This document shows, one piece after another, positions 1-64,000 of a stretch of 64,000 nucleotides of DNA (position 1 is the first letter of the stretch; each line of letters opens with the position of its first letter). The position numbers and the translations under genes are program-made. Below the pieces are notes generated by a model. It ran no database searches, was not told where the DNA came from, and saw only the letters and a list, made by a program, of their open reading frames with translations. Source of the stretch: an uncultured Acidobacteriota bacterium (GTDB lineage: Bacteria; Acidobacteriota; Thermoanaerobaculia; Multivoradales; UBA5704). The stretch spans positions 1,312,001 to 1,376,000 of the forward strand of contig CAVYRF010000001.1 of the NCBI GenBank assembly GCA_963770895.1, given 5' to 3'.

Positions 1-609
1 CAGGTCGGCTACACGCCGACGCTGGGCGTCGCCTACGGCGGCATCTGGGGCGAAAACTACTGGTACGACAAGACGCGGGTGTGGGAGGACGAGCGCCTGC
101 TGGCCTTCGTGCCGCGCGAGATCATCGACCAGCGGGCGCGCCGCCGGGTGACCGCGCCGATCGAGGAGTACAACCACTTCAATGCCGCGCGCAACGCCCG
201 CGCTCTGGGAAGTGCCGGCGTCAAGGTCAACCTCGGCGCCCACGGCCAGCGCGAAGGGCTGGCCGCCCACTGGGAAATGTGGATGCTGGTCGACGGCCAC
301 ATGACGCCCCACGAAGCGCTGCGCTGCGCCACCCTCAACGGCGCCCACTACCTGGGCATGGACCGCGACCTGGGCAGCCTCGAGCCCGGCAAGTTGGCGG
401 ACCTGGTGGTGCTGGACGCCAACCCCCTGGACGACATCCACAACACCAAGTCGCTGCGCTGGGTCATCCAGAACGGCCGCATCTACGATTCGATGACCCT
501 GGACCAGCTGGGCAACCATCCCAAAAAGCGCGACCCCTTCTTCTGGCAGCTGCCGCGCCCGGCCTTCAGCCCCACCCCCTCCGGCCACCCCCAGGCCCTC
601 GACGACTGA
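1..609 (+). CDS. Amidohydrolase family protein, C-terminal part (5' end outside window)
   Basis: Frame is open from base 1 ([14 protein letters not shown]...). Motifs GAHGQ..G, ATLNGA..LG and [19 protein letters not shown] are typical of the amidohydrolase C-terminus. Confidence 0.85.
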
Positions 610-702
610 CCCCGAGCTCCCGGCGCCGGCCCGCGGCCGCCCGCCGTACTGCGGGGACCGCGGGCGCCGCGCTGGGGGCCGGCCGCCGGGGCAGCGGCAG
701 CG

Positions 703-921
703 TCAGGGTTCGCGGTGCGGCGGCGGTGCAACCAGGTGCCCGAACTGGCGCTCCAGCAGGGCCAGCATCTGCAGGAGCCACCGCACGCGCTGGTCCGGCG
801 TCAACGCCGCGAAGCGCGCCCGGTCCTCGTCCGTCGGCGTCGCAACCGGCCGCGGAAACGGCCAGTGGCTCTCGGGAGTCCCCCAGGTTTGCTCAGGCAA
901 GGCGTTCCAGCTCCCGCACAT
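703..921 (-). CDS. Small hypothetical protein, partner of the adjacent nucleotidyltransferase (start uncertain)
   Basis: Overlaps the NTase stop codon. Contains 'FAALTPDQRVRWL', similar to LTPxxR small proteins found beside such NTases. Confidence 0.5.
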   Translation of the reverse strand: MCGSWNALPEQTWGTPESHWPFPRPVATPTDEDRARFAALTPDQRVRWLLQMLALLERQFGHLVAPPPHREP

Positions 922-1366
922 CCACCAGGTCCTTTTCCCGGCCAGCCGCGCGCTTGAGGCGGATCAGCTCCTCCCGTCGCAGGACCGGCACCTTGAGCCC
1001 GAACAGCTCAACCTCCTGGCACGCCGCAAGCGAGTTGCTGAAGCCTGCGCCCACCAGCAGATCCACGATGACGAACGGGTGGGTGGAGTGCACCCAGGAG
1101 AGCGCCTGCATGTTCTTTTCCAGGGCGAGAGCGGCAAGCCGCTCGGCCGAAACACCTTCCTGCTTCCGCAGCGGCTGCTGGGTGACGAACCCCAGACCCT
1201 GGAGGGTGTCCCACACACGGAGCAGGTTCTGGTCGCTCATCTCGACGACCAGGTCGAGATCCAGCGTGACCCGCACCACGCCGTGCGCCAGGCAGGCAAA
1301 GCCGCCGGCGACGGCAAAGCGGGCACCGCTGCTGGTGAGAGCCTGCAGGACGTCGGTGTAGTCCAT
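893..1366 (-). CDS. Nucleotidyltransferase (DUF6036-like, minimal NTase fold)
   Basis: VAGGFA..HG..R.T.DLD motif and C-terminal 'LI.LK.AAGR.KD..DV..L'. Confidence 0.8.
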   Translation of the reverse strand: MDYTDVLQALTSSGARFAVAGGFACLAHGVVRVTLDLDLVVEMSDQNLLRVWDTLQGLGFVTQQPLRKQEGVSAERLAALALEKNMQALSWVHSTHPFVIVDLLVGAGFSNSLAACQEVELFGLKVPVLRREELIRLKRAAGREKDLVDVRELERLA

Positions 1367-1595
1367 GGCGTCATGCTACTTGAAGATCGCGGAGGCGAAC
1401 GGGCTGGGGCGCGGGGCGGTGAGCGCGCCGAGTGGATGGCGGCCGCGGTGGCGTGGGTTGGGATGCCTCAAGATTTGACTCCTGGGGCGTGAAATCCGCC
1501 CTGTTGGCGGGCGGGGTGTGTCGGGTACCATCGCGTATTCCGCAAAACGCCAGCGCCAATGCGTCAATGCAGATGGAAGGGTCGCCCGAGAGACC

Positions 1596-4500
1596 ATGAG
1601 TGACGGGCTGTCCAGGGAGGATGCGGCGACGCCGTCGCGGCCGCCGTCGGAGGTGGACTGCGGCGTCGATGCGCGGCTGACGGCCTGTGTGCGCGGCGCG
1701 GTGGCGCGCGTCCTGGGCCTGGATGCGGCGCGGGTGCCGATGGAGCGGTCGCTGGTGGCGCTGGGCTTGGATTCGCTGGCCGCGGCGGAGCTGGCGGGGG
1801 CGATCGAGGAGGAGCTGGGGGTGGCGGTGCCGCTGGCCGGCCTGCTGGCCGGCGCGAGCCTGGCGGAGCTGGCCGCCCAGGTGCGACAGCTGTCGGTGCC
1901 TGTCGCTGCCGGCGGCGACGCGGCAGGGGTTGCGCCCTGGGAGCCGGCGGCCTTGGGCGAGGCGGCGGGCGGCGGGCCGCTGTCGTACGGTCAGCGGGCG
2001 ATCCTTGCCCTGGATCGGCTGGCGCCGGGCAATGCGGCCTACGTCATCGCCGGGGCGGCGTGGCTGGAGGGCGATCTGCCGGCGGCGCGGCTGCGGTGGG
2101 CGCTGTCGGCGCTGGTGGCGCGCCATGCGGCGCTGCGGGTCACCTTCGGCGAGCTGGACGGCGAGGGCGTGCAGACGGTGGCGCCCCAGGGCGGCGCCGA
2201 GTGGGTGGAGCAGGACGGCCAGGGCTGGGGTGCGGAGCGGCGGCAGGAGTGGCTGGCGCTCCAGGCGCACCGCTCGTTCGACCTGGCGCGCGGGCCGCTG
2301 TTGCGCCTGGCGCTGCTGCGGCTGGGCGCCGGCCCACCCTTGGCGGTGCTGGCGGTGCATCACCTGGTGGCGGACTTCCAGTCGCTGGCGGTGATGCTCG
2401 CGGAGCTGGGGGCGTTGGTGCACGGCCGGGAGCTGCCGGCGCCGCCGGGGTTGGGATACGCCGACTTCGTGCGCCGCGAGGCGGCATGGGTGGCGGGGGC
2501 GGCGGGCAATCTGCAGGCCGCGTACTGGCGCGAGCTGCTGGCGCGTGGGGCGCCGGCGCTGGCGCTGCCGGCCGATCGGCCGCGGCCGGCGCTGCCGACG
2601 TGGCGCGGCGGGTCCTGCGCGGTGCAGCTGGACGCGGCGGCGGGCCGCGCGCTGGAGGCGGCCGGGCGGGCGGCGGGTGCGACGCCGTTCATGACGCTGC
2701 TGGCGGTGTTCCAGACGCTGCTCCACCGTCTCAGCGGACAGGACCACGTCTGGGTGGGGACGCCGGCGGCGGGGCTCCGGGGAGCTGACTTCGCCGGGGT
2801 GGTGGGCTATTTCGTCAATCCGCTCGCGGTGCGCGGCGACCTGGCGGGGCGGCCGCGGTTCGAGCAGCTGCTGGGGCGCGTGCGCGAGGCGTCGGTCGCG
2901 GCCTTCGCCCACCAGGAGCTGCCCTTCGCGCTGGTGGCGGAGCAGCTGGCAGGTCCCCGCGATCCGAGCCGGCCGCCGATCTTTCAGGCCATGTTCGTGC
3001 TCTACCGCGAGCGTCAGGGCGAGTGCGGCATGGGTGCGCTGGCGCTCGGCCGGGAGGGCGCGGCGTGCACCCTGGGAGGCTTGGCGGTGCGGCCGGCGGC
3101 GCTGCCGCGCCGGGCGGCCCAGATGGACCTCACCCTGCAGGTGGCGCAGGTCGACGGCGCCCCGGCGGCGGCGCTGCAGTTCAACAGCGACCTGATCGAC
3201 GCGGCGACCGCCAGGCGCTGGGCGGAACAGTTGCGGGCGCTGCACGCCGGCGCCGCCGCCGATCCGTCGCGGCGGCTGGACGAGCTGCCGCTGCTGAGCC
3301 CGAGCGAGCGCCACCAGGTGTCGCTGGAGTGGAACGACACGGCCTCCGGGTTCGAAGGGTGGGGAGGGCCGGGGCAGCTGGAGGGGCAGCGGCAGGGGCG
3401 AGGCCGCCAGGGGCGGCAGCCGCTGGGCCGGGATCCAGGCCGGCGGCGCGAGGCTGCGGAGAGCTGCCTGCACGAGCTGGTCGAAGACCAGGTGCGGCGC
3501 ACCCCCGATGCGATCGCCGTGGCGGACGCGGAGGGGCGGTGCTTGAGCTTCGGCGCGCTCAACGCCGGCGCCAACCAGCTGGCGCGCCGGCTGCGGCGCT
3601 GGGGAGTGGGGCGCGAATCGGTGGTCGCGATCTGCGCCGAGCGTGCCGCCGCCGCGATGGTCGGCCTGATCGCCATCCTGAAAGCCGGCGGCGCCTACCT
3701 GCCGCTCGATCCCGGCTATCCCGCGGAACGCCTGCGCTTCATGCTGGAGGATTCCGGCGCCACGGTGCTCTTGGCGCAGCGCCGGCTCGCCGCGCGCCTG
3801 GGGGAGCCGCTGCCGGCGGCGCTGCGCACGCTGTGGCTCGACGACGTCGGCGCCGCGGGGGCCGGCGGCGCGGCCTGGCGGCGCGGCGCGGCGCGCAACC
3901 TGCCGGCGGCCGCGACGCCGGACAACCTGGCGTACGTGATCTACACGTCGGGCTCTACCGGGCGGCCCAAGGGGACGATGAACAGCCACCGCGGCATCGT
4001 CAACCGCCTGCTGTGGATGCAGCAGCGCTACGGCCTGGCGGGCGACGACCGGGTGCTGCAGAAGACGCCGTGGAGCTTCGACGTTTCGGTCTGGGAGCTG
4101 TTCTGGCCGCTGCTCACCGGCGCCCGCCTGGTGATGGCGCTGCCCGGCGCCCACGGCGATCCGGCCTACCTGCGGCGCGCCATCGCCGCCGAGGCGATCA
4201 CCACCCTGCACTTCGTGCCGGCGATGCTGGCGGCGTTCGTCGCCGCCCTGCCCGCCCCGTCCGGCGGCATGGCGCCCGGCGCGCCCTGTCCGGCCGCCGC
4301 CGGTGCGGCCACGGCGGCAGGATCGCCGGACCTGGCGACGCTGCGGCGGGTGATGGCGAGCGGCGAGGCGCTGCCTTACGAGCTGCAGCAGCAGCACGCT
4401 TGGGCGATCGGGGCGCCGCTGCACAATCTGTACGGGCCGACCGAGGCGGCGGTGGACGTGACCAGCTGGGCGACGGAGCCGGACGGCGCGCGCCGGCTGG

Positions 4501-7500
4501 CTGTGCCACCGGCCGTATCGGTGGTGCCGATCGGCCGGCCGGTGGCCAACACCTGGGTGCGCCTGCTGGGCGCCGCGGGCGAGGAAGTGCCGATCGGGGC
4601 GGCGGGGGAGCTGTGCATCGGCGGCGTCCAGGTGTGCCGCGGCTACCTGGGACGGCCCGGCCTGACGGCGGAGCGGTTCGTGCCCGACCTGGTGGGCATG
4701 GGCCGCGCCCGCGGCGGACGGCTCTACCGCACCGGCGACCTGGCGCGCCACCTGCCGGACGGCGCCATCGACTACCTGGGCCGCATCGACGGCCAGGTGA
4801 AGGTGCGCGGCTTCCGCGTGGAGCTGGGCGAGATCGAGGCGGCGCTGCGGTCGCATCCGGCGGTGGGCGGCGCCGCCGTGGCGCTGCGCGCCCTGTCGGC
4901 GGCAACGGGCGCGCCCGAAGCGCTGGTCGGCTACCTGACCGGCGATGCGGGCGGCGAGCGGCCGGACGGCGAGGCGCTGCGCGGCTTCCTGGCCGCACGG
5001 CTGCCGCACTTCATGCTGCCGGCGGCGTTTGTCTGGCTCGACCGGCTGCCGCTGTCGCCCGCCGGCAAGCTGGACCGCCGGGCGCTGCCACCGCCCCCGG
5101 CAGCCGGCCAAGCAGATGCGGCGACTTCTGCGGCCGCCGGCGGCCTGTCGGCACGGCTGCCGGCGACGCCGGCCGAAGAGTTGGTGGCGTCGCTGTTCGC
5201 GGAGCTGCTGGCCCTGCCGGCTGTCGGGCGCGACGACGACTTCTTTGCCCTGGGCGGCCATTCGCTGCTCGCCACCAGTCTGGTGTCGCGCCTGCGCCAG
5301 CGGCGCGGCGTCGAGCTGCCGCTGCGCCGCATCTTCGAAACCCGGACCGTGGCCGCGGTTGCGCGGCTGCTCGACCAGGCCATGGACGACGCGGCGGCTG
5401 CACGGGCGATGAACGGCACTGTGACCGTCCCAGCTACCGACGCCCCGCCATCTGACCTGCCGACCAGCGGCGCGGCTGGTGGCCCGGCGGTGGACAGCAC
5501 TGTGGCCGCCCCGGCTACCGACCCCGCGACGGCGGGCCGGCCGACGGGCGGCGCGGCGGCTCTCCTGGCGCCGCCGATCCTGCCGGTGCCGCGCGACCGG
5601 CCGCTGCCGCTGTCGTTTGCGCAGCAGCGGTTGTGGTTTCTCGACCGTCTGACGCCCGGCAGTCCCCTTTACAACCTGCCGCTGGCGCTGCGCCTCGACG
5701 GGCCGCTGGCGCCCGCCCGCCTGGCGGCGGCGCTGTCCGCCCTGGTCCGCCGCCACGAGGCGCTGCGCACCGTCTTTGCGCTCGGCGACGACGGCGAGCC
5801 GCGCCAGCGCGTCCTGGTCGCGGCGCCGGTGGCGCTGCCGGCCGTCGACCTTGGTGGTGTGGCGCCCGCCCGCCGCGACCCGCTGGCCGCCGCCCTGGTC
5901 GCGCAGCTGGCGCTGCGGCCGTTCGACCTGGCGCACGGCCCGCTGCTGCGCGCCTGGCTGCTGCGCCTCGACTCGCGCCGCCACGTCCTCATGCTCGCCT
6001 TGCACCACGTCGCCGGCGACGGCTGGTCCCTCGGGCTGATCGTGCAGGAGCTGCTGCACCTATACGCGGCGGCCGGTGACGGCGCTGCGGTCGCCGGGGA
6101 GCCGCTGCCCGATCTGCCGATCCAGTACGCCGATTTTGCGGTGTGGCAGCGGCAGTGGCTGCGCGGCGCGGCGCTCGACGCCCAGCTTGCCTACTGGCGG
6201 GGCCAGCTGGCGGGGGCGCCAGGGCAGATCGAGCTGCCGGCCGACCGGCCCCGGCCGGCGCTGCACAGCGGGCGCGGCGGGGCGCGGCCCTTCGCCTGCG
6301 ACGCCGCCTGCACGGCGGCGCTGCGGCGGCTGGCGCAGGCGGCTGGCGGCACCCTGTTCATGACGCTCGCGGCGGCATTCCAGCTGCTCCTGGCGCGCTT
6401 TGCGGGCCAGCTGGACGTGAGCGTGGGGGTGCCCATCGCCAACCGCACCCGCGGCGAGACCGAGGGGCTGGTCGGCATGTTCGTCAACACCCTGGTGCTG
6501 CGCACGCGGGTCGCGCCCGAGGCCGACTTCGCGGCGCTGCTGGCGAGCGTCCGCGAGACCATGCTGGCCGCCTACGCCAACCAGGACCTGCCGTTCGAGC
6601 GGCTGGTCGCCGAGCTGCAGCCCGAGCGCGTGCGCTCGCAGTCGCCGCTGTTCCAGGTGATGCTGGCGCTGCAGAACCCGATGGCGCTGCCGCCGCCCGC
6701 CGGCGGCCTGTCGCTGGGGCTGTTCGCGGCGCCTTCGACCGGCGCCAAGTTCGATCTCACGCTGGCGCTGCGCGAATCCAGCGCCGGGTTGGAAGGCTCG
6801 CTCGAATACAGCCGCGACCTCTACGATCCCGCCACCGCCGAGCGCCTGGCGGGCTGCTTCGGCCACCTGTTGCACGCGGCCGCCGGCGAGGCCGCGCCAG
6901 CCGCCGGCAAGGCCGCGAACGGCGCACCTCCGCCGCCAGGTCTGCCGGTTTTCGCTCTCGACCTGGCCGGCGCCGCGATGCGCCACCAGCTGCTCGCGGA
7001 ATGGGGAGCCGGGCCGGTGGTGCGGCGTCCCGCTGGCCGCCTGGAGCATCTGGTTGCCGAGCAGGTGCGGCGCACCCCCGCCGCGGTGGCGGTGGTGCAG
7101 GGCACGGAGGCCCTGAGCTTCGGCGAGCTGGACGCGCGGGCGGCGCGGCTCGCCGCCCGTTTGCGCGCGCTGGGGGTGGGCGCCGAGGTGCCGGTCGGCA
7201 TCTGCGCCGAGCGCTCGCCGGCGCTGGTCGTGGGCCTGCTCGCCATCCTCAAGGCCGGCGGCGCCTGGCTGCCGCTCGATCCCAGCTACCCCGCGGCACG
7301 TCTGGCCCTGATGGCCGACGATGCGCGGATCCCGGTGCTGCTGCACGACGCCGCCGGCGCCCGCATCGCCGGCCTTGCCCCCGGCGCCGTCCGCATCGAC
7401 CTGGCCGCCGCCGTCGCCGGCCGGTTCGCGCCCGGCGCCGGTGCGCCGGTGCCGGCACTCGCACCGGCGCCGGCGGACCTGGACAGCGCCGCCTACGTGA

Positions 7501-10500
7501 TCTACACGTCGGGTTCGACCGGCAAGCCCAAGGGGGTGGTGATCTCCCAGCGCGCCATCTGCAACCACATGCTGTGGATGCGGCGCGCCATGCCGATGGG
7601 CCTTGACGATGCCCTGCTGCAACGCACGCCGTACAGCTTCGACGCGTCGGTATGGGAATTCTTGCTGCCGCTCATCACCGGCGCGCGCATCGCCCTGATC
7701 GAGCCCGCGGCGCACGGCGACGCCGACCGCGTGCTGCAGGCGATCGCCGACCACCAGGTGACCCTGGTGCAGATGGTGCCGGCGCTGCTCGACGTGCTGC
7801 TGGAACGGCCGCGCCTGGCCGCACGCTGCGCCACCCTGCGCGTCCTGCTCTGCGGCGGCGAGCCGCTCACCGCGGAGCTGGCGCGCCGCTTCGGCCAACG
7901 CCTTGGCGGACCGGCCGGCGTGACGCTCTGGAACATGTACGGCCCCACCGAGGCCACCATCGAAGTGACCAGCTGGCACTGGCGGCCGGGCGACGAAAGC
8001 GAGCGCGGCGTGCCGATCGGGCGGCCGCTCGACAACGTGACGGTGGCGGTGCTGGACGCCACGGGGCGCCTGGCGCCGCCGGGGGCGGCGGGCGAGCTGG
8101 TCCTGGGGGGCCCCGGCGTCGCCCGCGGCTACCTGGGGCAGCCCGAGCGCACCGCCGAGCGGTTCGTGCCCGATCCCCTGGGCCGCCACCCCGGCGACCG
8201 CCTGTACCGTACCGGCGACCTGGTGCGGTTCCGCCCCGACGGCGGCGTCGAGTTCCTGGGCCGCGCCGACAACCAGGTGAAGCTGCGCGGCTTTCGCATC
8301 GAGCTGGGCGAGATCGAGGCCGCCCTGCGCGCGCAGCCCGGCGTCGAGCAGGCCGCGGTGCTGGTCGTGGCGGCGCCGGACCGGCGGCTGGTCGCCTGCG
8401 TCGCCGGCCCCGGCTCCGGCGGCGCCCCCATCGACCCGCTGGCCCTGCGCCGCGGGCTGCGCGAGCGCCTGCCGGAGCACATGGTTCCGGCCGCCTTCGC
8501 GGTGCTGCCGGCGCTGCCGCTGACCGTCCACGGCAAGCTCGACCGCCGCGCCCTGGAGCGGGTCGCAGCGGCCACGACGGCGGCGACCGCCGCGCCGCCG
8601 GCGACCCCTGAGGCCGGCGCCGGCGACGCGCCGCCGGCGCTCAGCCCCTACGAAGAGCTGGTCGCGGGGGTCTGGCAGCAGGTGCTGGGCGGCGCCCGGC
8701 CGCGGCCCGCGGACCACTTCTTCGAGCTGGGCGGCCACTCGCTGCTCGCCACCCAGCTGGTCTCGCGCCTGGGCGCGACGCTCGACGTCGACCTGCCGCT
8801 GGCGCGGGTTTTCGAGTCGCCGACCCTGGCGGGCCTTGCCGCGGCCGTGGCGGCGGCGCAAGGCCAGCCGGCGCGGGCGCCCATCCGCCGCGCGCCGCGG
8901 TGGCAGGGGGCGGCGCCGCTCTCCCATGCGCAGGAAGGGCTGTGGTTCCTGGATCGCCTGGAGCCCGGCCGGGGCACCTACAACATGCCGGTGGCGTACA
9001 CCGTCCTGGGCCACCTGGTGCCCGCCCGCTTCGACGCCGCGCTGAGCGAGATCGTGCGGCGCCACGAGATCCTGCGCACCCATTTCGTCGAGGCCGGCGA
9101 CCAGCCCCAGCAACGCGTCCTGCCGCCGTCGCGCGTGCGCCTGCCGCTGCTGGATCTGGGCGGGTTGCCCGCGGCGCGGCGCGCGCCCGAAGCGCTGCGC
9201 CTCGCAGGCGTTGAGGCGCGGCGGCCGTTCGACCTGGCGCGCGGTCCGCTGCTGCGCGGCGCCCTGCTGCGCGGCGCCGGAGCCGGCGCCGGCGAGCACG
9301 CGCTGGTGCTCAACCTGCACCACATCGTCGCCGACGGGTGGTCGGTGGCAGTGCTGGTCGAAGAGATGGACGTGCTCTACCGCGCTGCCCGCGCCGGCAC
9401 GCCAAGCCCGCTGCCCGAGCTGCCGATCCAGTACGGCGACGTCGCGCTCTGGCAGCGCCAGTGGCTGGACCAGCCGGAGCTGGATCGCCAGCTGGCCTGG
9501 TGGCGCCAGCGGCTGGCGGCGGCGCCGGCGGCGATCGAGCTGCCCACCGACCGGCCGCGGCCGGCGGCGCAGAGCTACCGCGGCGGCGGCGCCCAGCTGC
9601 TGCTCGATGCGCCGGCCGCGGCGCGCCTGGCGGCCTGCGGCAGGCGCCACGGTGCGACCCTGTTCATGACGCTCCTGGCCGGCTGCGCCGCCCTGCTCGC
9701 CCGCTGGAGCCGCCAGGACGAGGTGGTGGTGGGGACGCCGATCGCCAACCGCCACCACCCTGAAACCGAGCGGCTGATCGGCTTTTTCGTCAACACCCTG
9801 GCGCTGCGCTGCGACCTGACCGGCGATCCTTCGGCCGCCGAGCTGCTGGCCCGCGTGCGCGCGACGGCGCTAGCCGCCTATGCCCACCAGGACCTGCCCT
9901 TCGACCGCCTGGTGGCCGACCTGCGACCCCAGCGCCTGCTCGGTCAGAACCCCGTCTTCCAGGTGATGTGCGCGCTGCAGAACGCGCCGCGGGCGGAGGT
10001 GCGCCTGGCGGACCTGCGGCTGGTGCCGCTGGCGCTGCCGGCGCCCACCGCCAAGTTCGACCTGGCGCTGTCGTGGGAAGAGCGCGCCGGCGCCGGCGAA
10101 GGGGAAAGCGCCGGCGCCGGCGGCCCGCACCTGCTGGCCAGGCTTTCGTACGCCGCCGACCTGTTCGACGCCGCGACGATGGCGCGCCTGCTCGGCCAGC
10201 TGCGCCACCTGCTCGCCGGCCTGGTCGACCATCCCGACCGCCGGGTCGGCGAGCTGCCGCTCCTGGGTGCCGCCGAGCGCCACCAGCTGTTGTGCGAATG
10301 GAACCACTCGCCCTGGCGGGAGGGCGCCGCCGCGGGTGCCGCAGACCTGGTGCACTCGCCTTTCGAGCGCCGCGCGGCGCAGCAGCCGGACGCCACGGCC
10401 GTGGTCGCCGGCGACCGGAGCCTGTCCTATGGCCAGCTGGCGACGCAAGCGCGCACCGTGGCGCGCCGGCTGCGCGCGCTGGGGGTGGGAAGCGAAAGCC

Positions 10501-13154
10501 TGGTGGCGATCTGTGCCGAAACTTCCTTTGCCGCCGTGGCGGCGCTCTTCGGCGTCCTGCGCGCCGGCGCCGCCTATCTGCCGCTCGATCCCGCCCATCC
10601 GCCCGAGCGCCTGGCGCGCCTGCTGGCCGCCGCGGGCGCCGTGGCCGTCCTTGCCGACGATGCCGCCGCCCGGTTGCTGCCCCCGACAGCGCTGGTGCTG
10701 CGCCTGGATGAGGTGGCAGGAGAGATGGGAAGCCGTTTGCCGGTGCATGCGGACGCGGCGCCGCCGCGGATCGATGCCGACAACGTGGCGTACGTCTTTT
10801 TCACCTCGGGTTCGACCGGCACGCCGAAGGGCGTGGTGGTGTCGCATCGCGCGGTGAGCAATCGCCTGCGCTTCCAGGTCGCCCGCGACCTGGCGCCGGG
10901 CGCCCGCGTGTTGCAGCGCAGCCGCCTGGCGTTCGACATCTCGGTGATCGAAATCTTTGCGCCGCTGTGGGCGGGGGCGACGCTGGTGCTGGCGCCGGCG
11001 GCCGGCGCGCAGGACCCGGCCCTGCTGGCGCGCCTGCTGGTCGAACAGCAGGTGACCAACACCAACGTGCCCCCCGGCATGCTGCCGGCGCTGCTGGGCG
11101 AAGAGGCGCTGCGCGGCGGCGCGGCCTTGCGCCGCGTCACCACCGGCGGCGAAAGCGTGCCGGCCGACCTGCCGCGCCTCTTCGCCGCGGCCTTCGCCGG
11201 CATGCCGGCGCCGCCGCTGCTGCAATCGCGCTATGGACCGACGGAGGCCGCGGTGTCGGTCAGCGAATGGGACTGCCGCGTGCCGCACGGCGGCTCCACG
11301 GTCCCCCTGGGGCGCCCGATCGCCGGCAGCCGCCTGTACGTCGTCGACCGCGGCTTTGGCGCGGCGCCGCCGGGCGTCGCCGGCGAGCTGTGCATCGGCG
11401 GCGTCTGCCTGGCGCGCTGCTATCACGATCGGCCCGACCTGACCGCGGCGGCGTTCGTTCCCGACCCCTTTGCCGGCGCGCCCGGCGCGCTTGACGCAGC
11501 CGGTGTGCCCGGCCCGGCGGGCGGCAGGCTCTATCGCACCGGCGACCTGGCAAGGCGGCAGCCTGACGGCGCCCTCGTCTTTCTGGGCCGCATCGACTGG
11601 CAGGTCAAGGTGCGCGGCTTCCGCATCGAGACGGGTGAGATCCAGAGCGTGCTCGCCCGCCATCCGCAGGTGAGCCAGGCGGCGGTGGTGGCCCGCGCCG
11701 GCGGGCAGGCAGGTGCCGACGCGGCGCTGCACCTGGTCGCCTATGTCGTGCCCCACGCAACGCCGCCTGCCGGCACGGCGACGGCGGCGACCGACCTGGT
11801 GGCGGAGCTGCGCCGCCACGCCGCGGCCGAGCTGCCGGACTACATGGTGCCGGCCGCGTTCGTGGTGCTCGACCAGCTGCCGCTGACCGCCAACGGCAAG
11901 CTGGACCGCGCCGCCCTGCCGGCGCCCGACCTGGCGCGGCAGGCCGCCGCACGTCCTTACACCGCCCCGCGCACGCCGATCGAGCTGGGCCTGGCCGAGG
12001 TCTGGCAGGACCTGCTGGGCATCGATCGCGCCGACCGCGCCGGTCGCATCGGTGTTCAGGACAGCTTCTTCGAGCTGGGCGGGCATTCGCTGCTGGCGGC
12101 CCGGCTGATGGCGCGCATCCGCCAGCGCTTCGGCCGCGAGCTGCCGGTCGCCACCCTGTTCCGCGCCGACACCATCGAGCGCCTTGCGGCGCTGCTGGAA
12201 TCCGGCGCCGGCGCGCCCGTCCGCGCCGCCCTGGTGACGCTGACGCCGCCGGCGCAAAGCGCCGCGGGCCGGGCGGCGACGCTGCCCCTGTTCTGCGTCC
12301 ACCCGGCCGGTGGCAACGTCCTTTGCTACGCCGAGCTGGCGCGCGCCCTGGGGCCGTGCCAGGCGTTTTACGGTCTGCAGCTGCCGGACCCCAAGCTGCT
12401 GGGTACGGACCCCACCATCGAGACCATCGCCGCCGTTTATGTCGCGGAGCTGATCCAGGCGGCGCCGGCCGGCCCCTGCGCCCTGGCCGGCTGGTCGCTC
12501 GGCGGCGCCATCGCCTTCGAAATGGCGCGCCAGCTGCAGCTTGCCGGCCGCGTCGTGCACCTGCTGGCGCTGATCGATCCGTCCCCGGTCACCCGCTGTG
12601 ACGCCGCCTGCGCGGCGCCCGCGGCTCCCCTGGCGGAATCGCGCCTGGCTGCCGAGTTCGCCTACGATCTGGTGGCGCTGGCCGGCCACGGCGGAGAGCG
12701 CGATGTGCAGCACTTGGCGGTGGCGCAGGAGATCCAGGGCGGAATGCTCGGGGTGCGGGACCTGGCTGCCGCGGCGCAGGCCGCCGGCCTGCTTTCGGAG
12801 GATTTGACGGCAGACGATGTCGAGCGCCTTTTCGCGCTGTACCGCACCTGCCGCCAGGCCCTGCATCGCTACCGGCCGCAGCCCTATGGAGGACCGCTCA
12901 CTCTCCTGGTCGCCGCCGATCCGCTGGCCCTGCCGGCGCCGGGCGTGCCGCCGGCCCTGCCGGCCGCGCCGCCGCGCCAGGCCGGCAGGTTTGCCGGGGC
13001 GCATGCCGCCGCCGCCAGCTGGGTGGCGCTGGCCGCCGGCAAGGCCGAGATCGAGCTGCTGCCGGGCGACCACTATTCGATCGTGCGCGCGCCGGCGGTG
13101 GCGGCGCTGGCCAGCCGCCTGCGGCGGCGTCTGGCCGCGCCGCGCACGGCGTAG
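1596..13154 (+). CDS. Non-ribosomal peptide synthetase, T-C-A(Ser)-T-C-A-T-C-A-T-TE
   Basis: N-terminal carrier LGLDSL; three C domains (HHLVAD, HHVAGDG, HHIVADG); three A domains (YTSGSTG.PKG / FTSGSTG.PKG, YRTGD, GKLDR); three PCPs with GGHSL; TE motif GWSLGG. ATG at 1596 chosen over the upstream GTG. Confidence 0.95.
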   Translation: MSDGLSREDAATPSRPPSEVDCGVDARLTACVRGAVARVLGLDAARVPMERSLVALGLDSLAAAELAGAIEEELGVAVPLAGLLAGASLAELAAQVRQLSVPVAAGGDAAGVAPWEPAALGEAAGGGPLSYGQRAILALDRLAPGNAAYVIAGAAWLEGDLPAARLRWALSALVARHAALRVTFGELDGEGVQTVAPQGGAEWVEQDGQGWGAERRQEWLALQAHRSFDLARGPLLRLALLRLGAGPPLAVLAVHHLVADFQSLAVMLAELGALVHGRELPAPPGLGYADFVRREAAWVAGAAGNLQAAYWRELLARGAPALALPADRPRPALPTWRGGSCAVQLDAAAGRALEAAGRAAGATPFMTLLAVFQTLLHRLSGQDHVWVGTPAAGLRGADFAGVVGYFVNPLAVRGDLAGRPRFEQLLGRVREASVAAFAHQELPFALVAEQLAGPRDPSRPPIFQAMFVLYRERQGECGMGALALGREGAACTLGGLAVRPAALPRRAAQMDLTLQVAQVDGAPAAALQFNSDLIDAATARRWAEQLRALHAGAAADPSRRLDELPLLSPSERHQVSLEWNDTASGFEGWGGPGQLEGQRQGRGRQGRQPLGRDPGRRREAAESCLHELVEDQVRRTPDAIAVADAEGRCLSFGALNAGANQLARRLRRWGVGRESVVAICAERAAAAMVGLIAILKAGGAYLPLDPGYPAERLRFMLEDSGATVLLAQRRLAARLGEPLPAALRTLWLDDVGAAGAGGAAWRRGAARNLPAAATPDNLAYVIYTSGSTGRPKGTMNSHRGIVNRLLWMQQRYGLAGDDRVLQKTPWSFDVSVWELFWPLLTGARLVMALPGAHGDPAYLRRAIAAEAITTLHFVPAMLAAFVAALPAPSGGMAPGAPCPAAAGAATAAGSPDLATLRRVMASGEALPYELQQQHAWAIGAPLHNLYGPTEAAVDVTSWATEPDGARRLAVPPAVSVVPIGRPVANTWVRLLGAAGEEVPIGAAGELCIGGVQVCRGYLGRPGLTAERFVPDLVGMGRARGGRLYRTGDLARHLPDGAIDYLGRIDGQVKVRGFRVELGEIEAALRSHPAVGGAAVALRALSAATGAPEALVGYLTGDAGGERPDGEALRGFLAARLPHFMLPAAFVWLDRLPLSPAGKLDRRALPPPPAAGQADAATSAAAGGLSARLPATPAEELVASLFAELLALPAVGRDDDFFALGGHSLLATSLVSRLRQRRGVELPLRRIFETRTVAAVARLLDQAMDDAAAARAMNGTVTVPATDAPPSDLPTSGAAGGPAVDSTVAAPATDPATAGRPTGGAAALLAPPILPVPRDRPLPLSFAQQRLWFLDRLTPGSPLYNLPLALRLDGPLAPARLAAALSALVRRHEALRTVFALGDDGEPRQRVLVAAPVALPAVDLGGVAPARRDPLAAALVAQLALRPFDLAHGPLLRAWLLRLDSRRHVLMLALHHVAGDGWSLGLIVQELLHLYAAAGDGAAVAGEPLPDLPIQYADFAVWQRQWLRGAALDAQLAYWRGQLAGAPGQIELPADRPRPALHSGRGGARPFACDAACTAALRRLAQAAGGTLFMTLAAAFQLLLARFAGQLDVSVGVPIANRTRGETEGLVGMFVNTLVLRTRVAPEADFAALLASVRETMLAAYANQDLPFERLVAELQPERVRSQSPLFQVMLALQNPMALPPPAGGLSLGLFAAPSTGAKFDLTLALRESSAGLEGSLEYSRDLYDPATAERLAGCFGHLLHAAAGEAAPAAGKAANGAPPPPGLPVFALDLAGAAMRHQLLAEWGAGPVVRRPAGRLEHLVAEQVRRTPAAVAVVQGTEALSFGELDARAARLAARLRALGVGAEVPVGICAERSPALVVGLLAILKAGGAWLPLDPSYPAARLALMADDARIPVLLHDAAGARIAGLAPGAVRIDLAAAVAGRFAPGAGAPVPALAPAPADLDSAAYVIYTSGSTGKPKGVVISQRAICNHMLWMRRAMPMGLDDALLQRTPYSFDASVWEFLLPLITGARIALIEPAAHGDADRVLQAIADHQVTLVQMVPALLDVLLERPRLAARCATLRVLLCGGEPLTAELARRFGQRLGGPAGVTLWNMYGPTEATIEVTSWHWRPGDESERGVPIGRPLDNVTVAVLDATGRLAPPGAAGELVLGGPGVARGYLGQPERTAERFVPDPLGRHPGDRLYRTGDLVRFRPDGGVEFLGRADNQVKLRGFRIELGEIEAALRAQPGVEQAAVLVVAAPDRRLVACVAGPGSGGAPIDPLALRRGLRERLPEHMVPAAFAVLPALPLTVHGKLDRRALERVAAATTAATAAPPATPEAGAGDAPPALSPYEELVAGVWQQVLGGARPRPADHFFELGGHSLLATQLVSRLGATLDVDLPLARVFESPTLAGLAAAVAAAQGQPARAPIRRAPRWQGAAPLSHAQEGLWFLDRLEPGRGTYNMPVAYTVLGHLVPARFDAALSEIVRRHEILRTHFVEAGDQPQQRVLPPSRVRLPLLDLGGLPAARRAPEALRLAGVEARRPFDLARGPLLRGALLRGAGAGAGEHALVLNLHHIVADGWSVAVLVEEMDVLYRAARAGTPSPLPELPIQYGDVALWQRQWLDQPELDRQLAWWRQRLAAAPAAIELPTDRPRPAAQSYRGGGAQLLLDAPAAARLAACGRRHGATLFMTLLAGCAALLARWSRQDEVVVGTPIANRHHPETERLIGFFVNTLALRCDLTGDPSAAELLARVRATALAAYAHQDLPFDRLVADLRPQRLLGQNPVFQVMCALQNAPRAEVRLADLRLVPLALPAPTAKFDLALSWEERAGAGEGESAGAGGPHLLARLSYAADLFDAATMARLLGQLRHLLAGLVDHPDRRVGELPLLGAAERHQLLCEWNHSPWREGAAAGAADLVHSPFERRAAQQPDATAVVAGDRSLSYGQLATQARTVARRLRALGVGSESLVAICAETSFAAVAALFGVLRAGAAYLPLDPAHPPERLARLLAAAGAVAVLADDAAARLLPPTALVLRLDEVAGEMGSRLPVHADAAPPRIDADNVAYVFFTSGSTGTPKGVVVSHRAVSNRLRFQVARDLAPGARVLQRSRLAFDISVIEIFAPLWAGATLVLAPAAGAQDPALLARLLVEQQVTNTNVPPGMLPALLGEEALRGGAALRRVTTGGESVPADLPRLFAAAFAGMPAPPLLQSRYGPTEAAVSVSEWDCRVPHGGSTVPLGRPIAGSRLYVVDRGFGAAPPGVAGELCIGGVCLARCYHDRPDLTAAAFVPDPFAGAPGALDAAGVPGPAGGRLYRTGDLARRQPDGALVFLGRIDWQVKVRGFRIETGEIQSVLARHPQVSQAAVVARAGGQAGADAALHLVAYVVPHATPPAGTATAATDLVAELRRHAAAELPDYMVPAAFVVLDQLPLTANGKLDRAALPAPDLARQAAARPYTAPRTPIELGLAEVWQDLLGIDRADRAGRIGVQDSFFELGGHSLLAARLMARIRQRFGRELPVATLFRADTIERLAALLESGAGAPVRAALVTLTPPAQSAAGRAATLPLFCVHPAGGNVLCYAELARALGPCQAFYGLQLPDPKLLGTDPTIETIAAVYVAELIQAAPAGPCALAGWSLGGAIAFEMARQLQLAGRVVHLLALIDPSPVTRCDAACAAPAAPLAESRLAAEFAYDLVALAGHGGERDVQHLAVAQEIQGGMLGVRDLAAAAQAAGLLSEDLTADDVERLFALYRTCRQALHRYRPQPYGGPLTLLVAADPLALPAPGVPPALPAAPPRQAGRFAGAHAAAASWVALAAGKAEIELLPGDHYSIVRAPAVAALASRLRRRLAAPRTA
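5416..5570 (+). repeat. In-frame tandem duplication (81-bp period, two copies) in the NRPS T1-C2 linker
   Basis: gcactgtgaccgtcccagctaccga at 5416 vs gcactgtggccgccccggctaccga at 5497; peptides TVTVPATD.../TVAAPATD... Confidence 0.7.
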
Positions 13155-13222
13155 CCCAGCCGCCGACGGTCAGAACCGCCGGCGCCGCCCGCCACCACCG
13201 GCGCGGCACCGTCCGGTCCCGA

Positions 13223-13774
13223 TCAGTAGTCCTGCGGCGGCACGCCCATGTAGGCGCCGGCGGCGCGCAGGGCGTTCCACATGTTGTTGGGCTCGCGCTG
13301 GAAGGACTGCGTGAACAGCTGTTCGGCGCGGGCGCGGTCGCCCTTGAGCAGGTAGTAGGCGCCGATCTCGGCCTGCCAGTCCTCGTCGTCGGGCTTCAGC
13401 TGCAGCACCTTGTCGAAGGCGACGCGGGCCTTGTCCCACTCGCCGGCTTCGCGGTACGTCCGCCCGATGCGCATCCAGTCGCCGGCTTCCGCCTTCTTGC
13501 CGTTGGTGATCGAATCGAAGATGGCCTGGCCCGCCGCCTTCTGTTTGCCCAGGTAGTAGACGCGGCCGATGCCGATGTTCTCCCAGCTGCCCTTTTCGGC
13601 CAGCACCTTGGCGGCGTCGAGCAGCGACGCCGCGGCGTCCTGCGGCGTCTTGCCGGTATACAGCGCCGGCGTCACGGTGTCCTTCTTGGCCCAGGCCCCC
13701 GCCGCCAGGCCGAGCACGAACGTCGCGGCGAACGCGGCGGCCATCGCCACCGGAAAGCGCTTGCTTCCTGTCAT
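13223..13774 (-). CDS. Exported TPR-containing protein
   Basis: Signal peptide ending AGAWA; TPR-like helices (DWMRIGRTY..AGEWDKAR..FDKVLQLKP). Confidence 0.75.
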   Translation of the reverse strand: MTGSKRFPVAMAAAFAATFVLGLAAGAWAKKDTVTPALYTGKTPQDAAASLLDAAKVLAEKGSWENIGIGRVYYLGKQKAAGQAIFDSITNGKKAEAGDWMRIGRTYREAGEWDKARVAFDKVLQLKPDDEDWQAEIGAYYLLKGDRARAEQLFTQSFQREPNNMWNALRAAGAYMGVPPQDY

Positions 13775-13904
13775 CGTCGTCTCCTTGGATCGGGTAAAAA
13801 ACGACCGCAGTCTATAAGAGTGCTCCCGGCTTGCGTGCCGGCCTCCACGCCCGCCTGCTGCCGACAGCCGCCGCGGCGTGTGGCAGAATGCCGGCAGCTA
13901 GCCG

Positions 13905-15125
13905 ATGCCCTCGAAGCGCTCAGCCGCCGGCGGACCGCGCCGCTCCCGCCGCCTGCGCTGGGACGCCGCCAGCAACGCCCTGACCCGCGCCGCCGCTGAG
14001 CGCCGCGAGCGGCGCCTGCCGGTCTTCGACCTGACCCAGAGCAACCCGACGCGGGTCGGCCTGGACTACCCCGACGACCATCTGGCCGAGATCCTGCGCC
14101 GGGCCGCGCCGCCGGCCTACGATCCGCAGCCGCGCGGCCTGCCCGCCGCACGCGAAGCGCTGGCCGCCGCCCTGTCGCGGCCGGGCGACGCGGTGGACCC
14201 GGGCGACCTGGTGCTGACCGCCTCGACCAGCGAGGCGTACTCCCACCTGTTCAAGCTGTTCGCCGATCCGGGCGGCCAGGTGCTGACCGGCGCCCCCGCC
14301 TATCCGCTGCTGGACATGCTGACCGCGCTCGACTCGCTGTCGCTGCGCCACTTCCGCATGGAGCCGGGCCGCCGGCGTTTCGCCCTGGATCCGGGCGCGG
14401 TGGCGCGGGCCGTGTCGCCGCGTACCCGCCTGCTGGTCGTCGTCCATCCCGGCAATCCCACCGGCAGCTACCTGTCGGAAGCCGAGCATCGCGCGGTCGA
14501 TGCGCTCTGCGCGCGCCGCGGCCTGCCGCTGGTCTCGGACGAAGTCTTTCTGGACTATCCCCTGCACGCTGCGCCCGCCCCGCGCAGCCTTGCCGCGGCC
14601 GGCTGCCAGGCGGTCACCCTGGCGCTCGGTGGCTTGTCGAAGAGCGCCGTCCTGCCGTCCTGGAAGCTGGGCTGGATCCGCGTCGCCGGCCCCCCCCGCG
14701 CGCGGCGCCGCTGGCTCGCCGGCCTGGACCTGATCGCCGACAGCTACCTGTCCGTGTCGGCCCCGATCCAGCGCGCCCTGCCGGAGCTCCTGGCCCTCGC
14801 CCCGCGCCTGCGCGCCCCGCTGCAGCAGCGGTTGCGGGCCAATTTCGGCCGCCTGAACGCCGCCTTCGCCCAGCTGCCCGCGGTCGAAGTCCTCACCCCC
14901 GAAGGCGGCTGGTCCGCCGTGCTGCGCGTCCCCCGCGTCGCCAGCGACGACGAGCTGACCCTTGGCCTGCTGGCCCGCACCGGCGTCCTGGTCCACCCCG
15001 GCTATTTCTACGACTTTCCGGGCGACGGCTACCTGGTCGTCTCGCTGCTGCCCGAACCGACTCTCTTTGCGGACGGGGCGAGCCGGCTTGCGGCCCACCT
15101 GACCGAGCTGCTGCACCTGCCGTAG
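13905..15125 (+). CDS. PLP-dependent aminotransferase class I/II
   Basis: HPGNPTG, SDEVFLDY, GGLSKS..LP.WKLGW motifs. Confidence 0.85.
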   Translation: MPSKRSAAGGPRRSRRLRWDAASNALTRAAAERRERRLPVFDLTQSNPTRVGLDYPDDHLAEILRRAAPPAYDPQPRGLPAAREALAAALSRPGDAVDPGDLVLTASTSEAYSHLFKLFADPGGQVLTGAPAYPLLDMLTALDSLSLRHFRMEPGRRRFALDPGAVARAVSPRTRLLVVVHPGNPTGSYLSEAEHRAVDALCARRGLPLVSDEVFLDYPLHAAPAPRSLAAAGCQAVTLALGGLSKSAVLPSWKLGWIRVAGPPRARRRWLAGLDLIADSYLSVSAPIQRALPELLALAPRLRAPLQQRLRANFGRLNAAFAQLPAVEVLTPEGGWSAVLRVPRVASDDELTLGLLARTGVLVHPGYFYDFPGDGYLVVSLLPEPTLFADGASRLAAHLTELLHLP

Positions 15126-15270
15126 CTCCGCGCGCGGCACGGTCTGGGGGCGTTTGCCGCCGCGGCAGGCTCAGGGCCGTGCCGGACGCGGCAACGCCCG
15201 CGGCGCGCGTCCGGCGGCGCCGCGGGCGTCCCTGCGGCCGCGTGCGGCCGCGGTGCAAGGTGTGCCGCGC

Positions 15271-16446
15271 CTACGGGCCGAAGTGGCGCGGCGTGCAGGC
15301 GCTGTCGTAGCGCACGGCGTTGTTGCCCAACGTCAAGCTGCTGGACACCGTCCACGACTCCATCACCCACGCCTGGGCGACGGTGGAGTCGAACGGCGGG
15401 TCCGGTATGCCGGAGACGCTGTTGTTGAGGTCGAGGTAGTACCAGCCGGATGTGTAGGGCGTGGGCAGCGCCGAGCTGCCGACGACGACCTTCTGCGCCA
15501 CGGCGGGGAAGGGCTTGGTGGACAGCAGGCTGTAGGCGCCGGCGTCGGAGATGGCGTAGGCGGACTCCTGGCCGAGGGGATACCACGTCGGCAGGGTGCC
15601 GCAGGTAAAGGACCCCTGCGCCACCTTGGAGTCGCGCCAGACGATCAGCGAAGTGCCGGCCGGCACGAAGCGGGCGGCGAAGATGGTGGCCAGCGGCTCG
15701 CGGTTGTCGACCGCCGTCCAAGCGTCGTACTCACCGTAGAAGGTGTACTTGCCGGAGGTGGAGGTGCTGGCGTTGGTGCTGTCGGCGACGATGTGGACCA
15801 GCGGGTGGTTCTCCGACAGGTTGGTCGAGGTGGTGACGTATTGGAAGTCGCCGAACAGCGAATTCTGATTCGCGAAGATCGCCGAGCCGCCGGCAGCGAA
15901 TACGCCGGGGTCGGTCTGGATCTCCAGCGTGCAGGAGTTCACCGTGTCGAACGTGACGTAGCCGCGGGCCACGGTGTCGCCCAGGTAGCGGCCGCCGCAC
16001 TTGCCGCTCCACAGCGGGCTGGCCTGGCCGAACAGCGCCAGCTGGTAGTTGTCGATCTGCGTGCCGGTGAGGTTGGCCGGCGGCAGAAATCCCGTGCACG
16101 AGCTATACGACGCGGGGGCGCTGGTCGACGGCAGCACGCCGCGCTCCAGGATGTCGCGCATGTTGAAATGGATGTCCTGATAGGGGTTCAAATAGAAATC
16201 GAAGCTGAACACCGGCACCCCCAGGTCGGTCCACACCACCGCTTCGACCAGGGCGCCCGAGCCGAAGGCGTTGCCGACGGTGACCTGGGTGGTCCTGCCG
16301 GTGCTGGTGCTCAGGTCGACCTCGAAGTAGGGCAGCAGCAGCGTTGCCGCCGGGGTTTCCTGGATGGCGCAGGCGTCGAGCGCCGAGCCGGTACGGCAGA
16401 CGATGGCAAACGCGAACGTCGCCAGAGCGATCGCTTTACGATTCAT
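15271..16446 (-). CDS. Secreted Cys-containing hypothetical protein ('PAATLLLPYFEVD' type)
   Basis: AGGAGG RBS before the ATG at 16446; signal peptide; beta-rich sequence with several Cys; strong coding codon bias. Confidence 0.75.
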   Translation of the reverse strand: MNRKAIALATFAFAIVCRTGSALDACAIQETPAATLLLPYFEVDLSTSTGRTTQVTVGNAFGSGALVEAVVWTDLGVPVFSFDFYLNPYQDIHFNMRDILERGVLPSTSAPASYSSCTGFLPPANLTGTQIDNYQLALFGQASPLWSGKCGGRYLGDTVARGYVTFDTVNSCTLEIQTDPGVFAAGGSAIFANQNSLFGDFQYVTTSTNLSENHPLVHIVADSTNASTSTSGKYTFYGEYDAWTAVDNREPLATIFAARFVPAGTSLIVWRDSKVAQGSFTCGTLPTWYPLGQESAYAISDAGAYSLLSTKPFPAVAQKVVVGSSALPTPYTSGWYYLDLNNSVSGIPDPPFDSTVAQAWVMESWTVSSSLTLGNNAVRYDSACTPRHFGP

Positions 16447-16611
16447 GAGTCGCCTCCTCCTTGGTAATCGGCGGCGCCGATGGCGCCGCCGCCTGAAACC
16501 TTGCGAACCGGCAGGGAGGCAGGCCGCGACGTGGCTGCCGCTCAACCGCTCCCGATCCGGAGATGCGGAGATAGGCGGCCGGCGGGGACAGGATGTTACG
16601 GCGGAGGAAGG

Positions 16612-16654
16612 AAAAGGGGGGCCGGCGGCGCGACCGGCCTGCCGACCGGCCCCC
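16612..16654 (-). terminator. Probable Rho-independent terminator
   Basis: Minus strand GGGGCCGG...CCGGCCCC hairpin followed by TTTT, just downstream of the gene ending at 16667. Confidence 0.55.
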
Positions 16655-16666
16655 AAGGTTGTAAGG

Positions 16667-18301
16667 TTACAACCTCTTGCTGGCGGCAGCGGTACCGGCC
16701 GGCGCCGCGACCGCCTTGGCCAGGGCGGCGCGGATGTCCTGCCAGGGCGTCAGGCCGTAATGCATGCCGAACACCGTGCGCACCGCCAGGTGCTCGCGCT
16801 CGACCGCGGCGACCGCTTCGGCCAGGTATTCGGGAGTGAACCAGGCGGCGTCGCCGGCGGGCGCGAACAGGTCGCTGGTGTACAGCAGCTGCGTCGCCGG
16901 GAAGTAGACGATCATCTGCCGCTCGCCGGTCTGGCTGCGATAGGGATAGAGCACCACCCGGTTGGCGCCGTCGCCCACCGCGGTCGCCGCGGCGACCAGG
17001 CGCAGGTCGGCGGCGCGCGGATGGCGCGCCAGCTCGTCCGGGCGCGCGGTGTGCGACGCCGCGGACAGCCGCTGCAGGATCGGCCGGTCCAGGTCGAGCG
17101 CGTACACCGGGATGCCGTGCGCCACGTATTCGCGCAGGCCGCCGATGTGCGGCCACGAATCGGACGTGGTGATCACTCCCTTGACCGGCAGCGCCGGGAA
17201 ACGGCGCGCCGCCTCCGCCAGCACCTTGACCGAATAGCCGGACGAAATAGGCCCCTCCAGGACCAGCACGCCGTCGCTCTGGGCGATCAGCGTCACGTTC
17301 CACGAGCCCGGAATGTGCACCACGCCGGGCGCCAGGTCGGTGGCGGGCTGCTGCGGCGAGCCCAGCGGGATCTCGTCGATGGTGTGCCGGCCCTTGATCG
17401 ATGCGTCGCGCACCTCGGCCGGGACGGCAAACTCCGCCGGCTTGAGCCGTGGATTGAGCACCACCGAGGTGATCGTGAGGCTCGAGTCGGGGAGTCCGTT
17501 GCGCTCGACCGTCCACTGCCGCGGGTAGCGCAGGCCGCCGGGCTCCAGGCTCCAGGTGGACCACACGGTGCGGGTGGTGATGTCGCCCCAGACGTTCCAG
17601 AACACGTCGTAGGGGCGGGGCCGCCGCAGCTCGATGGCGGTGGGTAGCGCGGTGTAGCCGTTGAGGAACACGCGCACCGGGGCGCCGGACCAGGTCCAGG
17701 CGACGACGTGATGGGTGAAGCCGTGCAGGTTGCTATCTGCCGCCACGGTCAGGTCGGGCGCCGCCAGCGCGGTGAGCAGCAACCGCTCGGGGCCGAGCGC
17801 CAGGTCCTCTTCCGCGTCCTGCACCGTCGCGCTGCTGTAGCGCACGAACTTGCCGTCCTGCTCGAGCGCCGAGGCGCCGCCGGTGACCACGAAGGTCGTC
17901 GGCGTCCAGCTGGTCGATTGCAGCCACCAGTCGGGCGACGAATAGCCGCGGTCGGCGGAGGTGACGCGCAGCTGCCCGCCGGCCAGGTCGCGGATCTCGT
18001 GCAGCTGGTAGTAGTCCTGGAACCACGGCCCTTCGGGGCGCTCCGACTGCTCCAGCATGTTGCGGTTGCCGACCGCCTCGATCTCCACGGCGTCGACCGA
18101 GCGCAGCACCGTCTCGCCGCCCATCGCCTTGACCGACTTGCGCACCAGGTCCAGCGCGCGCTGGTGGTCGGCCGCCGTCGCGCCCGGCGCCTGGGCGCCT
18201 GCCGGGGCGGCCCCTGTCGCGACCATCGCCAGCGCCGCCACCATCACCGCCATCGCCGCGCCGGTCCCTCGTCGCCGTGCCGGCTGATCCATGCTCATCA
18301 T
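16667..18301 (-). CDS. Exported protein with degenerate metallo-beta-lactamase-like C-terminal domain
   Basis: Signal peptide; GGAG RBS; 'VITTSDSWPHIGG' sits where the MBL HxHxDH motif would be; LLYTSDLF and FGMH motifs. Confidence 0.7.
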   Translation of the reverse strand: MMSMDQPARRRGTGAAMAVMVAALAMVATGAAPAGAQAPGATAADHQRALDLVRKSVKAMGGETVLRSVDAVEIEAVGNRNMLEQSERPEGPWFQDYYQLHEIRDLAGGQLRVTSADRGYSSPDWWLQSTSWTPTTFVVTGGASALEQDGKFVRYSSATVQDAEEDLALGPERLLLTALAAPDLTVAADSNLHGFTHHVVAWTWSGAPVRVFLNGYTALPTAIELRRPRPYDVFWNVWGDITTRTVWSTWSLEPGGLRYPRQWTVERNGLPDSSLTITSVVLNPRLKPAEFAVPAEVRDASIKGRHTIDEIPLGSPQQPATDLAPGVVHIPGSWNVTLIAQSDGVLVLEGPISSGYSVKVLAEAARRFPALPVKGVITTSDSWPHIGGLREYVAHGIPVYALDLDRPILQRLSAASHTARPDELARHPRAADLRLVAAATAVGDGANRVVLYPYRSQTGERQMIVYFPATQLLYTSDLFAPAGDAAWFTPEYLAEAVAAVEREHLAVRTVFGMHYGLTPWQDIRAALAKAVAAPAGTAAASKRL

Positions 18302-18446
18302 GTCGTCTCCTTCTGCCAGGTCGGCCGCGGGTGGCGGCCTGGGGCAGAGGAACGCAGCGCGGCGGCGAAAGTTGCGTTGCCGGCGGCGACCGGGCGGCTG
18401 CGCGGCGGATGAAACATTGCCGCGCAGCGCGGCGTAGGATCGAGGC

Positions 18447-20948
18447 ATGAGCGACTTTCGCCAGGACGTGCAGTTCGCCATCCGGACTCTCGCCAAGCAA
18501 CCCGCCCTGGCGGTGGCGGCGATCCTCACCCTGGCGCTCGGGATCGGCGCCAACACCGCCATCTTCAGCGTCGTCGATGCGGCGCTGCTCAAGCCGCCGC
18601 CGTTTCGCGAACCGGGCCGGCTGGTGATCGCCTGGTCTTCCAATCCCGACCTGGCAAGGCAGGCGGGCCTCAAGGACAAGCTGCCGGTGTCGTACGGCGA
18701 CTTTTACGACTGGCAGCGGTCGCTGCGCTCGTTCTCGCACCTGGCGCTGGCGGGCGGCTCGCACGTCACCATGTCCGGCGCAGGGGAGCCGGTGCAGCTG
18801 GGCGCCGTCGCCGCGACCGCCGACTTTGCCGCCACCCTGGGCACGCCGGCGCTGCTCGGCCGCACCCTGCTGCCCGCCGACGACGTGCCGGGCGACCCCA
18901 GCGTCATGGTGCTGTCCTACAACTTCTGGCAGCATCGCTTCGGCGGCGACCCGCGGGTGCTCGGCCGCAAGGTCTACCTGGATCGGCATCCGGCCACGAT
19001 CGTCGGGGTGATGCCGCCGCGCTTCGCGTTTCCGCGCGGTTCCGACATGCCGGCGGGCTTCGGCTTCGCCGGCGATCCGGACGCCTGGATCCCGCTCGGC
19101 CTCACTGCCGAGCAGCGGCAGAACCGCGGCGGGCACAGCGCCATCGCCTTCGGCCGCCTGCGGCCGGGGGTGGGGATCGCCGGCGCCGAAAAAGAGCTGC
19201 GGGCGCTCTGCGGGCGCCTGAGCCGCGAGCACGCCGACACCGAAACCGGCTGGAGCGCCTACCTGTCGCCGCTCGGCGAAGAGCTGGTGAGCAACATCCG
19301 GCCGGCGCTGCTGGTGCTGTGGGCCGCCGTCGGCTGCGTGCTGCTGATCGCCTGCGCCAACGTCGCCAACCTGCTGCTGGCCCGCGCCGCCTCGCGCCAC
19401 AAGGAGATCGCCGTGCGCACCGCGATCGGCGCCAGCCGCGGCCGCCTGGTGCGCCAGCTGCTGACCGAATGCGGCCTGCTGGCCCTGGGCGGCGGCATCC
19501 TGGGCGTCGGCCTGGCGGCGGTCGGGCTGCGGGTTTTCGGCGCCCTGGTGCCGGCCGGCCTGGCCGGCGCCGCCACCTACACGCTCGACCTGGGAGTGCT
19601 GGCCTGGACGGCCGGGCTGTGCTTTGTCGCCACGCTGCTGGCCGGCCTTGTGCCCGCCCTGCAGATGAGCCGCCCCGACCTGGCCGAGGCGCTCCGCGAG
19701 GGGACGCGGGCCGGCGCCGGCGGCGTCGGCAGCCGGCGCACGCGCGGCGCTCTGGTGATGGCGGAGGTGGCGCTGGCCGTGGTGCTGCTGATCGGCGCCG
19801 GGCTCCTGCTGCGCAGCTTCGAGCGCATCCTGGACGTGGACCCCGGCTTTCGCACCGCGCAGGTGCTGTCGTTCCAGCTGGACCAGGCGCGCGACCAGCG
19901 GCCGGGTCCGCAGCTCGAACGGTTCTTCGAGCGCATGAACGCGCGCCTGCAGTCCCTGCCGGGGGTGGTCGCCGCCGGTGCGGTGTCCAACCTGCCGCTG
20001 GGCGGCGACGACGACATCAACGGCTACAACCTGGAAGGGCGGCCGATGGCCAATCCCAACGATTTCGTCGTCGCCGACGACCGCGAGATCCTGCCGGGCT
20101 ACTTCGAGACCATGGGCATCCCGCTCAAGCGCGGGCGCTATCTGGGTGCCTCCGACACCGCGAGCGCGCCCAAGGTCGCGGTCATCAACGACGCCATGGC
20201 GCGCACCTACTGGCCGGACCAGGACGCCATCGGCAAGCGCTTCCGCAGCGCGGCGCCCGAAAAGTCCCAGGCCGAGGACCCGAAGAACCCCTGGGTCACC
20301 ATCGTCGGCGTGGTGGGCAGCGTCCGCCACAGCAGCCTCAACGCCGACCCCCGCCCGCAGGTCTACAAGCCGGCGGCGCAGGTCACCGAACACATGGTGC
20401 CCAGCGAATTCGACTTCGTGCTGCGCACCGGCGGCGATCCCGCCGCGCTCACCACCGCGGTGCGCCGCGCCGTCCACGAGCTGGACCCCGACGCGGCGGT
20501 GTCCCGCATCCGCACCCTCGACCAGGTGGTTGCCTCGTCGGTCGCCCCCCGCCGCTTCAACCTCCTGCTGCTGGGGCTGTTCGCCGGCCTCGCTCTGGCC
20601 CTGGCGGCGGTGGGGATCTACGGCATCACCTCCTACGCCGTGGTGCAGCGCACCCGCGAGCTGGGCCTGCGCCTGGCCCTGGGCGCGCGCCCCAGCGCGC
20701 TGCTGCGCCTGCTGCTGGTGGAAGCCCTCTGGCTGGCCGCGGCAGGCCTCATCGCCGGCCTGGCCGCCGCCCTGGTGCTGACCCGCGTCCTCACCTCGCT
20801 GCTCTACGGCGTCGGCTCGACCGACCCCCTGACCTTCGCCGCCGTCTCCCTGGGCCTGCTGCTCATCGCCCTGCTATCCGCCTGGGTCCCCGGCCGCCGC
20901 GCCACCCAGCTCGACCCGATGATCGCCCTGCGCGCCGACGCCATCTGA
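18447..20948 (+). CDS. ABC transporter permease, ADOP / MacB-FtsX duplicated orphan permease
   Basis: LALGIGANTAIFSVV, LLIACANVANLLLARA..R.KEIAVR.A.GA, and C-terminal DPMIALR. Confidence 0.93.
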   Translation: MSDFRQDVQFAIRTLAKQPALAVAAILTLALGIGANTAIFSVVDAALLKPPPFREPGRLVIAWSSNPDLARQAGLKDKLPVSYGDFYDWQRSLRSFSHLALAGGSHVTMSGAGEPVQLGAVAATADFAATLGTPALLGRTLLPADDVPGDPSVMVLSYNFWQHRFGGDPRVLGRKVYLDRHPATIVGVMPPRFAFPRGSDMPAGFGFAGDPDAWIPLGLTAEQRQNRGGHSAIAFGRLRPGVGIAGAEKELRALCGRLSREHADTETGWSAYLSPLGEELVSNIRPALLVLWAAVGCVLLIACANVANLLLARAASRHKEIAVRTAIGASRGRLVRQLLTECGLLALGGGILGVGLAAVGLRVFGALVPAGLAGAATYTLDLGVLAWTAGLCFVATLLAGLVPALQMSRPDLAEALREGTRAGAGGVGSRRTRGALVMAEVALAVVLLIGAGLLLRSFERILDVDPGFRTAQVLSFQLDQARDQRPGPQLERFFERMNARLQSLPGVVAAGAVSNLPLGGDDDINGYNLEGRPMANPNDFVVADDREILPGYFETMGIPLKRGRYLGASDTASAPKVAVINDAMARTYWPDQDAIGKRFRSAAPEKSQAEDPKNPWVTIVGVVGSVRHSSLNADPRPQVYKPAAQVTEHMVPSEFDFVLRTGGDPAALTTAVRRAVHELDPDAAVSRIRTLDQVVASSVAPRRFNLLLLGLFAGLALALAAVGIYGITSYAVVQRTRELGLRLALGARPSALLRLLLVEALWLAAAGLIAGLAAALVLTRVLTSLLYGVGSTDPLTFAAVSLGLLLIALLSAWVPGRRATQLDPMIALRADAI

Positions 20949-20990
20949 TCCCCGCCGCCGCTGCGCGGGAAGCGCAGCGTAGCGCATGGC

Positions 20991-21203
20991 TCAGCGCGCG
21001 GTGCGAGGTCGCCGTGCCTCTTCGATCCTCGCCAGGTCGAGCGCCCCAGACCCTCGCAGCCGCTCGACGTGCCGCATCACCCTCTGATCATCCACGAGCC
21101 GTTGCAGGGCGGCATTCACGGTCTCCTTGCTGGAGCCGCTCCCGGAGACGCTCCGCGCCCGCGCCAGCAGGTCGTCATCGATCTCGACAAGTCGTTTGGT
21201 CAT
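20991..21203 (-). CDS. VapB-family antitoxin (orphan)
   Basis: 'RLVEIDDDLLARAR...G..S.KETVNAAL' ribbon-helix-helix VapB signature; no PIN toxin gene follows. Confidence 0.75.
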   Translation of the reverse strand: MTKRLVEIDDDLLARARSVSGSGSSKETVNAALQRLVDDQRVMRHVERLRGSGALDLARIEEARRPRTAR

Positions 21204-21236
21204 GCGGCACCCGCAGCGCGGAGGCCGGCGGGCCGT

Positions 21237-22367
21237 TCAGTGCGTCAGGTCGTCTGGGGCTGGCTCCGCACCGGGTGCGCGGAGCGCCTGGGAGAGGCGG
21301 CGCAGGCCCTCCGCGACGTCGGCGGGAACGGTGGCGAAGCCCAGCCGGAAATGGCGCGGGGCGTCGAAGAAGCGGCCGGGCACGATCGAGGTGTCCAGCC
21401 GGCGCAGGCGATCGTGCAGCGCCGTGCTGTCGTCTTCGCGCAGCAGCCGCGGGAAGATCATCATGGCGCGGTCGGGCAGCACGGCGTCGAGCCAGTCCCG
21501 GTGCTCGGCCAGGAAGTCGCGCATGCGGTTCCAGTTGGGATCGATGATGGCGCGGGCGCGCGCGGCCAGGCGCGGCAGCTGGCGGAAGGCGGCCAGCGCC
21601 AGGGCGTCGCTCGGCATCGAATTGGTGGCGGCCATGAAGTCGTGCAGGCGCCGCAGCCGCGCGATGACGTCCGGCGCGCCCAGCACCCAGCCGCAGCGCA
21701 GGCCGCTCAAGCCGTAGCACTTGGTGAGGCTGCCGGTGGCCAGCACGTGCGGCCCCAGGTGGACGTGGCTCAGCGGCGCCAGGTCGCCCCACAGGTCCTT
21801 GTACACCTCGTCGACCAGCAGGTGCGCTCCCGCCCGCTCGGCCAGCCGCGCCACCTCCGCCACCTCGTCGTGGCTGGCGAGCACGCCGCTCGGGTTGTGC
21901 GGATTGGTCAGCACCACCAGGCGGACGTGGCCATCCAGCTGGGCGCGCAGCTCGCCCGCGTCCCAGCGCCAGCCGTGCTGGAAGCGGCGGCGGAAGCGGC
22001 GCAGGCGCGCCCCCAGCCAGGACAGCGCGGCCAGCAGCGGCTCGTAGGCCGGCTGCTCGACGAGCACCGTGTCGCCGGGCGAAACCAGCGTGGCGAAGGC
22101 CAGGAAGTTGGCGCCCGACGTCCCCGGCGCGGTGATCACCTGGCGCGCCTGGACGCCGTAGCGCTCGCCGATGGCGGCGAGCAGCGGCGCGTAGCCGTCG
22201 TGGTTGGGACCGTTGACCTGGATGTCCGCCGGCGCCAGCTCCAGGTCTTCGGTGGTGCAGCCGGCCAGGCCGCTGTTGGCCAGGTTGTAAGGCGCCGCCG
22301 CGTGATCCTTGGCCCAGCGCATGTAGACGCTGCCGCTGACGCGGGCCGGCTGTTCGTGCTCAATCAT
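21237..22367 (-). CDS. PLP-dependent aminotransferase class I/II
   Basis: TNPHNPSG, VDEVY, GSLTKCYGLSGLRCGW motifs; overlaps the end of the permease gene. Confidence 0.88.
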   Translation of the reverse strand: MIEHEQPARVSGSVYMRWAKDHAAAPYNLANSGLAGCTTEDLELAPADIQVNGPNHDGYAPLLAAIGERYGVQARQVITAPGTSGANFLAFATLVSPGDTVLVEQPAYEPLLAALSWLGARLRRFRRRFQHGWRWDAGELRAQLDGHVRLVVLTNPHNPSGVLASHDEVAEVARLAERAGAHLLVDEVYKDLWGDLAPLSHVHLGPHVLATGSLTKCYGLSGLRCGWVLGAPDVIARLRRLHDFMAATNSMPSDALALAAFRQLPRLAARARAIIDPNWNRMRDFLAEHRDWLDAVLPDRAMMIFPRLLREDDSTALHDRLRRLDTSIVPGRFFDAPRHFRLGFATVPADVAEGLRRLSQALRAPGAEPAPDDLTH

Positions 22368-23766
22368 TGGAGGCATTGGTGGAGGCATTGGAGGCGGGAG
22401 CGGGCGGCGTGGCGGCGGCCAGGCGGCGGGCGCCGGCGGCGCGCCACAGCAGGTAGGCGGGGACACCCATCGCCATCACCGCGGCGGCCAGCAGGGCGTC
22501 GCGCGGCGCGGCGAAGAACAGGTTGACGACGATCGCCACCCCGGCCAGGCTGAACAGCAGCGGCACCCAGGGGTAGCCGGGAGTGGGGAAGGGGCGCGGC
22601 GCGGCCGGCAGCTTGCGGCGGAAGACCAGCAGCGACACTCCCGCCAGGGCAAAAAAGATCCAGTCGGCAAAGACGGCGTAGCTGAGCAGCCGTTCGTAGC
22701 TGTGGCTGAGGGCCAGGGCGGCCGCCAGGGCGCCCTGCAGCAGGATGGCGGCTACCGGCACGCGGAAGCGTGGGCTGATGCGGGCGATGGCGCGAAAGAA
22801 CAGGCCGTCGGCGGCCATGGCGTAATAGACGCGCGGCGCGGTCAGCAGCGCGTGGTTGAGGAAGCCGAAGGTCGACACCACGATCAGGGCGCTGATCGCG
22901 CTGCCGCCGGCGCGCCCGAGCACGCGCGTGGCGGCGTCCGCCGCCGGCGTGCGGGTGGCGGCCAGCACCGGCGCCGACAGGATGTGGAGGTAGGCGAAGT
23001 TGGCGCCCACGTACAGCACGATCACCACCGCGACGCCGATCAGGATGGCCCGCGGCAGGTTGCGCTGCGGGTCGCGCACCTCCTCGGCGACGTAGTTCAC
23101 CGTCTGCCAGCCGCCGTAGGAAAACATCGTCGGCACCAGGCCGGCAAAGAAGGCCGAAAACAGCAGCCAGCCGTGCAGGCCCGGCGGCGTCAGCGGCCGC
23201 ATCGGCAAGCCCGCGGAGCGCGAAAAGGCGAACACGGCGACGATCAGCGCGCCCAGCGCCAGCACCTTGGCGGTGGTGATGACGTTGATCACCATCGATC
23301 CGGGCCGCACCCCCAGCGCGTGGAAACCGGCGAGCGACAGCACCACCGCGGCCCCCAGCCACGGCACCACCGCTTCCGGCAGGCCGAACAGCGGCACCAG
23401 GTACTGGGCGAAAGCCACCGCCACCGCCGCGGTGGCGCCCGATTCGATGATCAGCAGCAGCGACCAGCCGTGCAGGAACGCCACCAGCGGGTGGAACGCC
23501 TCGCGGAAGAAGGCGTACTGGCCGCCGACCCGCGGCATCACCGTGCTCAGCTCGGCAAACACGAACGCCCCGGCGAGCGCCAGCGCCCCGCCCGCCACCC
23601 AGACCCCCAGGATCAGGAAGGGTGTGCCGACGGCCCGCGCCACCACGTACGGATTGATGAAGATGCCCGAGCCGACGATGCCGGCCACCACGATCATCGT
23701 GGTGTCGAACAGGTTGAGCCGCCGCGCAAAGGTGGCGGCCTCGGGGGTGGGCGCGCTGGGCTCCAT
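22360..23766 (-). CDS. APC-family amino acid permease
   Basis: IVGSGIF, AELST.MP..GG.Y, FSYGGW, EEV.DP.RNLPRAI; many TM segments. Confidence 0.92.
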   Translation of the reverse strand: MEPSAPTPEAATFARRLNLFDTTMIVVAGIVGSGIFINPYVVARAVGTPFLILGVWVAGGALALAGAFVFAELSTVMPRVGGQYAFFREAFHPLVAFLHGWSLLLIIESGATAAVAVAFAQYLVPLFGLPEAVVPWLGAAVVLSLAGFHALGVRPGSMVINVITTAKVLALGALIVAVFAFSRSAGLPMRPLTPPGLHGWLLFSAFFAGLVPTMFSYGGWQTVNYVAEEVRDPQRNLPRAILIGVAVVIVLYVGANFAYLHILSAPVLAATRTPAADAATRVLGRAGGSAISALIVVSTFGFLNHALLTAPRVYYAMAADGLFFRAIARISPRFRVPVAAILLQGALAAALALSHSYERLLSYAVFADWIFFALAGVSLLVFRRKLPAAPRPFPTPGYPWVPLLFSLAGVAIVVNLFFAAPRDALLAAAVMAMGVPAYLLWRAAGARRLAAATPPAPASNASTNASND

Positions 23767-23837
23767 GGACTGGCGCGCCAACCCTATCACGGCCGCCGGC
23801 GGCGGCCGCGACAGCAGGCGCCGGCGGCCATGCCCCC

Positions 23838-25520
23838 TTACCGCCGGGGGGTCGGGGTGGCGGGCGCGGTGTTGTCCGGGTTCGCCGGGTTCGCCTGCTG
23901 CGCCGCCGGCGCGGCCTTGGGCGCCAGCGGATCGCCGCTGTCGGCGCGGGCGGCGCGCGACAGGACGGCGCCGGCCGACGGCAGATCGCCGGCGGTCCAG
24001 CCGCCGCCCAGGGCCTTGACCAGGTTGACGGCGGCGGTCATGCGGCGGGTCTGGATGGTGACGGCGGTGTTCTCGTTGGAAAGCGCAATGGCCTGGGCGG
24101 TGATGACTTCCAGGTAGGTGGTGATGCCGCCCTCGTAGCGGTTGGTCGACAGCGCCAGCGACTTTTCGGCGGCGGTCACCGCGGCGGCCTGTTGCGTCGT
24201 TTCGAGCGACAGCACGCGCAGCGCCGACAGGTTGTCTTCGACGTCCTGGAAGGCGGCCAGCACCGTCTGGCGGTAGCCGGCGACGGCGGCGTCGTAGGTC
24301 GCCCGCGCCTGCTCGACGCCGGCGCGCCGCGCGCCGCCGTCGAAGATGGTCTGCGCCAGCGAGGCGCCCAGGGACCAGAAGCGGTCAGGCCAGTTGAACA
24401 GGGTCGACAGCAGCGTGCTCTCGAAGCCGCCGGCGCCGGTGAGCGAGATCGTCGGGTAGTAGGCGGCCATCTGCACGCCGATCTGGGCATTGGCCGCCGC
24501 CATCTGGCGCTCGGCGGCGGCGATGTCGGGCCGCCGTTCCAGCAGCGCCGACGGCACCGCCAGCGGGATCTCCGGCGGCGTCACGTCGAGCGGCGACCGG
24601 GGGATGCTCAGCGCGGCGGGAGGCTTGCCGGTGAGCATCGCGATGGCGTGCTCGAATTGCGTGCGGGCGACGTCCAGGTCGATCGACTGGGCGCGCGTCT
24701 GCTCCAGCTGCGTCTGCGCCTGCGCCACGTCGACGCCCGAGGCGATGCCCTGCTTGTAGCGGTTGGTGGTCAGGTCGAGCGCCTTTTGATAGGCGACGGC
24801 GGTGGAATCGAGCAGCTTTTTCTGCGCGTCGGAGCCGCGCAGCGAAAAGTAGTCGGCGGCCAGCTCCGCCTGCATGCTGAGCCGCATCACCTCGACCTGG
24901 GCGGCGCTCGCCTGGGCGGTGGCGACGTTGGACTCGATCATGCGTCGTACCTTGCCCCATACGTCCGCTTCGTAGTTGATCTCCAGCGGCACTTCGAAGA
25001 CGCTGGTGGTGGCGCCCGGCACGACGATCGTCGGGGTGGTGGACGTGGTGGTGCTGCCGGTGCCGCCCGTGCCGCCGGTGCCGGTCCCGGTGGTGGTGGT
25101 GACCGTCGGGGCCACGGCGCGGCCCGTCGTGCTGTAGGAGCGCGAGGCCGAAGGCGCCACGCCGACGGTGGGGAACAGGCCGGCGCGGGCGATCTGCGCC
25201 GCGGCGCGCGCGGCGCGGTACTGCGCTTCGGCCTGCGCCACCGACTGGTTGGAAACCGCGACCTGCTCTTCCAGCTGGTTGAGCAGCGGATCGCCGAACA
25301 GCTCCCACCACTTGCCGCGCGGCAGCAGGTCCTGCGGCTGCGCCTGCTTCCAGTCGCCCGGCGGCGACTCCTTGAAGGCGGCCGGCGTGGTGACCGGCGG
25401 CTTTTGATACTGCGGTCCGACCATGCACGCCGCCGCCGCGAGCGACAGCGCGGTAACTGCGGCAAGCGCCGCCGCCTGCCGGCACCGCGTCCAAGCCGTG
25501 GGAACCCTTTTGGATGTCAT
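23838..25520 (-). CDS. RND efflux outer-membrane lipoprotein (NodT/OprM family)
   Basis: Lipobox AAAC-MVGP.Y..P; WW.LFGDP.L; LLERRPDIAAAER; KALGGGW. Confidence 0.92.
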   Translation of the reverse strand: MTSKRVPTAWTRCRQAAALAAVTALSLAAAACMVGPQYQKPPVTTPAAFKESPPGDWKQAQPQDLLPRGKWWELFGDPLLNQLEEQVAVSNQSVAQAEAQYRAARAAAQIARAGLFPTVGVAPSASRSYSTTGRAVAPTVTTTTGTGTGGTGGTGSTTTSTTPTIVVPGATTSVFEVPLEINYEADVWGKVRRMIESNVATAQASAAQVEVMRLSMQAELAADYFSLRGSDAQKKLLDSTAVAYQKALDLTTNRYKQGIASGVDVAQAQTQLEQTRAQSIDLDVARTQFEHAIAMLTGKPPAALSIPRSPLDVTPPEIPLAVPSALLERRPDIAAAERQMAAANAQIGVQMAAYYPTISLTGAGGFESTLLSTLFNWPDRFWSLGASLAQTIFDGGARRAGVEQARATYDAAVAGYRQTVLAAFQDVEDNLSALRVLSLETTQQAAAVTAAEKSLALSTNRYEGGITTYLEVITAQAIALSNENTAVTIQTRRMTAAVNLVKALGGGWTAGDLPSAGAVLSRAARADSGDPLAPKAAPAAQQANPANPDNTAPATPTPRR

Positions 25521-25527
25521 GAGCGCT

Positions 25528-28500
25528 TCAAGCCTCCTGGCTGGCGGGCCTGGTCTTGGCCTGCGGCCGGCGATGCCGGCCGCGCAGCCGCTCCCAGCGC
25601 AGCCGGAATCGATCGAGATAGAGATAGACCACGGGAGTGGTGTACAGGGTCAACGCCTGGCTGAACAGCAATCCGCCGACGATCGAGATGCCCAGCGGGC
25701 GGCGCAGCTCGGCGCCGGTGCCGCGGCTGATGGCGAGCGGCAGGCCGCCCAGCATCGCCGCCATGGTGGTCATGGTGATCGGCCGGAAGCGCAGCAGGCA
25801 GGCCTGGAAGATCGCCTGCTCGGGGGATTTGCCGCTCGCGTTCTTCCTCGATCGCAAAATCGATCATCAGGATGGCGTTCTTTTTGACGATTCCGATGAG
25901 CAGGATGATGCCGATTAGGGCGATGACCGATCAGTTCCGTGCGGGTCACCAGCAGCGCCAGCAGCGCGCCGACGCCCGCCGACGGCAGCGTCGACAGGAT
26001 GGTGATCGGGTGGATGACGCTTTCGTACAGCACGCCCAGCACGATGTAGACCGTCACCAGCGCCGCCGCGATCAGCAGCGGCTCGTTGGCGAGCGACGCC
26101 TGAAACGCCTGCGCCGTCCCCTGGAAGCTGCCGCGGATGTCGGAGGGCAGTCCGATCTTGCGCTCCGCCTGTTCGATCGCCGTCACCGCCGGCCCCAGCG
26201 CCTGGTTGGCGGGCAGGTTGAACGAGATGGTGACCGATGGGAACACGCCGGAATGGTTGACCGCGAGCGAGGTGGTCGACGACGCGTAATGGGTGAAGGC
26301 GGACAGCGGCACCAGCGTCCCGTTCGGACTGTTGGCGTTCCTGCCCTTGACGTACAGGTAGCGCAGCCCGTCGGGATTCTGCCAGAACTGCGGCGCCACC
26401 TCCATCACCACGTGGTACTGGTTGAGCGGCTGAAACATGGTCGAGACCTGCCGCTGGCCGAAGGCGTCGTACAGCGTGTCGTCGATCGTCTGGGCGCTGA
26501 TCCCCATGCGGGACGCGGTGGAGCGATCGATCACCAGCGACGATTCCAGCCCGCGGTCCTGCTGGTCGGTGTTGACGTCGGCCAGGATCGGCAGCGCGCG
26601 CAGGGTCTGCAGCACCTTGGGCGCCCAGCGCAGCAGCTCGTCGGTGTTGTCGCCCTGCAGGGTGTATTGATATTGCGCGGCGCTCGCCCGGCCGCCCACC
26701 CGCAGGTCCTGCACCGGTTGCAGATAGAGGTTGAGCCCCGGCACGCGCGCCAGGTGCGGGCGCATCCGGGCGATGATCTGGTCGGCGTTCAGATTGCGCT
26801 TGCCGCGCTCGCCCACCGCCTTCAGGTTGACGAACATCCGCCCCTGGTTGACCGCCTGGCCGCCGATGAAGGCCGACACCGAATCGACCGCCGGGTCTTT
26901 TTGCACGATCCCGACCATGGTGGCAAGACGCGTCTTCATCGCCTGGAACGAAGTGTCCTGGTCGGCCACCAGCTGGCCGGTCAGGCGCCCGGTGTCCTGC
27001 TGCGGGAAAAAGCCCTTGGGCACGGCGATGTACAGGTACACCGTCGCCGCCATGGTGAGGATCGTCACCATCAAAGTCAGCGGCTGGTGGCGCAGCACCC
27101 AGGCGAGCGAGGCGCGGTAGCCGCTGAGGATGCGCTCGAATCCCCGTTCGCTCAGGTTGTAAAGCCGGCCGTGCCGCTCGCCGGCGTGCTCGCGCAGCAG
27201 GCGCGCGCACATCATCGGCGTGGTGGTCAGCGAGATGACCAACGACACGGCGATGGCCACCGACAGGGTGACGGCGAACTCGCGGAACAGCCGGCCGACG
27301 ATGCCGCCCATCAGCAGGATGGGGATGAACACCGCCACCAGCGAGATGCTGATCGACATGACGGTAAAGCCGATCTCCGCGGCGCCGCGCAGCGCCGCTT
27401 CGTGCGGTTTCATCCCCGCCTCCAGGTGGCGGGTGATGTTTTCGATCACCACGATGGCGTCGTCGACGACGAAGCCGGTGGCGATGGTGAGCGCCATCAG
27501 CGACAGGTTGTCGATGCTGTAGCCGCACAGGTACATGATGCCGAAGGTGCCGATCAGCGACGCCGGCACCGCGACGCTCGGGATGAGCGTGGCGCGGACG
27601 TTGCGCAGGAAGACGAACACCACCAGGATCACCAGGATGATCGAGATGGTGAGCGTCCGTTCGACGTCCTTGACCGAAGCGCGGATGGTGCGCGTGGCGG
27701 TCGATCAGGACGTCGAGCGAGATGACCGGCGGCACGGACGCCTGCAGTTGCGGCAGCACCGCACGCACGCGGTCGACGGTGTCGATGATGTTGGCGCCGG
27801 GCTGGCGGAAGATGATGATCGATGACGGCGGGCTTGCCGTTGGTGAGGCCGCCGGTGCGGATGTCCTCTACCGAATCGATGACGCTGGCGATGTCCGACA
27901 GGCGCACCGCGGCGCCGGTAGTGCGGTTGTAGGCGACGATCTGCGGCTGGTATTCGACCGCCTTGAGCAGCTGGTCGGTGGTGCTGATCGACCAGTTGCG
28001 CCGCATGTCGCCGACCGCCCCCTTGGGGTTGTTGGCGTTGGCGCTGGCCAGCGCGGCGCGCACGTCTTCCAGGCTCAGCCCCTTGGCGTTGAGCTCGGTG
28101 GGGTTGACCTCCACCCGCACCGCCGGCAGCGCGCCGCCGCCGACGATGACCTGGCCGACGCCGCGGCACCTGCGACAGCTTCTGCTCCAGGATGGTCGAG
28201 GCCAGCGTCGTAGATCCGCCCCCGGCTCACCATGTCGGACGTCAGGCGCCATCAATCATGATCGGCGCGTCGGCCGGATTCACCTTGCGGTACCAGTGGG
28301 TTGGAGGGCAGGTTGGTGGGCAGCTGGCCGCGGGCGGCGTTGATCGCCGCCTGGACGTCGCGCGCCGCGGCGTCGATGTTGCGGCTGAGGTCGAACTGCA
28401 GGGTGACCGCGGTGGCGCCCAGCGTGCTGGACGAAGTCATTTCCGTGACGCCGGCGATGCGGCCGAACTGCCGTTCGAGCGGCGTGGCGACCGACGAAGC

Positions 28501-28678
28501 CATGGTCTCGGGGCTGGCGCCGGGCAGCGACGCCTGACACGCTGATGGTGGGAAAGTCGACCTGCGGCAGCGGCGACACCGGCAGCACGGTGTAGGCGAT
28601 GGCGCCGGCCAACACCAGCGCCACCGTCAGCAGCGTGGTGGCGATCGGCCGCTCGATGAAGGGAGTCGAGATGCTCAT
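25528..28678 (-). pseudogene. mdtC: Multidrug RND transporter MdtC, multiply frameshifted (probably sequence errors)
   Basis: Starts [17 protein letters not shown]; [24 protein letters not shown] and ACLLRFRPI lie in different frames. Confidence 0.85.
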
Positions 28679-31600
28679 GCGTTGGCCCCCTCCGCCGGCT
28701 GCAGCCGCCCGGCTTCACGCTCCTGCCGGCGCCGGCTCATCCGCCGCGCTAGGCGATCGAAGGCCAGGTAGATCGACCGGCGTGGTGAACAGGGTCAGCA
28801 CCTGGCTGAAGATCAGGCCGCCGACGATGGCGATGCCCAGCGGCCGGCGCAGCTCGGCGCCGATGCCGCTGCCGAGCGCCAGCGGCACGCCGCCCAGCAG
28901 CGCCGCCATGGTGGTCATGACGATGGGGCGGAAGCGCAGCAGGCACGCCTGGTAGATCGCCTCTTCCGGCGCCTTGCCCTCCTTGCGCTCGGCGTCGAGC
29001 GCAAAGTCGATCATCATGATGGCGTTTTTTTCGACGATGCCGATGAGCAGGATGATGCCGATGAGCGCGATGACGCTGAAGTCGGCGTGGCACAGCATCA
29101 GCGCCAGCAGCGCGCCGACGCCGGCCGACGGCAGCGTCGACAGGATGGTGAGCGGGTGGATGTAGCTTTCGTACAGCACGCCCAGCACGATGTACACCGT
29201 CACCACCGCCGCCAGGATCAGCAGCGGCTCGTTGGCCAGCGAGGCCTGGAACGCTTCGGCGGTGCCCTGGAAGCTGGCCTGGATGCTGGCAGGCATGGCG
29301 ACCTCCTGCTGCACCTTGTTGACGGCGTTGACCGCTTCGCCGAGCGCGGCGCCGGGCGCCAGGTTGAACGAGATCGTGGTGACCGGGAACTGGCCCTGGT
29401 GGTTGACCGACAGCGGCGTGTTGGCCTGCTCGAAGCGGGTGAAGGCGCTCAGCGGCACCGACCCGCCGGTGGCCGACTGCAGGTAGAGGTTGCCCAGGTC
29501 CTGGGGCTTGTTCTGGAAGTCGGGCTGCGCTTCCAGGATCACGTGGTACTGGTTGAGCTGGGTGAACATCGATCGAGACCTGGCGCTGGCCGAAGGCGTC
29601 GTACAGCGCATCGTCGGTCATTTGCGGCGTGATGCCCAGGCGTGAGGCGGTGTAGCGGTCGAGGACCAGCCGCGCCTGCAGGCCGTCGTTCTGCTGGTCG
29701 CTCGCCACGTCGCGCAGCTCGGGCAGCGCCTGCAGCTTGGCGACGAACCTGGGCACCCAGACCGCCAGCTCGTCGCCGTTGGGGTCTTCCAGGCTGTATT
29801 GGAACTCGGTGCGGCTCACCCGGTCCTCGACGGTCAGGTCCTGGATCGGCTGCATGAACAGGGTGATGCCGTCCACCTTGGCCAGGCTGGTCGACAGCCG
29901 CCGGATGATGTCGCTGGCGCTCGACGCTGTCGCGCTCGTCGAGCGGCTTGAGGTTGATCTGAATGCGGCCGCTGTTGAGCGTCGTGTTGGTGCCGTCGAC
30001 GCCGATGAAGGACGACAGGCTCTCCACCGCCGGGTCTTCCAGGATGACGTTGGCCAGCGCCTGCTGGCGCTCGGCCATGGCGGGGAAGGAGATCGATCTG
30101 CGCCGCCTCCGAGATGCCCAGGATCACGCCGGTGTCCTGCACCGGGAAGAAGCCCTTGGGGATCCATGATGTAGAGCAGGATCGTCAGCACCAGCGTGGC
30201 GACGGCGACGACCAGCGTCGCCGGCTGGTGGCGCAGCACGACGCTGCAGCGTCGCGGCCGTAGAAGGCGATGATGCGTTCGAACACCCGCTCCGAGGCGC
30301 GGTAGAAGCGCCCCTGCTCGGACGGTTTTTTGTGGCGCAGGAGCTTGGCGCACATCATCGGCGTCAGGGTCAGCGACACCGACCGCCGATACCAGGATGG
30401 TGACCGCTCAGCGTCACCGCGAATTCGCGGAACAGGCGGCCCACGATGTCGCCCATGAACAGCAGCGGAATCAGCACCGCGATCAGCGACACGGTGAGCG
30501 ACAGGATGGTGAAGCCGATCTGCTCCGATCCCTTGAGCGCCGCGTCGAGCGGCCGCATCGCCCTCTTCGATGTAGCGCGATGATGTTTTCGATCATCACG
30601 ATCGCGTCGTCGACGACGAAGCCGGTCGAGATGGTCAGCGCCATCAAGCGTCAGGTTGTTCAGGCTATAGCCGAGCAGCGTACATGGCGGCAAAGGTGCC
30701 GACCAGCGACAGCGGCACGGCGACGCTGGGGATGATGGTGGCGGCCAGGTTGCGCAGAAACAGGAAGATCACCATCACAACCAGGGCGATGGTCAGCAGC
30801 AGCTCGAACTCGCACGTCCGCCACCGAGGCGCGGATGGTGATGGTGCGGTCGGTCAAGGTGGTGACCTTGATCGCCGCCGGGCAGCGAGGCGCGCAGCTG
30901 CGGCAGCAGCTTGTTGACGCGGTCCACCACCGAGATGATGTTGGCGCCCGGCTGGCGCTGGATGTTGACGATGACCGCCGGCATCTTGTTCATCCAGGCG
31001 GCCAGCTTGACGTTCTCGGCGGCATCGACGACGTTGGCGACGTCCGACAGGTGCACCGGGTTGCCGTTGCGGTAGGCGATGATCAGCGGCCGGTAGTCGG
31101 CGCTGGTCAGCAGCTGGTCGTTGGCGTCGATGGTGTAGGACTGGCGGCTGCCGTCGAAGGTGCCCTTGGCCTGGTTGACGGTGGAACCGGTGATGGCGGC
31201 GCGGATGTCCTCCATGGTCAGGCCGTAGGACGACAGCCGCGGTGGGGTTGACCTGGATGCGCACCGCCGGCTTCTGACCGCCGCTGATGCTCACCAGGCC
31301 GACGCCGGGCAGCTGCGAGATCTTCTGCGCCAGGCGGGTGTCGGCAAGGTCCTCGACCTTGGCCAGCGGCAGCGTCGCCGACGTCAGCGCCAGCGTCATG
31401 ATCGGCGCGTCGGCGGGGTTGGTCTTGCTGTAGATCGGCGGGTTGGGCAGGATCGCTCGGCAGATAGGTGCCGGCGGCGTTGATGGCGGCCTGCACCTCC
31501 TGCTCGGCGACGTCGATGTTCAAGTCCAGGGTGAACTGCAGGGTGATGATCGAGCTGCCCTCGGAGCTGGTCGAGGTCATCTGGTTGAGCCCCGGCACCT

Positions 31601-31817
31601 GGCCGAACTGCCGTTCCAGCGGCGCGGTCACCGCCGAAGCCATGACGTCGGGACTGGCGCCGGGATAGAACGTCACCACCTGGATGGTGGGGTAGTCCAC
31701 TTCCGGCAGCGCCGAAACCGGCAGCTGGCGGAAGGCCACGATGCCCACCAGCAGCAGTCCCGCCATCAGCAGCGACGTGGCGATGGGCCGCAGGATGAAC
31801 GGGCGCGACAGGTTCAT
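28675..31817 (-). pseudogene. mdtB: Multidrug RND transporter MdtB, multiply frameshifted (probably sequence errors)
   Basis: Starts [34 protein letters not shown]; fragments spread over several frames; ATGA overlap with the mdtC start. Confidence 0.85.
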
Positions 31818-33091
31818 TTTGCGGTCCCCGGCGCCGCCTGGCCGGCCGGCGCGGCCGGTGCGGCGTCAGCCATGGTCGCGGCCACCTTGAGGCCGGGACG
31901 CAGCCGATCCACGCCGTCGACGACCACCACGTCGCCGGCGGCGACGCCGCGGCGCACGGCGGTGACGTCGCCTTCGGTCAGCTGCAATTCGACGTTCTGC
32001 GTCTTGACCGTCTGATCGGCGCCGACGACGTAGACAAACGTCGCCTGCGGGCTGCGCTGGATCGCGGCGGCGGGGACCAGCACGGCGTTCTCGATGGTGC
32101 TGACCAGCAGGCGCGCATTGACGAACTGGCTGGGGAACAGGCGGTCGTCCTGGTTGGGAAACTGCGCGCGCAGCCGCACCGTGCCGGTCGTCTGATCGAT
32201 CTGGTTGTCGATGGCGAACAGGACGCCGACGGCGAGCTTGCTCTTCATGTCCCGGTCGTAGGCTTCCACCTGCAGCTTCTGCCCGGCATGCGTCTGCTCC
32301 AGCACCTGCGGCAGGCGGTCGGCCGGGATGGTGAAGATGACGGTGATCGGTTGCACCTCGTTGATGACCACGACGCCGGTCGTATCGGTGGCATGCACGA
32401 TGTTGCCGACGTCCACCAGGCGCAGGCCGACGCGGCCGCTGATCGGCGCCGTGATGCGGCAGTAGACGAGATTGAGCTTGGCGCTCTCGATCTGCGCCTG
32501 ATCGCTTTCGACGGCGGCCTGGTCCTGCTTGACGGTGGCGATCTGGGTGTCCAGCTGCTGGCGCGGGATGGCGTCCTGCTGCATCAGCACTTCATACCGT
32601 TTGAGATCGATCTGTGCGTTCGCCAGCGCCGCCTCGTCCTTGGCCCGCTGCCCCTCCGCCTGCATCAGCTGCACCTGGAAGGGGCGGGGGTCGAGCTCGG
32701 CCAGGACCTGGCCTTCCTTGACCATCTGTCCCTCGACGAAGTCGATGCGCATCAACTGGCCGTCGACGCGGCTCTTGACGGTGGCGGTGTTGAGCGCCGT
32801 CACGTTCCCCAGGCCGGTCAGGTAGACGCCGAGGTCGCCGGCTCTGGCGGTCGCCGCGACCACCGGCACCGGCGGCGGGGCCGGCGCCTTGGCGTCGTTT
32901 TTCGACTGCCCGCGGCTGCCGGGCAGAAACAGGTAGATGCCGATTGCAATCGCTGCGGCGACCAGCAGCCAGAGCCACCAGCGGCTCTTGCCGCCGCCGC
33001 CGTCGCCGCTGTACGCGGCGAGCGGCGCTGTCGACGGCGAAGGTGCCGGATCGGAATGGTGCGGCGACGCATCGGCTTGGTCCGAGTTCAT
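31814..33091 (-). CDS. mdtA: RND periplasmic adaptor MdtA
   Basis: N-terminal TM; VKSRVDGQL...F.EGQ.V..G; [17 protein letters not shown]; [10 protein letters not shown]. Confidence 0.9.
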
Positions 33092-33619
33092 CGTTGGGCC
33101 TCGAAGGCTTGAAAAAGCTGGTTGTTCGTGCCGCGCAGCTCCGTGACGGAATGGTCTGCGCGAGCCCCAGGTACGGCTGGGGGCGAAGGCGCGTGCCGGC
33201 AGCGCCGCGCCGGCACAGATCACTGGTTGTTGATAACGCTGTTTGCGTCGGGAAAGTTCCGCCACCGCGACGCCTGCCGCGTGACGATCCTACATCACCC
33301 GCTGCACCCGCCCAGGGTGTCCTATCCGAGGGGTCCGCAAGGCGCGGGTCCGCGCCGGCCGGACCGCCGCGCGGCGCCGCGGCCGCGCCGCGTCGCACGG
33401 CAGGGAGCCCTTGCGGGCAGTTAGCTCGCGATTGTTTCAAGAGAGACGCCCGGGCCCCACAAAAGGCCGGTAGAAATGACGACGGACGGAGGTTTGATGG
33501 TGACCTCCGGTTGGCGAAACCTCGCCCCGGCGGCCGTCATCGATGAATGTAGGACGGCTCTGCGCGGGCTGCCGGATGCCATGGCGACATCCGACCCGTC
33601 CGCGATGAAGGAGGTAGTT

Positions 33620-34021
33620 ATGAAGTGTTTTCGACCCTTGCTGCTGGCTGTCATCCTCGGCGTCTTTTTCAGCGGCTTGACGGTGCCCGCCGCTCAGGCT
33701 GGCACGATCCAGGCGGCCTCCGCCGCCGATCTCAGCTTCGGCTCCCTCCTGGGAGGCTGGGTCGGCGCCTGGCTTTGGGGGCATGACGCGACGACGGGCA
33801 GGACCGGCGCCGCGGCTGCCAGGGCCGCCGCATCGGCCGCGCCGGTCCGGTCGGCCCCGGCAGTCAACAGCGTTGCGGTGCCGCAGGCCTCCGCCTTGCG
33901 GCCGGCGCCGGGCGGCAGCATGCCGCGTGGCGAGGGCCGTTTGCACGCGGTCGGCGCCGCGCCTCCGCGCCTCAGGCCGCTCTGCACCGGCCCGACCGAG
34001 CCGAACGGCGAATGCGGCTAG
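33620..34021 (+). CDS. Small secreted peptide-like protein with C-terminal CxxxxEPNGxC motif
   Basis: AAGGAGG RBS; signal peptide ending AQA; amphipathic 'LLGGWVGAWLWG'; Ala/Pro linker; C-terminus LCTGPTEPNGECG. Confidence 0.7.
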   Translation: MKCFRPLLLAVILGVFFSGLTVPAAQAGTIQAASAADLSFGSLLGGWVGAWLWGHDATTGRTGAAAARAAASAAPVRSAPAVNSVAVPQASALRPAPGGSMPRGEGRLHAVGAAPPRLRPLCTGPTEPNGECG

Positions 34022-34068
34022 GGGAGTGATGCGCCGCTGAGACGTGATGACCCATGTTGGCTGTCTCG

Positions 34069-34103
34069 AGGGGGGGAATAAAAGCCCCCCCTTGCTTTCT
34101 TTT
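34069..34103 (+). promoter_or_regulatory. Inverted repeat AGGGGGGG-N8-CCCCCCCT plus T-rich tail (terminator and/or operator)
   Basis: Perfect 8-bp stem between the peptide gene and the TPR gene; followed by tgctttctttt and an extended -10-like TGGCAGAAT. Confidence 0.55.
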
Positions 34104-34154
34104 GCAATCAATGGATGGCAGAATGGACGCCGCGTTCGCGGGAGCTTTCCACGC

Positions 34155-35462
34155 GTGAGCGAACACCTCTCCTCGGAAGATCGATGCCGCCTTGCAAAGG
34201 GCACGCTGCCTCGCCAGCGGTGTCAGCAGGTTTTGCGCCACATCCTGCGCGCCTGCCCGACCTGCTCGCGTGCCCTGGCCGCGTATGGCGGCTTCGCGCT
34301 GGACGAATTACCTGAAGACGCTTACGATGAAGTGGTGACTCGCGTCACCAATCAGGTATCGCAGTTGGCGGTCGCGCACCAGGAAGCGGTCGGCACCCTG
34401 ACGGCTCTGCTTGCGGGCGACCGTGCCTGGAACGACCTCTCAACCGCCGACCTTGCCCTGCTGCGCGGCCTGCCGCGGCTTGGCGCGCTGCTGGATGCGG
34501 GCTGGTCGCTGCGCCATCGCGACCCGCAATCGACGCTGCGCTTTGCCAGGCTCGCCCGCTACGCCGCGGATCGGCTCGACTCCAAGCAGCTGGCTGCCGA
34601 ACCGGTTGCCGATCTGCGCAGCCTGGCCTGGGCCGAGCTGGCCAACGCCTACCGCATCAACGCCAACTTCCCGCGCGCGACGCGGGCGATGAACCGGGCG
34701 ATCTACTGGTTGCAGCGCGGCTCCCAGGACAGCCTGCTGGTGGTGCGGGTTGCCGATCTGCTGGCCTCCCTGCTCGTCCATCAACGGCGATGGGACGAAG
34801 CGAAGCCGCTGTACCAGATGGTGTTTCAAGCGCACTTGAACGAAGGCCGGTTCCATCTGGCGGGGCGTGCCCTGATCAACGCCAGCTTCCCTGAACCGCC
34901 CGAAAAGGCGTTGCCGCTGCTGCGCCGCGGGCTCAACCTGCTGGACCAGGAGCGCGATCCGGAGCTGGTCGGCCAGACGCTGCACGCCATGATCTGGCGG
35001 CTGAGCGACATGGGGCGGTTCCGCACCGCTCGCCGCCTGCTGTGGCGCAGCCGGGCCCTGATCGAAGGCGCCGCGGCGCCGCTGCGCATCCGGTGGCTGG
35101 ATGGCAAGATCTATGCGGGCCTGGGGGATCTCGGCCGGGCTGAAGAGACGCTCAAAGCGGTGCGCGCCGGTTTCGCGGAGCAGCAACAGGTGTATCCGGC
35201 GGCGATGGTCGGCCTCGAGCTGGCGGCGCTCTGGGCGCGTCAGGGGCGCGTCGATGAGATCTATGAGCTGGCGCAGGAGATGATCGCCACCTTCCGGGCG
35301 CTGCGCGTGGCGCGGGAAGCCATCGTGACGCTGCTCATCCTGCAGCGCGCCTGCCTGGCCGGCGGCGGCAGGCTGCTGGAGATCATCGACATGGTGGGCA
35401 GCTTCCTCAAGGAGCTGGAAGAGCAGGCCCCGGCAAGGCGGCAGCGACCGGTCGAAGACTGA
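34155..35462 (+). CDS. TPR-repeat protein with N-terminal zinc-binding anti-sigma-like (ZAS / zf-HC2-like) motif
   Basis: GTG start after GGGAG; 'EHLS...RHILRACPTC' (H-x4-C-x2-C); helical repeats (AWAELANAYRI..NF..A; IRWLDGKIY.GLG....AE). Confidence 0.8.
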   Translation: MSEHLSSEDRCRLAKGTLPRQRCQQVLRHILRACPTCSRALAAYGGFALDELPEDAYDEVVTRVTNQVSQLAVAHQEAVGTLTALLAGDRAWNDLSTADLALLRGLPRLGALLDAGWSLRHRDPQSTLRFARLARYAADRLDSKQLAAEPVADLRSLAWAELANAYRINANFPRATRAMNRAIYWLQRGSQDSLLVVRVADLLASLLVHQRRWDEAKPLYQMVFQAHLNEGRFHLAGRALINASFPEPPEKALPLLRRGLNLLDQERDPELVGQTLHAMIWRLSDMGRFRTARRLLWRSRALIEGAAAPLRIRWLDGKIYAGLGDLGRAEETLKAVRAGFAEQQQVYPAAMVGLELAALWARQGRVDEIYELAQEMIATFRALRVAREAIVTLLILQRACLAGGGRLLEIIDMVGSFLKELEEQAPARRQRPVED

Positions 35463-35484
35463 ACCCCGCTGCTGGACGATCGTC

Positions 35485-35554
35485 GGGCGATGGACGGCGG
35501 ACGCCAAACAACGGGCGGCGGACGGCGGACGGCGGACAACGAGCGCTGGACGGG
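35485..35554 (+). repeat. Heptamer tandem repeat, about 10 degenerate units of GGACGGC
   Basis: gggcgat ggacggc ggacgcc aaacaac gggcggc ggacggc ggacggc ggacaac gagcgct ggacggg, between convergent genes. Confidence 0.7.
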
Positions 35555-35577
35555 GCGGGCGCCCGCAGCGGCGCAAA

Positions 35578-36063
35578 TCAGGATTCGTCGTCGGGGTCGT
35601 CGCGCGGAGTGCCGCGGTTGGCCGCCGCGATCTCTTTCTTGCTCTCCTGCCGGCGGCGCTCCAGGACCCGGTTGACGGCGTCTTCCACCAGGTGGTCGAA
35701 CTCTTCGGGCGAGGCAGGGTCGATCTCGTCGACCGGCACAAATTCGCCGCGGTAGCCGGCGCGCTGAAAAGCGGCAAAGAAGTCGCCGGCGGCGGGATGG
35801 GCCCGCGCCGCCGACCGCTTGGGACGGGCGGCGATGTTGAAGAACTCTTCCTGCGACAGCCCGATGATGCGCAGGATCGCCAGCACGTGCTTGAACTTGA
35901 GATCCACGTGACCGCTGAAGATGCGACGCAGTGCCTTCGGTCCGACACCCAGCCGCCGCTCGACTTCGCTGACAGTGAGGCCGGCCGCACGAATCGCCTG
36001 TCGCAACAGGCTGGCGTAGCGTCGAACCTCGTCGTCAATCTCCGGCAGCTTTTCGCTCATCAT
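35578..36063 (-). CDS. XRE/Cro-C1 HTH transcriptional regulator
   Basis: 'LRQAIRAAGLTVSEVERRLGVGPKALRRIFSGHVDLKFKHVLAIL..IG....EFF'. Confidence 0.85.
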   Translation of the reverse strand: MMSEKLPEIDDEVRRYASLLRQAIRAAGLTVSEVERRLGVGPKALRRIFSGHVDLKFKHVLAILRIIGLSQEEFFNIAARPKRSAARAHPAAGDFFAAFQRAGYRGEFVPVDEIDPASPEEFDHLVEDAVNRVLERRRQESKKEIAAANRGTPRDDPDDES

Positions 36064-36185
36064 CTACGTATTGTACAGGATTCTGCCCCCCAAGGGGCGT
36101 TTTTCTAGCCAGTCCTCTGCACGGACCGCGCCCCGGGCCTGGGCGGGCCGTGTCGTGTTGTGACGATCCGTCGTCGCCGCGGCGT

Positions 36186-36328
36186 ACCTGCGCCGCTCGA
36201 CCTTGCCCACGGTGAGGCCGGCGGCGGGAAGCACGCCGTGGACCTGCCAGACGGTGAGCTGGGGTGCCGTCGCGATCATCATCTGCGCATTATACAGTAT
36301 TCTGTCCGCGCTGGGGCTTTTTCTAGCC
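36186..36328 (-). pseudogene. Degenerate duplicate of the HTH gene's promoter and 5' end
   Basis: 36277-36328 aligns with 36058-36110. Translation contains AAGLTVGKVERR vs AAGLTVSEVERR in the intact gene. Confidence 0.75.
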
Positions 36329-36552
36329 CTACAGGGCATCAGATCACGCGACAGGCGATCCAGCCCGCGGCAACGGCCCGCCCGCGCCGGTCTGCAGCAG
36401 TCCCCCGGACGCCAGACAGGGCAGCGCCGGCCGGCTCAGCCAGGAGGCCGACGGAGCGGCCCGCGGCGACTCCGGGCGGCTAAGGACAGGAGGTGGAAGC
36501 GGCGGGCTGGCTGGCTCGATCAGGGCTGCCGGTGGCTGCCGGGCCGACCGGC

Positions 36553-37245
36553 TCAGGAGGGATTGCGCGGGGCGTAGAAGACGTACACGGCGCGGTACTC
36601 GACGTCCTGCAGTGCGCCGGGGTGGGCGGCGTCACAGCCGGTGGCGGGGGCGACGCCGCCGACGGTGTCGACGCGCTGCACGTACTGGACGCCCGCGAGC
36701 TTCCCCTGGCCGCTCGATTCCACCTCCACCAGCAGCCAGGGCACGGCGTCGAATTGCAGCGCCGGCGTGGTTCCAAGCACTTTTTTCTTGACCACCTTGC
36801 TGCCGTCGGCAAGCTGCCAGGACGGCCCGGCAAAGTGGGTGCCGATCTCGCGGTTCTGATCGTCGTTGAGCTTGGCAACCGGTTCCTTGAGCGTCCATTC
36901 GAAGGTGCCCGCGGCCTGCGCCTTCGGGTTGCAGACGTAGCGCTGGACTCCCTGGCCGTACGCCACCAGGATCGGCCTGACGCTGGCGGGCGGGTCCAGC
37001 TTCGGATCGGGCATCACCGGGCGGTACAGGCCGTCGCGCGGCGTCCCCGTCCACGGCTGGCCCGAGGGTGCCTGCGCGCCGGCCGGCGAGGCGGCGAACG
37101 CAAGCAGGCTGAGCGTCGCGATCAAGGCCGCCCCTGCCGCAATAATGGTCGCTCCTGCCGCAGATGCTGCCCGCGGCGCCCCTGCCGCCGTCCCTGCCGT
37201 TGCCGCCCTTGCCGTCCGTGCGGCCCGGTTGTGTGCGCGCCCCAT
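36553..37245 (-). CDS. DUF3455 domain exported protein
   Basis: GAGGAG RBS; G.GVQ.Y.C, IG.HF.GP.W...DGS.V, AVPWLL, VQRVDT.GG.AP...C, Y.A.Y.FY. Confidence 0.85.
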   Translation of the reverse strand: MGRAHNRAARTARAATAGTAAGAPRAASAAGATIIAAGAALIATLSLLAFAASPAGAQAPSGQPWTGTPRDGLYRPVMPDPKLDPPASVRPILVAYGQGVQRYVCNPKAQAAGTFEWTLKEPVAKLNDDQNREIGTHFAGPSWQLADGSKVVKKKVLGTTPALQFDAVPWLLVEVESSGQGKLAGVQYVQRVDTVGGVAPATGCDAAHPGALQDVEYRAVYVFYAPRNPS

Positions 37246-37468
37246 GTGCTCTCCTCGTTGAACCTGGCCTGCCGCCGGTGGCGGCCTGTGGTGCCCGCGG
37301 GCAGTATCGCACAGCCTCGCGGCGCCACCATGACAGATGGCCTGCAGCCGCAAAATCCTGCGCCGGCGCGCCTGGCCCCGCCGTCGAGTGCGGCGCCACC
37401 ATGACTACGGCGGAAGGGCACGATGTGTTGCGCTCCTGCAGCCGGGCGAGCGCGCCGGGGCGGCGTTT

Positions 37469-39367
37469 CTACCCGGCGAGCGGTTCGGCCAGGTAGGCGG
37501 CGAAGACGGCGTCGTGATCGTGCTGGCAGAAACCCAGCCAGCGATAGGGGCCGAGCGGACCTGCCCAGACGTGGGAGGCGAGCGAGGTGGCGGCGTCCAG
37601 GCCGTAGTGCATCAGATTGCCGACCTGCACCGGCTCGCCGTGCTCGCCGGTGAAGCGCGCGCCGCCGGAGGGCACCATGTCGCTGTCCCACGACTCCCAG
37701 GGGAACACCGTGCCGTTCACCCGCAGCGGCAGCAGCGGCCGGGCGGCGTGCTCGCACCAGACCGTGAACCCTTCGCCGGTGTCGTGCCAGTCGTCGCTCG
37801 TGTCGTTGGGCGGCAGTCGCACCTCGAAGGCCTGCCGCGGTCCCATCTCGAACACCGTCGCGGCGCGGACGGCGAGCAGCGACGGATGCAGGTAGCAGTG
37901 GCCGCGCTGCCACTGCGGGATGCCGATGCCGGCGGCGTCCGGGCGCTGGCGCAGCGCCTCGCCGAGACGGGCGAAGAGGCGCCTGTCCAGGGGATGCGTG
38001 TCGTGATCGAGCAGCACCACCAGGTCGTCCGGGTCCAGGTGCACGCGGGTGCGCAGGTGCTCGAAGGTGGCGGTGAGACTGGCGCCGTGCACGCGGCCGC
38101 CGTTCGACCCGGCGGCGGCCACCTGCTCGCGGACGTCGACGCAGGTGGCGAAAGGGGAGTTGGCGCAGGCGGCCCTGGCGGCGTCGCGCACCGCCGGCTG
38201 CGATCGATGGTGCAGGATGGGGAAGTACTCCAGCCGCAGGCCGAGCGCCTCGCGGGTGGGCGCGACGCAGCGTTCCAGGCGCGCCATCTGGTCGGCGAGC
38301 AGCGCTGGATAACGGTAGTGGACCGACAGCACCGCAACGCGCCGCGCCAGGCCGCGCCAGCGGCGCAGCCGCGTCCCGTCCTCGTCGCCGGGCTGCGCGA
38401 TGGCGGCGCCGCCGCCGCGGCGCAGATAGCGGCGCCAGGTGCGCACGATCCGGCGCTCGCTCGCGGCGCGCGAAAAGCGAGCGGCGGTGCCCAGCCCCGC
38501 GGCGATCAGCGCCGCGTCGCCGCCCGGCTGGTGCAGCAGGTCGAGCGCCTGGCCCAGGCGATCGGCCGCGGCCATCACGTCGCCGTCGGCGGCGAGCAGG
38601 CAGTTGCGGCCGTGGCGCAGAAAATCGCGGCCGCCGCGGCCGGCGAAGCCGACCACCAGGCAGCCGCTCGCCAGCGCTTCGAGCGCCGGCAGGCCGAAGC
38701 CCTCGGGGTAGCCGGTGGCCAGGAAGATCGCCGACTCGGCCAGAACCTGGGCGACGCGCTGGTGCGGCACGCCGTCGATGGGCACGAACGGCACCTGGCG
38801 GAAGCGTGGGAAGCGCGACCGCAGCAGGCCCTGGATCTGCTGCAGGTCGTCGGCATTCTTGCGCGGCATGCAGGCGATCTGCAGCCGCTTGTGCGGCGCC
38901 GGCCGGAAGGTGTCCAGATCGACGCCGGGCGGCACCAGCGCGCTGGGCAGCCCCATCGCGTGGCGCACGAAGCGCTGCACCCAGCGGCTGACGGCCATCA
39001 CGTCGCGCACCTGCCAGGTGCGCCAGTCGCACCCTTCGGGCAACGGCTCGTGACCGCCGTAGATGTAGCCGGCGCCTTGCGCGAAGACGACGCGCGCCAG
39101 GCCGCTGTCGACGGTGTCGGCCATCAGCCGCCAATCGCCCTCGGGGATCACCAGGACGTCGGGGCCGCGCGGCGCGATGCCGCTGTCGAGGGTCGCGACC
39201 GGTGCCGCGCTGTCGAACCAGGACATGGCGGCGCCCCTGCGGCGATGCAGGACCCAGGCGTCGATGCCGTTGCGGGCCAGCGTCTCGACGTGATGGTAAA
39301 TCGTCAGCACGCCCCCGGAAGGGGCGCTGGAACGGGGGCAGTAATAAAAGATCCGGCGGTCCGGCAT
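37469..39367 (-). CDS. Glycosyltransferase family 4 fused to a C-terminal DxD-containing domain
   Basis: N-terminal PSGG; EGFGLPALEALASGC (GT4 signature); C-terminal half has VVLLDHDTHP and YLHPS. Confidence 0.8.
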   Translation of the reverse strand: MPDRRIFYYCPRSSAPSGGVLTIYHHVETLARNGIDAWVLHRRRGAAMSWFDSAAPVATLDSGIAPRGPDVLVIPEGDWRLMADTVDSGLARVVFAQGAGYIYGGHEPLPEGCDWRTWQVRDVMAVSRWVQRFVRHAMGLPSALVPPGVDLDTFRPAPHKRLQIACMPRKNADDLQQIQGLLRSRFPRFRQVPFVPIDGVPHQRVAQVLAESAIFLATGYPEGFGLPALEALASGCLVVGFAGRGGRDFLRHGRNCLLAADGDVMAAADRLGQALDLLHQPGGDAALIAAGLGTAARFSRAASERRIVRTWRRYLRRGGGAAIAQPGDEDGTRLRRWRGLARRVAVLSVHYRYPALLADQMARLERCVAPTREALGLRLEYFPILHHRSQPAVRDAARAACANSPFATCVDVREQVAAAGSNGGRVHGASLTATFEHLRTRVHLDPDDLVVLLDHDTHPLDRRLFARLGEALRQRPDAAGIGIPQWQRGHCYLHPSLLAVRAATVFEMGPRQAFEVRLPPNDTSDDWHDTGEGFTVWCEHAARPLLPLRVNGTVFPWESWDSDMVPSGGARFTGEHGEPVQVGNLMHYGLDAATSLASHVWAGPLGPYRWLGFCQHDHDAVFAAYLAEPLAG

Positions 39368-39513
39368 GGCGTTCCGCGATGGCAGAGCAGGTGGTCTGTG
39401 CCGGATAGATTAACACCGCCTCGCCTGCCCTCGCGGGCGAGGGCGGCGGTTGCTCCCTGCCGGGAGTGCCGGGCCAGGCGACAGCCCCGGCCTCCTCCGC
39501 GATATCGTTTCGA

Positions 39514-40260
39514 CTACCCGGCGGCTGCCGGCCGGGGCGTGGGGGGCGGTGCCGCCGGTGCCGGCTGCGCCGCGGGCGGGCGCTGGGACGCCGGCGGCGC
39601 CGGGCGCGGTGGCGGCGCGGGCGCCTCGACGTCGATGGCGACGGCGCGCGAGCTTGCGGCGGCGCCCGTCGCGTCCCAGGCTCTGGCCTGCACGGTGTGG
39701 TTGCCGGCCGGCAGGCTCACCGCCGTATCGACCGAGCGCGAGCCGCTCTGCTGGTAGATGCGCTGGTCGTCGGCGTACAGGGCGAAGCCGGTGATGCGAT
39801 GGCAGCTGGCGGCGCTGGCGGTGAAGTGCACCGGCGTCGGCTCGCTGCCGCCTTCGGGGGAGTCCAGGCTGACGGTGAAACCGGTGCAGGTCCCGGCGGT
39901 GACGGCGAGCACCGTCGAGCTGTAGTCGCCGGTCGAATCCCAGGCGAAGACCGCCAGCTCGTGGTCGCCGGTCGTGAGGTTCAGGCTGGTGTTGAGGACG
40001 CTTGCGGGGCCAGGAGTGCCGAACACCGACACGCCGTCGACGTAGACCTGCCAGCCGGTCACCTGGGCGCCCGACGCATCGGTGGCCGCCGTGGCGGCGA
40101 TGCCGATGGGCGAGGCGAGGGTGTCGCCGTCGAACGGCCGATTGATGGTGATGCTCACCGTGGCGCCGGCAGGCGCCGCGGCCAGCGTCATGCCGGCTAC
40201 GCTCAGGGTCAAAAAGGCCAGGACGGAGACGTTTGCCGGCTGCCTGCTGCTGCGCATCAA
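39514..40260 (-). CDS. Secreted protein with two bacterial Ig-like repeats and a Pro-rich tail
   Basis: GGAGG RBS; signal peptide; repeated 'YVD/YADD...G.H....AWD..G' units. Confidence 0.75.
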   Translation of the reverse strand: MMRSSRQPANVSVLAFLTLSVAGMTLAAAPAGATVSITINRPFDGDTLASPIGIAATAATDASGAQVTGWQVYVDGVSVFGTPGPASVLNTSLNLTTGDHELAVFAWDSTGDYSSTVLAVTAGTCTGFTVSLDSPEGGSEPTPVHFTASAASCHRITGFALYADDQRIYQQSGSRSVDTAVSLPAGNHTVQARAWDATGAAASSRAVAIDVEAPAPPPRPAPPASQRPPAAQPAPAAPPPTPRPAAAG

Positions 40261-40452
40261 GGCACCTCCAAGGATGGGAACCTCCCATCAACTCAACCCC
40301 GGCCATGATCGCACACCGCGGGGGCGGCCGTCACAGGCCGGCCGGCGCTTGCAATTGGCGGGCAGGCGGCCCGCGGAGGCTGGTCGCGATGAGGGGGGTT
40401 GTGCCGCCGCGGACCGCCGCCCACCTCCTAGACGGCGGTCGGCGCCGATTGG

Positions 40453-42657
40453 CTACGGTTGGGGCGGAAGAAAAGTCGGGCGCGCGCCGGGCGGAAATCC
40501 CGCAAAGCGCGCCGGCGCCGCCAGGGCAAGCGGCGTGGTGCGACCCACCGCGGCTTGGCGGATCGCGCCGCCCGCGGCCGGGGCCGGCTGGTCGACCAGG
40601 CGTAGCGCCGGCACGCCGGGTTCGGGAAGGCGCTCGTAGACGCGGATGAAGAAGCGCCCGGCGCCCACCGGGGCGGTGGGGCGAGCCCAGCCGAACGAGG
40701 CGGCCAGCGCGTAGTGGCGCTCGACCGCCTGCCACAGCGCGACGTAGTAGTCGGCGCCGAAGCTGGCCGGCCCGTATTCGCTGGTGGGCCGGTTGCACAG
40801 CAGCACGAAGCGCGGGCCGGCGCGCTCGATCCGCGCGACGGCTTCGGCTTCGCTCGCGCGGTCGCAGACCCCCGGCAGCATCTCGTCCTGGCGCAGCGGG
40901 TTGCGCAGGCCGGTGAGGAAGTTGAAAAAGCCGCTTTCGGGGAAGGCGGTCAGCTCGTCGCCGGGCTGGGCGCGCCGCTCCAGGTAGACCAGGGTGTGGT
41001 CGATGGCGGCGGCCTCGCGGGTCGGCAGCCACAGCGTGCCGTCGCGGGTCGCCAGCGCCGCCGTGTGCGGGCGGTGCTCGACACGGTCGAGCCGGTACAG
41101 AAAGATGGCGACAGCGATCGCCAGCGCGGCGATCAGGCGCCGCCGGAAGACCGCGGGTTGCGGCAGGCGAGGGGCCAGGCCGTCCAGGGCGAGCACCGCC
41201 ATGGCGGCAAGCAGGCCGGGCAGCGGCAGCGTCGCGTAGGGGCCCATCTTGGGGCCCACGGCCAAGCCCAGCACGACCCGCACCGCGACGCCGGCGCTCC
41301 AGGCGAACAGCAGGAAGCGCGCCCTGTCGCGGCCGGCAAGCGGCCGGCGCAGCAGCCAGCAGGCGGCCAGCGCCGCCAGCGATGGCAGGATGACGGTGAA
41401 CGGCGGCAGGTTTTTGAACGGCTCCGCGTAGGGGCTCTCCAGGTAGGCGACGACCACCGCCAGCATCAGCGCCGGGAACAGCAGGGCGCGGGTACCGCGT
41501 CGCACCAGCTGGCGCAGCCGCCCGCCGGCGGCGCCGCCGGCGCCGGCAGGCAGCGCCTCGTGGTCGAGCGAATCCACCAGGGCCGGTGCCACCAGCGACA
41601 CCTGCCGCATCGACACCTCCTGCAGGAGCGGCGAGGTCGCCCCCGGCCCCGCCCCCGACATCGCGCGCCGCCCCGCCGCCCCCGGCCGAGGCAGGGCCAC
41701 CAGGCCCAGCATCGCCAGCAGGAAGCCGTCGATCAGCAGCGACAGAGACAGCGTGCCGGCCGTCTTCCAGGGGGCGTCCAGACCGGCGACGTGCAGGTAG
41801 AGCTTGTTCCATTCCGGCGGCGTGCCGGCGAAATGGGTGAGCGGGCCGTTGCGGCTGAGATCGCGCCAGTCCAGTCCCCACATCGACACGGCGTAGAGGG
41901 CGCCGGCAAGCAGGCTCCCCGCGAGCGCCACCACCAGGGCGTCGCGCAGCGTCTCCCGTCGAGGACGCGACCGACCTCCGCAGACCACAACGGCGAGCAG
42001 CGCGGCCATGCCGACTTCGACGCGCGCCGCGAGCGCCACCGCCAGGCCTGCCGCGGCGAGCGCCCGCCAGGCGCCGCGTGACGGCAGGCAGACCATCCAG
42101 AGCGCCAGGAGCGCTCCGGCCAGGGCAAGCAGGCCCGAGGTGGAGTAGGGGAAGATGAACGCACCGCCGTTTGGCGCTCCCATGCAGAGGGCCGCCGCCA
42201 GGGTGGTGCCGGTGACCGCCGCCAGCCGGCCGCCGGCCCGCAGCGTCACCTGGTAGAGCAGGGCAAAGATGGCGCACGACAGGACCAGGCAGAGTGCCTC
42301 GAGCACGACCAGGTGGCTGCCGAAAAGCCGCAGCGCCGCGGCGTTGAGCCAGGGGCCCAGCGGCCCGTAGTAGTAGGTGATGTCGTGGTACAGGCGCTCG
42401 CCGTGGGCCAGCCGCCACGGCACGTCCATCTCCCGACCTGAATCGACGAACGGGTTGATCCAGGTGCCCCACGACACGGCGAGCGATGCGCCGCCGGCGA
42501 GCACCGGCAGCAGCACCGCCACCGCCGCCGCGGCCCAGGAGCGCAGCGGCGGTCGGGTGCGCGTCGTCCCCGCGCCCGTCGCCAACGTGCCGTGCGCCGC
42601 CGCCGGCGGAGCCGGCGCGGCACCGGCGGAGGGGCTGAGATGGGCTTTCGCTGGCAC
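40453..42657 (-). CDS. Integral membrane glycosyltransferase (GT-C / ArnT-like); start uncertain
   Basis: 'DSGREMDVPWRL..GE.LY.D..YYYGPL', many TM segments, periplasmic C-terminal domain (FPE...NFLT...NPLR). Confidence 0.7.
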   Translation of the reverse strand: MPAKAHLSPSAGAAPAPPAAAHGTLATGAGTTRTRPPLRSWAAAAVAVLLPVLAGGASLAVSWGTWINPFVDSGREMDVPWRLAHGERLYHDITYYYGPLGPWLNAAALRLFGSHLVVLEALCLVLSCAIFALLYQVTLRAGGRLAAVTGTTLAAALCMGAPNGGAFIFPYSTSGLLALAGALLALWMVCLPSRGAWRALAAAGLAVALAARVEVGMAALLAVVVCGGRSRPRRETLRDALVVALAGSLLAGALYAVSMWGLDWRDLSRNGPLTHFAGTPPEWNKLYLHVAGLDAPWKTAGTLSLSLLIDGFLLAMLGLVALPRPGAAGRRAMSGAGPGATSPLLQEVSMRQVSLVAPALVDSLDHEALPAGAGGAAGGRLRQLVRRGTRALLFPALMLAVVVAYLESPYAEPFKNLPPFTVILPSLAALAACWLLRRPLAGRDRARFLLFAWSAGVAVRVVLGLAVGPKMGPYATLPLPGLLAAMAVLALDGLAPRLPQPAVFRRRLIAALAIAVAIFLYRLDRVEHRPHTAALATRDGTLWLPTREAAAIDHTLVYLERRAQPGDELTAFPESGFFNFLTGLRNPLRQDEMLPGVCDRASEAEAVARIERAGPRFVLLCNRPTSEYGPASFGADYYVALWQAVERHYALAASFGWARPTAPVGAGRFFIRVYERLPEPGVPALRLVDQPAPAAGGAIRQAAVGRTTPLALAAPARFAGFPPGARPTFLPPQP

Positions 42658-43066
42658 GGCGCTCGTGGGCTGGGGTGGGCGTCGGTCGGATGCGATTTGG
42701 TTGTAAGCGCGATCGAGCCGGGGGCCTCGGACTACGGGCAAAGCCCAGGCTCGTCGCGAGCGCTGTGCAAGAACGAGTCCAGGCTGGCGGCCGGTCCTGG
42801 CCCCGTCGCCGGATGGCGGCGCCGCTCGCTTCCGAAACTCTCCAAGACAGGCCATTGGTGCCCCGTCACAAAGCGGCGCACCGCCGGCCGCCGCCTGGCT
42901 GACAGGGCCCCCGATGGCTCAGGCGCCGCATCCGCGGCACCGGTCGAGCCCGGCCCTACTTACCTACCTGGACGGAACCGCGGGCTGAAAAACTGCATCG
43001 CCCACGTGTGACGCCGTTTCGTGTCTGCACCGGGCCGGTCGACAGTCGGCCGGCTGGCCCGGGGCA

Positions 43067-43234
43067 CTAGTGGCCTGTCCTGGAGAATTCGAAAGCGGCT
43101 GGCGCCGCCATTCGGCGGCGGGGGCCAGGCGCGCCGACGCAGGCATAGTCGGAACTATGTCGAGCAGGCGCAACGCCGCACCCGCCGTCGAGGGCAAGCC
43201 AGGCGCTTTCGATTCGAACAGGACAGGCCACTAG
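43067..43234. mobile_element. 168-bp palindromic MITE-like element, copy 1
   Basis: Terminal inverted repeats CTAGTGGCCTGTCCTG ... CAGGACAGGCCACTAG; homologous copy at 53323-53490. Confidence 0.85.
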
Positions 43235-43719
43235 ATCCGGCAGGTGGCCTGGCCGCGCTTTTCGAGATACTGCTGGTGGTATTCCTCGGCGCGGTAAAAG
43301 GTGGAGGCTGGGGTGATCTCGGTGACGATGGGGCGCTTGTAGGCCCCCGACCGCTCCAGCTGGAGCTTGGAGGCGAGCGCCGCGGCCTGCTGCTCGGGAG
43401 TGCTGAAAAAGGCCGCGGAGCGGTACTGCGAGCCGACGTCGGGGCCCTGACGGTTGAGGGTCGTCGGGTCGTGGTTCTCCCAGAAGACGCGCAGCAGGTC
43501 GGCGTAGGTCGCCTTGGCGGGGTCGAACTCCACCTGCACCACTTCCGCATGGCCGGTGCGGCCGGAGCAGACGTCGTGGTAGGTGGGATTGGGATAGGTG
43601 CCGCCGGAGTAGCCGACATGGGTGGCCGTGACCCCCGGAACGGCGCGGAAGGCTGCCTCGACACCCCAAAAACAACCCGCTGCGAACAGGGCAGTCTCGG
43701 TTGCGGTGGCTTTGTCCAT
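43231..43719 (-). CDS. msrA: Peptide-methionine (S)-S-oxide reductase
   Basis: [29 protein letters not shown]. Confidence 0.97.
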
Positions 43720-43985
43720 GGCGTGCGCTCTCCTCAAGAGATCGTGCCGTACGCGGCACAGCCGACTGTGCCCGCCGGCAGCTGCGGTTCAGTATATGCC
43801 GGGACGAGCCCGGCCGCACCGCACGCCAGCCTTCGCCCACCCGCATCTGCCGGGACTGGCCGGGCGGGAGCAGCTGCCGCACCGCGGGCAAGGCGGGGCG
43901 GCAGCGCGTTGAGCGGCCCGCTCGGTCGATTCGCCTGTGCAGCCGCGCCAGCGAATGGCGTGCGAGGGGTGGTGCGGGACAGCGG

Positions 43986-44363
43986 TCAGCGACAGGTCAC
44001 CTTCATCGAGGCGACCCCGGCGCGGTTCACCGGCTGGATGATGTACTGCGGGTAGAGCTTGGGCGCCGGCTCGAGGGTGTAGCGCGGATCGAATGCCGGC
44101 TGGAAGGCGCGGCCGAGGAGCTGCGGCACGGTGCCCGCGGCGCTGCACCCGAATACGTTGGCGTACCACGTCCCCGGCGGATTGGTCCACGTCACGTCGC
44201 CGCTGGCCGGTGGAGTCACGGTCTGCGTGGCGGGCGGGGTGTCGGGCGTGTAGTCCTTCTGACTCATCACGCCGAGCTCGCCGACGGTCACGGTGCCGCC
44301 CTGGTTGAACAGCCCTCGGCCCAATGGCCTGCCGTACTCCTCGGCCGAGCAGCCGAGGGCCAT
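43986..44363 (-). CDS. Hypothetical protein, possibly a fragment
   Basis: Follows the Asd-like gene on the same strand; coding-like codon bias; no recognised family. Confidence 0.45.
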   Translation of the reverse strand: MALGCSAEEYGRPLGRGLFNQGGTVTVGELGVMSQKDYTPDTPPATQTVTPPASGDVTWTNPPGTWYANVFGCSAAGTVPQLLGRAFQPAFDPRYTLEPAPKLYPQYIIQPVNRAGVASMKVTCR

Positions 44364-44376
44364 GGGGGTGCCGCCT

Positions 44377-45333
44377 TCAGTGGACGGCGGTAGCGATCTC
44401 GATGGCGTTGACGGCGCCGCCGCGCGTCAGGTTGTCCATCGCCGCCCACAGCCACACGCCGGTGCCGTGCGTGTGCACCGTTCCCACCAGCACCTTATCG
44501 CTGGCCGCCGCGTCGATCGGCCCCAGATGGCGCGGGTCGGCGGCGGCCTCCACGTAGGGGCTGGCGGCGAGCGCCTTGCGCAACGCCGACTGGCTGGGCG
44601 GCGTGGCGCATTGCAGGTGCAGGCTCAGCGCCAGGCAGTGGAAGGCGCTGCCCTGGAGCAGCTGCACCGACAGGTCGGGCAGCGTCCCCAAAACCGTTGC
44701 AACTTCGGCGGCGACGGCTTCGGCGCGCGCTTCGCCGCCGGCGGCGGGCAGCAGATTGAACGCCAGCTGAGCGCCGAAGACCTTGGAGCGTTGGCGCGGC
44801 GTCATGGCGACGATCTGCCGCGACTGCTCGAACAGCTCCTCGATGCCGGCGTCGTCGTGCAGGGACGCCGGCTGGACGATCGTGGCGACGGCCTGGCGCA
44901 CGTCGAACACCGCCAGCGGGTGCAGCAGGTGGGCCAGCATCACGGTGGCGGGATGGGGCGACAGCAGGACGTTGCCGGCCGAAGACGCCGGGCGCGTATT
45001 GATGCCCGCCACCACCGGGTAGCCGTCGCCCGGTGCCGCGTCAGGGGACAGCACGACGCCGGTCGCGTCCGGCGGCAGGCTGGCGAGAAGCGGGCGGGTG
45101 ACGGCGACCGGACCGCAGAAAAACGCCACCGACACACCCTGCAGGCTGTCCGGCTCGCAGCGGTTGACGATCGCCGCGGCGCCGCCGATCTCGGTGAGCG
45201 TGCCGATCTCCTCTTCGACGGTCGACAGCAGGCGGATCTCCTGCCAGGGGAGGTCGGCCACGCCGCGCCCCAGGGTTTCGCGCAGCTCCTTGCCCAACAG
45301 GTTGGCGGGATGGAGGATGGCGAGCACGGTCAT
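44377..45333 (-). CDS. Aspartate-semialdehyde dehydrogenase-like protein, apparently non-catalytic
   Basis: LAFNLLP and W.A.DNLTRGGA.NA motifs are kept; the catalytic NPNC is replaced by SPHP. Confidence 0.8.
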   Translation of the reverse strand: MTVLAILHPANLLGKELRETLGRGVADLPWQEIRLLSTVEEEIGTLTEIGGAAAIVNRCEPDSLQGVSVAFFCGPVAVTRPLLASLPPDATGVVLSPDAAPGDGYPVVAGINTRPASSAGNVLLSPHPATVMLAHLLHPLAVFDVRQAVATIVQPASLHDDAGIEELFEQSRQIVAMTPRQRSKVFGAQLAFNLLPAAGGEARAEAVAAEVATVLGTLPDLSVQLLQGSAFHCLALSLHLQCATPPSQSALRKALAASPYVEAAADPRHLGPIDAAASDKVLVGTVHTHGTGVWLWAAMDNLTRGGAVNAIEIATAVH

Positions 45334-45334
45334 G

Positions 45335-46225
45335 TTATCGAGTGGCCTCCCGCGGTTGCGGCGCGCCGGCGCCGGGGTCGCCATCGGGCGGGCCGGCGGC
45401 GGTGTCGCCGGGGCCGGAGGTCGCCGCTTGAGCCGGCGCGGACGCCGGGAACGTCGGGGGCGGGGGCGGCGGCAGCCCTGGCCGGCGGCGCAGGCGGCCC
45501 CAGACGTAGCCGGCCGGCGCCGACAGGGTGTACAGGATGGCAATCGCCAAAAAGGTTGCCTGCGGGATGGTGCAGACCACCACCAGGACGGCGGCGATCG
45601 GCAGCGCCATGCGGTAGCTCCAGCGCTGCCGCAGGTCGACCTTCTTGAGGCTGGGGTAGCGGAACGTCGACACCATCAGGGCGCCGATGAGCACCAGCAC
45701 CACCGCCAGCAAGGCCTTCAGCCAGTCGCGCGCCTCGGCGTCGGGGGCGAAGAAGAGGATCGAGCAGATGGCGCCTGCCGCGGCCGGCGTCGGCAGGCCG
45801 ACGAAGAAGCGGCTGTCCACCTGCTTGACCTGGACGTTGAAGCGCGCCAGGCGGCTGGCGGTGGTGACGACGAAAAACAGCGGCAGCAGCCAGGCACGCG
45901 GCGCCAGGTCCTTGACGCCCCACAGGTAGCTGAGCAGCGCCGGCGCCATGCCGAAGGTGAGCAGGTCGGCCAGCGAGTCGAACTCCTTGCCGAACTCGGT
46001 CGCCGTGTTGGTCATCCGCGCGATGCCGCCGTCCAGGCTGTCGGTGATGCCGGCGATGAAGACCACCAGCGCCGCGCGGTGGAAGTTGCCGTGCAGGCCG
46101 CAGACGACGGCATAGAACCCCAGCAGGATGTTGCCGACCGTGAACAGGCTCGGCAGCACGTAGGCGCCGCGCCGCAAACGCGGCGACAGGGTGGGCCGCC
46201 GCGGGCGCGGTGCGGCCGTGGTCAT
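45335..46225 (-). CDS. pssA: CDP-diacylglycerol-serine O-phosphatidyltransferase
   Basis: LPSLFT.GN; D.LDG.IAR......FGKEFDSLAD...FG.AP; RLARFNV; F.GLPTPAAA. Confidence 0.93.
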   Translation of the reverse strand: MTTAAPRPRRPTLSPRLRRGAYVLPSLFTVGNILLGFYAVVCGLHGNFHRAALVVFIAGITDSLDGGIARMTNTATEFGKEFDSLADLLTFGMAPALLSYLWGVKDLAPRAWLLPLFFVVTTASRLARFNVQVKQVDSRFFVGLPTPAAAGAICSILFFAPDAEARDWLKALLAVVLVLIGALMVSTFRYPSLKKVDLRQRWSYRMALPIAAVLVVVCTIPQATFLAIAILYTLSAPAGYVWGRLRRRPGLPPPPPPTFPASAPAQAATSGPGDTAAGPPDGDPGAGAPQPREATR

Positions 46226-46911
46226 CGCGGTGCTCCGGGGGTGGGCGGCGGGGCCGGGCGGCCGTCCGGACCGGCGGCAGCGGTAGGAGCGGCGGCAACC
46301 GGAGTGGCACCGTTGCGCAGGCGGTCGCCGCGCTGGACCAGCACCCGGTAGTCGAGGGGCAGCACCAGGTCCACCCGCGACCCGAACTTGATCAGTCCCA
46401 TGGCCTGCCCGCGCGCCACCGGCATGCCGGCGGCCAGGTAGCACACCACCCGCCGCGCCAGCAGGCCGGCGATCTGGCGCACCGCCAACTGGTCGCCGTT
46501 GGGGCGCCGGATGACGCTGACCTGCATTTCGTTGATCTCGCCGGCGTCGGCGCGAAAGGCCGCCACCTTGCGGCCGCGGGCGTAGCGCGAGGTCACCACC
46601 TGGCCCGCCACCGGGGTCTTTTGCACGTGCACGTCGAACACCGACAGAAAGGTGACGATGCGCTGGTAGCGGCCCGGCCCCAGGTCGCGGTCCTCGACCT
46701 CTTCGACCGCGGTCACCAGCCCATCGGCGGCAGCCAGCACGATGCCGTCGTCGCCGTCGAAATGGCGACCGGGATCGCGAAAGAAGGCGAGCACGGCAAG
46801 GGAGGCAACCAGGGCCGCGATGGCCCAGCCGGCGAGGCCGGCGGCGAAGAGCAGCGCCGCCGCCGCGACGACCGGCAGCACGAACGGCCAGCCCTCCCTA
46901 GCGAAGCGCAT
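46222..46911 (-). CDS. psd: Phosphatidylserine decarboxylase
   Basis: FFRDP.R; FLSVFDVH; RQIAGL.ARR; GLIKFGSRVD self-cleavage motif. Confidence 0.93.
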   Translation of the reverse strand: MRFAREGWPFVLPVVAAAALLFAAGLAGWAIAALVASLAVLAFFRDPGRHFDGDDGIVLAAADGLVTAVEEVEDRDLGPGRYQRIVTFLSVFDVHVQKTPVAGQVVTSRYARGRKVAAFRADAGEINEMQVSVIRRPNGDQLAVRQIAGLLARRVVCYLAAGMPVARGQAMGLIKFGSRVDLVLPLDYRVLVQRGDRLRNGATPVAAAPTAAAGPDGRPAPPPTPGAPR

Positions 46912-46972
46912 GGTAGGCCAAGGAGGGGCGCATGGCGGTTCGGGCGTGGGTGGCGCGGGGCAAGGTCCGCGC

Positions 46973-47206
46973 TCAGACGGAGACGCGCGCCTCGTGATGG
47001 GCGCGCAGGATCTCCTCCATGCGGTCCTTGAGGGTCAGCTTGTGCAGCTTGATCTTCTTTTCCTCGACCTCGTCGTCCTGCGACAGGAGGGTCTTCTGGT
47101 TGATCTCGGCCAGCCGCCGCTCGTACTCGCGATGCTCCTCGTGCAGGAGGCGGAACTGCGCGTCGGTCTGGATCAGCTCTGCTTTCAGTTCGTCCCGATT
47201 GGACAT
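46973..47206 (-). CDS. DUF465 (YdcH-like) small coiled-coil protein
   Basis: F..L..EH...E.RL...EEK.IK..KL.LKD.M; AAGGAG RBS. Confidence 0.8.
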   Translation of the reverse strand: MSNRDELKAELIQTDAQFRLLHEEHREYERRLAEINQKTLLSQDDEVEEKKIKLHKLTLKDRMEEILRAHHEARVSV

Positions 47207-47531
47207 GCTTCGGATCTCCTTGAAAGTGGCATGACAAACATACCGGTCCGCGATGGACCGGGGCTGGAAGTGCTGCTGGAGGTAAGGCGGGGGGGAGGGG
47301 CAGGGGCCGGCTCACCGTGCCGCTACCTCTGCAAGGGTCTTTAAGCTCAGCACGCCGCGGCGATGCGGGAAGGCGGAAGGCGGGAGCAGGAGGCGAGCGG
47401 CGAACATGCTGACGGTAACCGCAGGATAGCACCGCGTTTTATGCTGGAGCAACCGCCGCGGAGAACCGATCGCCACCGGCCGCCCCGTCCGGCGCGGGAC
47501 GGAGCAGCCGTGTCTCAAACGGGGTGTCGTC

Positions 47532-47699
47532 CTACGGAGGGCAGGTGGCCCCGGCAAAGGACTTGCACTGGGTGCAATTGGTCTGGCAAACAGTGAAGTG
47601 GCTGGTCGGATCTCCACCGCCAATGGCAGAAAGATCATTCACCGAGAGGGCGCGGAGGGTATCCTTGGAAATCTTGAGCCGCTTCTGAGATTTGCGCAT
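47532..47699 (-). CDS. Lanthipeptide-like RiPP precursor peptide (55 aa)
   Basis: GGAG RBS; leader MRKSQKRLKISKDTLRALSVNDLSAIGG; core GDPTSHFTVCQTNCTQCKSFAGATCPP with 4 Cys and 7 Ser/Thr. Confidence 0.8.
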   Translation of the reverse strand: MRKSQKRLKISKDTLRALSVNDLSAIGGGDPTSHFTVCQTNCTQCKSFAGATCPP

Positions 47700-47849
47700 G
47701 TTATGTCTCCAAATTCGAAACGGTGCGGCACCATACCGCAACCACGAACGATAGTTTATACGTATGCCGAGCGCAATTCGCACAGGCAATGCAAAAAATG
47801 CCGCATCTTCAATGACTCGCGCCGTCCAGGGCCTCTCGCTGGCAGGTTC

Positions 47850-48200
47850 GCCCAGCCCCACCGCTACCTCAAGCGCCTGGCGGTGCGCGCGGCGGGCAAG
47901 ACGGTCTTCGTCGACGTTGCCGATCTCGATTGGATCGAGGCCGCCGAAAACTACGTCAAGCTCCATGCGGGCAAGACCGCCCACCTGCTGCAGGTGACCA
48001 TGTCCACCCTGGAGAGCGCCCTCGACCCCGAGCACTTCCTGCGCGTGCACCGTTCGGCGATCGTCAACGTCGAGCGCATCAAGGAGCTGCAGCCGCTCGT
48101 CCACGGCGAGTACGCGATCACCCTCGCCGGCGGCGCCCGCCTGCGCTCGGGCCGGACCTACCACGACCGCCTGGCCGCCCTGACCGCCAACCCGTTCTGA
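47850..48200 (+). pseudogene. LytTR DNA-binding domain fragment (receiver domain missing)
   Basis: YLKRLAV...DWIEAAENYV.LH...LDP..FLRVHRS.IVN; no receiver domain or plausible start upstream. Confidence 0.75.
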
Positions 48201-48356
48201 TCGCCCCTCCCCGCGATCGCCCCCTGCGGCGGCGGCCGGCACCGGCCGGCACCGCGCGCCGGCCGGTTCGTCCCGCCCGGCGGCCGGTTGGTCAAGTTCT
48301 GGTTCCACTGCGCAGCGCCGCGGGCGAAGCTCTCCTCACCACAGAGGAGATCCAAG

Positions 48357-48860
48357 ATGAGTGCAGCCGGAAATACTGCGCTTGCCGCCGTTGCCCTGTC
48401 CCAGCCAGACGCCGTGCCTTCAGCCGCCGCGCCGCCGCCGGCCGCCGTGCCACTGCCGGTCGCCGTGCCGCCGGCCGCGGACAGCGTGTCCGTGGGCGCC
48501 CTGCGTGCCGGTCTCACGCTGCTGGTCCTGGCCCACCATGCCGCCCTCGCCTACCATCCCGACGCCCCGCCGGCCCCCGCCTCGCTGCTCACCCAACCGC
48601 GCTGGTGGGGCGCCTTCCCGGTCGTCGATCCCGCGCGCTGGGCGCCCGTCCGCCTGTTCGCCGGCTTCAACGACACCTTCTTCATGGCGCTGCTGTTCCT
48701 GGTCTCGGGCCTCTTCGTATGGCAAGGCCTGGTGCGCTCCGGCAGCGCCGCATTCCTGCGCCGGCGGGGGTGCGGCATCGCCGTCGCCGGCACGGTCGCC
48801 ATAGCCTGGGGCGCCACCGCCGTCCTGAGGCGCATCCCCGCCGTCGCGCGGGTGATCTAG
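48357..48860 (+). pseudogene. Acyltransferase-3 (OpgC-like) gene with a large internal deletion
   Basis: AGGAG RBS; LRA..T.LV..HH...Y and FND.FFM.L.F..SG.F, then a jump directly to a C-terminal 'W..TA.LRRIP.VARVI'. Confidence 0.7.
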
Positions 48861-49251
48861 CAGACAGGTGGCCGGAGCCGGGCGCACTGGCTTCGAATTG
48901 ACTGAGAGAGTTGGTGATCGGGGTCGCCGCGACCGCGGCCCGGATCGCATCCTTTTCCACGTCACGCAGGCTTCGTGACCGACGGTTGTGATCGGATCGA
49001 ATCGCGCGGGGCTGGAAAAGGCCCGATCGCGTCCGTCCTTTGCAAGCGAAGGACGTTCGCCGATGAGCCCGAGCTGCCCCCCCAACCTCGCCCACATCCG
49101 CCGCGACGCTCGTCGCTCCGATTGTCCACCGATCGATGCGATGCTAAGGATATGCTTGGCGTATCGAAAACGTGAGCAGTTCGCGGCATGCCATCACAAC
49201 CCATCCCTCGGTCCGAGCCGCCAGCGCGACGTCGATGCCGCGGCTGAAACG

Positions 49252-51354
49252 ATGAGGATCCGGGTCGACGCGCTCGCGGTTTCTCTGGGTGTGTCCCTGC
49301 TGGCCGCGGGCGGTGGCTGCCAGATAGAGCCGACGCCCAGCTCGCCGGCCGCAGCGATCGCTCTGCTTGCTGCGATCCCGAGCCTGCGTCCCGTCGCACC
49401 ACGTCTGACAGTTTTGCCCAACTATGCGCCGTGCCGCGAGAGCTCGCCCGATGAGAGTGGTGATCGATCGGCCGTCTGCGTTTCCCTGCGCGCACCAGGG
49501 AGCCGCGTCGAGAGCGACTTCAACCGGGTGCGTCGCGCCATCGTCGAGCATCCGCGGGAGGTGGAGTACGCCGCCGCGACCGCGGTCTGGCTCCTCTCGC
49601 GCGACGATATGCCAAGGGCGGCGGACAGGGCCGTCGAACGCTTTCAAGTCGTGGTGCGGTCGCATCCGTCGAGCGCCCGCGCGCTCAGCGATCTCGCCGC
49701 AGCGTACCTGGTCCGCGGTAGCGTGGAGAGCCTGCCTGCCGATTTCCTGCGGTCTCTCGACGATCTCGAACGCGCCCTGCTGCTGGAGCCCGGTTTGCCT
49801 GAGGCGCTCTTCAACCGCGGGCTCGTGTTCGAGCGTCTCGGTCTGTGTGCGGCCGCGGTCGCCTCCTGGGATGACTATCTGGCGATCGACGCCAGCTCGG
49901 GATGGGCTCGCGAAGCTGCTGCCCGCCGCGGCAGCATGCCCTGCCATTGGCCGGATTGGGAACCCGCCAAGGTCTGGGCGACGGGCGCCGACGCTGCTGC
50001 AGCTCCGCCCCCTGAGCTGGCAAAACTGCTCGCGGTGACGCCGATCGAGGTGAGTCGCCGCACGCTCGAAGAGCTTCTCCCGGCATGGGCGGAAACCTGG
50101 CTTGCCGGCAACCAGGAACAGGCCCGGCTGCGGCTCACCCGAATCCAATCCATTGCCGATGCCTTGGCGGTGCGCACCGGGGACGCGGCCACGGTCCGTC
50201 TGGTGGCCGAGCTCGGTGCGGAAGGGCAGCCGCACCAGGCGCGGCTGGCATTGGCGTACCAGCACCTTGGCGCGGCCGCTCGCCTGCAGGCCTCGAGCCT
50301 GTACGCACTGGCGCTCACCAAATACCAGCAAGCATTGGCAGCCAGCGGCGACCGTGAGACAGGTGTCGCTCTGTGGGCGCGGTACGGCATGATCACAACG
50401 CTGGTCACCGAGGAGGATTATTCCGTGGCGCTACGGCTTCTCTCCGAGCTGCGGCGAGAGCCGGGACTGGCATCCATGCCTGCGCTGAGCGCGCGTATCG
50501 CATGGTCGGAAGGGCTGGTCCAGCTGCGCACCGGCGCCTTCGCCGAGTCGCGCCAGAGCTTCGCTGCCACCGCCGCGATTTGCGACCACCTGCACGACTC
50601 CGTGCAGGCCGGGGCGGCCCGCGCGCTCGAGGCTGAAAGCCTGAACGCCCTCGGCATGGACGACGAGGCATGGCGGCTCCGCATCGCGGCGTTGCAAGCG
50701 CTTGGGCGTCATGCCTCGGGTCCGCTCCACAACCTGCTCGTCGATGCAGCTCTGGCCGGCCGCGAGGGCGGCTGGCCACATGCGGCCCTGGCTCTCCAAA
50801 CTGCTGGTCTGGCGGTCGCCAGGACGATGCGCTCCCCGAGCCGCACGGTCGAGGCGCTGCTTTGGCGGAGCAAGATCCTGGCCGCGCTCGCGCACTCCGC
50901 GCAGGCCATGGCGGACCTGCAAGATGCCTTTTCCCAGGTGCGGAACATCGCCGACCCGGGGGTGCGCCAGCGCCTCAGCGCGGAGCTCCACGAGGCGGCC
51001 GGTAGCCTGTTGATGGGCAGTGATCCGGCGCTGGCAGTGGACGAGCTGAGCGCGGCACTTCATTTCTATCGGCAGACAAGCTTTGCCTGGAAGCTTCCCT
51101 CCGTGCTCTTGCTTCGCGCTCGCGCCCGCTTACGGCTGGGCCATCAGGCTCTCGCGGCGGCCGACCTGGAGGCCGCGGTCGGCGAGTTCGAGCGCCGCGA
51201 CCGCGCGATGCCGCCGGAGATCTTCCGCTACAGCCATTTCGAGCGCGCCCAAGAGATCTTCGACGAAATGATCCGGCTGCAGGTCGCGCAGCATCGTCCC
51301 GATCTCGCCCTTGCCTACATGGAGCGATCGCGGTCGGCAGGTTGGCCCGTTTAA
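49252..51354 (+). CDS. TPR protein of the TPR-CHAT type, lacking the CHAT protease domain
   Basis: N-terminal hydrophobic segment; ALSDLAAAYL, PEALFN.GL..E.LGL, W..YL..D..S.WA.EA; ends at 'ALAYMERSRS', the motif that usually precedes CHAT. Confidence 0.75.
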   Translation: MRIRVDALAVSLGVSLLAAGGGCQIEPTPSSPAAAIALLAAIPSLRPVAPRLTVLPNYAPCRESSPDESGDRSAVCVSLRAPGSRVESDFNRVRRAIVEHPREVEYAAATAVWLLSRDDMPRAADRAVERFQVVVRSHPSSARALSDLAAAYLVRGSVESLPADFLRSLDDLERALLLEPGLPEALFNRGLVFERLGLCAAAVASWDDYLAIDASSGWAREAAARRGSMPCHWPDWEPAKVWATGADAAAAPPPELAKLLAVTPIEVSRRTLEELLPAWAETWLAGNQEQARLRLTRIQSIADALAVRTGDAATVRLVAELGAEGQPHQARLALAYQHLGAAARLQASSLYALALTKYQQALAASGDRETGVALWARYGMITTLVTEEDYSVALRLLSELRREPGLASMPALSARIAWSEGLVQLRTGAFAESRQSFAATAAICDHLHDSVQAGAARALEAESLNALGMDDEAWRLRIAALQALGRHASGPLHNLLVDAALAGREGGWPHAALALQTAGLAVARTMRSPSRTVEALLWRSKILAALAHSAQAMADLQDAFSQVRNIADPGVRQRLSAELHEAAGSLLMGSDPALAVDELSAALHFYRQTSFAWKLPSVLLLRARARLRLGHQALAAADLEAAVGEFERRDRAMPPEIFRYSHFERAQEIFDEMIRLQVAQHRPDLALAYMERSRSAGWPV

Positions 51355-51886
51355 CGAAGTACCGGCTTCGTGTCGTGTGCTGACCTGGTCGTCGGGCTCC
51401 TTTTCGCAGAGCCTCAATCCGGTCGTTGGCGGCCTCACCGTGACCGTCTCCGGAGTGACCGCGGTGAAGGCCAATGCCACCAAGTGGGTTTCCACCAATC
51501 CGGCCTCGATCAAACCTGCCTCGGTCGCGCCGCAGGTGATCTATCAGCGCGATCTGAGCGGGCTCAAGGATACCGAACAGATCACGATCTTCCTTGGCAA
51601 CAACTGTGCCGAGGACGTGCTCAATTGGCCGCGCAACTCGGCGTCGGGCAGGAACAGCGACAGCGATTTCAAGTGGCTCTACGGCCTGGCGCAGCCGAGC
51701 CAGCTGGCCTCCTGGGTCAATGCCGGCCTGCCGGTACCGATCGTTCCGGGAGGCAGCATCGACCAGGACATGGATCCGACCCTGGCCTTCGCCCAGCCCT
51801 GGGGCGGCGGCGGCGGTGTGACGTGCGAATGCAACGGTATGCTTCACGCGGCGACCACCTTCGGGTATGCAGAGGGAAACGCATGA
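51355..51886 (+). CDS. Hypothetical protein, probably 5'-truncated
   Basis: Coding-like frame with no convincing start; ends with an ATGA overlap onto the next gene; Cys pair 'TCEC' near the C-terminus. Confidence 0.55.
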
Positions 51887-52464
51887 GCTTGCCGACCGTG
51901 CTGAGCACAGCGGCGCTGCTTTGGACCCCTGCGCCGTCGCTGGCCCCTGCCTCACCATCGTGTGGCCTGGCCCGTTACCAGCCGGCTAGCCAGTGCCAGA
52001 CCTTTTGGTGCTGGGCCGCCGTGCTGCAACAGCTGCTGCTCTACATCGATGGCACCCAGACCAATCAGTGCGACCTGGCGACGCGCTTTATCGCCGCCAC
52101 TGGGCCGTGCTGCCCCTGCGATCCCACCGTCTACAACCCATGCAATCAGCTGGGTACCCTCAGGGACTATCTCGACAATCTGAATCTGGAGTACGACTTC
52201 ATGTCCGGCCCGGGTCTCACCCAGCCGGTGCTGCAAGCGGCCCTTTGCGCTTCACGGCCGGTGGTTGGAATGTTCAAGAATATCCAGCTCCAACATTATG
52301 TCGTGATCTCGGGCATTACGCCGGCCACGCCACAGTACTCTCTGGAGGTCTGCAACCCCGACCTCGGCACCAGGACGCAGATCCTGTGCCAGGACGGTCA
52401 ACCCATCGCACTCGTACCAGGCCTCAACCTGACCGAGGCGTACATTCTCAAGGGGCAAGCGTGA
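51883..52464 (+). CDS. Papain-like cysteine protease (C39-like / AvrRpt2-like)
   Basis: Q.QTFWCWAA nucleophile motif, QC.LA, HYVVI.G and V.NP positions; GAGGG RBS. Confidence 0.78.
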   Translation: MSLPTVLSTAALLWTPAPSLAPASPSCGLARYQPASQCQTFWCWAAVLQQLLLYIDGTQTNQCDLATRFIAATGPCCPCDPTVYNPCNQLGTLRDYLDNLNLEYDFMSGPGLTQPVLQAALCASRPVVGMFKNIQLQHYVVISGITPATPQYSLEVCNPDLGTRTQILCQDGQPIALVPGLNLTEAYILKGQA

Positions 52465-53042
52465 TGAGACTCGCTGACCTTTCTCCAGCAGCCGCCGAAA
52501 GCCTCAAGGTCGGCTTGGATTCGTATCTGTCCGGGCTCGGCAGGCAACGCCTGATCGAAGCGGGCGTCAACCTCGACAACCTCCAGGCCCGTGGCGTGCT
52601 CGCCAAAGCACGGCTCGACCTGGCGACCCTGCCCGCCTTGTGGACTGCCTCCGGAGCCGCACTCGACGCTCTCTTCGGCTACCTGTACGTCTGCCTCTTC
52701 GACGGCGATCGTTCGATCGGCTTTGCGACCCTGGCCCGCGCTGATGATGGCGCATACGCTCTCGAACACGTATCGCTCACCAGTTCGACGTTGCTCGTCG
52801 ACGGCCTCACCGCCATCCAACAACAACCCGACAGCGCCGCTCTCGAGATTCGCGTGCTGCATGTGCTGCCGCTCGCGCTCCACGCCCTGGTTCTCGTCCG
52901 CGGCGATGCGATCGATTCGTACTTCGTCCTGGCGCCGCGCTACCAACAGGGCGCGGCCGCCGTCACTCCCGCGGACTTCCGCGCCTTCGCCGAGAGCCTC
53001 GAGGCCAACCGCGACCACGCCTACCCTCCGCAACACGCTTGA
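52464..53042 (+). CDS. Hypothetical protein translationally coupled to the protease
   Basis: TGATG overlap; coding bias; 'EIRVLHV.....HAL' segment. Confidence 0.65.
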   Translation: MRLADLSPAAAESLKVGLDSYLSGLGRQRLIEAGVNLDNLQARGVLAKARLDLATLPALWTASGAALDALFGYLYVCLFDGDRSIGFATLARADDGAYALEHVSLTSSTLLVDGLTAIQQQPDSAALEIRVLHVLPLALHALVLVRGDAIDSYFVLAPRYQQGAAAVTPADFRAFAESLEANRDHAYPPQHA

Positions 53043-53322
53043 TCCTGGCTCTCCCAGCAATCGGCCGGCGTTCCAAGAACCGGTACGGCCGATCTGCAGA
53101 GGTCTGGTAGGCAGGCCTGTCTACTTCCTGCCGGTGCGGATTGTCAGGAGAATCTCGTTCACCCGCGCCCGGGCCAGCCAGCCCGGGCGCACTGCTGACC
53201 GCCGGGTACGGCAGCGTCTTGCGGTGATCCTGCTGCCGGGGGAGCCAGTGCGAGATCCTGCCGCACTGTCGTGCGCTGCTATCGACGCCTTGGGATTGTC
53301 CGCTGGTGTTCCGGGCGGGACG

Positions 53323-53490
53323 CTAGTGGCCTGTATCGGTGAAATTGGAAGCGGATGGCGCCGCCATTCGGCGGTGCGGGCCAGGCGCGCCGACGCAGGC
53401 ATAGTTGAACCTATGTCGAGGAGGCGCAACGCAGCCCCCGCCGTCGAGGGCAAGCCAGGCGCTGCCGATTTCACCGATACAGGACGCTAG
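53323..53490. mobile_element. 168-bp palindromic MITE-like element, copy 2
   Basis: CTAGTGGCCTGTATCGGTGAAAT ... ATTTCACCGATACAGGACGCTAG; core nearly identical to copy 1. Confidence 0.85.
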
Positions 53491-54872
53491 ATCGTGAGGC
53501 AGTATAGGAGAGCGTCGGAGCCGTCGCGGTAGTAGCGCTCGCGCCGCCCGGCCAGGCGGAAGCCCAGCGCGTGGTAGACGGCCAGGGCGCTCGCGTTGTC
53601 CGGGCGGACTTCCAGGAAACACTCGGTCACGCCGCCGGCGCGCAGGAGGGAGAGGCCTGCGGTGATCAGGCGCCGTGCCAGACCTTGCCGACGGGACGCT
53701 GGCAGGACGGCCACGCGCAGCAGCTCGGCTTGGCCTGCTGCATGGCGAAAGCAGGCGTAGCCGGTCGCCGGCGCCTGGTGCGGGGAGTCGGGCGCCGCAA
53801 CCACCAGCATGAGGCCGGCGGTCTGGTGCAGCTCGGCGGCCAACTGGTTTGACGACCAGGGGTCGGCAAAGGCGGCCGCCTCCAGGTGGGCAAGGCGGGG
53901 CAGATCGGCGTCGGTGGCCCGGCGGATCCCTTGTGGGTCCTGGGACGACGCCAACGGCAACATGGTCCGGCGCCGTTTCGGCGCGGTGGTAGCGGGTGGA
54001 CGGGCGTAGATGGGCGCCGCCAGGCTCGCGGGCTGCCATTGCGAAAGTGGCACCGCGGCGGCCAGGCGGAGCGCCATGGCGGCAAGCGGGGGCCCATCCC
54101 ACGCCTCGATCAGCCGGATGCCAGTGTCCGCCGCGATGCCGGCCGCCGCAGCCAATGCCGCGACGCCGAATGCCACCAGGCAGGGCCGCGCGGCCGTGCC
54201 GTCCCCGGCCCGCCGCCGCCCGCCGGCCGGGTCGGCGGCGCGCGCCGTCACCCACGACGCCAGCTCGGCCACCGGCACCAGCTCGATGCCGGTCAGCGGC
54301 TTCACGCCGGACAAGGGTTCGCCTCCCGCGGGCGGCTCGTCATCGACCAGCAGCTCGTTGCCGTAGAGAGACGCGGCGGGGCGGCGGGCAAACGCCTGCA
54401 CCGACCACTCACCGCGCAAGGCGTCGACGGCGGCGACGATCGATCCCTCGCCGCTTCCGCCGCCATTTTGATCTTCGTCCCCGTCGCGATCTCCATCGCC
54501 GCCGCTGCTGCTACCACTGCCGCGGGTTGCCGCCGCCGCTGCCGCGGCGGCCAGGGCGGCCAGGGTGGAGACGGCCTGGGCTGGGACGCCCAGGGCCTGG
54601 TGGAGACCGAGGGCGGTCGCCAGGGCGACGCGCAGGCCGGTGAAACTGCCGGGGCCGGCGGCGGCCACCAGGCCGGCGAGGTCGGCGGGTTGGGCGCCGG
54701 CGTCGCGCAGGGTGGCGTCGATCAGGGCGAGCAGCTGGGTGGAGGAGTGCTCCTGGGCGACGGCGCGGGCGGCGAGCGGCGTGCCGTTGCGGCCGACGGC
54801 GACGCTGACGCGCGGCGAGCCGGCGTCGAGCGACAGGATCAGGCCCTGGCCGGCGGCGGCCTTTCTTGCCAT
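53487..54872 (-). CDS. tsaB: TsaB (t6A biosynthesis) fused to RimI-like GNAT acetyltransferase
   Basis: HS..LL, GPGSFTGLRV, DALRGE, PIYAR; then DPWS, RRQGLA, FLEVR..N..A..VY...GF...GRR..YY.DG.DA. Confidence 0.88.
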   Translation of the reverse strand: MARKAAAGQGLILSLDAGSPRVSVAVGRNGTPLAARAVAQEHSSTQLLALIDATLRDAGAQPADLAGLVAAAGPGSFTGLRVALATALGLHQALGVPAQAVSTLAALAAAAAAAATRGSGSSSGGDGDRDGDEDQNGGGSGEGSIVAAVDALRGEWSVQAFARRPAASLYGNELLVDDEPPAGGEPLSGVKPLTGIELVPVAELASWVTARAADPAGGRRRAGDGTAARPCLVAFGVAALAAAAGIAADTGIRLIEAWDGPPLAAMALRLAAAVPLSQWQPASLAAPIYARPPATTAPKRRRTMLPLASSQDPQGIRRATDADLPRLAHLEAAAFADPWSSNQLAAELHQTAGLMLVVAAPDSPHQAPATGYACFRHAAGQAELLRVAVLPASRRQGLARRLITAGLSLLRAGGVTECFLEVRPDNASALAVYHALGFRLAGRRERYYRDGSDALLYCLTI

Positions 54873-54913
54873 GCCACAAGTATAGGGTTGGCGGGCCGAT
54901 ATACTCTGCGCCG
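54873..54913. promoter_or_regulatory. Divergent overlapping promoters for tsaB-rimI and mutS, probably leaderless
   Basis: TATACT on the minus strand 6 nt before the tsaB ATG and TATACT on the plus strand (54900-54905) 8 nt before the mutS ATG; no SD on either side. Confidence 0.65.
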
Positions 54914-57598
54914 ATGACAGAGCGGAGTGCGACGGTGCAGCTGACGCCGATGTTGCGCCAGTACCTTGAGGTCAAGGCGCGGCACCCGGATGCGGTCGTG
55001 CTGTACCGCATGGGCGACTTTTTCGAGATGTTCTTTGACGACGCGGTGAAGGCGGCGCCGATCCTGGAGGTGCAGCTGACCGCCCGGCAGCGCGGCAGCG
55101 ACAGCGAGGCGCCGATGTGCGGCGTGCCGCACCACGCCCTGGACACCTACCTGGTGAAGCTCCTGGCGGCGGGCCTGAAGGTGGCGATCTGCGACCAGGT
55201 GGAGGACCCGGCCAAGGCCAAGGGGCTGGTGCGCCGCGAAGTGACGCGGGTGGTGACGCCCGGCACGCTGTCCGATCCCGACCTGCTGGACAGCCGCGAA
55301 GACAACCTGCTTGCCGCCATCGCGTGGGAGGGCGAGCAGGGAGCGGGCGCCTTCCTCGACATCTCGACCGGCACCTTCTTCGTGCGCCGCTGGGGCGCCG
55401 CCGAAGAGGCCACGGACGACCTGGCGCTCCTGCGGCCGCGCGAAATGCTGCTGGCGGGCGACGGGGTGCCGGCGACGGTGCGCGAATGGGCGGAGCGCGA
55501 GTGCGCCTGCACCACACCGCTGGCGGGCGACCGGCTGCTCGATCCGCGGCGCGCCGGCGACCTGTTGCAGCGCCACCTGGGAGCGTCGACGCTGCGCGGC
55601 TTCGGCCTGCTGCAGCAGGAGCCGGCTGTGCTGGCGGCCGCGTCGGCGCTGGCCTATGCGCGCGAAACGCAGCGCAGCGACCTGTCGCACATCCAGACGC
55701 TCAGCGTCCGCGAGGCGGGCGACCGGCTGGTCCTGGACGCCGCGACGCTGGCCAACCTGGAGGTGTTCCGGCCTGCCTCCTCGGCCGCCGCGCTGGCCCA
55801 GCTGGCACCCATCCAGGCGAGCGCCGCCGCCGCCGGCGCAGCCGGCGAGCGCCGCCGCCGCACCACCCTTCTGGGCGTGCTCGACCGCACCGCCACGCCG
55901 CCGGGCGGGCGGCTGCTGCGCGAATGGCTGCGGCGTCCGTTGCGCGATCCCCAGGCGATCTCCCTCCGCCACCAGGCGGTGGCGGACCTGGCCGGCGACC
56001 ATCCGCGGCGCGAGCGGCTGCGCGAACGCCTGGGCCGCGTCGGCGACCCCGAGCGCCTGCTGGCGCGCGCCGTCCTGGGCACGCTGACGCCGCGCGAAGC
56101 GGCGGCGCTGCGCGACAGCCTGGCCGAGGCGCCCGCCATCCTGGCCGAGGCGGCGGCCGGCAACGCCCAGATGCTGGCCGACCTTGCCGCCGTCGATCCG
56201 CTGCCGCGGCTCGCCGCCGAGCTCGCCAGGGTGCTGGAGCCGGTGGCGGGCGGCACGCTCGACGAGGGCGGGGTCATCGCCGCCGGCGTCGATCCCGAGC
56301 TCGACAAGTACCGCTCGCTCACCGGCGACAGCAAGCGCCACATCCTGGCGCTGGAGGTGCGCGAGCGCGAGCGCACCGGCATCTCCTCGCTCAAGGTGCG
56401 CTACAACCGGGTTTTCGGCTATTACCTGGAGGTGACGCGCGCCAACCAGGATCGGGTGCCCGCCGACTACATCCGGCGCCAGACCCTGGCCAACGCCGAG
56501 CGCTACGTGACGCCGGAGATCAAGGAGCTGGAAGAGCAGATCCTGGCGGCCGAGGAGCGCCAGCTGGCGCTGGAGCGCGAGCATTTCCAGCGCCTGATCG
56601 CCACCGTCGCCGCCGACGCGCGGGGGCTGCACGCGCTGGCCGCCGCCATCGCCACGCTCGACGTGCTGGCGGCGTTTGCCGAGGCGGCGGCGCGGCACCG
56701 CTACGTGGTGCCACAGATGCTGCCGGCGGGAGCGCCGCTGATCATCCGCGAAGGCCGCCACCCGGTCGTGGAAGTGGCGAGCCGCGACGCGTTCGTGCCC
56801 AACGACACGGAGCTGGATTCCGAATCGGCGCAGATCGTCCTGCTGACCGGCCCCAACATGGGCGGCAAGTCGACCTACCTGCGGCAGGTGGCGCTGATCG
56901 TTCTCATGGCGCAGGCCGGCAGCATGGTGCCCGCCGATTCCGCCTCGCTGGGCGTCGTCGACCGCATCTTCACCCGCGTCGGCGCCTCCGACGATCTGGC
57001 GCGCGGCGAATCGACGTTCATGGTCGAGATGATCGAAACGGCCAACATCCTGCGCCACGCCACCGGCCACAGCCTGGTGATCCTGGACGAAGTGGGCCGC
57101 GGCACCGCGACGTTCGACGGCCTGTCGCTGGCCTGGGCGGTGGTGGAATACCTGCACGAGCACGGCCGCCCCAAGACGCTGTTCTCCACCCACTATCACG
57201 AGCTGACGGAGCTGGCGACGGTGCTGCCGCGCGTCGTCAACCGCACGCTCGCGGTCAGGGAGTGGGACGAGCGCATCGTGTTTCTGCACCGCGTGGTGCC
57301 GGGCAGCGCCGACAAATCCTACGGCTTGCAGGTGGCCCGCCTGGCCGGCCTGCCGCCGGCGGTGATCCAGCGCGCCGGCGAGGTCCTGGGCAACCTGGAA
57401 GCGCACGAATACGATCTGACCGGCAGGCCGCGGCTGGCGCGCGGTCACGCGCCGGCGGAGCCCGCGCCCGCGCAGTTGACACTTTTCGTTCCCCCCGAGC
57501 ACGTGATAGCGTCGCTGCTGCGGGAGGTGGACCTCGACCAGCTGGCGCCGCTCGCGGCGCTCAACTTGCTCCACAGCTTGAAGTCAAGGTTGGGATGA
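54914..57598 (+). CDS. mutS: DNA mismatch repair protein MutS
   Basis: TPM.RQY..K, GDFFEMF, TGPNMGGKSTYLRQ, STFMVEM, DEVGRGT, THYHEL, SYGL.VA.LAG. Confidence 0.98.
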   Translation: MTERSATVQLTPMLRQYLEVKARHPDAVVLYRMGDFFEMFFDDAVKAAPILEVQLTARQRGSDSEAPMCGVPHHALDTYLVKLLAAGLKVAICDQVEDPAKAKGLVRREVTRVVTPGTLSDPDLLDSREDNLLAAIAWEGEQGAGAFLDISTGTFFVRRWGAAEEATDDLALLRPREMLLAGDGVPATVREWAERECACTTPLAGDRLLDPRRAGDLLQRHLGASTLRGFGLLQQEPAVLAAASALAYARETQRSDLSHIQTLSVREAGDRLVLDAATLANLEVFRPASSAAALAQLAPIQASAAAAGAAGERRRRTTLLGVLDRTATPPGGRLLREWLRRPLRDPQAISLRHQAVADLAGDHPRRERLRERLGRVGDPERLLARAVLGTLTPREAAALRDSLAEAPAILAEAAAGNAQMLADLAAVDPLPRLAAELARVLEPVAGGTLDEGGVIAAGVDPELDKYRSLTGDSKRHILALEVRERERTGISSLKVRYNRVFGYYLEVTRANQDRVPADYIRRQTLANAERYVTPEIKELEEQILAAEERQLALEREHFQRLIATVAADARGLHALAAAIATLDVLAAFAEAAARHRYVVPQMLPAGAPLIIREGRHPVVEVASRDAFVPNDTELDSESAQIVLLTGPNMGGKSTYLRQVALIVLMAQAGSMVPADSASLGVVDRIFTRVGASDDLARGESTFMVEMIETANILRHATGHSLVILDEVGRGTATFDGLSLAWAVVEYLHEHGRPKTLFSTHYHELTELATVLPRVVNRTLAVREWDERIVFLHRVVPGSADKSYGLQVARLAGLPPAVIQRAGEVLGNLEAHEYDLTGRPRLARGHAPAEPAPAQLTLFVPPEHVIASLLREVDLDQLAPLAALNLLHSLKSRLG

Positions 57599-57674
57599 AC
57601 ACCGGTCGCTCCGCCATTTGCAACCGCTGCCGGGCTGCAGTCGTGTTGCGTGTTCGTTTACAATCAAGAGTCGG

Positions 57675-58730
57675 ATGAACCCAGGGCGTTTCCTGTTTGC
57701 TGGCATTCCAGGTGGTCACCTCGACCGCGCCACAGCGAAGCTGCTGAGTGCGGAGCCTCCGGGCGGCATCGTGCTGTTCGCCCGCAACATTGAATCCGCC
57801 GAGCAGCTGACCGACCTGGTGGGAGAGCTGCGCCGCAGCGTTCCCGGCGCGGTCATCGCGATCGATGCGGAAGGCGGCCGCGTCGATCGGCTGAAGGCAG
57901 TGGTGGGGCCGGCTCCAGGCGCCTCGCTCCTCGCCCGCCATCCGCCGGCGGCGTCCAACCTGGCGGGGCACTGGATCGCCCAAGCCCTGCGCCTGTTCGA
58001 CATCGACCTCGACTTTGCGCCGGTGGTCGACCTCGACTACGGCGAGCGCGACAACGCCCTCGACGGCCGCTACCTGGGCGGACGGGTGCCGGCCGTGCTG
58101 CAACGCGCCCGCGCCTTCCTGCGCGGCCTGCAGAGCAGCGGCGTGGGCGGTTGCCTCAAGCACTTTCCTGGCCTGGGCGGCGCCACCGCGGACACCCATC
58201 ACCAGACGTCGGTGGTGAACCTGAGCCGCCAGGCGCTGGATGCCGATCTGCGCCCCTTCGAAGCCCTGCTGCCGGTCACCGGCGCGGTCATGGTCGGCCA
58301 CGCGGTGTATCCCGCTTTGGACACCAGACAGCGCCCTGCCAGCCTTTCTCCAGAGATCATCGGCGATCTGCTGCGCGCCCAGCTGGCCTTTGACGGCCTG
58401 GTGCTGAGCGACGACCTGGAGATGCAAGCCCTGGCGTCGCAGGGCGACCTGCCGACGCGCGCCGAAGCGGCGTTTGCCGCCGGTTGCGACGCCCTGCTGG
58501 TCTGCGAAACGACCGCCGCCCTGCCAGACATCGCCGCGCGCCTGGCGCGCCCGCGACACGCCAAACGCCGCGCCGAAGCCGACCGTCGCCTGGCCGAGCA
58601 CCGCCAGCGCCTGCGCACCCTGCGCTGGACCGGCGACGCCGGCAACCTGGTGCGCGGCCGCTCCCGTGCCACCCAGGTGCAGGTCGTCAAGAACGGTCTC
58701 GCCGGCCTGGTCGCCAACCTGCAAGCGTAG
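57675..58730 (+). CDS. nagZ: Beta-N-acetylhexosaminidase (GH3)
   Basis: GG..LF.RN, D.EGG.V.R, APVVD, KHFPGLG....DTH, SDDLEM. Confidence 0.9.
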   Translation: MNPGRFLFAGIPGGHLDRATAKLLSAEPPGGIVLFARNIESAEQLTDLVGELRRSVPGAVIAIDAEGGRVDRLKAVVGPAPGASLLARHPPAASNLAGHWIAQALRLFDIDLDFAPVVDLDYGERDNALDGRYLGGRVPAVLQRARAFLRGLQSSGVGGCLKHFPGLGGATADTHHQTSVVNLSRQALDADLRPFEALLPVTGAVMVGHAVYPALDTRQRPASLSPEIIGDLLRAQLAFDGLVLSDDLEMQALASQGDLPTRAEAAFAAGCDALLVCETTAALPDIAARLARPRHAKRRAEADRRLAEHRQRLRTLRWTGDAGNLVRGRSRATQVQVVKNGLAGLVANLQA

Positions 58731-58805
58731 CCCGAACCCGACCGCGCGGCGCCGGGCCTTCGTTCCCGCACTCGGAGCCGCCTGCAATGCCGAGACGGTG
58801 CTGAT

Positions 58806-61800
58806 CTACGGCGGCGGAGCCGACGGGATCACGGTGAAGGTGGCGGTATTGGACGACTGGCCGCCGTAATTGACGACTTTGACCTGCCAGGTGCCGACAG
58901 TGCCGCTGTCGAGGAGGCCGTACCGCCACTCGGTAGGGCTGACCGCGTAGCCCCAGTCGGAGGAGCTTGTGGACACGAGCCCGTCAGGGTCGGTGAACAG
59001 GAGGTATCCACCGATCGAGAAGTTGCTGCCGGTGATGACAAGCGTGTAGCGAATGGTCGTGGAAGCGGGTACGGTGGCAGGTGAGACGCTGCTGATCGAC
59101 GGCGGTAGCCCCGACCCGGTTACCAGGAAGGTGCCGAAATCGGACACCTGCCCGTCGGCGTTGACCACCTGCACCGACCAGAAACCACCCTCGCCGCCGT
59201 TGTCGAGGTCGTAGACCCATTGCGTCGAGGTGACCGAGACGATGCGGCCGGGATCGGAGGCGCTCGAGCTTTGAAGCCCGAAGGGATCCGTGAAGAGGAG
59301 GTATCCACCGCTGGTCGAGAAGTTGCTGCCGGTGACGGTGAGGGGCGCGCTGGTGGAGGCGGGCATTGTGGCGGGTGAGACGTTGCTGATCGACGGCGGC
59401 GGAGCCGTCACCAGGAAGCTGCCGGTATTCGACGCCTGCCCATCGGCGTTGACCACCTGGACCTGCCAGGTTCCGGCGATGCCGCCGTTGTCGACGTCGT
59501 AGACCCACTGCGTCGAGGTGACCGAGACGGTGCGTTCGGGATGGGCGGTGCTCGAGTCTTGGAGCCCGTTGGGATCGATGAACAGGAGGTACCCATCGCT
59601 GGTCGAGAAGTTGCTGCCGGTCACGGTGAGGGTGTTCAGCGCGGTGGTAGAAGCTGGCATGGTGGCGGGCGAGACGTTGCTGATCGACGGCGAGCCCTGC
59701 ACCTGAAAATCGAGGACGTTTGAGACCGTCCCATCTGGATTCGTAACCTGGGCGCTCCAGGTTGCATCGTTGGGTCCGAGGTTCTCGCCAAGCGTCAACT
59801 GGCCGCTGCTCACGAAGTTTGTCGTCGCGACGATGGCTGGGGATTCAGTGGTGAGGTTTGCCAGCGTCACGGTCGCCCCCGCCGCGAAGCCGCTGCCCTG
59901 CACAGTCAAAGTCTGCTGCGCGTCGACCGTAGGTACCGGATGCGGCAGGATGGCCGTGATCACCGGCGCCGGCGCACTGCTGTTGAGCACTCCAACGGTT
60001 ACGGCATTGGTGGAAGCGTATGGAGCCACCTGGCTGATCGCATCGACGCTCCACAGGCGCCCAAAGATCTGGTGGCTACCGATATCGCCGACCGTTGGCG
60101 TCCAGGTGGCGGCTCCGGCGAGGCCTTGGGCATCGCCTTGTGCCACGGGAGACAGCTGAGGTTGTCCAGAGTAGCTGGCAAGGAAAACCGCCGAGCCCGG
60201 CGCGACGTTCTGATTGGCGGTGAGACCGAGCTGGAAGCTGTCGCCCAGCGACACATCCGCTTGGTCAGGCGCCGCCGCGACGGTTACGGTAGGAGCTTGC
60301 AGCAGAGGCGTTTTCAGGTCGAACAAGCTCAAGGGTCCCGCGAACTCGGTATTGACGCCGATCACGTTCAGCAGGTCGTGCAGGGCGCCGGAGGCGATCG
60401 AAGCTTCCAGATCTCCCGAAAGGCCGACGCCGAGCGACCAATCCGGCCCGGTGTAGGACGGATCGGTGCTGTCGAGTGGCAAGGGAAAATCGATGTCGAA
60501 GTAGCCGTAACCCTTGACTTCGAAAAAGGGGGCGTCGAGCAGTTGCGTGCTGAAGATAGTGCCGGGCTCTCCCAGGTACACGCCAAGGCCGAAAGCGAGC
60601 GATGCATAAGCATCTACCTGGGCGCTGAAGCCGCCATTGCCGGCAGCGAGGGACGCCGGCGCGAGGGCGCCGTTCCATGACTCGTCTCCGACAGACGCCC
60701 ATCCTCGCCCCTTGGTATAGGCGACGCCGGCGGTAATGCTGCCGCCCAGCGAGCCCGACGGTCCATTGATACGAAGGCTGGGCGTGTTGAAGCTGGCCGT
60801 GCCCTCCACTCCGAGCGTCGGTGTGAGGTCGAGAGTGGCGGTGAAGATGCCAAAGGGAAATACCGGTAGCGGCAGGGTTGCAGGCGAGAGGGAGCAGGCG
60901 ATGCTCCCCGTCACGCCGCTACCCAGGGTCAATGAGCCGGTATTCACGCCGATGGTGACCTCACCGACAGCGCCGATCGAGAGGTCCGTTATCTCGCCGA
61001 TGCCAGCAGGCAAATCTTGCGGCGCCACGTTGCATGTGATGAATGGTGAAATGCTGGTGGATTGTTCGATCGACGCGCCGGTCAGGGTCACCAGCGGTGA
61101 CAGGTTGCCGTCGACCTTGCATGACGCGGGATCGAGCGAGTCCTGGGCCACGATTCGACCTGTCGGCACCTTTCCGGCCGGGGAGCTCGCCTGGCGACTG
61201 CGAAGATGTTTCCCCGCGTGGCTAACCTGCCCCACCAGGCCCATGGTGAGCTGGCTGAAGGCTTCTACGAGACTGGCCGGTGTCACACCGAGGACGACCT
61301 GCTGGCCGTCCGAGGTGACAACGGTTGACACGCGCGCAAGGACTCCTGACCGATCGCCACTTGCCAGGACGTCGCCGGCCACGATTGAGCGCGTCTGTGA
61401 GGTGGACCTCAGGGTGACGGTGACACTCGAAGTGCCGAGCACGTCGCTGCTCGACAGCAAGACGGTGTTCGGCGTGGGAGTGGCCAACAGGATCAGCGCA
61501 TCAGCTTCGACGTCGCCGTAGTTGGCTCGAATGACCGCCGAGGCGGGCGGCGAGGCGACCGCCTTGACCACCGCCGTTGTCGGGCCTGACGACGTGACGG
61601 TGACGAGACCGGCATCCGATGAGGTCCAGGTCACGACAGCGCCGGGAATGGCCTGGCCGCTGGCCGAAAGCACTTGGACCGCCAAGGAGGCTGCGTCTCC
61701 TGGGGCTGCAAGAGCCAGCGACCGGTCGCTGGTGAAGGCGATTTGAGGAGGTCCGGCAAGAGCGCAGCCGCTCAAGGCGGATGTGTCGGTGACGGCCGCA

Positions 61801-62717
61801 GCCGAGGTGCCGAGTGCGTTGTCGTAGGTTTTCACCTCGCCGGTAAACGTGTCCGTTACCTGCAGCTCGTACTGGACGTTCGTGGTCGCGGCGGCGAATA
61901 CCCAGAACTGTTGGTTGAGATCACAGCCGTTGACGATCTTGACCAGCATTTCCCAGTCGGACGGATCGAAGAACCAGAACAGGCCGGAGTCGTCGGATGC
62001 CAGCGGCACGACCTGGCCCTGGCCCGAGTTGCCCTGGAAATCCTTCCAGTTGACGGCGACCTTGAACCGGCCGCCTGCGAGGCACATCTGGTTGGGGCCC
62101 GCGGAACAGGTGGCCTGCGAAACGAACGTCTGCAGATGCTCAGCGCGGACAAGGCGATCCCTGGCGCTCTCCACGGGAGCCTGGTGCCGAGTGGCGGGCA
62201 CGCCGTCTGTCCTGGCCGAGGCGTCACAGGTGGCGAAGGCGCTGGTGTCAGTGATCGCAGGAGCCGACGTGCCGAGCAGGTTCTGGTAGGACCTGGTTGT
62301 GCCGGTCACCGTGTCGGCCACGGATAACGTGTAGGCAACGTTGGTGGTGGCGGCAGCGAACACCCAGAACCGCTGGTTGAGAGCGCATCCGTCGATTATT
62401 TTGACCAACATTTCCCAGTTGTCGGAATCAAAAAACCAGAAGAGGCCAGAGTCGTCTGCACCGGCGGGAACGACTTCACCAAGGCCTGTTTGTTGCTGAA
62501 AGTCCTGCCACGTGACCGTCACCTGAAAGCGCCCGCGATCGAGGCACAGGACGGTGGGTCCAGGAGTACATGCCAACAGTCCGCTGGTGGGCTGGGCCTC
62601 GGCGATAGGCGATGTCGGAGGCAAGGTGGATTTGGCTGGTTCACTCGCTCCGACGGAGCGCGCGCGAAACATCAACATCAGTGGCAAGACAAGCAGGAGG
62701 CGCCAGGTTCTGGTCAT
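58806..62717 (-). CDS. Large secreted/surface protein: two Cys-containing lineage-type domains, an Ig-like domain and C-terminal IPT/TIG-like repeats
   Basis: Signal peptide; two 'CL..GRF.V.V.W...SGLFWFF...WEMLVKI..GC..N..FWVFAAATTNV' units; VTWTSSD Ig-like domain; 'PSISNVSP...LTVTGSNF' repeats. Confidence 0.85.
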   Translation of the reverse strand: MTRTWRLLLVLPLMLMFRARSVGASEPAKSTLPPTSPIAEAQPTSGLLACTPGPTVLCLDRGRFQVTVTWQDFQQQTGLGEVVPAGADDSGLFWFFDSDNWEMLVKIIDGCALNQRFWVFAAATTNVAYTLSVADTVTGTTRSYQNLLGTSAPAITDTSAFATCDASARTDGVPATRHQAPVESARDRLVRAEHLQTFVSQATCSAGPNQMCLAGGRFKVAVNWKDFQGNSGQGQVVPLASDDSGLFWFFDPSDWEMLVKIVNGCDLNQQFWVFAAATTNVQYELQVTDTFTGEVKTYDNALGTSAAAVTDTSALSGCALAGPPQIAFTSDRSLALAAPGDAASLAVQVLSASGQAIPGAVVTWTSSDAGLVTVTSSGPTTAVVKAVASPPASAVIRANYGDVEADALILLATPTPNTVLLSSSDVLGTSSVTVTLRSTSQTRSIVAGDVLASGDRSGVLARVSTVVTSDGQQVVLGVTPASLVEAFSQLTMGLVGQVSHAGKHLRSRQASSPAGKVPTGRIVAQDSLDPASCKVDGNLSPLVTLTGASIEQSTSISPFITCNVAPQDLPAGIGEITDLSIGAVGEVTIGVNTGSLTLGSGVTGSIACSLSPATLPLPVFPFGIFTATLDLTPTLGVEGTASFNTPSLRINGPSGSLGGSITAGVAYTKGRGWASVGDESWNGALAPASLAAGNGGFSAQVDAYASLAFGLGVYLGEPGTIFSTQLLDAPFFEVKGYGYFDIDFPLPLDSTDPSYTGPDWSLGVGLSGDLEASIASGALHDLLNVIGVNTEFAGPLSLFDLKTPLLQAPTVTVAAAPDQADVSLGDSFQLGLTANQNVAPGSAVFLASYSGQPQLSPVAQGDAQGLAGAATWTPTVGDIGSHQIFGRLWSVDAISQVAPYASTNAVTVGVLNSSAPAPVITAILPHPVPTVDAQQTLTVQGSGFAAGATVTLANLTTESPAIVATTNFVSSGQLTLGENLGPNDATWSAQVTNPDGTVSNVLDFQVQGSPSISNVSPATMPASTTALNTLTVTGSNFSTSDGYLLFIDPNGLQDSSTAHPERTVSVTSTQWVYDVDNGGIAGTWQVQVVNADGQASNTGSFLVTAPPPSISNVSPATMPASTSAPLTVTGSNFSTSGGYLLFTDPFGLQSSSASDPGRIVSVTSTQWVYDLDNGGEGGFWSVQVVNADGQVSDFGTFLVTGSGLPPSISSVSPATVPASTTIRYTLVITGSNFSIGGYLLFTDPDGLVSTSSSDWGYAVSPTEWRYGLLDSGTVGTWQVKVVNYGGQSSNTATFTVIPSAPPP
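58815..59695 (-). repeat. Three intragenic 294-bp (98-aa) tandem repeats
   Basis: gctgatcgacggcg recurs at 59091, 59385 and 59679. Confidence 0.85.
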
Positions 62718-62851
62718 TTACATTCGCATTCAAACGCAGCGAGCGGTGGGGGGCCAAAGCGGCAGCCGAGTCGCCCTCTTGCATGCGACTGGCGCATGAG
62801 ATTAGCAGTGCTGGCTCCCGTCGGAGTCCCCCCGGCTCTGCCGGCGGATAC

Positions 62852-64000
62852 TTACTGATTGCCGGAGGTGCCGTTGCCGCCCGGTGCCGGCGCCGGCGGC
62901 GTGCCGGCCGCGGCGGCGGGGTCGTTGGGCTGCTTGCCCAGGGCCAGGTCGGTGGGGCTGGGCAGCTGGGTGTCCTGCCAGCCGCCGCCCAGCGCTTCGA
63001 TGAGCTGGACGGAGCTGGTCATCTCCTGGATGCGCAGGTTGAGGGCGGTCTGCTGGTTGCTCAACACCGTCGTCTGGGCGGTGATCACGTTCAAGTAGGG
63101 ATCGATGCCCAGCTTGTAGCGATCGGTGGCGACGGTCAGCTGGCGCTGGGCGGATTTGACCGCGGCGTCCTGCTTGGCGACCTCCTGCGCCAGCAGGCGC
63201 ACCGAAGCCAGGTTGTCCTCGACCTGCTGGAAGGCGGTCAGCGCGGTCTGCCGGTAGTTTGCCACCGCCTCTTCCCACTGGGCGCGATACTGCGCCACCG
63301 TCGCCTTGCGCAGGCCGGCGTCAAACAGGGTTTCCGCCAGCGAGGCGCCGATCGACCAGAAGCGGCTCGGCCAGGTGAGCCAGCTGGCCAGGCGGGACGC
63401 CTCGAAGCCGGCGCCGCCGGTGAGCGTCAGGGTGGGGAAGTAGGCCGCCTGGGCGACGCCGATCTGGGCGTTGGCCTGGGCCACCAGCCGCTCGTTGGCG
63501 GCGATGTCGGGGCGCCGTTCGAGCAGCGTCGACGGCACGCTCACCGGCACCGCCGGCGCATTCGGATTGAGGGCCTGGCTGGGCAGCGAGAAGCTGGAGG
63601 CCGGCTGCCCCACCAGCACGGCGATCGCGTGCTCCAGCTGGGCGCGGGTGATGCCCACCCCGACGTCCTGCGCCTCGGTCGCCTCCAGCTGGGTTTCCGC
63701 CTGCGCCACCGCTTCGTCCGAATCGATGCCGGTTTCGTACAGGGCGCGCGTCAGCTCGAGCGACTGGCGGTAGGCGACGACCGTCGAGTCGAGCAGCTCC
63801 TTCATCGAATCTTCGCCGCGCAGCTGGAAGTAGTCGGCCGCCAGCTCCGCCTGCAGCGACAGCCTGGTGTTGGCCAGATCGGCGGCGCTGGCCTGGGCCG
63901 CGGCGACGTTGCCCGCGACGGTGTTGCGGACGCGCCCCCACAGGTCCGGCGACCACGTGGCATCGATCGGCAGCGTGTAGGTGGTGACGCGCGCGCCGGC
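62852..64000 (-). CDS. Second RND outer-membrane factor (NodT/OprM family), 5' end outside window
   Basis: LLERRPDIAA.ER, ANAQIGVA.AAYFP, ALGGGW; frame stays open to the window edge. Confidence 0.9.
   Translation of the reverse strand, partial: AGARVTTYTLPIDATWSPDLWGRVRNTVAGNVAAAQASAADLANTRLSLQAELAADYFQLRGEDSMKELLDSTVVAYRQSLELTRALYETGIDSDEAVAQAETQLEATEAQDVGVGITRAQLEHAIAVLVGQPASSFSLPSQALNPNAPAVPVSVPSTLLERRPDIAANERLVAQANAQIGVAQAAYFPTLTLTGGAGFEASRLASWLTWPSRFWSIGASLAETLFDAGLRKATVAQYRAQWEEAVANYRQTALTAFQQVEDNLASVRLLAQEVAKQDAAVKSAQRQLTVATDRYKLGIDPYLNVITAQTTVLSNQQTALNLRIQEMTSSVQLIEALGGGWQDTQLPSPTDLALGKQPNDPAAAAGTPPAPAPGGNGTSGNQ

Follow-up and report, generated by a model that had tools for sequence, protein, structure and literature searches.

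The window, which is the whole 64,000-nucleotide stretch of DNA analysed here, contains a three-gene cassette composed of an exported-type precursor, a ZAS-like/TPR protein and a convergent XRE regulator. This cassette is real and is conserved across many relatives. Its features are as follows.

33563..33604, + strand: RNA hairpin of the peptide gene's 5' leader, immediately ahead of the ribosome-binding site (covariation in 55 leaders)
33610..33614, + strand: Shine-Dalgarno GGAGG of the peptide gene, kept in the leader alignment
33620..34021, + strand: precursor gene, 133 aa (GC3 0.86), with signal peptide, Trp-rich amphipathic helix, variable linker and two-Cys loop
33620..33700, + strand: predicted Sec signal peptide covering residues 1-27, with cleavage site of A-x-A type (A27 is the same in all 23 close precursors)
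33737..33781, + strand: Trp-rich amphipathic segment, residues 40-54 (W47 and W51 at least 90% conserved in the 23 close precursors)
33983..34015, + strand: core C122...E-P-N-G...C132, predicted to close as a disulfide loop; candidate for the mature signal
34067..34104, + strand: G7/C7 hairpin followed by a pyrimidine stretch, putative terminator of the peptide transcript (terminator scoring, fold energy)
34107..34124, + strand: promoter-like element (extended -10 type) some 30 nt ahead of the TPR start, conserved in relatives and diverged here
34155..35462, + strand: soluble ZAS-like/TPR protein, candidate receptor, 435 aa (database call P0001, homologues)
34155..34289, + strand: ZAS-like three-helix domain with candidate zinc ligands H4, H29, C34 and C37 (profile matches)
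34467..35420, + strand: TPR superhelix of eight helical hairpins, residues 105-422 (AlphaFold2 model, pLDDT 85)
35578..36063, - strand: convergent XRE-family HTH regulator, 161 aa (PF01381, HTH_3, 29.8 bits against a cut-off of 23)
36070..36099, - strand: XRE upstream region with a short GC inverted repeat and, 6-9 nt ahead of the XRE start, a -10-like TACAAT
36191..36327, - strand: decayed second copy of the XRE promoter region with the first codons (direct repeats 78-80% identical by alignment)

The precursor agrees with the preliminary description of a secreted 133-aa ORF with a Trp-rich segment and a compact two-Cys C-terminus, export being predicted. Its hydrophobic N-terminus ends with AQA-G, an Ala/Pro linker precedes the C-terminus, and the latter reads C122-x5-PNG-x-C132 with E127 preceding the Pro. 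In the family, a signal-peptide-like N-terminus was recognized in 83 of 85 precursors by a hydrophobicity heuristic, an A-x-A type site in 83/89, a lipobox in 0/89 and the Trp pattern in 61/89. Precursor length ranges from 59 to 144 aa (median 107), and 35 of the 89 have at most 100 aa. All 33 precursors found for the clade of this receptor have the two-Cys loop, which is present in 18 of 54 distant precursors, many of the distant ones being without Cys. Conservation of the C-terminal motif, suggested earlier as a check, was borne out: x-P-x-G is kept, and C122, P128 and C132 are invariant in the 23 close precursors. Some precursors carry 2-4 tandem cores with the same preceding stretch before each, as expected for proteolytic release. 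Among 11 near-identical cassettes the loop interior is hypervariable (27% identity) and the flanks are conserved (88-100%). Purifying selection at the C-terminus is seen on the motif and the Cys residues only (pN of 0 in the motif, 0.075 before the loop and 0.44 in the loop). Since pN/pS of the loop is about 0.84, relaxed constraint accounts for its variability as well as diversifying selection does, and the claim of positive selection on the loop was dropped.

The leader hairpin is a covarying element of the family. In the 55 leaders, 85% of cells are paired with many G-U pairs, and covariation was 0.28 against at most 0.14 when the structure was slid, a comparison that favours the structure over the slid controls because it was derived from the same sequences. 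The leader covariance model recovers held-out precursor genes. The hairpin of this copy alone is not more stable than its shuffles (z +0.3), no match was found in Rfam, and RNAalifold gave no consensus structure on the gappy leader alignment. A sequence-only leader profile run over the genome hit two precursors and two unrelated sites, and searching the upstream regions of 47 diverse precursors for motifs by Gibbs sampling gave no family-wide promoter or operator. The G7/C7 inverted repeat noticed previously is indeed present (34067-34094); it folds at -20.9 kcal/mol (z -2.5) with a pyrimidine run after it, and its terminator-like character and its position before the likely TPR start had been overlooked. 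A hairpin of differing sequence lies at the same place in 18 relatives, with double changes in 5 of 7 consensus pairs. The following 14-nt promoter-like pattern was found in 70 of 183 loci of a redundant set and is absent from this copy at one mismatch.

GTG 34155 is the likely start of the TPR gene. The start of the longest frame at 34044 was rejected because translation would run through the terminator and because relatives and the database call start at 34155. The described H-x4-CxxC motif is found as H29-x4-C34-x2-C37, accompanied by H4, and the domain is ZAS-like by profile (DdvA, 3e-5; RslA, 8e-5; ChrR, 5e-3). The zf-HC2 model matched 14 of 70 family members, not this protein. The His/Cys motif is present in 108 of 120 loci, and the four candidate ligands on three helices are conserved 88-96% in 75 distant members, in which N164 and R167 are conserved at 98%. 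The domain thus resembles DdvA (8rlz), RslA (3hug) and ChrR (2q1z) in its three short helices and four candidate ligands, but has one extra residue between the His and the first Cys (x4 spacing in 100 of the 108). The ligand set H-H-C-C is that of RslA, according to the accessible part of PMC11506125. A DdvA-like ZAS-membrane-TPR-CHAT topology was rejected, because none of 117 family proteins has a hydrophobic 19-residue stretch and there was no CHAT match. Moreover, no toxic or enzymatic domain was found in the 435-aa protein.

The predicted superhelix resembles those of LGN, Rap and NprR, consistent with the peptide-binding-type TPR fold expected earlier. Among Foldseek's top 1000 folds, which the VIA-align comparison covered, Z was 21.1 for LGN, 20.0 for Rap phi3T, 19.6 for NprR, 16.5-20.0 for the Rap proteins and about 17 for AimR. 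Pfam TPR_12 matched this protein only at E 1.5e-4, weaker than the 1e-5 cut-off of PMC10075063, and matched 65 of 100 members at 0.01. The profiles of solved RRNPP receptors (E 0.1) and the NCBIfam models gave no sequence match, and an ESM Atlas search with residues 1-100 gave only leads (0.80-0.81). In this genome, 18 of the 50 TPR paralogues have a ZAS-like N-terminus and 19 an N-terminal XRE domain.

The convergent XRE-HTH gene reported previously stands, with its HTH_3 match above the Pfam cut-off. The protein has a conserved C-terminal helix pair, and model and fold search point to a C-protein/lambda-repressor-type domain (rmsd 1.4-2.0 A over about 67 residues, E 0.01). Its upstream elements are kept in close relatives, and its mRNA is likely leaderless. 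The region 36064-36328 consists of the XRE upstream region and the decayed duplicate of the XRE 5' end with no further gene; a 91-aa ORF at 36339-36064 was rejected as a gene, having no family match and no paralogue and lying on the decayed duplicate. In 21 of 24 relatives there is a fourth gene, a second, divergent XRE gene with palindromes, which was overlooked in the preliminary description. It is absent from this copy as read from this assembly, the near-identical short contigs of one sequencing run not bridging 33119-33672. That run may be from the source sample. Because the divergent XRE gene and its palindromes are missing here, this copy may be partly decoupled.

It is evident that the genes of the cassette stay together, as had been anticipated for the TPR homologues, a precursor and mostly an XRE gene. 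In 120 non-redundant homologous loci, a signal-peptide precursor ending with x-P-x-G lies upstream of the TPR gene in 96 of the 104 with enough flank (85/104 by the strict motif plus 11 of 18 further loci by the leader covariance model). At one of these 18, which do not include L038, the precursor frame runs on with no near stop (L022). The convergent XRE gene is present in 63 of 95 loci, and in 33 of 38 in the two nearer groups. The gap between precursor and TPR gene is about 134 nt here (median 121 nt over 89 loci), within the -60 to 400 bp of RRNPP neighbours (PMC10075063). The genome has 37 ORFs with a [DE]P[ND]G tail, and the ends of 17 lie no more than 1.5 kb from one of the 50 TPR paralogues; for comparable ORFs the share is 3.0% (2186/71938), overlapping frames not being independent. 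At the 120 loci, with flanks that reach about 4 kb at most and are often shorter, the recurring neighbours (assigned by clustering and sequence) comprised a second XRE, a further TPR protein and genes of genus-level synteny. Neither a protease nor a transporter gene was among the conserved neighbours, and no RiPP/agr-type maturation enzyme or exporter recurred. The locus keeps its chromosomal neighbours throughout the genus, and in close relatives the cassette is syntenic with an RND efflux operon.

We lean toward an RRNPP-like peptide circuit in a diderm Thermoanaerobaculia lineage, in which signalling is putative. Sec is predicted to export the precursor, and cleavage after the conserved hydrophobic-R/K-P-x stretch ahead of the first Cys would give a short disulfide-looped peptide. 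The peptide may re-enter the cytoplasm through an oligopeptide permease and would likely bind the groove of the membrane-free TPR protein, where the constant [DE]P[ND]G turn may be read by the conserved residues N164, R167 and R120 and the variable loop may set specificity. After a relay, presumably along the long helix 54-87, the TPR protein would release or hold a transcription factor through its zinc domain, most likely the cassette XRE (the role of Rco with Rap of pLS20) or an ECF sigma whose gene lies elsewhere. For porins a loop of 11-16 residues is a large cargo, so the producer or its close neighbours may be the main targets, rather than distant cells reached by a diffusing pheromone.

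In favor of this circuit, similarity of the core tracks the receptor after removal of XRE and signal-region similarity (partial r 0.26; XRE, -0.03), though the pairs are not independent and such mirror-tree correlations are expected from linkage alone. Moreover, the receptors of the 11 near-identical cassettes vary most where repeat 4 ends and in helix A of repeat 5, helices that are expected to line the groove. The genome encodes BamA, a DsbA-like thioredoxin and one Opp/Dpp-type set (binding protein and two permeases). That single set would need to serve about 20 precursors, and SbmA/BacA was not found in this 95%-complete genome. Against the circuit, the disulfide of the loop would not survive the reducing cytoplasm, and the best structural match is eukaryotic LGN, tied with Rap, the fold being generic. 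A predicted complex of zinc, the receptor (residues 1-425; alignment of 100 rows) and the peptide (residues 102-133; 23 rows) scored 0.27 against a mark of 0.32, in runs without folded controls, and was counted neither for nor against the circuit. The output to a sigma factor suggested earlier found no local support, the nearest of 50 sigma70-family matches in the genome being about 49 kb from the locus. A sigma gene adjoins three paralogous loci. Linkage, the conserved motif, the ZAS-like domain, the TPR fold and the Acidobacteriota lineage support in part the earlier idea of an RRNPP-like circuit outside Firmicutes; return of the peptide and groove binding are inferred.

RRNPP intracellular peptide sensing by TPR receptors has been described for Firmicutes and their mobile elements (PMC10075063). 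The 435-aa protein, predicted to be built of eight hairpins (Z about 20-21), is within the 250-500 aa of RRNPP receptors, and the 133-aa precursor is outside the propeptide range of 10-100 aa (PMC10075063). The host is not of Firmicutes: the relatives' records are titled Thermoanaerobaculia, in agreement with the Acidobacteriota lineage first proposed, and BamA is encoded. Judged from sequence, the cassette is not an RRNPP member by the criteria of PMC10075063, given the precursor length and the missing sequence match. Rap/Rco/Phr* of Bacillus plasmid pLS20 (PDB 6t46, 6t3h) is similar in that a small precursor, of Sec type by prediction in our cassette, adjoins a 250-500-aa cytoplasmic TPR protein, which has no DNA-binding domain of its own and works beside a separate XRE-type regulator. 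It differs from our cassette, where the host is diderm, the peptide gene lies upstream with its own terminator, the 133-aa precursor has an amphipathic helix, a linker and a two-Cys loop, and a zinc-type N-terminal domain replaces the three-helix bundle of Rap. The 19 XRE-TPR fusions among the paralogues, of the same TPR family, resemble NprR-NprX, PlcR-PapR and AimR-AimP, whereas this copy has the ZAS-like domain in place of HTH and peptide binding is putative. Such ZAS- or XRE-headed variants recall the modularity between Rap and PlcR/NprR. In the staphylococcal agr system, autoinducing peptides are small rings whose variable interior defines specificity groups, a likeness to the looped core. 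Here, unlike agr, a disulfide rather than a thiolactone and a Sec signal peptide are predicted, the receptor is intracellular, and no AgrB-like or histidine-kinase gene is among the recurring neighbours. In contrast to ZAS anti-sigma proteins, the protein has no membrane helix, no CHAT domain, a cytoplasmic TPR and no adjoining cognate ECF sigma gene.

Other readings were weighed. It is rather unlikely that the cassette senses export status or envelope damage, the TPR protein binding the motif on unexported precursor or on fragments that seep back in across a damaged inner membrane, with free thiols of the unexported tail possibly competing for the zinc of the ZAS-like domain. Dedicated re-import would then be unnecessary, which sidesteps a problem in a diderm; the conserved Trp-rich helix could keep the precursor at the membrane, and the lack of a conserved protease neighbour and the syntenic efflux operon fit as well. 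This reading leaves unexplained the dozens of paralogues with distinct loops and the tandem cores with repeated preceding stretches, and many distant precursors have no Cys. We also consider it unlikely that the small protein is the output, namely a secreted surface, antimicrobial or kin-recognition peptide under XRE control, with the ZAS-TPR protein sensing another cytoplasmic cue such as redox or a protein tail. The leader hairpin, terminator and operator-like palindromes suggest a separately regulated unit, the generic fold suits such a role, and ZAS domains respond to oxidation as stated in the accessible part of PMC11506125. However, core similarity follows the receptor rather than XRE, precursors stay paired with fusions of both the ZAS-TPR and the XRE-TPR kind, whether or not a separate XRE gene is present, and the motif is invariant while surface-type residues drift. 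A selfish or defence module (an addiction or abortive-infection switch) spreading by duplication, in which loss of a short-lived peptide frees harmful TPR/XRE activity, is very improbable: the roughly 50 paralogues in each genome would suit it, as would their tandem clusters, the broken copies and the control of a defence island by DdvA, the nearest solved ZAS relative (accessible part of PMC11506125), but the chromosomal neighbours are kept across the genus, the 435-aa protein shows no toxic or enzymatic domain, and neither 50,697 phage records nor the IMG/VR pattern candidates contained relatives in a viral scan of three short patterns only, by which phage origin was also rejected.

The TPR family comprises 1713 clusters at 50% identity (E at most 1e-30) and is present in 27 of 31 relatives and in 3 of 151 genomes across the phylum, thus largely in one Acidobacteriota order among the genomes searched. 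No description of the cassette family was found in the literature searched, mostly outside subscription journals; queries on RRNPP in Acidobacteriota and on DPNG signal-peptide proteins in Acidobacter had no matches, tetratricopeptide literature listed for Thermoanaerobaculia concerned sediment metabolism, broader literature on such peptide systems concerned Firmicutes only, and the accessible part of the ECF literature held no such group. As read from the aligned sequences, the covarying RNA hairpin before the peptide ribosome site and the relatives' divergent XRE gene with palindromes are new anatomy.

Finally, we raise tentatively, as a possibility short of an even chance, that an extensive language of peptide pheromones arose independently in a diderm lineage, with dozens of cytoplasmic TPR receptors per genome, each with its own exported peptide, in which the disulfide-loop interiors of this clade would be pherotypes and the zinc anti-sigma domain a new output to ECF sigma or XRE. 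If true, intracellular TPR peptide sensing would be extended to cells with an outer membrane and a zinc anti-sigma-type output would be added, raising the question of how a looped peptide re-enters the cell. The near-identical cassettes with different loops provide a natural specificity matrix for synthetic peptides.

All the genes and the repeat named in the preliminary description are present in the window, which is located on contig C1 of a genome of 8.2 Mb (95% complete), and two entries are refined in the feature list. The G7/C7 inverted repeat stands as described, with a pyrimidine run behind it, and scores as an intrinsic terminator. The TPR ORF also stands, with its start moved 3' of this repeat according to the starts of its homologues.

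33620-34021 (+), peptide-precursor gene (133 aa)
34067-34094, G7/C7 repeat, terminator-like
34155-35462 (+), candidate TPR receptor gene, most likely starting at GTG 34155 (435 aa)
36063-35578 (-), convergent XRE gene
36084-36099, short GC inverted repeat carrying a + strand T run, conserved at this place before the XRE gene in close relatives
36191-36327 (-), decayed second copy of the promoter region and initial codons of the XRE gene, holding a perfect TATAAT
36553-37140 (-), gene for a secreted DUF3455 protein, downstream of the XRE gene and in synteny at five close loci
33091-31814, intact membrane-fusion gene of the efflux operon
25770-31817 (-), adjoining RND efflux permease genes, broken across several frames, which looks like long-read assembly indel errors or decay
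16444-16505 (-), weak match to the leader model (E 0.014) before an unrelated signal-peptide protein, which may be due to chance

The association of small [DE]P[ND]G-tailed proteins with such TPR genes, which had been suggested, was borne out. In this genome, 17 of 37 [DE]P[ND]G-tailed ORFs have their end no more than 1.5 kb from a core paralogue, vs 3.0% of comparable ORFs. We gathered 152 homologous loci, of which 120 were kept after filtering at <90% receptor identity; the set is biased to the receptor's own subfamily because the loci were picked as best matches to this receptor. A strict-motif precursor lies upstream in 85 of the 104 loci having at least 600 nt upstream, and 83 of these 85 carry a signal-like core. 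A covariance model of the leader, run on 18 of the 19 loci left, pointed to variant precursors (x-P-x-G) in 11, and therefore a precursor accompanies the receptor in 96/104 loci. The convergent XRE gene, the other expected neighbour, was found in 63/95 loci with sufficient downstream flank (22/27 close, 11/11 intermediate and 30/57 distant), though distant XRE genes may have been missed by a profile derived from this genome.

The precursors (59-144 aa) share a signal region, a variable linker and the motif. Among 89 of them, an A-x-A site is found in 83, a Trp-rich segment in 61 and a lipobox in none. The two-Cys loop is present in 28/28 close, 11/12 intermediate and 18/54 distant strict-motif precursors by a loose pattern; with five close variants from the leader model it is found in 33/33 of the close group, which forms one clade (39 rows, support 100) in a FastTree tree of 117 receptors. 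Thus, the loop is a clade trait. Among 11 cassettes with 84% identical receptors, identity is 100% in the motif, 88% in the nine residues up to the first Cys, 58% in the linker and 27% in the loop interior. In ten of these 11, pN rises from 0 in the motif and 0.075 ahead of the loop to 0.44 within the loop, against a pS of 0.52 there. By these estimates the loop is free of purifying selection, and they make no case for diversifying selection. The window's own precursor has a short peptide loop, and in several precursors two to four copies of the core are present. One of the latter (L159:4643-4149 (-), C1 about 2039148-2039575) has 141 aa and carries three Cys-loop units in tandem, with V-[RK]-P-Q-A-T ahead of every unit; its gene lies between two XRE-TPR fusion genes. 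The leader model also exposed additional precursors of this genome, with D-P-Y-G-G ends, that the DPNG pattern had overlooked (L161:13815-13888 (-), L164:6706-6779 (-) and L164:7303-7375 (-)).

The leader hairpin, directly 5' of the ribosome site of the peptide gene, is kept family-wide (pairing in 85% of 651 cells, with 42 double changes and numerous G-U pairs), with covariation of 0.28 vs 0.14 or less in slid controls; no Rfam family matches it. The terminator-like hairpin between the peptide and receptor genes varies in sequence and persists among relatives, and a conserved extended -10-like element lies between it and the receptor start. For the XRE gene, a leaderless mRNA is suggested by the lack of a ribosome site and by a -10-like hexamer located 6-9 nt ahead of the start. 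From these separate signals, each of the three genes likely forms its own transcription unit. The GC inverted repeat might serve as an operator or might end transcripts that cross the XRE gene in antisense, and the TATAAT of the decayed copy could start a second, upstream transcript reading into this gene.

The ZAS-like N-terminus assigned to the TPR protein holds: a profile of its first 45 residues (70 members) matches DdvA, RslA and ChrR, and zf-HC2 is matched by 14/70 members. H4, H29, C34, C37, N164 and R167 are conserved at 88-98% in 75 distant members. The receptor is predicted to be cytoplasmic because no 19-residue hydrophobic segment was found in 117 receptor proteins. In its AlphaFold2 model (pLDDT 85, pTM 0.73), three short helices and one helix of 34 residues accompany eight hairpins. 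Foldseek placed LGN at the top, with Rap proteins beginning at rank 21 (E 4e-4); structural realignment gave Z of 21.1 for LGN, 20.0 for Rap of phi3T (rmsd 4.2 over 295), 19.6 for NprR, 19.1 for RapF and 17 for AimR. The model thus shows a predicted superhelix of the peptide-binding type, a likeness that does not imply descent from RRNPP; sequence profiles gave no match between RRNPP receptors and this protein. Near-identical receptors vary most at residues about 244-252 and 275-283, which by TPR geometry would face the groove. The window's receptor is shortened by small deletions close to the first site and ahead of repeat 6.

Similarity matrices of 44 complete trios gave correlations of 0.61 for receptor-XRE, 0.38 for receptor-core and 0.23 for XRE-core, and partial correlations of 0.26 for receptor-core and -0.03 for XRE-core, all inflated by linkage and kinship. 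They are only suggestive that the peptide core co-varies with the receptor rather than with the XRE protein.

Relatives often carry a fourth gene, a further XRE gene that diverges from the peptide gene (present in 21/24 close, 9/9 intermediate and 16/49 distant loci whose upstream flank reaches 1250 nt or more) and is often followed by another TPR protein. Between it and the peptide gene are two conserved palindromes, GGTCA-N5-TGACC and GATGAG-N5-CTCATC, which may be operators. In L082, L083, L084, L112 and other loci, this second XRE gene, both palindromes and often another TPR-like gene occupy the stretch 200-1800 nt ahead of the peptide start. The window shares with relatives the upstream efflux operon and the downstream DUF3455 gene, and neither a remnant of the second XRE gene or the second TPR-like gene nor the palindromes were found between its efflux and peptide genes. 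The window cassette is a reduced orthologue.

Titled relatives belong to Thermoanaerobaculia, Acidobacteriota, and the host is diderm since its genome encodes BamA. An iterated profile finds 84 receptor-family ORFs in this genome, 50 at 150 bits or more; of these 50, the zinc motif occurs in 18, and another 19 carry an XRE domain at the N-terminus. Some other paralogues have two N-terminal XRE domains, and in four (C2 5559264-5561789, 4274306-4276666, 1822242-1824275 and 1905118-1907214) XRE domains flank the TPR region on both sides. One closely related cassette (C2 1551900-1554230), which also holds pieces of a second XRE and a second TPR, appears broken by frameshifts, and no precursor was recognised in it. 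Relatives occur in 27/31 genomes of the genus, family and order and, with up to 11 candidates scored per genome, in 3/151 across the phylum, all three within the same order. The profile matches 1713 clusters (50% identity) at E up to 1e-30.

We somewhat favor an RRNPP-like peptide circuit. The precursor would be exported via Sec, its disulfide would be closed (the genome encodes a DsbA-like protein), and it would be cut before the first Cys. The peptide would then be taken up by the genome's one Opp/Dpp-type set (SbmA was not found in this 95% complete genome) and bind the TPR groove, and binding would be relayed to the zinc domain, which would hold either the XRE protein or a sigma factor whose gene is not at this locus. 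No sigma gene lies within about 49 kb of the window cassette, and one adjoins three paralogous loci. The least unlikely alternative is that the TPR protein senses unexported or leaked precursor; it is also unlikely that the peptide is instead a regulated output. A selfish or defence switch is improbable; no receptor-family relative was found in the phage collections searched.

Against the five criteria set out for a scan of Firmicutes and viruses, as the available part of PMC10075063 gives them, receptor size, TPRs and receptor-precursor adjacency agree, Sec export of the precursor is likely, and precursor size disagrees. The cassette should not be filed as RRNPP despite its proposed working mode resembling Rap/Rco/Phr. 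DdvA has a similar zinc domain and, in the available text of PMC11506125, spans the membrane with a periplasmic TPR-CHAT region, whereas the window's TPR protein does neither. According to PMC7826278, soluble anti-sigma factors occur in ten ECF groups, and the ZAS-like/TPR architecture is not described in the portion seen of that paper. No description of this TPR cassette family was found in the literature searched. The cassette is real, undescribed and lineage-expanded, and its new features are the missing fourth gene, the leader hairpin and a clade-wide Cys loop with a hypervariable interior.
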